From: Coleofasciculus chthonoplastes F2-STO-03
Lineage (GTDB): Bacteria; Cyanobacteriota; Cyanobacteriia; Cyanobacteriales; Coleofasciculaceae
Assembly: GCA_040222015.1 (NCBI GenBank)
Contig: JAVJWO010000026.1
Span: 1-43,992 of the forward strand
Direction of reading: 5' to 3'
DNA length: 43,992 bases
The position numbers and the translations under genes were made by a program. This document shows, one piece after another, positions 1-43,992 of this stretch (position 1 is the stretch's first letter; the number at the start of each line of letters is the position of its first letter). The notes below the pieces were generated by a model. The model was not told the origin of the DNA and did not search any database. It was given only the letters and a program-made list of their open reading frames with translations.

Positions 1-134
1 ATTGGTCATTGGTCATTGGTCATTGGTCATTGGTCATTGGTCATTGGTCATTGGTCATTGGTCATTGGTCATTGGTCATTGGTCATTGGTCATTGGTCAT
101 TGGTCATTGGTCATTGGTCATTGGTCATTGGTCA
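1..134. repeat. STRR heptamer tandem array (ATTGGTC)x~19, truncated by the window start
   Basis: Perfect 7-bp tandem repeats, followed by AATGCCGAACAGCTTA (160-175), a MITE-like end that recurs in variant form at ~5834-5849. Confidence 0.95.
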
Positions 135-240
135 GGGGCTAACTTTACCTAAAGGTTTGAATGCCGAACAGCTTACTCTCACTTAATTGTCTCACTAAGA
201 TACATATCTTAGAAAATTTAAAATGGTTGCCTCACCCGTG

Positions 241-270
241 GAGACGTTTCTTAATGTTAAGGAACGTCTC
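241..270. repeat. REP-like palindrome
   Basis: GAGACGTTTCTTAA-TG-TTAAGGAACGTCTC imperfect inverted repeat; same GAGACGT/ACGTCT core as at 31478-31500. Confidence 0.6.
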
Positions 271-539
271 TTAATTTATAGGTTCGTGTTGGCAGTCAAG
301 CCGAATTTAGTTTTACAGTTACCCTTGATAATTTTGTGATATATCTCACTCAATTAAACTAATTTTAATCACAAATTAATAGCGTTTTGGTTACACTAAA
401 ATCCGAACGTGGTCACGTTACTAAGTAGACTTGAATTACTTTAATATTTGACGTTAATCACTAATCAGATAAAATCTCAATCACTTTAGATCGAGAGTAA
501 CTATCTCATAGTATAAGGGTTGAATTTATGCGGAGTAAC

Positions 540-812
540 ATGAAACTTCAAGTCCAACTTATACCGGGTGCGATCGCGGATTTATTTGCTCAAGTCAGTT
601 GTTCAGGCAAAATTACACTAGCTGATCGATATGGACTCATGGCAGCCATCTTAGAAGACTCGATCACGGAGGAAGAGAGAGAATCCATTGATAGACTGCT
701 GCGGGCGTTTCGCAAGGGACGAATGCAAATGGTTAATGAGATTTCAGCACAGCCGTGTTGTTCTTGTTCAGAGTCACCTTTACAAATCGCTAACTTCATG
801 CTGAACCATTAG
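540..812 (+). CDS. Conserved cyanobacterial hypothetical protein (~90 aa)
   Basis: ITLADRYGLMAAIL...EEERESIDRLL motif typical of a small cyanobacterial family; ATG 540 follows GGAG (alternative start 528). Confidence 0.7.
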   Translation: MKLQVQLIPGAIADLFAQVSCSGKITLADRYGLMAAILEDSITEEERESIDRLLRAFRKGRMQMVNEISAQPCCSCSESPLQIANFMLNH

Positions 813-1665
813 ACGCCATCCACTGGCGAGTGCCAAAAAATTGACAAGAGTGGGCAGCAACGTTTGCTGAAGCGGCTAGGGCGTCAGTAAAGGTATGCTT
901 AAGGATAGAGTGACAGAATGCCCCATGAAAAACATCACCAGCTCCCAATGTATCAACCGCATCAACACAAGGTACTGATAATTGACCCGATGTTCCACTG
1001 GAGAAATACTCAATTGGTTTTTCCCCATGGGTAATTGCAATGTGGGGAATTCCAGCGGCGCGAAGATAAGCGATCGCGTCTTGGTGAGTTTCACAGTCTG
1101 GGGGATAAAAATTCGCCGAGCAAACGGCATAATCGACAAAGGGCAAAAGATTTTCTAATCCAGGTTTCCAACTCCCTCCATCGAGGACAACTGGAATCTG
1201 ACGGGATTTTGCCGATTGTGCGATCGCATGACTCACTGCCATTTGATGACCATCAATCATCACAATCGTAATATCCCTGTCAATATGCGGCGGTACTTGC
1301 TCAACTCCTGCTTGAATCTTCGCCGCATTAATCGAAACCACCGCGCGATCGCCACTCCCTTGAGTAACAATAATTGAAGAAATCGGAGGGGGACTCGTGG
1401 CTGTCGGATCTAAATCAGCCAGCGTTACTCCCTGATCGTGCAAATCAGAACGGATCAGGGGTGTAATCGGGTGAGTTCCCACTACCCCTAAGATTGTCGC
1501 GCGATCGCCTAAATAACTAAACGTGACTGCTGCATTTGTCGCTGGACCTCCAGCCGCCACGGTATAGTCACAAGCGGCAATTTTTTCATTTTGACCAGGT
1601 AGCTTAGGGCTAAGGTAAACCAGATCTAATGTTACCATGCCAACAAAAAGCCCATTGTTTGCCAT
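796..1665 (-). CDS. PfkB-family carbohydrate kinase
   Basis: GGPATNAA and DTLGAGDVFHGA PfkB signatures. Confidence 0.93.
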   Translation of the reverse strand: MANNGLFVGMVTLDLVYLSPKLPGQNEKIAACDYTVAAGGPATNAAVTFSYLGDRATILGVVGTHPITPLIRSDLHDQGVTLADLDPTATSPPPISSIIVTQGSGDRAVVSINAAKIQAGVEQVPPHIDRDITIVMIDGHQMAVSHAIAQSAKSRQIPVVLDGGSWKPGLENLLPFVDYAVCSANFYPPDCETHQDAIAYLRAAGIPHIAITHGEKPIEYFSSGTSGQLSVPCVDAVDTLGAGDVFHGAFCHSILKHTFTDALAASANVAAHSCQFFGTRQWMASNGSA

Positions 1666-1770
1666 TGACTATCTTTTGAGAACTATCGGGTAACCCGATA
1701 ATCATAAGGCTTGACTCGATATCGCATCAATCTGCTCTCCCCTATCTCCCTCATCTTCCTAATTTCCCAT

Positions 1771-2322
1771 TCAGGGAATTCGTTGCACAGGTAAACCCGC
1801 AGGTCCCAAACCCTCAAATATCAAAACCTCACAAGAGGGTAGCCCTGAAGTCGTATAATCACAAGTATAGGTAGCTAAGGGTTCGGCTCGGTCATTGAAG
1901 ACTCTTACATTGTAGTTATAGTCTCTAGCAACCGTTCCGAAATGATTAATAAAGCTGTATCGTTCTAAATAGTTGAGCAGTGTCCAAGGTTGACGGCTAA
2001 CCACCAAATCAACCCGTTGTTTATCTTGGTAAGCGAGCCAGTTCACGAGCAATTTACCGCCAAATTCATCAAACTGCTCTTCTGCCCACCAAAGGCTAGG
2101 AATTGTAATGTGTTGCTGGGATATTGTATTGGCTGTAACTATGTTGGGGGGTAGGATAGTATCGGGTTCTAATAATTCTGTTTCTAGAGGAACTAAGGAC
2201 GGTATTGGTGCAGAATTGCGTTGAGCCGTTGCTGTTGGTGTAATGAACAGAAGTGGAGAAATCCCGATGAAGCAAATTTTAAATACCCCTAATTGACTGA
2301 ACATAGCTTTGACACTCTTCAC
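1771..2322 (-). CDS. Conserved cyanobacterial hypothetical protein, probably secreted
   Basis: N-terminal hydrophobic segment ending TATAQ; conserved-looking core IPSLWW...LERYSFINHFG..ARDYNYNVRVF. Confidence 0.7.
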   Translation of the reverse strand: MKSVKAMFSQLGVFKICFIGISPLLFITPTATAQRNSAPIPSLVPLETELLEPDTILPPNIVTANTISQQHITIPSLWWAEEQFDEFGGKLLVNWLAYQDKQRVDLVVSRQPWTLLNYLERYSFINHFGTVARDYNYNVRVFNDRAEPLATYTCDYTTSGLPSCEVLIFEGLGPAGLPVQRIP

Positions 2323-2439
2323 AGAACCCTATACTTGAACTGTAGCATGGCAGACAAAATAGTGTTGGCTGGTTCGTAGTTGCGCTGTCTTCGCTAGAAA
2401 CTTAAGTAAGCGTTTGTTTCCCCAATTATGTTACGTTAA

Positions 2440-2686
2440 GTAAAAGGAAAGTCTTACCGCAGTGGCAAGACTTTCAAGTGTGGGCATTGTGGTTGGCATA
2501 GGGATGCCGATTTTAACGGAGCCAACAACATGGCACTTGTGGGGCTGTCTATAAACCAGCCTGGAGGCACGGTGTTATCGTGCAAGTTAAACCGAACCGT
2601 TGAATGGGTTCAGCTTAGCTTGTTTGATGACTTCAGGGCTACTGAAAACCCAGGTTTCAGCCGTTAGGCAAACCTGGGTAGTTTAT
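2440..2686 (+). mobile_element. tnpB: IS200/IS605 remnant: tnpB 3' fragment plus right-end hairpin
   Basis: 2440-2667 translates as VKGKSYRSGKTFKCGHCGWHRDADFNGANNMA... (Zn ribbon and RuvC-III DxNxA), with no start codon; hairpin ACCCAGGTTT...AAACCTGGGT followed by AGTTTAT. Confidence 0.85.
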
Positions 2687-2740
2687 TTCTATATTATTAG
2701 TTTGATCACCCAACGTCCTCATATTGTATTAGCTTTCTTC

Positions 2741-3986
2741 GCCGGAAGCCCCACACCATACCTGTACTTCGACAGGCTCAGTAACAACCCAGGTTGGTGT
2801 TGGGATGGATAGGCGGGTTGCTGTTTTGTTCGGAAGCAACTAACTACACGGGAGCGGGAAAACGAGCGATCAAGCTTCTTATCAATTCCGATTTTGTCAT
2901 CCCACGTCTAGCAGCTTCTTGCTCTAGTTGCCTCATCTCATAGCCAGTGATTCGGATTTCCAGCTTTTTGTCTTTCATTTTTGTACTGACATTTGTCCAT
3001 TCATAGAGTATACTGTTTTATAGGTCGATAAGCAGGAGGGAAACAAGTGAGAACAGCATACCAATACCGATTACGACCAACAAAACACCAAGGTAGACCT
3101 CGGTTTAAGGCTCGTAACCGTTATCGCACTTTCACCTATCCTCAGATCAAAGATGGATGCTGGCAAGGCAACTTGATTAACTTGCCAATGTTCGGGAAAG
3201 TTAAGGTGATTCTGCATCGCCCTATTTCTGACGGCTTCAAAATCAAGACCGCATCGGTTACAAAAAAGGCTGACGGGTTCTATTTGACGCTTTCACTGGA
3301 AGACAAGACAATCCCAGAAATTAAACCAGATTTTAACCCGAATAAAATTACTGGAATTGACGTTGGCTTAAAGGAATTTTTGACGACGGCTGAGGGCGAA
3401 ACGGTTGCTATTCCTCAGCATTACCGCAAGGCACAAAAACGTCTACGGGTAATTCCAAAGCGAGTATCACGCAGAAAGAAAGGGAGTAATGGCAGACTTA
3501 AAGCTATTAAGCAACTTGGGAAGCAGCATAAGAAAGTTGCAGACAAGAGAAAGGATTTCCACTTCAAGACAGCGAATTGGCTGTTGTCAAAATATGACGG
3601 TGTTGCTCATGAAGATTTGAACGTCAAAGGTCTAGCTCGTACCCGATTGGCTAAATCTGTGTTGGATGCTGGGTGGTCAAGCTTTCTGTCGATACTGACA
3701 AACAAAGCCGTAAATGCTGGGAAGTTGGTATTCGGTGTAAGCGCCCATAACACTTCACAGGATTGCTCTAGTTGTGGAGAGGAAGTACCTAAAAAGCTGC
3801 ATATTCGCTGGCACGATTGCCCCTATTGTGGGTGTAGCCTTGACCGTGATCATAATGCAGCTATCAACATAAGAAATAGAGCCGAGGGGCATCCGGTTCT
3901 TAAAGCGCAACGCCTCCTAAGCTCTCTTCCGGATTGGTTGCGAAGCCTACACCATACCTATCCAGGTTGGTGTAGGAGTATGTCAC
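2741..3986 (+). mobile_element. IS200/IS605-family (IS1341-like, no tnpA) element
   Basis: Related subterminal hairpins at both ends (ACACCATACCT...CCAGGTTGGTGT at ~2753-2799 and ~3949-3973); right end terminates in TCAC at 3986; carries tnpB and an RHH gene; left boundary approximate. Confidence 0.85.
2844..2978 (-). CDS. Small ribbon-helix-helix (CopG-like) protein, 44 aa, divergent from tnpB
   Basis: Manual translation MKDKKLEIRITGYEMRQLEQEAARRGMTKSELIRSLIARFPAPV; beta strand plus GMTKSELIR RHH pattern; below the ORF-track cutoff. Confidence 0.8.
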   Translation of the reverse strand: MKDKKLEIRITGYEMRQLEQEAARRGMTKSELIRSLIARFPAPV

Positions 3987-4087
3987 AGATTTGTCGATTT
4001 TTGAGTCAGCGCCTGCGAGAAACCGATAAGTATCGGCTGGCTAGAAAATTACCCTCATCATTCGATGTTCCTGTAGAAAGCCGATAA
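3047..4087 (+). pseudogene. tnpB: TnpB RNA-guided endonuclease with an in-frame N-terminal internal deletion
   Basis: GTG start after AGGAGG; RuvC IDVG, HEDL and DRDHNAA plus CxxC Zn ribbon present; YRLRPTKHQ joins directly to GRPRFK, so the usual helical segment is missing; the ORF runs past the right end. Confidence 0.8.
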
Positions 4088-4176
4088 TTATCAAAGGCGA
4101 TCGGGCTATGCAGGAGGATTAACCTGAACAAATGATGATGAGCGATCGCCGGGTGTCGTCAGACAAAAGATTCAGA

Positions 4177-5529
4177 ATGAAAAAACAACCGTTAAATTTT
4201 TGGCAGCTCTGGAATATGAGCGTTGGATTCTTCGGCATTCAATTTGGCTGGGGACTCCAAATGGCAAATATGAGCGCCATTTTCGAGTATCTGGGTGCTA
4301 ATGCCCATCAAATTCCTATTCTCTGGTTAGCCGCCCCCCTGACGGGGTTAATCGTGCAGCCGATTATTGGCAATATGAGCGATAATACCTGGGGACCTCT
4401 GGGTAGGCGACGACCATATTTTTTAGTTGGGGCAATTTTGAGTACGATCGCGCTGATTGCTATGCCTCTCTCATCGGCATTGTGGATGGCAGCGGGATTA
4501 CTCTGGATTCTAGATACCTCAGTCAACATTAGCATGGAGCCGTTCCGGGCATTTGTTGGGGATTTAGTGCCGAGAAGCCAACGGACGATGGGATTTGCCA
4601 TGCAGAGTCTGTTTATTGGCTTAGGCGCGGTGAGTGCGTCGGCATTACCCTGGATTTTAAATAACATCTTTCATATTCCTTCCCTCAGTAGCAATAAAGG
4701 GGCAATTCCCTTAACCGTAGAACTCTCCTTTTACATTGGTGCTGCCTTTTTCTTTGGTACGGTATTGTGGACAGTTCTTTCTACCGAAGAATATCCACCC
4801 AAAAATCTAGAAGCCTTTGAGAAACAGCAAGAGAAAAAAGGTGGTGTGATCAACAGTATTCGCGAAGCCTGGATCGCACTGCAAGAGATACCGCCAGTAA
4901 TGAGACAATTAGCGTGGGTGCAGTGCTTTACCTGGTTAGGTATGTTCTGTTTCTTCCTATACTTTCCCCCCGCCGTCGCCTGGAATATTTTCGGCGCGAC
5001 AAGCCAGCAATCATTACTTTATAACGATGGGATTGAATGGGCAGGAATTTGCATTGCCTTCTATAATGCTGTTTGTTTTGGTGTCTCTCTGTTATTACCG
5101 AGAATGGCACAAATTACCAATCGTCAAATCACCCATAGTTTTTGTCTCCTCTGCGGTGGTGCAGGGTTTATGTCATTGATGGTGATTGACAATCAATATT
5201 TGCTATTCCTAGCGATGGTGGGAGTCGGTATTGCTTGGGCAAGTATTTTAACCATGCCGTATTCGATGTTAATTGGTGGTTTACCTCCCAAGCGCACAGG
5301 CATTTTCATGGGCATTTTTAACTTCTTTATTGTCCTACCTCAGATTGCCGTATCTCTGGGGTTTGGTTGGGTGATGGATAACTTTCTGGACAATAATCGC
5401 CTCTTAGCCGTAGTCATTGGCGGTGTGTTTATGGTGATTGCGGCATTTTTGACCCAACGGGTAGAAACCATTCCCGCACAAGATTTACCAAAACCAGAGG
5501 TTCAGTTGTCAGAAGAAACAGCCGTTTAA
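4177..5529 (+). CDS. MFS sugar (maltose/sucrose-type, SLC45/GPH-like) transporter
   Basis: FFGIQFGWGLQ, GRRRPY and ~12 TM segments; alternative start 4132. Confidence 0.9.
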   Translation: MKKQPLNFWQLWNMSVGFFGIQFGWGLQMANMSAIFEYLGANAHQIPILWLAAPLTGLIVQPIIGNMSDNTWGPLGRRRPYFLVGAILSTIALIAMPLSSALWMAAGLLWILDTSVNISMEPFRAFVGDLVPRSQRTMGFAMQSLFIGLGAVSASALPWILNNIFHIPSLSSNKGAIPLTVELSFYIGAAFFFGTVLWTVLSTEEYPPKNLEAFEKQQEKKGGVINSIREAWIALQEIPPVMRQLAWVQCFTWLGMFCFFLYFPPAVAWNIFGATSQQSLLYNDGIEWAGICIAFYNAVCFGVSLLLPRMAQITNRQITHSFCLLCGGAGFMSLMVIDNQYLLFLAMVGVGIAWASILTMPYSMLIGGLPPKRTGIFMGIFNFFIVLPQIAVSLGFGWVMDNFLDNNRLLAVVIGGVFMVIAAFLTQRVETIPAQDLPKPEVQLSEETAV

Positions 5530-5531
5530 CC

Positions 5532-5557
5532 GTAGGGGCTTGGTGACCAAGCCCCTA
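5532..5557 (+). terminator. Hairpin after the MFS stop (REP-like, possible terminator)
   Basis: TAGGGGCTTGG-TGA-CCAAGCCCCTA followed by GTTTTG. Confidence 0.55.
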
Positions 5558-5593
5558 GTTTTGTCTTCCGCAAAGCCTCTATCGTAGGGTGCG

Positions 5594-5731
5594 TTAGCGT
5601 AGCGTAACGCACCATTTTAGCGTAGCGTAACGCACCATTTTAGCGTAGCGTAACGCACCATTTTAGCGTAGCGTAACGCACCATTTTAGCGTAGCGTAAC
5701 GCACCATTTTAGCGTAGCGTAACGCACCATT
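5594..5731. repeat. Six perfect tandem copies of the 23-bp unit TTAGCGTAGCGTAACGCACCATT
   Basis: Direct count; the unit is the right part of the REP palindrome GTAGGGTGCGTTAGCGTAGCGTAACGCACC that starts at 5584. Confidence 0.95.
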
Positions 5732-5751
5732 GCCACCATAATGTACCTGTG

Positions 5752-5849
5752 TAAGTTCTGTTTAAATTGGGTATTAGTAGCGAGCAAGATGCTCGCACTA
5801 CAAGAATGAGAGCCATTATTGGCATTAAGAGTTAAATGTCGAACAGCTT
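5752..5849. mobile_element. Degenerate MITE-like element containing the REP GTAGCGAGCAAGATGCTCGCACTAC
   Basis: Right end AATGTCGAACAGCTT matches 160-174; internal palindrome. Confidence 0.5.
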
Positions 5850-5866
5850 CTTAGACGCCGTGTAAT

Positions 5867-5930
5867 GTAGGGGCGGGTTTAGGGATTAACGTTAGGAGAT
5901 AGATCTCAAACTGCACAACAAAACCCGCCC
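5867..5930. repeat. GTAG-type REP dyad (GGGCGGGTTT...AAACCCGCCC)
   Basis: The same arms recur at 8309-8371, 25558-25621, 40580-40646 and 43833. Confidence 0.85.
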
Positions 5931-5973
5931 TCATCCCTGCTAGAGTTTAGTGTAGGAGTTGCTATCAGAGTCA

Positions 5974-6294
5974 ATGGCAGATATCCAATTTGAAATTCAA
6001 GGAAAAGACGCGATCGCAGCAACGGAAGCTTTATTTGCCCATCCCGAATTAGAAGGGCATTGGGAGACGGCTGACGAACCGGATAAAGAAGGTACAATTG
6101 CCACCATTGGCGCGATTGTCGGGATTGTTGGCGGTGCTATCACTGTTGCTGAACAAATTCGCAAGTGGTATCAGGAATACAAAAAAGGCAAAGCTGGGAA
6201 AAAAATAGACAAGGTACTGCTAGTTAGAGGAGATCGGCGATTGCTATTGAAAGATGCCACAATTGAGGAAATTAGGCAAATCTTGGAAGACTAA
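5974..6294 (+). CDS. Small protein resembling EACC1/Pepco-type protease partner components
   Basis: 106 aa with a central Gly-rich hydrophobic helix (TIATIGAIVGIVGGAITVA), C-terminal strands plus helix; ends 6 bp upstream of a CHAT gene. Family name is inferred. Confidence 0.7.
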   Translation: MADIQFEIQGKDAIAATEALFAHPELEGHWETADEPDKEGTIATIGAIVGIVGGAITVAEQIRKWYQEYKKGKAGKKIDKVLLVRGDRRLLLKDATIEEIRQILED

Positions 6295-6300
6295 ACCACT

Positions 6301-9300
6301 GTGCAAGTCCTTCACCTTGACCTCAAACCCGTTGGGGAAAATGACGTAGAACTGCGTTATTTTTCTGACAATCCCAATCAGTATAAGACGCGATCGCTCC
6401 CTCTGGCAGAAATCACCGACCTAATTGGGCGAGCAGAACGAGATTACTACGTTCGTTTAGCGGTTGATTATACCATCACTGGGCGTAAATTATACAACTG
6501 GTTAGATGGGAGCGATCGCTTTCTGCAACGATTGCTGAATCAGTCTCGTCGAGAGGGGATTGTTTTAGCCATCAACGCCGCCGAACAACTGGCACATCTG
6601 CCCTGGGAAGTGCTGCATGATGGCAATAGTTTTCTGGTGGAGAAACTGCCTGCGGTGATTCCTCTACGCTGGGTATCATTGAATACTCGGAAACTGGAAA
6701 TTGATGCCGCACCCAAAAATCGGGCGCTGAATGTCCTGTTTATGGCAACCTCACCGTTAGGGATAACACCCATCTTGGATTTTGAGGCGGAAGAGGGGCG
6801 AATCCTGAAAGCGACAGCCCGTCAACCTTTATCGTTAACAGTAGAAGAAAGCGGCTGTTTGTCGGAGTTGGGGTATTTAGTTGGTGATTACGACAAGGGG
6901 TACTTTGATGTCTTGCATCTGACAGGTCATGCTACCTTTGTTGATGGAGAACCCCGCTTTTATACGGAAACAGAAATAGGTGAACCTTATCTTGCCAGCG
7001 CTGAAGATATTGCCAAAGAACTACAATTTCGACTACCCAAACTGATATTCCTCTCCGGTTGTCGCACAGGGCAAGCCGGGAAATCGGGGGCTATCCCTTC
7101 CATGGCTGAGGCATTGCTGAACTTAGGCGTAACAGCCGTTTTGGGTTGGGGGCAGAAGGTTTTAGACGAAGAGGCGACAACGGCGGCGGCTGCATTATAT
7201 CAGGCGTTGTCAGCCGGAAAGACATTAACACAAGCCGTTGCCCTGACGTACCAAGAATTGATTAAAAATAAGGCACGGGATTGGCATTTGTTACGGCTGT
7301 ATGCGGCGGAAACGTTGCCAGGGGCATTAGTTACACCTGTAAGAACCCGTGGGCGCAAACCTGCACCGCCACCCACTGTGGCTACACAGTTTCTAGACAC
7401 CGCAGGAACCGTAAAAGTCCCCACTCGTGAAAGTTTTGTCGGGCGTCGTCGTCAGTTACAAAACTGTTTACGGGCGCTGAAACCACCATCTGAGGATATT
7501 GGGGTATTGATTCATGGTATGGGTGGTTTGGGTAAAAGTAGTTTAGCAGCAAGACTGTGCGATCGCCTGAGTTAATTTCAACGACTGGTTTGGGTGGGGA
7601 GAGTGGATGAACCTAGTCTAGTGAACAAGTTAGCGGCGGCGTTGGATAGTTGGGAATTAAGGGAAGCGTTACAGGATAACAGGGAAGAATTGAAGTTTCG
7701 GCTGCGACGGCTGTTTCGACTGTTAGAAGAGGATGCCGCAAAGCCATTTTTGCTAGTCTTAGATGATTTTGAGGTGAATCTAGAATCCTGCAATGGTGGG
7801 TATGTGCTGCAACCGGAAGCGGCAGAGGTTTTAGAATCGTTAGTCTGGGCAATTCAAGATAATTATGCCCCTCATCGCTTAATTATTACCTGCCGTTACG
7901 ATTTTGAATCTAGCCAATTGCAATCTTTTTACAAGCAAAAAATGGATTCGCTGCGGGGGGCAGATTGGCAAAAAAAGTGTAATCGCCTCACTGCATTTGG
8001 TTCTGAATCTCAGGTAGAGGAGGCGTTACAGGCGCAGGCGCAACGATTGGCGGATGGGAATCCTCGCTTATTGGAATGGTTGGATAAGGTGTTATTGAAT
8101 TTAGAGTCTCCCCAGCTTGCTTTAAAACGGGGGGAAAAGAATACAGTGGCAGAGATTTTGGCACGTTTGGAAGCTGATCCGGTGGAGTTAAGAGAAAAGG
8201 TTTTGGCAAAGGAACTCCTGAAACAAATAGATCAGCCGATGCGGGAAATGTTATCGCGGGGATTGGTGTTTGAGTTACCCGTACCGAGGGAGGCGTTTAT
8301 TGCCGTTTGTAGGGGCGGGTTTAGGGACAAACTTACTGGAAATACTGATAACTCTGAAGCAAAACCCGCCCTGAATAATGTAGATGAATACATTAATCTG
8401 GCGATAGCGTTGGGATTGTTGGAAGTTAGTCCTGATGAATCATTAAGAGTACCGCGTATTTTGCCATTGAAGTTGCCGGAAGAGGCGGAAACTTTGCACA
8501 GGCAAGCGGCTGAGGTGCTGTATCGCCTCTGGTGGGAAAATGCAGAGGAGATTTCAGAAAAACAAGGGGAAGAAATTCATCGGCTGGCACTGGAAGGCAA
8601 GGCAAAAAATATGGCTCTAGAAATAACAATTAATTTAGTAATTAGTGCTAACTCTCACAGCCTATATCTGAAAGCGCGTCAGTTGTGCGAATTAACTCTA
8701 GAGAATACTGAAACTGAAGATTATCATCTCTTACACCAGAGGGCTATAGCCGAACAACACTCTGGTGAGATTAAGAAAGCTGAAGAGTATTATCAACAAG
8801 CACTAAAGAACTGTCCCCAAGAGGATAAAGAACAAAGAGCAGAGATCATTTTCCACTTTGCGACTCTCAAAACTGATCAAGAAGATTTTGAGGAGGCAAT
8901 CAAACTCTATGATCAGTGCTTGGTAACTTTTGAAAATATGGGTAATACTATTGGTCAAGCAGGAGCTTTGAATAATTTAGGTATTATTAAAGCTAAGTTG
9001 GGACATATTGAAGAAGGGATATCACTCCTAGAAAGATCTATACCAATCTTTGAAAGTATAGATCATAATAGAGGTAAAGTGGGCGCTTTAAATTGTTTGG
9101 GAACGTTAAAAATTGCTCAAGGAAAAGTTGAAGAAGCAATATTAGACTATCAAGAATCTATAGAACTAGATGATAGGGTTGAGAGCAAAGCGGTGACCTT
9201 GTCCACACTAGGGATAATCCAATCTAGTAAGGGGAACACTGACGAAGCTATAACTCTTTATCAAGAAGCTTTGGCAATCTATAAAGGTATTGGTGATATT

Positions 9301-9486
9301 CTGGGTAAGGGAAGAACATTAAAAATGCTTGGGCAGTTGTTAGCGGACAGAAAAAAACAATTCACCACTGCATTAGATTATTTGCAACAATCCCTGGAGA
9401 TATTGCAGCGTTTCCAATCTCCCGAAGCGGAAAAAGTGAGGCAAATGATCGCTTACGTGCAAAAGATGGCAGACGAGAAGCAATAA
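6301..9486 (+). pseudogene. CHAT (caspase-like) protease-STAND NTPase-TPR protein interrupted by one in-frame TAA (7573-7575)
   Basis: HLTGH and LSGC catalytic motifs, Walker A GMGGLGKS, Walker B LLVLDDFE, GNPRLL, C-terminal TPRs; ORFs 6301-7575 and 7594-9486 share a frame (DRLS*FQRLVWVGRVDE). Confidence 0.88.
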
Positions 9487-9533
9487 TCCACATCTGACAC
9501 CACCCAATCTAACCGTAAGGGTTCTGTAGGGAT

Positions 9534-9770
9534 TTACCCCACAGCAAACCCATCATACTGAATCCAAATCTTGTCATCAATAATGTCAATATGAATTAGT
9601 AGACCAAACACTCGACGATATTGATTCCAGCCTGCAGGAAAAACCTGATAGTGGTCATCTTGATGATCAAAGAATTTATAGACCTCAATTTCTCCATTTG
9701 CAGGTTTAACTTGACTATATTTCTCTAAAACTTGTTGAATCCAATCACGATATTTAGTTAACTTATCCAT
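9534..9770 (-). pseudogene. xisI: XisI-family gene with an internal deletion
   Basis: MDKLTKYR...DHYQ...IHIDIIDDKIWIQYDG joins directly to the typical FAVG C-terminus; only 78 aa. Confidence 0.82.
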
Positions 9771-10174
9771 TGCACAATCACCTCTTGAATGGGTTCATAC
9801 ACCAACAACCTGATTTGTGCTTCTTGAATAGTTTGTTGGGCAAAGGGGCGACGAAAAAACTAGTCATAGATGAACAACGGTATAGCTAGATAAAGCTGGC
9901 GTTCTGGATGTTGTGAGCGCAGCGCAATTTGGTAGCTAAAGCATTGTCCGACGGCTAGATGAAATTCGTAAATTGTGGACGGTGCTAAAAAGCTTTTCAC
10001 CTCAACCGCAATTTTTTCAGAACTTCGCTCCGCTGCTAGCAGACGTTCACCCCCTAAATAAATCTGGATACGAGCATTATCAAAGTCTAAGGATAGTGGA
10101 TCGTGGGTAATCGTCCATCCGTCCTTAATCAATCCAGTCTTGACAGCTTGGTGAAATCAATCCTTGGCAGACAT
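9758..10174 (-). pseudogene. xisH: XisH-family gene with two in-frame stops
   Basis: MSAKD*FHQAVKTGLIKDGWTITHDPL...IAVEVKSF...IYD*FFRRPF...EVIVQWIS; overlaps the xisI start. Confidence 0.88.
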
Positions 10175-10236
10175 AGAACGATGATAGACGCTCAACACAT
10201 TGTATCCTTTTTATTGTGCGATCGCGTCCATCCGTA

Positions 10237-10426
10237 AATAGTCCTCAAACCTTCACGAATGACTAAGGACAAAGGACAAATGACAAATGACGATTTATAA
10301 TGTCACCAATCCCATCGTACCGCCGTATTCATCGACGATGATGGCAATATGAAAACGCTGTCGTAACATACAGCGCTACTAACACCGTCAAAAGTCTCCT
10401 CTGCGGGGGTGCAGGGTTCATGTCAT
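10237..10426. other. Mosaic scar of partial copies of flanking loci
   Basis: 10237-10291 resembles 11184-11231; 10298-10370 = 11313-11385 (70/73); 10394-10426 = 5144-5176 (31/33). Confidence 0.9.
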
Positions 10427-10436
10427 GGAATAGAGT

Positions 10437-10703
10437 ATGCAAATCACCATTGAAATTCCTGATGAAATTGCCCAACGACTCGACCAAACAAGGGGGAGTC
10501 TCTCCCGTCGTCTGCTAGAAGTTATTATTGCTGATGCTTACCACTGTGGCAAAATAAACACGGCTGAAGTGCGTCAAATACTCCAGTTACCATCTCGTCT
10601 TGAAACTCATGCCTTTTTGAAGCGGATGAGAGTTTATCTGAACTATGACGAATCTGAATTACAACAGGATCTTAAAACTCTTAAGGAGTTCAGATCTACA
10701 TGA
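10437..10703 (+). CDS. UPF0175-family putative antitoxin
   Basis: MQITIEIPDEIA...SRLETHAFLK...LNYDESELQQDL; ATGA overlap with the PIN gene. Confidence 0.85.
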   Translation: MQITIEIPDEIAQRLDQTRGSLSRRLLEVIIADAYHCGKINTAEVRQILQLPSRLETHAFLKRMRVYLNYDESELQQDLKTLKEFRST

Positions 10704-11170
10704 TTGTTATCTCTGACACTTCTCCAATTTGTTATTTGTTGCTAATTAACCAAATTGAAATATTACCAGTCTTGTACAATGTTGTGACTATTCCTCAGAC
10801 TGTTGCGGATGAACTGAGTGTGTCTGAGTCACCTCCTGTAGTGAAACGTTGGATAGCTCATCCTCCCAGCTGGCTTCAGATCCGGCTACTCAGCACTTCT
10901 CAAGGTATTGAACTGGACAAACTTGATCCGGGTGAACGAGAGGCAATTTTACTAGCAGAAGAACTTAAAGCTAATCTGGTTATTTTGGATGATAAAGCAG
11001 CAAGACGAATTGCGTTGGAACGCGGATTAATAATTATTGGACTTTTGGGTATTTTGAAAGACGCGGCTAGAGCTGGTTTACTAGATTTAGAGATAACTTT
11101 TGAACAGTTGCGAGAAGTTGGCTTTTGGGTTGCACCAAGTTTGTTGGAACAATTGCTGAAAGATAATTAA
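10700..11170 (+). CDS. DUF3368-type PIN-domain putative toxin
   Basis: VISDTSP, LDPGEREAI and ILDDKAAR acidic PIN motifs; C-terminal GFWV. Confidence 0.9.
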   Translation: MIVISDTSPICYLLLINQIEILPVLYNVVTIPQTVADELSVSESPPVVKRWIAHPPSWLQIRLLSTSQGIELDKLDPGEREAILLAEELKANLVILDDKAARRIALERGLIIIGLLGILKDAARAGLLDLEITFEQLREVGFWVAPSLLEQLLKDN

Positions 11171-11234
11171 TTTAAATTCTGTCAATAGTCCTCAAATCTT
11201 TACGAATGACCAAGGACAAATGACAAATGACAAA

Positions 11235-12365
<1,131 letters not shown>

Positions 12366-12620
12366 TTAGGAAAAATCGGGACGGAGGAATGGGACAAGGT
12401 AGAAGGCAGAGAGTTTTAGTCCTGGAACAGTTTGACATACCCAAATTGATTGATGCGTATTCGCGATCGCTAAATAGTCGGACAAAAGAAAACAGCACGC
12501 CCACTCTGTTGTGTAAACAAGTGTGTAAACAAGCCTCAAACCCTTACAAATGACAAATGACGATCAAGAGTAGAACGTGACGTGATCCCTGTCCTACTCC
12601 TGCTGTCAAAGGATTGACAC

Positions 12621-12761
12621 TTAACCCACATTGTAAGCCGTCTGTAATGCCCACCACAGTAAGAACGCAATACCCCCCAGAACTAACACCGTCGAAATCA
12701 CGATCGCCAGAGGACTATCTGCTCCCTTAAACTTCATGATGCCACGATTTAGGTCTGACAT
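12621..12761 (-). CDS. ndhQ: NDH-1 small subunit NdhQ (46 aa)
   Basis: Manual translation MSDLNRGIMKFKGADSPLAIVISTVLVLGGIAFLLWWALQTAYNVG; NRGIMKF.GADSP...WWAL.TAY matches NdhQ. Confidence 0.85.
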   Translation of the reverse strand: MSDLNRGIMKFKGADSPLAIVISTVLVLGGIAFLLWWALQTAYNVG

Positions 12762-13032
12762 AGCCTGCTACACACTCCTATTCTGATTGAAGGGATTTCC
12801 CAACTTGAATATATCCTGCCTTGACGGTTTTGATCACAAAATTCCATTTAGGGGTTGCTGCAGGGAGTGTTGTGGTGAGGCGAGGGAACAGGCAACAGGC
12901 AACAGGCAACAGATTTAACTTCCTGGCGAAGGAAGAATCTACAATTGCAACGGGCTTCTGGCACACTCAGGCTACATTAGGGTCAATACTGGTCATTGTT
13001 AATCATGGGCGATCAGAAAAGGAGAGGATTGG

Positions 13033-13989
13033 GTGAAAGCGTTATTAATCATTCTCGGAGTCTTGCTGGGATTGGTGGTGATAGTGGAAGTCGGCTTGCG
13101 TTTACTCTTTGGCTTGGGGAAACCACCCATTTATATCGCCGATGAGCAAATTGGCTATTTATTAGCCCCCAACCAAAAGACGACTCGCATGGGTAATCGG
13201 ATTGCCATTAACGCCTATTCCATGCGGAGTGATGCGATGACACCAGAGCGATCGCCCTCTACGCTGCGGGTTTTACTACTCGGTGATTCTATCGTGAATG
13301 GCGGCTGGTGGACCGACCAAGACGAAACCCTTTCAGCGCAGCTTGCCACTCAATTGACACCGTTCAAGTCCCAGAATGCGTTTGAGCAAATCGAAGTTCT
13401 CAACGCCTCCGCCAACTCCTGGGGACCTCGGAATGAATTGGCATATCTGCAAAAGTTTGGCACGTTCAACGCTCAAGCTGTCGTCTTGGTAATTAATACC
13501 GATGACCTCTTTGCCACCGCCCCCACCTCGATCCCCGTGGGACGCGATCGCAATTACCCCAGTCATCGACCCCCGTTAGCCCTGATTGAGGCAATGAACC
13601 GTTTTTTGCCCTACGAATCTCCCCCCGAAATGGCGGCTGTCCGGGCGGAAAAAGGCGATCGCGTGGGGTTTAACTTAGATGCCATTGGTCACGCTTACAG
13701 GCTCTCTCAGGAGGCAGGGGCGGAGTTTCTGCTAGTCATGACCCCCCTATTACGGGAAATTGGCGAACCCGGACCCCGTGATTATGAAATCAAAGCCCGA
13801 AATCGCCTGAAAGGGTTTACCGAAGACCAGCAAATTCCCTATATCGACGGTTTACCCCTGTTCAACAACGCGCCAACCCCAGAAACCTGGTATCGGGATC
13901 ACATCCACTTAAGTCCCCAGGGTAATCAGCAGGTAAGTGAAGTCATTGCGCGATCGCTTGAGCGTCATTTGTCATTGATAAGTAGGTAG
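13033..13989 (+). CDS. SGNH/GDSL hydrolase family protein with an N-terminal anchor
   Basis: LLGDSI, NASANSWG, INTDD and DHIHL blocks; GTG start after GGAGAGG. Confidence 0.9.
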   Translation: MKALLIILGVLLGLVVIVEVGLRLLFGLGKPPIYIADEQIGYLLAPNQKTTRMGNRIAINAYSMRSDAMTPERSPSTLRVLLLGDSIVNGGWWTDQDETLSAQLATQLTPFKSQNAFEQIEVLNASANSWGPRNELAYLQKFGTFNAQAVVLVINTDDLFATAPTSIPVGRDRNYPSHRPPLALIEAMNRFLPYESPPEMAAVRAEKGDRVGFNLDAIGHAYRLSQEAGAEFLLVMTPLLREIGEPGPRDYEIKARNRLKGFTEDQQIPYIDGLPLFNNAPTPETWYRDHIHLSPQGNQQVSEVIARSLERHLSLISR

Positions 13990-14108
13990 GGGCAATAAAA
14001 GTTAACGGCTGAGATCGTCATTCGTCATTCGTCATTTGTCATTTGTAAGGGTTTGAATAACATTCACCGAACTCAACATAGTTCGGTTTATTTCCACCGA
14101 CCTACTTA
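13979..14108. mobile_element. MITE with ~21-bp imperfect TIRs, TA ends and internal STRR
   Basis: Left TAAGTAGGTAGGGGCAATAAA versus reverse-complemented right end TAAGTAGGTCGGTGGAAATAAA. Confidence 0.7.
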
Positions 14109-14156
14109 CAAACCACAGCCTGATTCAGACAAATTGCCGTAACCCTTGTTATACCG

Positions 14157-14187
14157 TAGGGTGGGTTGAGCGAAGTCGAAACCCACC
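14157..14187. repeat. GTAG-type REP palindrome
   Basis: GGTGGGTT...AACCCACC; relatives at 18419-18489, 15594-15614 and 27855-27875. Confidence 0.7.
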
Positions 14188-14211
14188 AGCCTTAATTCAC
14201 TACCATTCCCA

Positions 14212-15315
14212 TTAAGAAACAGCAATCATGGGAGACTTGAATTCATGAGGCTCTCGGTCTAAATGATGCCAAACTTGACCATCCAGAGCCATCTGCTCAA
14301 CCAAACTGGCTAAACGGAGGGCTTTCAGCGCCTGTTCACCGCCGACAGAGGGTTGATTTCCGCCACGCACACAGTTGACAAAATGTTCTAACTCGGCGTA
14401 AAGCGGTTCGATATTACTGGTGTAAACCTTTTCAATTAACCCATCCTGGCGATAGAGAACCTGACCATAATCCGTCTGGCAATTCGCCGTTGTCTGCCGA
14501 TGAATCAGAATTTCATTATTGAGAAAATCGGCTTCTGTGAGGGAATTTTTACAATGGGCAGCAATGCGACGGATTTTACGATGGGTCACTTTACTTGAAG
14601 TAAGTGTTGCCACAATGCCATTGGCAAAGACTAAATTAGCCGTGACATAATCTAAATACCCCGACTCCGAGGCATGGCTACCACTAGCCGTCAATTGGAT
14701 AACGGGCGCATCCGCTAATTCCATCAGCAGGTCAATATCGTGGATCATTAAATCCAGAACCACAGATACATCATTGGCTCTGTGGGAATAGGGACTCATG
14801 CGATGCGCCTCTAGTGCCAGCAATTTCTCCGTCTTCAGGACTTTGCTGAGTTCTTGAAAGGCGGGATTAAACCGTTCAATGTGACCCACTTGCAGAATAC
14901 ATTGATACTCAGCAGCGGCGTTGACTAGGGATTCTGCCTCAGCGATACTGGCAGCAATGGGTTTTTCGATTAAGGCATGAACCCCTGATCGCAAACAGGT
15001 CATTCCCACTTCATAATGCAGTCGGGTGGGTACGGCAATACAAACCGCATCCACATAAGGGAGTAAATCCCGATAATCCTCAAAGAAGCGGACACGGTAT
15101 TTACTCGCCGTGTCCAAACCCCGTTCTACGTTAATGTCTGCCACGCCTACCATTTCCACGTCTTTCAAAAGACTCAAAACGCGGGCATGATGCTGTCCCA
15201 TGTTACCAACGCCAATCACGCCAATTCGGATTGGCTGCGGCAGGCTACGTTGGACATGAGTATCCAGATGTCTTTGATACATGCTATCTTGCACTCTTGT
15301 ATGCTCCTCCACCAC
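14212..15315 (-). CDS. Gfo/Idh/MocA-family oxidoreductase
   Basis: GVIGVGNMG, EKP, GHIERFNPA, DLMIHDID. Confidence 0.93.
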   Translation of the reverse strand: MVEEHTRVQDSMYQRHLDTHVQRSLPQPIRIGVIGVGNMGQHHARVLSLLKDVEMVGVADINVERGLDTASKYRVRFFEDYRDLLPYVDAVCIAVPTRLHYEVGMTCLRSGVHALIEKPIAASIAEAESLVNAAAEYQCILQVGHIERFNPAFQELSKVLKTEKLLALEAHRMSPYSHRANDVSVVLDLMIHDIDLLMELADAPVIQLTASGSHASESGYLDYVTANLVFANGIVATLTSSKVTHRKIRRIAAHCKNSLTEADFLNNEILIHRQTTANCQTDYGQVLYRQDGLIEKVYTSNIEPLYAELEHFVNCVRGGNQPSVGGEQALKALRLASLVEQMALDGQVWHHLDREPHEFKSPMIAVS

Positions 15316-15686
15316 GGGAACTAAGTCACTTTACTTATGTTGAGCCGCCTTAAACCATCCAGATAGTACCACAGCACCTTTAAATGTAAAGAATTCCAAA
15401 GATTGCCCCAATTTGCCAGATAACGGAACTCTTTCGGACGGCTATTCTGTTTTCATTGTGGGTTTACGGTTACTTTAGGTGTAGGTAAATGTGTCAGTTT
15501 TTGGGTTGTCCATTTTGGGCTGGGGGAGCTGGGGCGGGTTTTACCATTAACGTTTGTTTTCACCCTAAGATCAATGGCACTGACTGGTATGCTGGTGGGC
15601 ATTGCCCACCCTACGATATATCAAGGGTTTTGACGAATGACAAATGACATAAGACAAATGACATAAGACAAATGACGAGGGTAAAG

Positions 15687-16370
15687 ATGTCGAAAGCTAT
15701 AGTTTTATTGTCGGGTGGATTAGATTCGTCTACAGTCCTCTATCAAGCAAAGGCAGAGGGCTATGAGTGTTATGCCATATCCTTTAATTATCAACAGCGA
15801 CATCGACGGGAACTCGAATCCGCGATCGCAATTGCTAAAGGTGCAGGTGTCAAAGACCATCAGGTGGTACGCTTTGACTTAAGCCAGTGGGGAGGTTCAG
15901 CCTTAACGGATGATACCCTCGATTTGCCCCAGACGCGATCGCTCCAGCAGATGTCCCAGAGTATCCCCATTACCTACGTCCCCGCACGTAATACCATTTT
16001 TCTCAGTTTTGGGCTATCTTACGCAGAAGCGATCGGTGCTACAGCTCTCTATCTGGGTGTTAATGCCTTAGATTATTCCGGTTACCCCGATTGCCGTCCT
16101 GATTATATCCAAGCCATGCAGGAAGTCTTTCGTCTAGGCACAAAACAGGGGCGCGAAGGAGAACCGATTCAAATTATCACCCCGCTAATTCAGCTAAAAA
16201 AAACAGAAATCATCGAGTTAGGCAATAAACTGGGAGTGCCTTGGCACGAAACTTGGTCTTGCTATGCTGGAGATGAGTTAGCTTGTGGTGTCTGTGATTC
16301 TTGTCGCTTACGGCTTGCTGCTTTTGCTGAACTTGGACTCAACGATCCCTTATCTTATGAAAACTTTTGA
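15687..16370 (+). CDS. queC: 7-cyano-7-deazaguanine synthase
   Basis: SGGLDS, TYVPARN, SGYPDCR, TWSCY and CGVCDSC; the upstream ATG at 15672 lies in an STRR. Confidence 0.97.
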   Translation: MSKAIVLLSGGLDSSTVLYQAKAEGYECYAISFNYQQRHRRELESAIAIAKGAGVKDHQVVRFDLSQWGGSALTDDTLDLPQTRSLQQMSQSIPITYVPARNTIFLSFGLSYAEAIGATALYLGVNALDYSGYPDCRPDYIQAMQEVFRLGTKQGREGEPIQIITPLIQLKKTEIIELGNKLGVPWHETWSCYAGDELACGVCDSCRLRLAAFAELGLNDPLSYENF

Positions 16371-16512
16371 CCCTTCACTTTGCTCGAGGGCATGGCGAGT
16401 AATTACCTATGAATAAGGGTTTGTTTTGACCTTCAGTTATTGGTAATAAGCTTACCTAAATGGCTCTCGCCCGCCCCGACAATTAAATTATGAATGTCTT
16501 AGGGGAATTATT

Positions 16513-17877
16513 ATGAAAACTAGGCAGCTTGTGAAAAGACTGGGGGAATTTATCCGACGACTTAATTCCCGTTCCATCTGGGTATTCGTTGCCGTTATCC
16601 AAGTTTTACTATTATTACTGATCTATTTAACGTGGTCTCCCACACATTTAACCTTATTTGTTCCGGCTGACGAAGCCTCAGCTTGGCAGTCGTTAATCAC
16701 GGATTTCCACCAACAATATCCCAAAATCCGGATTAACTTGAGAACGAGAACTAACCTAGCAGGTGACATAACCTATCGGCTGAAGGAAGATTTTGTTAGA
16801 GAGTGTCAAGCGGGAAATTCACTTTATGATTTAGTCTATACAGATATTATCTGGATGCCGGAGTTTGCTGCCAATGGGTGTCTGGTTAATCTATATGAAT
16901 GGACGGCTAAAGATACCCTCATAAACGAAGGATTTTTACCCAGTGCGATTGATGCAGGAGAATATAAGGGTAAGCTCTATCGGATGCCTTTGCGTTCAGA
17001 TATTGGTCTCCTCTACTACCGCAAAAACTTACTGGGGAATACTCAGCCACCTGCCACCTTACAACAATTGACAGCCCTTGCTAAAAGTTGGAAAAATCAA
17101 GGGAACTCTCAAGGCGTTTATTTATGGCAGGGATGGCGGTATGAAGGATTGGTTGCTACCTTTGTCGAAGTATTAGAAAGCTATGGTGGATTCTGGATTA
17201 AGCCGGAAAGTTTAGAGGTGGGATTGGATCAACCTGCGGCTGAACAAGCTGTCCAGTTTTTACTCAATACAATTCGAGATAATATTTCGCCGCCAGAAGT
17301 TATCTTATACAGTGAACAGGAATCATTGGAAACCTTTAACCAAGAGCAAAATACGCTATTCCTGCGGCAGTGGCCCTATGTATGGAACCAATTTACTGAT
17401 CCCGCTAATATCGGTGTACAAGTCTTGAATCTTTCAAGCAATCCAACTAATAATAGTAATAGTTTACGTCCAAGTGCCTGTAATGGGAGTTGGGGCTTAG
17501 GCATAGCGAAGAATTCAAAACATCAAGATAAAGCCTGGAAAGCGATTCAATATTTTACCAGTCAAGCGGCTCAGAAAAGGTTAATTTTGGAGAAAGGATA
17601 TTTACCCAGTCGAGAAGCATTATTTGATGACCCAGAAATTACAGCTAAATATCCCTATTTACCGTCGTTGAAAGAGGCAGTAAAAAATTCAATATTGCGC
17701 CCTACCATTCCTCAGTATGCTCAAGCCTCTTTTATCTTACAGAAATATCTGAGTAAATTAATTACCAGAACCGCCCTTGCTCAACGAGTTGATAATAACG
17801 AGATAACCCGGTTGATGCAGGAAGCCGCCGATGAAACGCGCCAACTGTTAAATTTAGAGAGGTTGACGATTAATTGA
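16513..17877 (+). CDS. Sugar ABC transporter substrate-binding protein
   Basis: N-terminal TM; DIIWMPEFA, GLLYYRK, WQG..YEGL and RP..PQY motifs. Confidence 0.85.
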   Translation: MKTRQLVKRLGEFIRRLNSRSIWVFVAVIQVLLLLLIYLTWSPTHLTLFVPADEASAWQSLITDFHQQYPKIRINLRTRTNLAGDITYRLKEDFVRECQAGNSLYDLVYTDIIWMPEFAANGCLVNLYEWTAKDTLINEGFLPSAIDAGEYKGKLYRMPLRSDIGLLYYRKNLLGNTQPPATLQQLTALAKSWKNQGNSQGVYLWQGWRYEGLVATFVEVLESYGGFWIKPESLEVGLDQPAAEQAVQFLLNTIRDNISPPEVILYSEQESLETFNQEQNTLFLRQWPYVWNQFTDPANIGVQVLNLSSNPTNNSNSLRPSACNGSWGLGIAKNSKHQDKAWKAIQYFTSQAAQKRLILEKGYLPSREALFDDPEITAKYPYLPSLKEAVKNSILRPTIPQYAQASFILQKYLSKLITRTALAQRVDNNEITRLMQEAADETRQLLNLERLTIN

Positions 17878-17961
17878 CCTGAATAATTTAAGAGCGACAT
17901 TCCCCTTATGATCATGCTTGGATATGCTTTAAGCCGGAGTTGAGGTAATCAAGAAAGCACT

Positions 17962-18327
17962 ATGACTCGCAAACGCTTAATTATTGAAATGGGTATGGGG
18001 GTAGACCAACATGGACAGGAACCCACTGTAGCTGCATCTAGGGCTGTGCGGAACGCGATCGCGCACAACGCCTTACCCGGTGTCTGGGAAGTTGCCGGTT
18101 TGAGCGATCCCAATCAAATGATTGTAGAGGTGCAAATCGCCGTACCTTACCCGGAACAAGTGCGACAGGAAGAGGTTCTCGCCGTGTTACCCTTTGGGCA
18201 GAAATCACTCACCGTACAATCCGGGGGAATGGTGGTTCAAGGTCGAGCCATTCCTGAACTCAATGATAAAAATGACGAAATGCTAATTGCTGTTGCCGCC
18301 GTTACCGTTTTCGTGGAAACTGAATAG
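17962..18327 (+). CDS. Lin0512-family protein
   Basis: IIEMGMGVDQHGQ..T.AA.RAV.NAI and LPFG motifs. Confidence 0.9.
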   Translation: MTRKRLIIEMGMGVDQHGQEPTVAASRAVRNAIAHNALPGVWEVAGLSDPNQMIVEVQIAVPYPEQVRQEEVLAVLPFGQKSLTVQSGGMVVQGRAIPELNDKNDEMLIAVAAVTVFVETE

Positions 18328-18599
18328 TTGAGTTAACCCAATCAAAATTAGGGAGTGAATATCTCCACGACTTGCCAACTCAATTTAGAGTCATTCATAA
18401 AGACAATATTAATTCTCTGTAGGGTGGGTTAGGTGGAAGTTTAATCTGGGTAAATAACCCCTTAATTGAGATATCCGCCGTAACCCACCAATAAAAACAA
18501 TTGTGTATTAAAGTTGACTTTATTAATTATCCATGTTATCAATCATCCCTGAGTCTCAGCAGTCCGATCATACCAATTTTACTCTAGAAGTATTCAGCA

Positions 18600-19004
18600 A
18601 TGGAGAATAAAACAATGTCAACAAAACCTATTGAAGCACTGGTCAGAACCTATTTTACCAAAGTGGCAGCGATGAATCCCGACGGTTGGCTGGACGACTT
18701 TGCCGAAGATGCTGTCAGTTATGATCCGGTAGGACAACCTCCCACAAAAATTAATGAAGGATTTCAGGAATTTTTCGCCCAGCTACAGGGAGTATTTAAA
18801 CAACTGGAATCGACAATCGAGCATATTTTTGTAGCGGGTAATGAAGCTGCTGTTAAGTGGACAATGCAGGGAATCAGTAAGAGTAACAAAACTATAACCT
18901 TTGAGGGAATCACTATTTTTGAGGTGAATGAAGCGGGAAAAATCCAAAGCACTCGTGCTTACTGGAATCCCGCTGATATGATAGCCCAACTTAAGGGAGG
19001 ATAA
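18600..19004 (+). CDS. SnoaL/NTF2-like (ketosteroid isomerase-like) protein
   Basis: FAEDAVSYDPVG, EAAVKW, NEAGKIQSTRAYW; start may be 18615. Confidence 0.88.
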   Translation: MENKTMSTKPIEALVRTYFTKVAAMNPDGWLDDFAEDAVSYDPVGQPPTKINEGFQEFFAQLQGVFKQLESTIEHIFVAGNEAAVKWTMQGISKSNKTITFEGITIFEVNEAGKIQSTRAYWNPADMIAQLKGG

Positions 19005-19251
19005 ATTGGAGGAATGGTTACGGCTGTCATGGATATTGTTGGTAATAAGCAACTCTATTGAAAGAACACAAATCAGGAATTTACAAAAACGGCACTGGGA
19101 TAAGTTATTTGGTAATCTAACAACTAATGGAAGTGGTTAAATCTAACAGAGTAAAAAAAAATTACAGCAGTTCAGAAGGTTAACTGCTAAAATCAAAATT
19201 CGTTTCATTCATCGCAAAACCCAGTGGACTCTGACTATTCAGGGATGGATA

Positions 19252-19845
19252 GTGACACTAATTTGTATACTTTCTCTAATGCTATTCACCCTCAACACTA
19301 TCTATCCATTCCTGGCAGTTAACTCCCCCGTGGCGGCTGATGTCATGGTGGTGGAAGGCTGGATACCTGATTACGCCATTAAAGACGCGATCGCACTCTT
19401 TCAACGCGGGTCTTATAATTACCTGATTACCACAGGTTTACCTGTCTCCAAGGGATATTATTTAGCCGAATACAATAATTTTGCCGAACTCACCGCCGCC
19501 ACCTTTATCACCTTGGGGTTTAATCCAGAACAATTAGTGGCTGTTCCCGCCCCCAATGTGATTAAACATCGGACTCAAGCTAGCGCCATCGCCCTACGGG
19601 AATGGTTATCGACATCCGAATTAGAGGTAAAATCGATTAATCTCTATTCGTTAGGACCTCATGCCCGTCGAAGCTGGATTATATTTAAAGCTGTATTAGA
19701 ACCAAAAATCCGAGTTGGTGTGATTGCGGCTGAACCTCAAGAGTATGATCCGCAACAATGGTGGCAATCTAGCGAAGGAGTACGAACCATGATTGGGGAA
19801 GCGATCGCCTATCTCTATGCTCTGTTTGTCGATTGGCAGACTTAA
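19252..19845 (+). CDS. YdcF/DUF218-family protein
   Basis: VVEGWIPDY, ITTG, HARRS and WWQSSEGVR; the frame stays open upstream to ~19150, so the true start is uncertain. Confidence 0.85.
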   Translation: MTLICILSLMLFTLNTIYPFLAVNSPVAADVMVVEGWIPDYAIKDAIALFQRGSYNYLITTGLPVSKGYYLAEYNNFAELTAATFITLGFNPEQLVAVPAPNVIKHRTQASAIALREWLSTSELEVKSINLYSLGPHARRSWIIFKAVLEPKIRVGVIAAEPQEYDPQQWWQSSEGVRTMIGEAIAYLYALFVDWQT

Positions 19846-19959
19846 GTTCTCTTTTGGTCAACACTAACACAAAATTGCCGTCCATTATCTAAAATATTTG
19901 CGATTACACAAAAGGATAGTTACATTGATTTTAATAAATTTATCAATCTAAAGGCAGCT

Positions 19960-20904
19960 ATGCATACCACAACTAATGGAAAAACCATCCTTAGCAATGA
20001 TGCTCATGAAATGGCAACGCACGGTGCAGAGTCTCTTGGCTCAGAGCAGCCGCACGGCGATGTTGTTAAGAAGGTGGCAATTATCGGTTGTGGCTACGTG
20101 GGAACGGCTGTCGCTTACCATTGGCAAAAACAGGGTCACTTTGTCACAGTAACGACTACGCGGGAAGAGCGCGTTGCCGAACTTGAGGAAGTAGCTGATC
20201 AGGTTGTAATTATGCAAGGAAACGACGCCAAAGCTGTTCATTCTCTGGTACAAAACCAGGATATCTGTCTACTAAGTGTTGCTCCAATCAGCACTCGTCA
20301 GGTGGAAGCAGAAGTCTATCGAGAAACATACATTCCTACCGTGAAAAACTTGGTCGCCGCCTTGATGGAAACTCCCACGTTTAAGCAGTTAATTTACCTA
20401 AGTAGCTGCTCAGTATACGGAAACAAGAATGGCGAGTGGGTTGATGAAACGTCTGGGGTAGATACAGATAATGAATATAATCAAGTGCTGTATGAAGCCG
20501 AGCAGATTCTGTTAAATTCAGCCCCTGAAGACTTAAGCGTTTGTATCCTGCGATTGGGCGGAATTTATGGTTCGGGTAGAGAGTTAATCAAACGGTTAAG
20601 CCGTCTGGCTGGGAAAACTCTACCTGGAAGTGGTGAAAGCTTTGCTTGTTGGATTCATTTGGAGGATATTGTGACAGCGGTGGATTTTGCCTATCAAAAT
20701 AAACTCAATGGCATTTATAATCTGGTGAATGATTTACGCTGGACTAGCCGAGAATTGTGCGATTATGTTTGCGATAACCAAGGTTTAGAAAGAGTTATTT
20801 GGGATGCTACCAAACCCAGTTTTCGCGCTCTGAATGCACGGATCAATAATCAGAAGATTAAAGCCGCTGGTTATCAGTTGATTCATCCAGAGACAATTGT
20901 TTGA
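19960..20904 (+). CDS. NAD-dependent epimerase/dehydratase (atypical SDR)
   Basis: IIGCGYVG, YLSSCSVYG, LRLGGIYG, WIHLEDIV. Confidence 0.92.
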   Translation: MHTTTNGKTILSNDAHEMATHGAESLGSEQPHGDVVKKVAIIGCGYVGTAVAYHWQKQGHFVTVTTTREERVAELEEVADQVVIMQGNDAKAVHSLVQNQDICLLSVAPISTRQVEAEVYRETYIPTVKNLVAALMETPTFKQLIYLSSCSVYGNKNGEWVDETSGVDTDNEYNQVLYEAEQILLNSAPEDLSVCILRLGGIYGSGRELIKRLSRLAGKTLPGSGESFACWIHLEDIVTAVDFAYQNKLNGIYNLVNDLRWTSRELCDYVCDNQGLERVIWDATKPSFRALNARINNQKIKAAGYQLIHPETIV

Positions 20905-21096
20905 ATAAACATTACAAGAATAAGTGTCAAAGAAGAGCCAGACTGCCATATTTGGCGCTTAACTGTTGCAGTTGGGAAGGTATCACCAGCCAATTAGTTG
21001 ATAGAGCGGCTAGAATCAAGAATAAAGGGGATGTCAAAACTTACTTTATCTGGACAATAAATTATCTCGGTATCTGGTCGTTTCTGAGCTTAGGCT

Positions 21097-21600
21097 CTAT
21101 TGCTCAAGCAAATACTTAACCAGATAGTCAGGGGTTACCGAGGGAAACTCATCAACTCGATTTTCAAGGAAAGTGCCACTACAATCTATGCCATCGTACC
21201 GAATATTTCTTGTCCTGACATCAGCCGCCAGAAAATGGAAAAATTCCATGTGTGTCCAACCATTCTTGTATTCCGTAATCATACGGCACATATCACTACC
21301 AACAGATGTAATCGGACACTCCATACTTTCTTCTCCTAAGTAGCCCACTGCACGTACAATATATTCTGGACAAGCATGTAAAATTGTATCCATTTCATGC
21401 TCAAACTTACCTTCAGTAACATTCCAAACCTGAAATTTATGGTAGACAGAAATACCGTGAGGAAAGAGGAATTTGTCTTTTGATATTATCTCATTGATAA
21501 ACTGGGTGTAACGGATTACCTTATACCCGTTATCATAAATATACCAACGACGACCTTCCCACTTTCCCAGTGACATTTGAAATAACTCTACGCCGTTCAT
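21097..21600 (-). CDS. Divergent CpeS/CpcS-like (S/U-type phycobiliprotein lyase fold) protein
   Basis: ELFQMSLGKWEGRR, RAVGY, MITEY, E.F.F....VRTR and terminal ENRV follow the CpeS-family pattern. Confidence 0.55.
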   Translation of the reverse strand: MNGVELFQMSLGKWEGRRWYIYDNGYKVIRYTQFINEIISKDKFLFPHGISVYHKFQVWNVTEGKFEHEMDTILHACPEYIVRAVGYLGEESMECPITSVGSDMCRMITEYKNGWTHMEFFHFLAADVRTRNIRYDGIDCSGTFLENRVDEFPSVTPDYLVKYLLEQ

Positions 21601-21915
21601 ATTTTCACTCTACAATCTCGATATCCTTTTCTGTGAAGTTTAATAATAACATGAGGAAGTTACCGTTACAAAACACTAATTCCAAATTGCATAAGTCCCG
21701 AAGCCGTGAGAGATAAGTGTATACGCTATATCATTGAAGCGTGTCACCCGTTTGGAACCCCGGAAACTTCTGGGCTAATCACCTATGTTACAGTTTTGGC
21801 AACCACGGGATCGAATTCTAAGCCTTAATAGTAAAACGGAGACGTTACAACCGCAAATGGTTAGTTGTTAAACTTTGTTATAGAACAGACTGAGCCTCAG
21901 TCTGAAGGGGGAATC

Positions 21916-23610
21916 ATGAAAACCAGACATAGAGCGATCGCGACGTTAGGACTAGCCGCTATGTTGGCACAGCTTACCATGGCGTGCCAAGGTGAGGGAA
22001 CGGGTGGATCAAGATCAGGCGTTGCACCGACTACAGAACAAGCAGCTACGCAACAAGCGGAAAGTACAACGCCGCAACCTGATTCACAAATTCAAGCCCA
22101 AATAAAACAAGCTCCTTCTGCGGCTCAACTACCACTAACCGCACAACCGTCACCCGGTTCCAATTCTCTTAATCGTCAAGTTCCCGAAGAATCTAACCGT
22201 GAAACCTACATCCCTATCCCAGAAAATCCTTTTTTAAGCGCTAGCAGTAATCCACTCTCTACATTTTCCATCGATGTTGATGCGGCTTCTTATAGTAACG
22301 TGCGGCGCTTTATCAATGAGAATCAGCTTCCCCCTCCTAATGCGGTGCGAGTTGAGGAATTAATCAATTATTTTACTTACGATTATCCCCAACCTAAAGC
22401 CGATAAACCTTTTTCCATCACCACAGAAGTTGCCGAAGCACCTTGGAATCCAAAACACAAATTAGTTCACATTGGTTTACAAGGAAAAAGCATTTCCACA
22501 GAAAATTTACCACCCAGTAATCTGGTATTTTTGTTAGATGTTTCCGGTTCCATGTCGGACGCCAATAAACTTCCCTTACTTAAACAGGCATTCCGGTTAC
22601 TCGTTGACCAATTGCGAGACGAGGATAAGGTAAGTATTGTTGTCTATGCCGGGGCGGCGGGGACAGTGCTACCGCCAACACCAGGGAATCAGAAAGACAC
22701 CATATTAGCGGCAATTGATAAACTCGAAGCTGGAGGATCAACGGCTGGAGGTCAGGGAATTAAACTGGCATATAAATTAGCTCAAGATAATTTTATCGAA
22801 TCCGGTAATAACCGCGTGATTCTCGCCACAGATGGGGATTTTAATGTCGGCATCTCTAGCGATGAGCAATTAGTTAACCTGATTGAAGAGAAACGAGAAC
22901 AAGGCGTTTTCCTTACCGTGCTGGGATTTGGCACAGGCAATCTCCAAGATGCCAAGATGGAAAAAATTGCCAATAAAGGGAATGGAAATTATGCATATAT
23001 TGACAATATCTTGGAAGCAAATAAAGTCTTGGTCAATGAAATTGGTGGAACCTTATTCACCATCGCCAAGGATGTGAAAATTCAAATCGGATTTAACCCG
23101 GAAAAAGTGCAAGGCTATCGGCTAATTGGTTATGAAAATCGGCGACTGCAAAATGAAGCGTTTGCGGATGATAAAAAAGACGCGGGTGAGTTAGGTGCAG
23201 GTCATTCCGTTACCGCCCTTTATGAAATTATTCCTGTGGGAGTGGAAAGTGATGTCTCGTTATCGGATGTTGATATTGTAGACTCTCAACAGAAAACCGA
23301 TGAATCGATGACGTTTTCGGGGAATGAGTTAATGCAGGTAAAATTACGATATAAGCAACCGGATCAGGATACATCTCAACTGATTACCGCACCCGTGGTG
23401 GATAAAGGATTAACTTTAGCCCAAGCCTCGAATAACTTTAAATTTTCGGCATCTGTTGCTGAATTTGGTATGGTATTGAGAGAATCGCAGTACAAAGGTA
23501 ATGGTAATCTTGATCAGGTTTTACAGCTTGCCAGTCAATCTCAGGGGGCAGATTTAGATGGATACCGAGCCGAGTTTATTCGGTTAGTAAAGCGGGCAAA
23601 ATCGCTATAA
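21916..23610 (+). CDS. YfbK-like vWA-domain lipoprotein
   Basis: Lipobox-like TMAC; STFSIDVDAASY, MIDAS DVSGSM, LATDGDFNVG, YRLIGYENR. Confidence 0.92.
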   Translation: MKTRHRAIATLGLAAMLAQLTMACQGEGTGGSRSGVAPTTEQAATQQAESTTPQPDSQIQAQIKQAPSAAQLPLTAQPSPGSNSLNRQVPEESNRETYIPIPENPFLSASSNPLSTFSIDVDAASYSNVRRFINENQLPPPNAVRVEELINYFTYDYPQPKADKPFSITTEVAEAPWNPKHKLVHIGLQGKSISTENLPPSNLVFLLDVSGSMSDANKLPLLKQAFRLLVDQLRDEDKVSIVVYAGAAGTVLPPTPGNQKDTILAAIDKLEAGGSTAGGQGIKLAYKLAQDNFIESGNNRVILATDGDFNVGISSDEQLVNLIEEKREQGVFLTVLGFGTGNLQDAKMEKIANKGNGNYAYIDNILEANKVLVNEIGGTLFTIAKDVKIQIGFNPEKVQGYRLIGYENRRLQNEAFADDKKDAGELGAGHSVTALYEIIPVGVESDVSLSDVDIVDSQQKTDESMTFSGNELMQVKLRYKQPDQDTSQLITAPVVDKGLTLAQASNNFKFSASVAEFGMVLRESQYKGNGNLDQVLQLASQSQGADLDGYRAEFIRLVKRAKSL

Positions 23611-23798
23611 TTCGGTGGGTAAAATTAAGGTTCATGGCGTCATTTATCCTTGGTCATTTGTCATTTGTTCTACTCGATGCAAAGCAAAATTAAGTGCAGT
23701 AAACCTTACGTAAAGGGCGACCCGATACAATTGAGTAAATACAGTTGTTTATTTGTGCAAGCGGGTCGCCCCTACAAACGCATTCGGTGATTATTATC

Positions 23799-25094
23799 AT
23801 GAATTCTATGATTCAAAACTCAAATAATAACCTCCCAGAATTTTGCCCGCAAGGTTATCAGATTCAGCGGGAACTGGGACATAACCGGAGTAGTGGACGA
23901 GTAACCTACTTAGCTACCCATGAATCCACCGCACAACCTGTGGTGATTAAACAATTTCAATTTGCTAAAACGGGTGCAAATTGGTCAGATTTTGACGCCC
24001 ATGAACGGGAAATTACTCTGCTGCAACAACTGGATTCTCCAAGTATTCCTAAATACTTGGATGCATTTGAAACCCCTGATGGCTTTTGCTTAATTCAGGA
24101 ATACAAGCAAGCGCCCTCTTTAGCCGTTTCTCAATCTTTTACCCCAGAAGACGTTAAACAAATTGCGATCGCACTCTTGGAGGTGTTGGTTTACCTACAG
24201 CAGCAAGTTCCGCCAATTATTCATCGAGATATTAAGCCGGAAAATATTTTAGTTGAACGTTCCCCCCAGATTAAGGTGTATTTAGTCGATTTTGGTTTAG
24301 CCCGTGCGTTTGGGGATGATTTGGCGGCGAGTAGTGTGGTGAAGGGAACGTTAGGATTTATGCCACCGGAACAGATGTTTAATCGTCAACTCACGGAAGC
24401 GTCTGATTTATATGGTTTAGGGGTAACGTTGATTTGTTTACTCACTCAGACTAAATCCGCTGATATTGGTAATTTAATGGATGAGGATTGTCGAATTGAC
24501 TATAAATCTCTGGTATCGGGTCTGAATCCTCAGTTTATCACTTGGCTGGATAAAATGGTCGCGCCTAAATTGCGCGATCGCTTCCCTAATGCGGTGACGG
24601 CGCTGGCGGAGTTGTTACCGATTGATGTGGTGGGAAATTCGCCAACTTCGGATCAGTTTCAGCGACTCCAGTCTGGAATTACGCCGATGTTGGTATTGAA
24701 AGTTGGGGTATTGGCGGTGATTGGTACAGGTTTAGGAATCGCATCCCGAATCACTAATCCTGTACCCGTAGAAAATGCTCCCGCTGCAGTACAGCACTTG
24801 CAGCAAACAGGAGAATGTGCTGGATGTAATTTGAGTGGCGCTGATTTGAGAGGACAGAATTTGACAACCGTTGATTTGAGAGAGGCTAATCTCAGTGAAG
24901 CTAACCTGCAGGGGGCGGATTTGCAAAGTGCTAATTTAGAAAATGCCAACCTGCAAGGGGCGAATTTAATTGATGCAGATCTTAGGGGCGCTTACTTAAG
25001 AAATGCTGACTTAACGGCGGCAAAGCTGACAGGGGCTAACCTTGACAGTACGGATCTCAGGGGTGCGATTATGCCTGATAATTTTAGGCGATAG
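23799..25094 (+). CDS. Ser/Thr protein kinase with TM helix and C-terminal pentapeptide repeats
   Basis: [31 protein letters not shown] and ANL repeats. Confidence 0.93.
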
Positions 25095-25115
25095 AAAAGA
25101 AGCCCCGATCTCGCC

Positions 25116-25478
25116 ATGCAAATTACCCAATGTCTCCATACAGCTATTCTCGTCTCTAACCTGGAGAACGCCGAACACTTTTATGGCAACATCTTAGGGT
25201 TATCGAAAGTCGAGCGATCGCTAAAATATGCTGGTGTCTGGTATCAGATTGGCGATGTTCAACTCCACCTCATCGTTGACACCACACTCTCAACTCACCT
25301 GCAAAACCCGGAAAAATGGGGGCGCAATCCTCACGTCGCCTTCTCGATTGCTAACTTAGATGATGCCAAAACCAAGCTATTGGAACATAACTGCCCGATC
25401 CAAATGAGCGCGTCGGGTCGTGCGGCTTTGTTCACCCAAGATCCCGATGGTAACATTATTGAACTCAATCAAGTTTAG
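25116..25478 (+). CDS. VOC/glyoxalase-family protein
   Basis: LHTAILV, HFYG, PHVAF, DPDGNIIEL. Confidence 0.93.
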   Translation: MQITQCLHTAILVSNLENAEHFYGNILGLSKVERSLKYAGVWYQIGDVQLHLIVDTTLSTHLQNPEKWGRNPHVAFSIANLDDAKTKLLEHNCPIQMSASGRAALFTQDPDGNIIELNQV

Positions 25479-25557
25479 TTTTATGTCCTTTGTTATTCGT
25501 CAAAATTCAAAACCAGGTTCCTTTGAGCAAGCGCGTTGGGTTAAACTCTTGCCCTCA

Positions 25558-25621
25558 GTCAGGGCGGGTTTAGTTACATCTGGGCTAGGTCAGAAACGAT
25601 AGTAGTCAAACCCGCCCCTAC
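25558..25621. repeat. GTAG-type REP dyad
   Basis: GGGCGGGTTT...AAACCCGCCCCTAC. Confidence 0.8.
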
Positions 25622-25656
25622 AAACCATGTCCGAAAAGCGTTGCGAAGGGTCAAAA

Positions 25657-26949
25657 ATGCGAATCGTCGCCTACCTCTACAGCGATCCCCTCTTAGAATC
25701 TCCTCCTGATCCGGTGATCTGGGGTTGGGAAGTCGATCATGTCTATCAAGATTTGGGTGGGCGTCAACAGTGGGGACAACTCATTGCTGATTGTCAAACT
25801 GAACCGACTGATTATCTGCTGATCCGCCGTTTAGAAGAACTAGGCGACTCCATTACCCAAGTGAGCGATCGCCTCACTCAAATCCAAGCCCTAGGCGTTA
25901 TTGTCATGGCGACTGAACAATCCTACTCCTCCCATAACACCAACTCCCAAACCAACTTACTCAAACTCCTGGGTGAAGTCCAGCAAGAAGCCAGTTCTCG
26001 CCGCCTACGTCAAGGACATGCCCGTAATCGCCTCAACGCCCTACCCCCACCCGGAAAAGCCCCCTACGGCTACCGACGAGGCAAAGAACGCTATATTCTG
26101 GATCGCAGTACCGCCCCCTTAGTCAAAGATTTTTTTGACCAATTTCTGCTGTATGGCTCATTACGCGGTGCGGTGCGGTATCTGGAAAAAAAGTATAGTA
26201 AAAAAATCTCCGTGGCAACAGGTAAGCGTTGGCTAACCAGCCCCGTCTATCGGGGTGATCTCGCCTATCGCAACGGAGAAGTTATCTGTGACACTCATAG
26301 CCCGATTCTCAACCGCGAAGAAGCCGCCCAAATTGACCGTTTGCTGCGTCGCAACCGTCGCCTCCCGTCTCGAACCGCCAGCGCCCCGCGTTCCTTAGCG
26401 GGTTTAGTCGTTTGTGGTGACTGTCAATCTCAGATGAGTGTTACCCGTGTCACTCGCCCCCGTCAAACCTGGGAATATCTTTACCTGCGCCCCGTTAACT
26501 GTCCCAAGCGCCCTAAATGCCGTGTGATTCCCTACCAGCAGGTTTTAGACTCCACAATACAAACCATTTGTCAAGAGTTGCCTCGTGCCGTAGCTGGGAT
26601 GAACCTGCCCAACTTAGATGAGGTCAAACAATCTCTGATCAGCCAGGTTACTGAGCAAAAAGCCGTATTAGACCAGCTTAACCACTTAACCGCCACAGGT
26701 ATCTTGGATACCGAAACAGCCCAGCTGCGCGCCTATAAACTCCGCACCGAACTGTCTCAACTCCTTTCCCAGCTTTCCTCCCTGCCCCCCGTGAATTTAG
26801 GCGCGATCGCGCAAACCGTATCCATTCCCCAATTCTGGTCAGATTTATCGGAATCTGAGCGCCGATTTTACTTTCGAGAATTTATTCGGCAAGTCAAACT
26901 CATTCGTCAGGGTCAACAGTGGCGGCTGCAACTTGTTTTTATCTTCTAG
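25657..26949 (+). CDS. Large serine recombinase-like protein with a degenerate catalytic motif
   Basis: GKAPYGY, recombinase domain (LTSPVYRG), Zn ribbon LAGLVVCGDC, coiled coil; N-terminus reads AYLYSDP rather than YxRxS. Confidence 0.85.
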   Translation: MRIVAYLYSDPLLESPPDPVIWGWEVDHVYQDLGGRQQWGQLIADCQTEPTDYLLIRRLEELGDSITQVSDRLTQIQALGVIVMATEQSYSSHNTNSQTNLLKLLGEVQQEASSRRLRQGHARNRLNALPPPGKAPYGYRRGKERYILDRSTAPLVKDFFDQFLLYGSLRGAVRYLEKKYSKKISVATGKRWLTSPVYRGDLAYRNGEVICDTHSPILNREEAAQIDRLLRRNRRLPSRTASAPRSLAGLVVCGDCQSQMSVTRVTRPRQTWEYLYLRPVNCPKRPKCRVIPYQQVLDSTIQTICQELPRAVAGMNLPNLDEVKQSLISQVTEQKAVLDQLNHLTATGILDTETAQLRAYKLRTELSQLLSQLSSLPPVNLGAIAQTVSIPQFWSDLSESERRFYFREFIRQVKLIRQGQQWRLQLVFIF

Positions 26950-27148
26950 TTGACAAAAACGGTATTATACAGGAGTCCAAATAGAGTATAGTATCTAGTT
27001 TGGGTGCGTATCGTTATTAATGTGAGTTATCCTGATTATTCCCTTCATAAGGCGTATATCCAAGATAATCCCATCCCAACCAGGTGCAACTGCCTCAAAT
27101 CACTGATGAATTAGGACGTTAGCGAGAGGCTAAGACCTGGGAATTTTT

Positions 27149-27778
27149 ATGGATGCTGCTGAATTGCTAAAGGGTTATGCTGCCGGAGAGCGAGATTTTG
27201 AGGGAGTTGAACTCCGGAGAGCCTATCTGACTGAAGCAATTCTCAATGGAGCGAATCTTAGGCGTAGCGACTTGAGTGGTGCTAATCTCAGTGGCGCTAG
27301 TTTAAAAGGAGCGAACCTGAGCGAAGCCAATCTGAGTCAAGCCAACTTAAGCGTAGCTAATTTAAGCAAAGCTGAACTCAACGATGCCAATTTAACGGCG
27401 GCTGAATTAGTCAGAGCCACGTTGATTGAATGTAACTTAAAACGTGCGAATTTAACTGGAGCGCACCTGCGGGAAGCGAGCTTGATGTTTGCCAATCTTG
27501 CCCAAGCCTGTCTTTATCAAGCGGATTTACACGGCGCGATGTTACACCAGGCTATTTTACATTGGGCAAGCTTAAAGAATGCAGATTTAATTGGGGCAAT
27601 CCTACAAGGGGCGGATATGAGGGGCGCTGATCTCAGTCAAGCTTGTTTGATTCGCGCTGATGTATCCAAGGCAATTTTGATGGTTGCTGATCTGCGGGGG
27701 GCAATTGTTATGGGAGCTAATTTTAAAGCCGCCATACTCACAGGCGCGGTTTTGCCAGATGGCAAGATGCATCAGTAA
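27149..27778 (+). CDS. Pentapeptide repeat protein
   Basis: YAAGERDF start, A(N/D)L repeats, LPDG end. Confidence 0.93.
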   Translation: MDAAELLKGYAAGERDFEGVELRRAYLTEAILNGANLRRSDLSGANLSGASLKGANLSEANLSQANLSVANLSKAELNDANLTAAELVRATLIECNLKRANLTGAHLREASLMFANLAQACLYQADLHGAMLHQAILHWASLKNADLIGAILQGADMRGADLSQACLIRADVSKAILMVADLRGAIVMGANFKAAILTGAVLPDGKMHQ

Positions 27779-27899
27779 TAGCGCTTCGCGCTGGGCAATA
27801 GGCAATAGGGGGGAGAAATACAGATCATATAAGGCTTTTAGCAGAGTCGTAGTCGTAGGGTGGGCAATGCCCACCCGCCTTGAGCCAGAACCATTCAAC

Positions 27900-29444
27900 T
27901 TAAGTGCTAAAAACAATTTGTCCATTCTGAATCGCGACTAACTGCATTTTCAACGGTCCGGCTGTAGAGGTTTGGTCTTGGGCGATCGCTCTCACCGCCA
28001 GAGGTTGCTCAGATTCCGCTAACTGTTCCATAAAGCGAATTAGAGTAGAAGGATCACCATCTGCAACTTGAATCGGACCGAGGACTCCAGCGCGACGGGC
28101 GCGAAACTGAGAGGCGGCGAGTAACTGGTCAATGCGTTGTTGCAGAGCCTTATTTGTCAAGGTTGAAGCATTGATAGAAACAGCAGCTAACACTTCCCCC
28201 GGTTCAAACACCACTTGATTCAGTGCTGCATCGGCAAAGGCTTGAATCGGTTTTTCGCCAACCACATAGTTTCCAGCGGAGAGAATTCGCACCACATAGT
28301 CTTCACTATCTTGAATTTGTTCGATTAACTGTTCGGCTTGGGCTTGAGTAATTTGAACTAGGGGTTCCTTCGGTTCCTTAGATCCGGGCAAAACAATTTC
28401 CGTGGCGGTTCGATTGGCTTCCCGCAGGAGTTGATCAACCGCCTCAGATGCGGCTGATGGTTCAATAATACGCACCACACCAAATGCCAGCACTTGACCC
28501 CGCAAAATTGCCACATTGCCCTGACGCAAGGCTTGATAGTTCTGATAATACTGCTCCAGAATATCGACTTGCCGTTCTAAAAACGCCAGTTGTTGTTGTT
28601 GATCTTGTAGTTTTTGGTTGCGTTGGGCGATGAGGAGTTCCCGTTGGGCAAGTTCCTCTTCCAGTTGAGCCAAGCGAACTTCCCGTTGAGCGATCGCCTC
28701 TTTGAGTTCGGCTTGCAGTTCTTGAAGACGGGCTTCTCGTTGTGCGATCGCTTCCTGGAGACTGGCTTCCCGTTCAGCCATGGTTTCAATCACGTTATCT
28801 TTTTGGCCGAGTTCCTGCTCTTTTTCCCTCAATTGCTCATTTCTCTGCTGGAGTTGCTGGTTTTTTAGCGCCAGTTGCTGGCTAGTTTCCTCCAGTTCCT
28901 GATCCCGTTGCGCCACTAACTCTTTAAGCTGGCTAATTTCTGCATTAAGTTGATTTCGTTGCTCAATTAACTGTTGACGTTCAGCCAAGAGTGACTGAAT
29001 TTCTGAACGTAGATTACTTGCCTGTTTTGATATATCTCGCAGTTGAGCTTGAGCCTTCTGGAAATTGCTGTTCAGTTCATCCAGACGCTGTTGTACTTTG
29101 GCTTGCTCGGCTCTAGTTTTAGCCAGTTCGCCCTCTACTTGTTGTTTCTGGGCATTAACAACTTCCACATCCCGACGCGCATGTCTAAGTTGTCGCAGAA
29201 TGTTATCCAATTGAAACACCCCTTCCCGCAGGGATTCACTCAGACCGAAGAGAATACCCAAAGTTGAGGCAGAAATCAAACATCCCGTCATAATCGTCAC
29301 CACCGTCGCCGTTTTACGAGGACGTAAGTTAAATAAACTCAGCCGCGCCTTGCCAACTTTCGTACCAATGCGATCGCCTAAAGTTGCGAGGACTCCTCCC
29401 AACAGTAATATTGCCACGATTAGGATGTAAGCGCTGGTCATCAC
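27900..29444 (-). CDS. DUF3084-domain membrane-anchored coiled-coil protein
   Basis: GDRIGTKVGKARLSLFNLRPRKTA; long coiled coil; SAGNYVVGE. Confidence 0.88.
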   Translation of the reverse strand: MMTSAYILIVAILLLGGVLATLGDRIGTKVGKARLSLFNLRPRKTATVVTIMTGCLISASTLGILFGLSESLREGVFQLDNILRQLRHARRDVEVVNAQKQQVEGELAKTRAEQAKVQQRLDELNSNFQKAQAQLRDISKQASNLRSEIQSLLAERQQLIEQRNQLNAEISQLKELVAQRDQELEETSQQLALKNQQLQQRNEQLREKEQELGQKDNVIETMAEREASLQEAIAQREARLQELQAELKEAIAQREVRLAQLEEELAQRELLIAQRNQKLQDQQQQLAFLERQVDILEQYYQNYQALRQGNVAILRGQVLAFGVVRIIEPSAASEAVDQLLREANRTATEIVLPGSKEPKEPLVQITQAQAEQLIEQIQDSEDYVVRILSAGNYVVGEKPIQAFADAALNQVVFEPGEVLAAVSINASTLTNKALQQRIDQLLAASQFRARRAGVLGPIQVADGDPSTLIRFMEQLAESEQPLAVRAIAQDQTSTAGPLKMQLVAIQNGQIVFST

Positions 29445-29579
29445 GATGCTACGTCTGTCCAGATACAGCCTATCTTATGGCTGAGGCGGATTATATATTT
29501 TTTTTGGGTTCATTGTTCATGGTTGATTGGGGAAATTCTTCCTCATCTCCTCTACCCCCTGCACCCCTCTGCGTTGAAT

Positions 29580-30518
29580 TCACTCTGGGAATGAATCCAG
29601 TAGCACAGATATCCCTCGCACACCCACCACCGCCACCAAACTGCCAATCACCACCAGGCTTAAAAGTCGTAAACTAACCTGTAGCGATCGCAGTCGTTGT
29701 TCTAATTCGCTGTCATAGTGTTGGGCTAAGGTTTCCAGCGTCTGATCCAAGGTTCCGCTTTCTTCCCCGGTGCTAATCATTTGTAGCGCTGTCGGGGGTA
29801 ATTTACCCTGGAGACTCTGACTTAGAGGTTGACCCATGCGAACGCGCCGTCTAGCCCAGGAAAGTTTACCTTTCATGATTGTATCTGGGATATGGTCTCG
29901 CAGTAAATCCAAGGCGGTGAGGATGGAAACCCCACAACTTAACGGTAATCGTAACTTAGCTAAATAAAGGAGCGATCGCGCCTGCACGATTTTTCCGAAA
30001 ATAGGTAATCGTCTCACCAGTTGCAGCCAAAAGGGACTAGAAAAGCGAGACACGAGGATTATCATCACCCATAATAGCAGCGCGATCGCTAACCCTCTTA
30101 ACCAAAACTCTGGTTTAATAATTCCTGTTGCATTGGGGTTAAAAATAGCCGCCGTTAACACCAAAAATCCCCAAATTATCGCTATGGCTGAACGTTTGAC
30201 CGACCCATATAATCGTTCCTGTCTCGCTTGCGTTTCAGCGTCTTCGGCGAGGATTTGACAGGTTTGGGGTAGAGAACCGCTATATTCAGCTAAACGAATT
30301 AAGCTAATCGTCCAACGATTAAAATAACCGCGTTCACAAGTTAAGGCGGTGGCGAAATCCTGACCAGAACCTACGGCGAGACTGACTTTTTGTAAATAGC
30401 GTTTAACGGCTGGGTTTAAATCATTTCCTACCAGGGTTAAACTTTGCTGTAGACTTATACCAGAATTGAGTAATTTAGCAAGCTGGGAGAAGATTTGAGC
30501 ATTTTGGCGATTTGTCAT
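29580..30518 (-). CDS. Type II secretion system F / PilC-family membrane protein
   Basis: Two T2SSF repeats (QLAKLLNSGI...AEYSGSL; GEESGTLD); the start at 30557 overlaps STRR-like sequence. Confidence 0.88.
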   Translation of the reverse strand: MTNRQNAQIFSQLAKLLNSGISLQQSLTLVGNDLNPAVKRYLQKVSLAVGSGQDFATALTCERGYFNRWTISLIRLAEYSGSLPQTCQILAEDAETQARQERLYGSVKRSAIAIIWGFLVLTAAIFNPNATGIIKPEFWLRGLAIALLLWVMIILVSRFSSPFWLQLVRRLPIFGKIVQARSLLYLAKLRLPLSCGVSILTALDLLRDHIPDTIMKGKLSWARRRVRMGQPLSQSLQGKLPPTALQMISTGEESGTLDQTLETLAQHYDSELEQRLRSLQVSLRLLSLVVIGSLVAVVGVRGISVLLDSFPE

Positions 30519-30821
30519 TTGTCCTTTTTCCTTCGTCATACTCGAAGAGCGCGACAAGCAAACTACGTCTTATGTCCTTATCTAGGTTTACTACCCCCTT
30601 TATAATCCAGTCCGCTTTTAGTGAGATTAGTTTAACCGGATTTGATATCAGACCCCTTCCCAAACCCCTCCTTCCCTTGCCGGATACTGCTGGAAAACTT
30701 TTGCCTTCTTGCACTAGGTTTCGCGACTTTCCAGGAAAAATCGCGATCGCACTTCGTTTTCAGGTAAACTCAAATGTTGCTTATTCCAGCCTTATGACCC
30801 CCAATCTACGGAGAAATAACC

Positions 30822-31463
30822 TTGGCTATAGAATTGCGATCCTACGTCTATATAGATAGCTTACAGCCGCAGCACGCAGCATATATGGGAACCGTGGCGC
30901 TAGGATTCTTGCCATTACCTGGAGATACGTCGCTATGGATTGAAATCTCACCCGGTATCGAAATTAACCGGATTACCGATGTGGCGCTCAAATCGACCTC
31001 TGTACGTCCCGCCGTGCAGATGGTGGAACGACTCTATGGGGTTCTGGAAGTCCATGCGAATAAACAAGGCGAAACCAGGGCGGCGGGGAAAGCGATTCTA
31101 GCCACCCTAGGTGTCAGTGAACGAGAACGTCTTAAACCGCGAGTTGTCTCTAGCCAAATTATTCGCAATATTGACCCTCACCAAACTCAACTGATTAATC
31201 GCACCCGACGGGGACAGATGATTTTGGCAGGACAAACCCTTTATGTTTTAGAAGTCGCACCAGCCGCTTATGCTGCTTTAGCCGCTAATGAAGCCGAGAA
31301 AGCCGCCTCAATTAATATTCTGCAAATTTCTGCCGTTGGCAGTTTTGGACGCCTCTACTTAGGTGGTGAAGAACAGGATATTCTGGCAGGTTCGCAAGCG
31401 GCGCTGACAGCACTGGAGAACGTTCCTGGGCGAGAACATCCCGGCGCTGGAGGGAAAGAGTAG
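30822..31463 (+). CDS. ccmP: Carboxysome shell protein CcmP (tandem BMC)
   Basis: [51 protein letters not shown] start after GGAG. Confidence 0.92.
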
Positions 31464-31530
31464 AACAAGGGTGCATGTAGAGACGTGCCATGGCACGTCT
31501 GGGGGCGGGGGTTCTTCTAATGGCATCTTT

Positions 31531-33051
31531 TTATTGATTCTGTTTTTTAGATTGTGGTAAAGTTTGTTGAGTATTACCCGACAATTTTGCTGTCTTATTA
31601 CTATCACCCTGAATGAGCTTCTTCATGCATCCGGCAATTGCACCTCGATTCTGCATTACAGAGGTGTAACCTTTGGTAATGACTGCTCCTGTAACACCAA
31701 AAATCAGGCTCAAAAGTAGCGATTGAGTCAAGGGATGAAGATGATTTGTGGAAAAAGGAGGTAATATTGGCTGTCGGGGTTCTGTGGGAATTATGTATGG
31801 AGCGACGGTAGCGCCAACGGCTGATGTAGCTAAACCTACACCGACGATAGCTACAGTATCTTGTAAAGCGCGATCGCGTTCGGCTTGTTCTGTTTCTACG
31901 ATACCTCGACTCGCTTCAATCATCTGCCCAAAAAGTTGCTGACTTGGCATCAGATAAAATAAATCAGTGCTAATTTGTGGAATAAAGTTGTCTTGAGTGT
32001 CTTTAATAAGTTGTTCTAAAAAATCTAGATTATCCCGATTTTGAATGCCAATATCTTGGAGTTGCTTCAACCAGAATTTATAATTTATAATATTAGTTTC
32101 AATCGTCGTGCGATGAAATTCCATATCTCGCATATAGTTGGCGTATTCAAAAGCAAGTGTAGGAATTTCAGTTAGCCATTCTTTGAGTTGCTTTAGCTTA
32201 GGGGTTGGTTCAGATGGCAACTGACGGAAGGCTTTTGCTTTCACCTCTAATTTTCTGTAGAGAAGCCGTGCTTTTTGATTACACCACCGGGATTCTGAGT
32301 AGGCATATAAAATTTTATGGCGACAACATAATAAATTAATGAGGGATTGATAATAATCTCCCGCAGCTTCTAATGTTGCCGTTTCCGGGTGACAATTAAG
32401 CCAGATAAGAATATGACAATGTTCAGTCGGATGCTCTCGGTTATTTTCATATTCAAAAATAGGACTTCCTAAAAAGATGCCTTGAGTAGGTGGAGAACGT
32501 AAAAATTGTTCAACCTCTGATTTAGGTAGAATTGCAGCTAAACAATCATTGGCAAACTCTTGAATATCCTGAATTTGACCTTCTGGGTGGGCAAAAAATA
32601 CAAGAGTTTGTCCCAGAGAAGCTTTAATTTGACTGGGAAGCAGACAACCTTGAGGATTTAAGCCCTCCAATTGATTAACGTCTACATTGGGATAGGGATA
32701 ACGTAGGGTAATATCAACAGCATAGGTATCATGAATTTGTAGAGGATAGACTTCGCCTCGAAGTTGAAGTTTACTTCCTTCAGGGATAGCAGAGAACTTT
32801 AGAGTATTTTCAGGTTGTAATAATTCCAGATATCTTGAGTTATCTTGATTGGAAGATACACCGATTTGACCGTTACTCTCTTGAAGACGCTCAATTAGGG
32901 ATTCTAGTCTAGGAACATGAAGTTTTTGTCCAATTCGCTGACATTCCTCCCATAAATGATTTGCGTTATTGACGGGTTCATCTTCACCTTGAGCTAAGTT
33001 GTTTCGCAGATGAAAAGCGCAAAGAGTCAATTTTGGATTAGCAACTTTCAT
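31531..33051 (-). CDS. 506-aa protein with C-terminal coiled coil and two TM helices; candidate CATRA-like membrane effector
   Basis: ATGA overlap with the upstream gene; TM segments VAIVGVGLATSAVGATVA and LLLSLIFGVTGAVI. Family is inferred. Confidence 0.7.
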   Translation of the reverse strand: MKVANPKLTLCAFHLRNNLAQGEDEPVNNANHLWEECQRIGQKLHVPRLESLIERLQESNGQIGVSSNQDNSRYLELLQPENTLKFSAIPEGSKLQLRGEVYPLQIHDTYAVDITLRYPYPNVDVNQLEGLNPQGCLLPSQIKASLGQTLVFFAHPEGQIQDIQEFANDCLAAILPKSEVEQFLRSPPTQGIFLGSPIFEYENNREHPTEHCHILIWLNCHPETATLEAAGDYYQSLINLLCCRHKILYAYSESRWCNQKARLLYRKLEVKAKAFRQLPSEPTPKLKQLKEWLTEIPTLAFEYANYMRDMEFHRTTIETNIINYKFWLKQLQDIGIQNRDNLDFLEQLIKDTQDNFIPQISTDLFYLMPSQQLFGQMIEASRGIVETEQAERDRALQDTVAIVGVGLATSAVGATVAPYIIPTEPRQPILPPFSTNHLHPLTQSLLLSLIFGVTGAVITKGYTSVMQNRGAIAGCMKKLIQGDSNKTAKLSGNTQQTLPQSKKQNQ

Positions 33052-34172
33052 GAAGCAGACTTGGATGATTGAGAATCTTTTGAGTCAGAACTTTGTTGAA
33101 TGGCATTGAGGATAGCTTGTTTGTTAAGTTCGTAATTGGGAGGTTTTACTTTGCCTTCTTTGCTCCCAGGTGCTTTTTCTGATGAATTGTCGGGCAGAAG
33201 TTTCAATTGCGCTTCATCAATTTCAGGGTGTTGTTCACACCATATTGAAATCGCTTCAGACAGTTCTTCAATATCATCGGGTAAAGGAGCCAATAGCTGT
33301 TCTAATTCAGCCAAGTATCCTGATGAAAATAGCGAATATTGCTCAGTCAATAATTCGATAAAAGCATCGACATTTTGCTCAGGGAATGACAAAAAGCATC
33401 GCCTACATTTATTTACTGTTTTTTGGACAATTTCCAGAGGTAAATCTAGGGCGTGGGCAATTTGCTCTAAATCTAACCCCATTGGCAGCAGTCTGGGGAT
33501 AGTTTCTAATTTCATTTCTAGGAGAGTGTCCTGATAAAATCGGGTTTGTTTGATTTCGCTTAATCCCAACATAGCAGCTATCTCCTCGCGGCTTTTTTTC
33601 GGTAATTTGTAAACGATAATGGTTTCAATCAGATTAATAAGTTCACGTTGGATTGTTTCATCTGTTAGCTGTTGCCGTGCTTTTTCGATTAACTGTCTTG
33701 CCAGTTGTCCGGCTGTCTCTTCCGGCTCAATTACAAGTTTAACAACTTCTACCCCTAATGAGCCTTCGACAGCTTCACCTAATTCATCCAGGTAAATTTG
33801 TCTCACCTGGTTCAGGGCTAAGAGGTTCCCAAAATGTAACGTCTGTTCTCGTTCAATACGGCGGTTGGGATAGATTACGACAATTTGCCAAGGATAGGGT
33901 GGCTGGTATTGCCTTAAAAAAATGAAGAGTTCGGCAAATATGCGGTAGTATAAGCCAGCATCTGGCTGAAACTGAACTTCAACCAGATATAAAGGTTTGT
34001 CAGGTTCGCTGGTTTTGGGTAAAAATAAACCGTCTAAGCGAAAGGATAATTGTTTGACTTCGCGGGAGGTAAATTCATAGCTATCGGCTTCTTCTGGAGG
34101 ACGGTTAATCAGCTCAAAGAAGATGCCGGGAAATGTCAGAAATAGGTTATAGAAGATACTGTCAGTTTTCAC
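33048..34172 (-). CDS. Rpn/DUF2887 PD-(D/E)XK nuclease fused to an extra ~110-aa C-terminal domain
   Basis: MKTDSIFY, FRLDGLF, VEVQFQPD; the normal Rpn end (LEQIAHALDLPLEIV) is followed by an additional helical domain. Confidence 0.9.
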   Translation of the reverse strand: MKTDSIFYNLFLTFPGIFFELINRPPEEADSYEFTSREVKQLSFRLDGLFLPKTSEPDKPLYLVEVQFQPDAGLYYRIFAELFIFLRQYQPPYPWQIVVIYPNRRIEREQTLHFGNLLALNQVRQIYLDELGEAVEGSLGVEVVKLVIEPEETAGQLARQLIEKARQQLTDETIQRELINLIETIIVYKLPKKSREEIAAMLGLSEIKQTRFYQDTLLEMKLETIPRLLPMGLDLEQIAHALDLPLEIVQKTVNKCRRCFLSFPEQNVDAFIELLTEQYSLFSSGYLAELEQLLAPLPDDIEELSEAISIWCEQHPEIDEAQLKLLPDNSSEKAPGSKEGKVKPPNYELNKQAILNAIQQSSDSKDSQSSKSAS

Positions 34173-34175
34173 GGG

Positions 34176-36920
34176 TTATTGACCGATGGCACAAAATGCA
34201 GCCCAGTAGTAGGGAGACTCAAAGGGTTTGCTATTAGGGGGTTGTTTACTGAGGAATGCTCTCAATTGCATTCTATGATTAGGATTAGACAGTTGCTTGA
34301 CCCACTGCTGTAACTCTTCTTTTGTAGCATCCCGGAGCCAAGTTTGGGCTTGGTTGAGGGCAACAGGGACGGTTGATCCTGATTTAAGATTCTGATAGAA
34401 CCGGATTATTAACAAGGCTGTAGAGAGTTCATTCACAGTCCACAGAGAACAGACAATGCTGGCAGTACCTGCAACTAAAAATCCATGGGTTAAGCCAATG
34501 TACTCATCCGTGGCGGATGGGTCTGTCAATCCTGTTTCGCAAGCAGATAGAGTGACGAGCCGACATTGGCTGAGGTCAAAGGTAAATAGCTCTAACACAG
34601 TAAGGTATTTGCTGAAAGCAGTAGCTGGGTCATTTTTTGGGGAAATGTGGCAATCAGCCAGATGTAGTTTAGAAAGCAGAGGGCGTTCAAAGTCGAAGTC
34701 GCCGTGACAGGAAAAGTGGATACAGTGGGCAGTTTGGAGTTGCTCGTTGTCAATAGCTGATTTTTTGGCATTGTCTTTGACAAGGATGTGACTGCTATGG
34801 AAAGACTGCTTAATGGCTTCGACTTCTATATCACTGTAGTCAAGGTCTTTTGTCGGGTTTTGAATGGCAAAGAGGTGGGTAAAATCAGGGCGTTGTCGGC
34901 TTTGAGCTAGTTGTAGCACTTGACAACTGGGAGCATAATGCACACCTCTAGGAAATTTGTCTAAAAGGCACTTACTCTTCTCGTCGGGTAAAGATAAAGC
35001 ATGAAGAGGAAGTATGTGCAAGGACTGATGGGGAATCAGAATTATCCTATCGCAGGTGTCTGGTACATGGGTAAGGATCTCATTTAGGTGCAGAATCTCA
35101 GCGAGGCGATTGAGACGGGATTCTAGATGATCTCGCCAAACTTGTTTAGAAGATTGATCATAGTACCCCAAAACATAGTCCTGGAAATACTCATTGCCCC
35201 AGGATTGAAAGGTTTCTCTATCTTCTGGATCAGATTGCCAAACAGTAATGCCAGGGCTTTGATGAGTAATGATGAAGGTAACAAATATATCATCCAAGAT
35301 GTACCACTCGATGAGGGCGGTTTGATTATCGGGTAGTAACGCCTGAATCTCCTCAAAGAGGATACCTTTTACCTGTTGCGTAAGGTTGAAACTGGGGTCG
35401 TGGGGTTGGATTTTCTCAGCAATAAAGGAATCGAGCTGTTCTTTCAACTTGTTGCTTTCTTCCTGAAATTGATTAAGCTGGGTGCGATAGCTCTCATCTG
35501 ATTCCCTATTTTGCACATCTCGCATATCTAGTAGATTTTGTCTTTTAGAGATTTCTTGGCGGAGGCGCTTATATTGATTACGGATATCTTCTGAGACACC
35601 TTTGGGTTCGAGGTTCTCTGAGGCGAGGAATTTGACCAAATTACGGGCTTTATTGCGCTCAACATATTCAATAGCTTTGGTTAGTTGACTATCATTGATA
35701 CAGGCTTTAACCATGCCGCAGTAAAGATCAATTCCTGACTGCTGAATCTTTTGGCGCTGAGCATCTGTTGTAGCCCAAATGTTAATTTGCTGCTCAAGTG
35801 CTTCAATAGCAATACCATATCCCTCGATAGCTTCCTGCCAACGGCGATTGCCAAGAGCCACATATCCAAGACTACGTCCTTTGTTGCAGCAATCTTCAGG
35901 ATATGCAGTGGGTGTGAAGATTTTTAGCGCTAACCGAAAACAATCAATTGCCTGGTCAATGTTTCTTTCGTCGCTGTAGGTAAGACCTAGACTATTTTGA
36001 GTCTGCGCCCACTCATAAGTTTTCTCGGTATAGACTTCTAGAGCTTGCTTACAGCAAATAATTGCCTCCGCAGTCTTTCCCATTTTGCGATAGACACCAC
36101 CTATATTCTGTTTAGTCCTTGCCCAATCATCGGGAGATTCATCTTTGGGAGTGCCTTGCAACGCCTTCTCATAAGCAGCGAGCGCCAAATCCAGATCCTT
36201 ACGTTCGTCTTCTGGACTTTCTTGACTCTGGCTACGACTACAGTAAGCATTTCCCAGACGATTTTGGAGCATTGTCCACTTATCACGAAACCTTGTAGAA
36301 AATACTTCTGGAGGGTATATTTTTAAAGCGGATTCCAAAGTAGCGATCGCTACTATTGATGAAGCGATCGCTTCATCAATCCGTCCTTGATTACAATAAG
36401 CAATTCCCAGAAGGTTTTGGCTCATTAACCAATTCGTTAGAGATGCTTCGCGAGTAAACACGGTGGTAGCTACTTGGCAACCCGTGATAACAATTTTCCA
36501 CTTAATTTCTGGTTTTATCCGTGGAAATTGCGCTATGTAAGTGCAGAAATCATGAATAAGTCCGGCAATTGTTTGGGCTTCCTCTGGTTCCACGGTTGAT
36601 AGCTTGGCTTTTGCCCAACTTCGTAACATTTTAGAAAATTTATCATCCAGTTTATCTAAATTAGATTCCAATAGTTCTTCCCCTTGTCGTCGCTGATCCT
36701 TGATGTCTTTGTCTTTTATGCGTCTGATTGTCTGCAATGCTTCATTCAAGAACTCGTAATAAGCGTTACGGTTTGGTTGTCTAGGGTTAAATGTTAACTC
36801 TGGTAAATTATCGTGCCACTCCGGAAAAAAGAGATCACTATCGGCGGGTATCAGTGTAAACCGCTCCTGAAGTTGAGCCATATTAGTAATCGTTTGAGAA
36901 ATGGCTAGAGATTGACTCAT
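34176..36920 (-). CDS. TPR-CHAT (caspase-like) protease
   Basis: WA.TQN.LG TPRs, IPHQSLHILPLHAL, HFSCHG, LSACETG, SLWTV, PYYWAAF. Confidence 0.95.
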   Translation of the reverse strand: MSQSLAISQTITNMAQLQERFTLIPADSDLFFPEWHDNLPELTFNPRQPNRNAYYEFLNEALQTIRRIKDKDIKDQRRQGEELLESNLDKLDDKFSKMLRSWAKAKLSTVEPEEAQTIAGLIHDFCTYIAQFPRIKPEIKWKIVITGCQVATTVFTREASLTNWLMSQNLLGIAYCNQGRIDEAIASSIVAIATLESALKIYPPEVFSTRFRDKWTMLQNRLGNAYCSRSQSQESPEDERKDLDLALAAYEKALQGTPKDESPDDWARTKQNIGGVYRKMGKTAEAIICCKQALEVYTEKTYEWAQTQNSLGLTYSDERNIDQAIDCFRLALKIFTPTAYPEDCCNKGRSLGYVALGNRRWQEAIEGYGIAIEALEQQINIWATTDAQRQKIQQSGIDLYCGMVKACINDSQLTKAIEYVERNKARNLVKFLASENLEPKGVSEDIRNQYKRLRQEISKRQNLLDMRDVQNRESDESYRTQLNQFQEESNKLKEQLDSFIAEKIQPHDPSFNLTQQVKGILFEEIQALLPDNQTALIEWYILDDIFVTFIITHQSPGITVWQSDPEDRETFQSWGNEYFQDYVLGYYDQSSKQVWRDHLESRLNRLAEILHLNEILTHVPDTCDRIILIPHQSLHILPLHALSLPDEKSKCLLDKFPRGVHYAPSCQVLQLAQSRQRPDFTHLFAIQNPTKDLDYSDIEVEAIKQSFHSSHILVKDNAKKSAIDNEQLQTAHCIHFSCHGDFDFERPLLSKLHLADCHISPKNDPATAFSKYLTVLELFTFDLSQCRLVTLSACETGLTDPSATDEYIGLTHGFLVAGTASIVCSLWTVNELSTALLIIRFYQNLKSGSTVPVALNQAQTWLRDATKEELQQWVKQLSNPNHRMQLRAFLSKQPPNSKPFESPYYWAAFCAIGQ

Positions 36921-36975
36921 ATTAATTCAAACCTTCAAAGTATATTTGACAAAATTGTCAATTTTTTATACTTTA

Positions 36976-37021
36976 GTCCGCGTAGGCGGACTTTGTTTGT
37001 GTAGCCGCGATTTCAATCGCC
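36976..37021. repeat. Cyanobacterial dispersed palindromic repeat
   Basis: GTCCGC-GTAG-GCGGAC hairpin and GCGATT-TC-AATCGC hairpin. Confidence 0.7.
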
Positions 37022-37105
37022 ATTGTAAAAGGGGGTTCCTGTCATCGGATTTGGTATAAACTCTCTAACCTAATCACCCGCCTTGTCGAGCCGAAACAGT
37101 ATCCG

Positions 37106-37165
37106 CTACCTTGCCATCCGCCCATTTCCATTGAACAATAGGTGAATGTCCAAAAATTCAGGATA
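37106..37165 (-). pseudogene. Possible Fic-domain gene remnant
   Basis: Translates YPEFLDIHLLFNGNGRMAR*, a near match to HPFxDGNGRxxR. Confidence 0.5.
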
Positions 37166-37314
37166 GAGCGGTTCTTAAGTGGATGACATACACCTAAATG
37201 TAGGGGATGTAGGGGCACCATCCTTGCGCCCTTACCAAGGTTTCGCATCAGACAGGAAATTTTCATATAGAAAGAAGCAATAGACAAGAGTGAACGGTAA
37301 AGCGGGAGACGCGA

Positions 37315-38151
37315 ATGGCAAATTTAGAGCATCTGAAAATACTTCAGCAAGGTGCAGTTAGCTGGATTAAATGGAGAAATCAACATCACACCATAGAACC
37401 CGATTTGAGCGAGGCTAACCTCGAAGGCGCTAACCTCAGAGGCGCTAACCTGAAGCACGTTAACCTGAAAGGGGCACAGTTAGAATCCGCGAATCTAATC
37501 ACGGCAAATCTGACGAAAGCAAACCTGAGCCTTGCTTATCTGAGTCTGGCTCATCTGATTGAGGCTAATCTCATCGAAGCATCTTTAGTCAGCGCTCATC
37601 TGATGCAAGCGGAACTCAGCTATGCTGATCTAAGCCATGCTAACTTAATCGGGGCTGACCTCAGAGGCGCTAAGTTGATGAACGTTAATCTGAGTCATGC
37701 TAATCTGATTGGCACTGACTTTAGACAAGCAAACCTGAAAGGCGCAATGCTCAATGAAGCCAATTTGAGACGCAGCAACCTCAGTGACGCCAGCCTGATT
37801 CATGCCCATCTTAACCAAGCCAATCTTGCTGATGCGAATCTCCATGAAGCAGAATTGATTGGCGCTTACCTCTACCAAGCTGACTTGGAACGGGCAAATC
37901 TGAGTCAGGCTCATCTGGGGGGAGCGTATCTGTTTGGGGCAAATCTGGGTGCGGCTGATTTAGACGGAACAGATTTGAGATGGACAAATCTTACAGGCGC
38001 GAATCTTCAAGCCGCTAATCTCAAAGGTGCTAGATTGGCAGGTGCTCATCTGAACAAAGCTAACTTGACTGGGGCAATTTTAGAGGATTTTACCCTAGAG
38101 GGTGCTAGTCTCCAAGGGACAATTTTGCCCGATGGGACGATTCATGGATAG
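37315..38151 (+). CDS. Pentapeptide repeat protein
   Basis: MANLEHLKILQQG..W..WR, continuous ANL repeats, LPDG. Confidence 0.93.
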   Translation: MANLEHLKILQQGAVSWIKWRNQHHTIEPDLSEANLEGANLRGANLKHVNLKGAQLESANLITANLTKANLSLAYLSLAHLIEANLIEASLVSAHLMQAELSYADLSHANLIGADLRGAKLMNVNLSHANLIGTDFRQANLKGAMLNEANLRRSNLSDASLIHAHLNQANLADANLHEAELIGAYLYQADLERANLSQAHLGGAYLFGANLGAADLDGTDLRWTNLTGANLQAANLKGARLAGAHLNKANLTGAILEDFTLEGASLQGTILPDGTIHG

Positions 38152-38220
38152 GGGAGATGGGGGAAGCAGGGGGAGCAGAGGGAGCAGAGGGAGCAGGGGG
38201 AGATGAGGGAGATAGGGGTG
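38152..38220. repeat. Purine-rich 9-mer short tandem repeats (GGGAGCAGA-like)
   Basis: Direct inspection. Confidence 0.75.
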
Positions 38221-38316
38221 GGTTGAGTCACATCAGAGTGACAACAAACAATCTCTGATCGAGTGCATCCCAGACACGCTACGATAATTGACAACCGAGA
38301 TAATTGGGAACCTACT

Positions 38317-38838
38317 ATGCCACGAACACAGCGTAACGATAACTTTGTTGACAAAACCTTCACGGTAATGGCAGATATAATTCTTAAGGTTTTGCCGACT
38401 AACAAGAGAGCGAAAGAAGCGTTCGTCTATTACCGAGATGGGATGTCGGCTCAGGGAGATGGCGAATATGCCGAAGCGTTGGATAATTATAAGCAAGCGT
38501 TGGAGTTAGAAGAAGATTCCTACGATCGCAGCCTGATTCTGTACAATATGGGGTTGATTTACACCAGCAACGGTGAGCATGAGACAGCATTAGAGTACTA
38601 CCAGCAAGCTCTCGACTCTAATCCCCGTCTTCCCCAAGCGCTGAATAATGTTGCTGTTATTTACCATTTCCAAGGAGAGAAGGAAAAGGAAGCGGGAAAT
38701 GATGAAGCCGCAGAAAAGTTGTTTGATCAAGCCGCCGACTATTGGAAACGAGCGATTCGTTTGGCTCCTAATAACTATTTGGAAGCCCAAAACTGGCTAA
38801 AAACCAGTGGACGTTCAGCTATTGATATCTATTTTTAG
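38317..38838 (+). CDS. ycf3: Photosystem I assembly protein Ycf3
   Basis: [34 protein letters not shown]. Confidence 0.98.
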
Positions 38839-38844
38839 TGTTCG

Positions 38845-38915
38845 TCATTTGTCATTTGTCATTTGTCACTGACTAGGAAAGAATCAACAATCAACAATCA
38901 ACAATCAACAATCAA
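38845..38915. repeat. STRR clusters (TCATTTG)n and (AATCAAC)n
   Basis: Direct inspection; similar clusters at 10258-10291, 12886-12911, 14018-14045 and 15636-15676. Confidence 0.85.
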
Positions 38916-38917
38916 TC

Positions 38918-39211
38918 ATGATTGACCTAGAACAAGTTCGCAAAGTCGCTAATCTGGCGCGTTTGGAGTTGACTCCTGAAGAAGAAGAGCAATTTTTGCC
39001 GCAGCTTAATAGCATTTTGGAATACTTTCAACAGCTTAGTGAATTAGATACGGAAAATGTTCCGCCAACGACCCGAGCAATTGATGTTAGTAATGTGACC
39101 CGATCCGATCAACTGCAACGGTATCCGGAGCGGGATGCTTTATTGGCAGAATCTCCTGACCAAGATGGGGACTTTTTTAAAGTGCCGCAAATCCTCAGTA
39201 CGGAAGAGTAA
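38918..39211 (+). CDS. gatC: Asp/Glu-tRNA amidotransferase subunit C
   Basis: [29 protein letters not shown]. Confidence 0.97.
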
Positions 39212-39247
39212 CGGGAGTCTGGAGCATAACTGCACAAAACGTTCAAG

Positions 39248-39372
39248 TAGGTTGGGTACTTGCGATCGCTCCCATCCAACAGGCTAACTCGCTGGCGTTG
39301 GGTTACTCTACCCTTCGGGAACGCCAAAGGCGAACGAGAAGGCGAGAGCCTACGTTCCTCCACCCAACCTAC
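39248..39372. repeat. REP dyad (GTAGGTTGGGT...ACCCAACCTAC) enclosing further hairpins
   Basis: 11-bp perfect outer inverted repeat; inner CGCC-AAA-GGCG stem. Confidence 0.75.
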
Positions 39373-39623
39373 AACCTATTCCACCATTTTAGCTGTGCCA
39401 CGCCACTACAACGGTGACAGGCTCCGAGAGTAACGCTGAATTTATCCTTCGTCTTTGGTCATTTGCAGGTTTTTTTGAGAATAACCAAGGACGAAGGCGG
39501 TTTCCATAGATGAATAAATATTAATTTTTTTGAAGAATATAAATAAAATGATCACTATAGAGAATTGAGAAACCGAAAATAGGGATAATTGACAACTAAA
39601 GGCATTGGGAATAGGGAGAAAAC

Positions 39624-40568
39624 ATGGCAACTGGAATGCTGGTGAATGGACAATGGACGAAGGAACCTTACCAGCAAGACCCTGAGGGGCGATTTAAGCG
39701 AAATCCGACCAAATTTCGTAACTGGGTGGGTGCGGATGGTTCTACGGGGTTTAAAGCCGAGTCGGGACGCTACCATCTCTATGTCTCTCTGGCTTGTCCT
39801 TGGGCGCACCGCACGCTGATTATGCGGAAATTGAAGGGGTTGGAGGAGGCGATTAGCCTGTCCATTGTTGACCCGTTTATGGATGAAGATGGATGGGAAT
39901 TTTCTGATGCTCCCGGTTGTATCCCGGATACGGTTCATGGCACTCGTTATCTGCGAGAGGTTTATCTAAAAGCTGATCCGAACTGTACCGGAAGAGTGAC
40001 AGTCCCTGTGCTTTGGGATAAACAAAAGAATACGATCGCGAATAATGAGTCCCGTGAAATTATCCGTATGTTCGATACCGAGTTTGAGGCGATCGCGAAA
40101 TCTCAAGTTAGCTTCTATCCCGATCATCTGCAAGACGAAATCGATCGCGCGATTGACAGAATTTACCAACCGATCAACAATGGTGTCTACCGCGCTGGGT
40201 TCGCCACGACTCAGACGGCTTATGACGAGGCGGTAACAGAACTTTTTGAAGAACTAGACTATTGGGAAGGTGTTCTCTCCCAGCAAGCTTATCTGTGTGG
40301 CGATCGGATCACGGAAGCTGATTGGTGTATGTTCACTACCCTGTTTCGCTTTGACCCCGTTTACTACGTCCATTTTAAGTGCAACTTACGTAGAATTAGA
40401 GATTATCCCTATCTGGGAAATTATCTCAAAGATCTCTATCAGCAACCGGGTGTTAGCGATACCTGCAACCTTGAGCAGATCAAGCAACATTATTACAAAA
40501 GTCATCCCCACATTAATCCCACTCGCATTGTACCCAAAGGTCCTGTGATTGATTGGGTGGCGGGGTAA
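39624..40568 (+). CDS. Glutathionyl-hydroquinone reductase (YqjG/ECM4-type GST)
   Basis: RYHLYVSLACPWAHR, VTVPVLWD, NNESREI, NNGVY. Confidence 0.95.
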   Translation: MATGMLVNGQWTKEPYQQDPEGRFKRNPTKFRNWVGADGSTGFKAESGRYHLYVSLACPWAHRTLIMRKLKGLEEAISLSIVDPFMDEDGWEFSDAPGCIPDTVHGTRYLREVYLKADPNCTGRVTVPVLWDKQKNTIANNESREIIRMFDTEFEAIAKSQVSFYPDHLQDEIDRAIDRIYQPINNGVYRAGFATTQTAYDEAVTELFEELDYWEGVLSQQAYLCGDRITEADWCMFTTLFRFDPVYYVHFKCNLRRIRDYPYLGNYLKDLYQQPGVSDTCNLEQIKQHYYKSHPHINPTRIVPKGPVIDWVAG

Positions 40569-40901
40569 GTGTTGAGTGTGTAAGGGCGGGTAATGGAACT
40601 TTCTTTTCGCTGTTGATGATAACGTTTGTACAAAACCCGCCCTGACCAAGTTTTGAACTAACTCCCCCAGCTCCCCCAATTCCTACCAATAGAGTAAAGT
40701 ATATTCAGAAGCAACCATAATTTAGTAGTATTGTCAATACTATTTATCTGAGGATCTGGAGATCGGTAGAGTCTAATTTGAGCCATCGGTAAGGTAGCAT
40801 CTGAGATAGTCCATAGAGATTGATCACAGCTCCTGAACCCTAATCACCACCCGACTAGCAAGAGAAGGCAAGCTGCCAAGGCGTTTACACCAGGTTGCAC
40901 T

Positions 40902-43766
40902 ATGATTTCAAATTTATCTGAACAGTCCCATTATCCAGAAAGTGCGAGTAGCGGATTACAAATTGCCAGAGGATTAAAAGCTAAATCACAAAACTATAAA
41001 CGATTGCTGGTTGAGGTGTTGAAATGGACAGGGGGACAACCATTCCTTACCCAGCAGCTTTGTCGATTAATTGCCCAAGCACCTGATGCACCGTCGAAAG
41101 GAACGGAAGCGGAATGGGTGGAAAACCTGGTGCGATCGCACTGGATTGAGAATTGGGAACAGCAACCGGAACTGATGCATTTGCAGACGATCCGCGATCG
41201 CTTGCTCAGACGTAAGCACCGCAGTCTGAAGCTATTGCAACTGTATCATCGTATCCTCCAACAGGGAGAAGCGATCGCCAATGACAGTTCCGAACAGAAG
41301 GAACTGCGGATGATGGGGTTAATCCTCAAGCATCAAGGGAAAGTTCGGATTCACAATCGCATCTATGAATCGGTATTTAACCAAGAGTGGGTCAATAAGG
41401 CTTTAAAAACCATCCAAGCGGATTTAGAACCAGGCGACTCGGAATTTCTCAAAACCTTAGCCGAATTAGAACGCAAACTCTTGGTTTCCCAGGTGGAAAT
41501 CTTATCCAAAGCCGATACGGAATCAGAGGATGAAGGTTCAGCACAAGCCTTGTATGAGGTGCTACGCGATGTTACCTCGAAAGTCGGCGAATTACTGGGT
41601 GCCGATCGCGCCACCATTTTCTTACTCAATGACGAGAAAACAGAACTCTGGTCATTGGTGGCGGAGAATGAAGAGGGTGAATTCCTGGATATTCAGGTGC
41701 GAGTCGGGGAAGGGATTGCCGGTCATGTGGCTCAGGATAAAAAAGTCATCCATATTCCCGACAACGTTTATGAAGATCCCCGCGCCGCGCTGGTTAAGGA
41801 ATTTGACAAAAAATATAATTACCGCACCGAAAACATCTTGGCATTTCCCATCTTAAGTGAAAACAAAGAGGTGATTGCGGTAATTCAGTTACTAAATAAA
41901 TTACCCGCTGATGAGCAATCCGACAAACGACCCAAAGGATTCACCACCCTCGACTTAGAACGATTGGCAAAATGCGTGGTTCCGGTGCGGCGGATTCTGG
42001 AAAGTTGCCAATCCTGCTACAAGGTAATGAAGAAGCTACGGGCGACAGCCGCCTTAGCCGAAGCCACGCGATCGCTCGATCAGATTAACTTAGATACTAA
42101 GGCAATTCTGCAACGGGTAATGAATACCGCCAAGAAGCTGCTGAATGCCGATCGCAGTACCTTGTGGTTAGTGGATCGCGATCGCGGCGACTTGTGGACG
42201 GAACTTCCAGGGAAAGGAGAGGTGCGTTGTGATGTTGGGGTTGGCTTTGCGGGTCAAGTGGCGCAAACCCGCAAACCGATGATTATCCCCTTCGATATCT
42301 ATGACCATCCCAGTGCGGAAAATGCCAAGAAAACCGACGAACAAACCCGCTACCGCACCTGTAGCCTCCTCTGTATGCCCGTCGTCAGTCCCGATGGGGA
42401 ATTATTGGGCGTAACCCAACTAATCAACAAGCGGAAACCTGGCGATCATCCAGAGTATAACCGAGACGAGTGGCCCCATGTTCCCAGCTACTTTAAAGCG
42501 AGTTTTGATAAAAATGACCGCCAATCCATGCAAGTCTTTAACGAACGAGTGGGTGTAATCCTGCAATTCGTCAAGACTCATGAGACACTCAAACAGCTTG
42601 CTCAAATTGAGCCAAAAGAATCCGTTTATAATACCCTAGCAATTCTCAGTAATTCCGTTGCTGATCAGAGTGATGAAGCGCTCTACAATGCCCTGTATTA
42701 TACGTTGAGCTTTGTCACCAACTCGATTAACAAACTCTTGGGCGCGGAACAGACCACAATTTTTCTCCTGGATGCCGAACAAAGCATCTTTTGGTCATTA
42801 GTCTGGAATCCCAGAACCCTAAATGCTCAAGAAATTCGAGTGTCCGCCACTCTAGGAATCGCCAGTAAAATGGTTGAATCGCGTTCAGTCAAAGCTAGCA
42901 AAAACCCCAGTAAACTGAATGATCTGTTAGTCCATATGGGGTTAGAACCCGACGCGATCAACACTGTGGAAAATATGTTGTTATTCCCGGTTGTAGACTC
43001 CAAAGGGAAAGTAATTGCCATTATTCGGTCATTTAACAAATTCCTCTTTACTTATGAATCGGGGGGAACGTTATCCGAAACAATCGAAATCAATGGCTTT
43101 ACCCAAGCCGATGCCCAGAAATTGCATGAACGCATGGCATCCACGTTACCCATTCTGCAAGGGTTTCAAGCATTTCACCGGGAAATTCGCAATCTTCAGG
43201 AACAACGCAAGGCGATCGATCCCCTCTATCAAGCGATTAGTTTAGTCAGTAGCAGTAGCGGCGGAAATGCCGAAGAAATCATCCAAACGGTGATGCAAGC
43301 CGCCAAACAACTGACCCATGCGGATCGCACCACCCTTTGGTTAATTGATTACTCAACTCAGGAATTATGGACAAAAATTCCCCAAGCTGATGGATCATTA
43401 ATGGAAACACGAGTACCTTTAGGAGAGGGATTTGCTGGGAAAGTTGCCCAAACTGGTCAACCCTTAAACATTCCCTTTGACCTCTACGAACATCCCGATT
43501 CTGATATCGCCCGCAGAACAGACGCCAAAACTCATTATCGGACTTGTAGTCTGTTATGTATGCCGGTTTTAAGTTGTGATGGTGAATTACTAGCTGTTAC
43601 CCAACTCGTGAATAAACGTCACGCTGATGATACGACAGAGTATGATCCATCCCAGTGGCCCCAAGTTCCTGAGTACTTTAAAGCCAGTTTTGATGAAAAT
43701 GATCAACGAGACATGGAAATTTTTAACAATCAAGTGGGTGTTGTACTTCCCGGTATCATTCGTTAA
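40902..43766 (+). CDS. Four-GAF-domain protein with an N-terminal helical module like the post-ATPase part of AAA_35 proteins
   Basis: WTGGQPFLTQ, HLQTIRDR and NRIYESVF, then four GAFs (ADRATIFL, ADRSTLWL, AEQTTIFL, ADRTTLWL); no catalytic output domain. Confidence 0.88.
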   Translation: MISNLSEQSHYPESASSGLQIARGLKAKSQNYKRLLVEVLKWTGGQPFLTQQLCRLIAQAPDAPSKGTEAEWVENLVRSHWIENWEQQPELMHLQTIRDRLLRRKHRSLKLLQLYHRILQQGEAIANDSSEQKELRMMGLILKHQGKVRIHNRIYESVFNQEWVNKALKTIQADLEPGDSEFLKTLAELERKLLVSQVEILSKADTESEDEGSAQALYEVLRDVTSKVGELLGADRATIFLLNDEKTELWSLVAENEEGEFLDIQVRVGEGIAGHVAQDKKVIHIPDNVYEDPRAALVKEFDKKYNYRTENILAFPILSENKEVIAVIQLLNKLPADEQSDKRPKGFTTLDLERLAKCVVPVRRILESCQSCYKVMKKLRATAALAEATRSLDQINLDTKAILQRVMNTAKKLLNADRSTLWLVDRDRGDLWTELPGKGEVRCDVGVGFAGQVAQTRKPMIIPFDIYDHPSAENAKKTDEQTRYRTCSLLCMPVVSPDGELLGVTQLINKRKPGDHPEYNRDEWPHVPSYFKASFDKNDRQSMQVFNERVGVILQFVKTHETLKQLAQIEPKESVYNTLAILSNSVADQSDEALYNALYYTLSFVTNSINKLLGAEQTTIFLLDAEQSIFWSLVWNPRTLNAQEIRVSATLGIASKMVESRSVKASKNPSKLNDLLVHMGLEPDAINTVENMLLFPVVDSKGKVIAIIRSFNKFLFTYESGGTLSETIEINGFTQADAQKLHERMASTLPILQGFQAFHREIRNLQEQRKAIDPLYQAISLVSSSSGGNAEEIIQTVMQAAKQLTHADRTTLWLIDYSTQELWTKIPQADGSLMETRVPLGEGFAGKVAQTGQPLNIPFDLYEHPDSDIARRTDAKTHYRTCSLLCMPVLSCDGELLAVTQLVNKRHADDTTEYDPSQWPQVPEYFKASFDENDQRDMEIFNNQVGVVLPGIIR

Positions 43767-43904
43767 GTCAGATTGGACAGATACCATGGCACATCTGTTT
43801 TGACCCTTCACCACCTTCAAGGAACCTGATGTGTAGGGGCGGGTTTAGGTAGCATTGGTGTCAACTTAAGGTATAAAACCAATGCTAGCAAGGTTTTAAG
43901 CTGT

Positions 43905-43992
43905 GTCTATCTACTCCTCAACATTTCCCCCTCATCCCCTAACCCCAACTCCGGACCCCCCTCGTTCCCCCCTACCCCCCTCGTTCCCCCCT
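43905..43992. repeat. C-rich short repeats at the window end
   Basis: ACCCCCCTCGTTCCCCCCT occurs twice. Confidence 0.65.

What the first reader, a model, noticed from the sequence alone, without database searches (positions are those of the whole stretch)
33048..33380. Rpn/DUF2887 nuclease fused in frame to a ~110-aa CATASP-like domain
Seen: after the normal Rpn terminal HTH (MGLDLEQIAHALDLPLEIV) the ORF continues into EQNVDAFIELL...DDIEELSEAISIW...SSEKAPGSKEGKVKPP...LNKQAILNAIQ, that is helices, an exposed loop and a final helix. Known: Rpn proteins have been described as antiphage toxins held in check by C-terminal small proteins made from internal starts. Inference: an rpn gene replaced the 5' end of the operon's small middle gene, so the nuclease or its internal antitoxin may now be under protease control. 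The EKAPGS loop is a candidate cleavage site.
Basis: partly seen in the sequence, partly recalled or inferred. Interest (0 to 1): 0.74.

Follow-up and report, generated by a model that had tools for sequence, protein, structure and literature searches.

The report
Nuclease fused into protease defence operon
In this cyanobacterium a toxin-antitoxin nuclease gene (Rpn) is fused in frame to the whole small middle gene of a three-gene operon (caspase-like protease, small protein, membrane protein), and the fusion keeps a short loop that the protease likely cuts, which would offer a direct test of whether a protease can switch on an Rpn nuclease.

Summary
Observation confirmed. Rpn/DUF2887 (374 aa) ends in a 110-residue tail that is a complete copy of an unnamed cyanobacterial small protein: 118 of 137 relatives are 140 aa or shorter, and 40 of 62 non-Rpn, non-CHAT copies whose surroundings I read sit in TPR-CHAT / small / membrane-protein operons. 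The membrane protein is weakly CorA-like. The tail is not Pfam CATASP. Tailed Rpns form one clade (one fusion, not many), and 31 of 41 lie outside the operon, five of them in this genome. The [R/K]-x-P-G loop is kept in 32 of 55 operon copies (9 of 10 Rpn fusions) but only 5 of 53 others; this is not significant after correcting for kinship. Best reading (0.5): the tail still does the operon's job as a likely protease substrate, probably made from the conserved internal Rpn start, while the nuclease keeps its own antitoxin control. A cut at K333 would remove only 41 residues, and solo copies lost the site but kept the nuclease. Protease release of the nuclease is not excluded (0.22). No binding, cleavage or expression evidence was obtained.

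The parts
34176..36920 (-). TPR-CHAT caspase-like protease, 914 aa; catalytic His739 and Cys794 intact; likely sensor-protease
   Evidence: PF12770 E 1e-52 and TPR families; dyad invariant in 18 CHATs
33048..34172 (-). Rpn/DUF2887 fused to the small operon protein, 374 aa; starts 3 nt after the CHAT stop
33573..34172 (-). Nuclease domain (residues 1-200); D4, D47, E65 and Q67 invariant in 19 aligned fusions; dN/dS about 0.11
   Evidence: that these residues are catalytic is recalled from PD-(D/E)XK and Rpn knowledge
33570..33587 (-). Predicted internal start of the small antitoxin form: GAGGAG, 9 nt, ATG (Met201); product would be 174 aa, about 19.6 kDa, and include the tail
   Evidence: GGAG-N9-ATG in 27 of 27 fusions where the site was located; position
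33390..33392 (-). TTG (Leu261) at the position of the standalone gene's start Met; possible second internal start, with no conserved ribosome-binding signal
   Evidence: ATG or TTG in 13 of 14 long-junction fusions
33198..33386 (-). Four-helix core of the captured small protein (residues 263-325)
   Evidence: AlphaFold model; 54% identity over 103 columns to unfused L071
33162..33179 (-). EKAPGS loop (residues 332-337); Lys333 is the candidate P1 residue
   Evidence: R 61% / K 24%, P 59%, G 61% in 111 aligned rows; context counts; cleavage is inferred
33096..33128 (-). Final helix (residues 349-359), kept in operon and solo copies
31531..33051 (-). 506-aa membrane protein with no Pfam family; weakly CorA-like helical stalk and two C-terminal hydrophobic segments; predicted effector

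Best explanation
An rpn gene is fused in frame to the whole small middle gene of a TPR-CHAT / small protein / CorA-like operon, and the tail likely still serves that operon as the protease's substrate, while the nuclease probably stays under its own internal antitoxin. Shown: gene order, full-length homology to standalone middle genes, intact protease and nuclease motifs, purifying selection on every part, a single clade of tailed Rpns, and loop retention mostly in operons. Inferred steps: (1) the abundant product is the 174-aa form from Met201, which is both the Rpn antitoxin and the operon's small protein; (2) when the TPRs sense infection, CHAT cuts after Lys333 and frees the last helix; (3) the cut small protein stops restraining, or activates, the CorA-like membrane protein, which kills or arrests the cell; (4) the Rpn rides in the cassette as a second defence or addiction module that does not need the cut. 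Tailed Rpns that left the operon kept the helical core and lost the loop.
For: Standalone homologues: 118 of 137 hits are 140 aa or shorter (a few are fragments of fusions). 40 of 62 non-Rpn, non-CHAT copies read in context have CHAT upstream or the membrane gene downstream. The window tail is 54% identical over its length to unfused L071, whose operon has the same order and the same 4-nt overlap. In 9 of 10 in-operon fusions the Rpn holds the only small-protein copy between CHAT and the membrane gene and keeps the motif; the exception, L080, lacks the motif and has a separate middle gene. Pooled dN/dS in 8 in-operon fusions: nuclease 0.11, core 0.21, loop 0.18, motif 0.10; in 8 solo fusions: nuclease 0.10, core 0.22, loop 0.51. 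So the nuclease is kept equally well with or without the site. The cassette is missing at this site in 3 of 3 congeners where both flanks lie on one contig (gap 2.0-3.0 kb against 6.8 kb), as expected for defence cassettes. Precedent for small caspase substrates: EACC1 (10.1101/2025.11.14.688446, section read).
Against: No cleavage, binding or expression data. The motif-operon link rests on few independent events: 8 pairs, 3.5 the same way, 0.0 opposite, p 0.25. 23 of 55 operon copies lack the strict motif, including all 5 CHAT-fused copies. Four solo Rpn fusions and one solo standalone gene keep it. L046 keeps it although its CHAT is broken and its membrane gene truncated. The CorA likeness is weak (Foldseek E 0.0024; Z 12.2, rmsd 2.3 over 121 helical residues, inside the range of chance helical matches). 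dS is near saturation and the loop aligns poorly in solo copies. On the Rpn tree the in-operon group is nested among solo copies, so the fusion may have formed outside and entered the operon later.
Confidence: 0.5

Rival explanations
1. Protease-released nuclease: CHAT cuts the tail on the small antitoxin form, the core loses its last helix, the antitoxin falls apart or lets go, and the full-length Rpn cuts DNA as a second effector beside the membrane protein.
For: The predicted antitoxin form carries the site. The last helix is conserved even in solo copies, so its loss could destabilise the domain. Nuclease and site are both under purifying selection in 8 in-operon fusions; such fusions come from 8 genomes in 3 genera. 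A short-junction tailed Rpn stands directly behind a different CHAT in L080, from another branch of the tree. How Rpn toxins are released is stated to be unresolved (10.1101/2023.05.02.539157, Discussion).
Against: The cut would lie about 75 residues beyond the Rpn HTH and remove only 41 residues. 27 of 31 solo tailed Rpns lack the site yet keep the nuclease. Tailless Rpns manage without it. The same paper suggests release rather than degradation of the antitoxin. L080 has no motif.
Confidence: 0.22
2. The helical core is an adaptor that binds other copies of itself, like the effector-associated domains of multicellular bacteria, and so ties the nuclease, including solo copies elsewhere in the genome, to the CHAT system.
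For: The domain is modular: at the N- or C-end of CHAT, behind CorA-like membrane proteins once or twice (P0148, P0110), behind a bacterial Death-like domain (L144). The core stays constrained in solo Rpns (dN/dS 0.22).
Against: Several genomes with solo tailed Rpns show no other copy at E <= 1e-20 (G131, G194, G092, G064, G135, G167, G001), though more distant copies could be missed. No EAD or Death-like Pfam family matched any of 109 members.
Confidence: 0.15
3. Passenger fusion: the loop is only a flexible turn inherited by descent, nothing cuts it, and the tail has become part of the antitoxin's fold.
For: One origin explains much of the pattern by kinship; the pair test is not significant; motif variants without a basic residue are common in operons.
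Against: The motif has dN/dS 0.10 in operons within a low-confidence loop. It recurs in unfused operons from several families, while 21 of 22 solo non-Rpn copies lack it.
Confidence: 0.13

Closest known systems
Rpn long/short gene-within-gene toxin-antitoxin systems (10.1101/2023.05.02.539157)
   Same: Rpn family match, conserved internal ATG with ribosome-binding signal, C-terminal HTH, variable four-residue repeats in relatives
   Different: An extra 110-residue domain taken from a protease operon; this copy has no four-residue repeats; it sits behind a CHAT protease. In that paper's main text 'fused' and 'cyanobacter' occur 0 times.
CATRA ternary system (TPR-caspase, CATASP PF20271, CATRA-N/C PF20269/PF20270)
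   Same: TPR-caspase plus small protein plus large partner (layout recalled; the defining paper was not held); the membrane gene's Atlas neighbours include a CATRA cluster at 0.88 (a lead only)
   Different: No match to any of the three profiles; the family was found only within one cyanobacterial order
Protease-activated effector modules EACC1, Pepco, MBL nuclease, alpha/beta hydrolase (10.1101/2025.11.14.688446)
   Same: Small gene tied to a caspase-like protease and sometimes fused to it; MBL is a precedent for a nuclease switched on by cleavage
   Different: No sequence match; all-helical; cleavage not shown; here the candidate site is at the far C-end and not inside the nuclease
CorA-family channels
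   Same: Top fold hit for the downstream gene in two searches; two C-terminal hydrophobic segments
   Different: Scores are weak and limited to the helical stalk; no CorA Pfam hit; transport or pore function untested

Membership tests
Rpn / DUF2887 | Profile match above cut-off | tested here: met
   PF11103 271.6 bits; TIGR01784 95.7 against 52.1
Rpn / DUF2887 | PD-(D/E)XK-type acidic residues intact | tested here: met
   D4, D47, E65, Q67 invariant in 19 of 19 rows; the catalytic assignment is recalled
Rpn long/short toxin-antitoxin | Internal start signal before the C-terminal domain | tested here: met
   GGAG-N9-ATG in 27 of 27 located sites, kept through four different preceding residues; sequence signal only
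Rpn long/short toxin-antitoxin | Variable four-residue repeats after the internal start | tested here: inconclusive
   None in this copy; present in varying number in relatives
Rpn long/short toxin-antitoxin | Small form is made and blocks the toxic long form | not testable with these tools
   Needs proteomics and assays
CATASP (PF20271) | Profile match | tested here: not met
   No hit for the tail at E <= 1 or for 47 relatives at E <= 0.001; not among the 25 of 48 families shown for 109 members at E <= 0.05; 0 of 21 genomes, though no control genome rang
CATRA system | TPR-fused caspase with intact dyad next to a small gene and a large partner | tested here: met
   the layout of CATRA itself is recalled
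CATRA system | Partner carries CATRA-N and CATRA-C | tested here: not met
   No hit at the gene; CATRA-N in 0 of 301 phylum genomes, no control rang
CATRA system | Remote homology of the partner below profile level | tested here: inconclusive
   Atlas cosine 0.88, 174 shared features; no CATRA sequences were on hand for a profile-profile test
CorA-like membrane proteins | CorA fold | tested here: inconclusive
   Foldseek E 0.0024; Z 12.2, rmsd 2.3, 121 aligned, helical only
Protease-activated effector modules | Site-specific cut by the linked protease turns on toxicity | not testable with these tools

The most novel reading that the evidence does not exclude
A toxin-antitoxin nuclease acquired a protease trigger by capturing the substrate gene of a caspase-like defence operon: its gene-internal antitoxin now carries the cut site, so one infection-sensing protease sets off both a membrane effector and a DNase. 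This would be a defined release mechanism for an Rpn toxin, and solo copies would show that control being shed again.
Probability: 0.22. Interest if true: 0.85.

Novelty: new variant of a known kind. Interest (0 to 1): 0.57.

Why it matters
How Rpn toxins escape their internal antitoxin is stated to be open. This locus gives a candidate trigger with a named protease, site and products (a 41-residue, 4.3-kDa piece), and natural controls: unfused operons, solo fusions with the loop and solo fusions without it. Apart from the fusion, the host operon is a common, unnamed cyanobacterial three-gene cassette: the small gene matched in 53 of 201 genomes of the order, the membrane gene has at least 521 relatives with no family name among the 120 listed, and neither hits Pfam, NCBIfam or PADLOC.

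Tried and rejected
CATASP and CATRA membership by profile: no hits. Several independent fusions: rejected for my sample, 31 tailed against 17 tailless nuclease domains split 100/99; the tailless rows came from only 4 genomes, and the tail tree gives 69/69. Chimera idea (front half from solo Rpn tails, back half from the resident gene): not needed for the window, since unfused operon genes such as L071, L074 and L076 match along the whole length; L046 alone looks chimeric. LEMKL start: not conserved. Internal promoter scan: 0 sites, 1.3 expected. RNA: no RNA holder listed. Fold searches of the fusion model: nothing clear for the tail, which was barely tested; no solved relative by sequence (best E 0.37). 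Atlas search of a standalone member: unnamed cyanobacterial clusters only, 0.87-0.88. Earlier findings of this scan: none. Paper searches listed no paper describing this fusion or this operon; subscription journals, the defining CATRA paper and bioRxiv supplements (for example the Rpn paper's gene tables) could not be seen and may list such proteins.

Full report
Observation. On the minus strand lie TPR-CHAT (34176-36920, 914 aa), Rpn (33048-34172, 374 aa) and a 506-aa gene (31531-33051). The Rpn starts 3 nt after the CHAT stop and its stop overlaps the next ATG. PF11103 covers residues 3-202 and TIGR01784 2-251; the last 110 residues and the 506-aa protein match no Pfam, NCBIfam or PADLOC family above cut-off. 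The model shows four confident helices (263-325), a low-confidence loop (329-346) and a last helix. Named relatives are Coleofasciculus and kin.

The tail is a whole gene. Against 1.84 billion representatives it found 137 proteins: 118 of 140 aa or less, 14 of 141-250 and 5 longer; 10 carry Rpn parts. The match usually begins at residue 5-7 of the small protein and runs to its end. In 111 aligned rows W47 is 98% conserved and the loop has R or K (85%), then P (59%) and G (61%) at the EKAPGS position. I read the surroundings of 108 distinct copies (duplicate places and one locus without a domain hit were dropped; 'operon' means CHAT upstream, the membrane gene downstream, or fusion to CHAT). 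Of these, 62 are fused to neither Rpn nor CHAT (40 in operons, 22 not, one of the 22 being a Death-like-domain fusion), 5 are fused to CHAT and 41 to Rpn (10 in operons, 31 not). Unfused L071 is 54% identical along the whole tail, with the same gene order and overlap. This genome has another unfused operon on C119 (profile E 1e-19). The family matched in 53 of 201 genomes of the order and in 3 of 121 drawn from the class, all three within the order.

It is not CATASP by profile, and the membrane gene is not CATRA-N/C by profile. The membrane gene's best fold hits are CorA channels, weakly, and its Atlas neighbours include a CATRA cluster at 0.88. I therefore call the cassette CATRA-like in logic, not a member.

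History. Junction-spanning matches occur in three families of the order. Thirty-one tailed nuclease domains form one side of a branch against 17 tailless ones at 100/99; the 41 tails do likewise at only 69/69. One origin fits; the outgroup came from 4 genomes. Long-junction fusions keep the small gene's start position as ATG or TTG in 13 of 14 rows, so the whole gene was appended. The nine in-operon fusions with the motif come from 8 genomes of 3 genera in one family. They are nested among solo copies, which would fit entry into the operon after fusion; but solo L018 and L067 show decayed operon-type loops or ends, which fits repeated exits. The order is unresolved. Three congeners lack the cassette at this site; two others could not be judged.

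The loop. A strict motif ([RK]xPG, [RK]GP or [RK]G[IQ]G; my definition, set after seeing the first data) is in 21 of 31 operon and 5 of 44 other copies of the first set, and in 11 of 24 against 0 of 9 in a set fetched afterwards: 32 of 55 against 5 of 53. Kin-corrected, 8 pairs give 3.5 the same way and 0.0 opposite, p 0.25. Pooled pairwise dN/dS for the loop is 0.18 in 8 operon fusions and 0.51 in 8 solo ones, while the nuclease is 0.11 and 0.10 and the core 0.21 and 0.22 (pairs are not independent, and solo dS is near saturation). The five paralogues in this genome share the core at 53-64% identity and lack the loop motif. A cut after a basic residue would suit a metacaspase-like specificity (passage in 10.1101/2023.06.23.546230), but EACC1 is cut at an aspartate, so P1 is a guess.

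Internal starts. GGAG, 9 nt, ATG precedes Met201 in 27 of 27 located sites and survives changes of the preceding residue. By analogy with E. coli Rpn this would give an abundant 174-aa antitoxin that here includes the tail. The TTG at Leu261 has no conserved signal. No RNA data bear on this.

Mechanism. The site tracks the operon and not the nuclease, and a cut at K333 leaves nuclease, HTH and core in one piece. The likeliest reading is that the tail still does the middle gene's job for CHAT and the membrane protein, and that Rpn keeps its usual control (0.5). Release of the nuclease by damage to the antitoxin form remains possible (0.22) and is the reading worth testing. An adaptor role (0.15) is suggested by fusions to CHAT, to membrane proteins and to a Death-like domain. 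A passenger fusion gets 0.13. Anti-phage function is inferred from the families, not shown.

Papers. 10.1101/2023.05.02.539157: first quarter of the text, passages and Discussion. 10.1101/2025.11.14.688446: passages and the EACC1 section. PMC8195603: passages. 10.1101/2023.06.23.546230: passages. The paper defining CATRA was not held; its layout is recalled. Searches listed nothing on this fusion; supplements were not seen.

Verdict. Interest 0.57.

Noticed in passing
window 36792-36920 (-): The first 43 residues of the CHAT ORF are 93% identical to the start of a separate 210-aa HSDR_N-like ORF that precedes the CHAT in L007, so a deletion probably joined a remnant of that gene to this CHAT.
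   Followed up: partly
L144:1510-2349 (-): Bacterial Death-like domain 1 (PF20689, E 7e-7, residues 47-136) fused in front of the small domain, directly downstream of a membrane-gene homologue.
   Followed up: partly
P0148, P0110: Membrane proteins ending in one (P0148) or two (P0110) motif-less copies of the small domain after their hydrophobic segments.
   Followed up: partly
L038-L041; L042, P0088: Small domain fused to the C-end of TPR-CHAT, with an MGAGG loop, upstream of the membrane gene; or to the N-end of a second CHAT protein.
   Followed up: partly
L080:3651-5236; own genome C5, C17, C136: Other small genes fill the same slot between CHAT and distant membrane-gene homologues; the L080 one aligns weakly to the family (probability 57%).
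   Followed up: partly
L023, L029, L030, L035, L049, L053, L055-L057, L148, L153: A clade of motif-less standalone copies, often next to the same neighbouring gene, which suggests a settled second role without the protease.
   Followed up: no
L007 / L046; L003: Decaying cassettes: CHAT in pieces and membrane gene truncated (L007), or membrane gene with an internal deletion (L003), while the Rpn fusion is intact.
   Followed up: no
own genome C47:59862-60149: A fragment of a solo-type tail lies near what looks like a CRISPR locus with repeats and a WYL-like gene (labels by eye).
   Followed up: no
window about 38830-38925: Short dispersed repeat between the Ycf3-like gene and the gatC-like gene, matched 43-64 times per genome in 5 congeners (gene labels recalled).
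   Followed up: no
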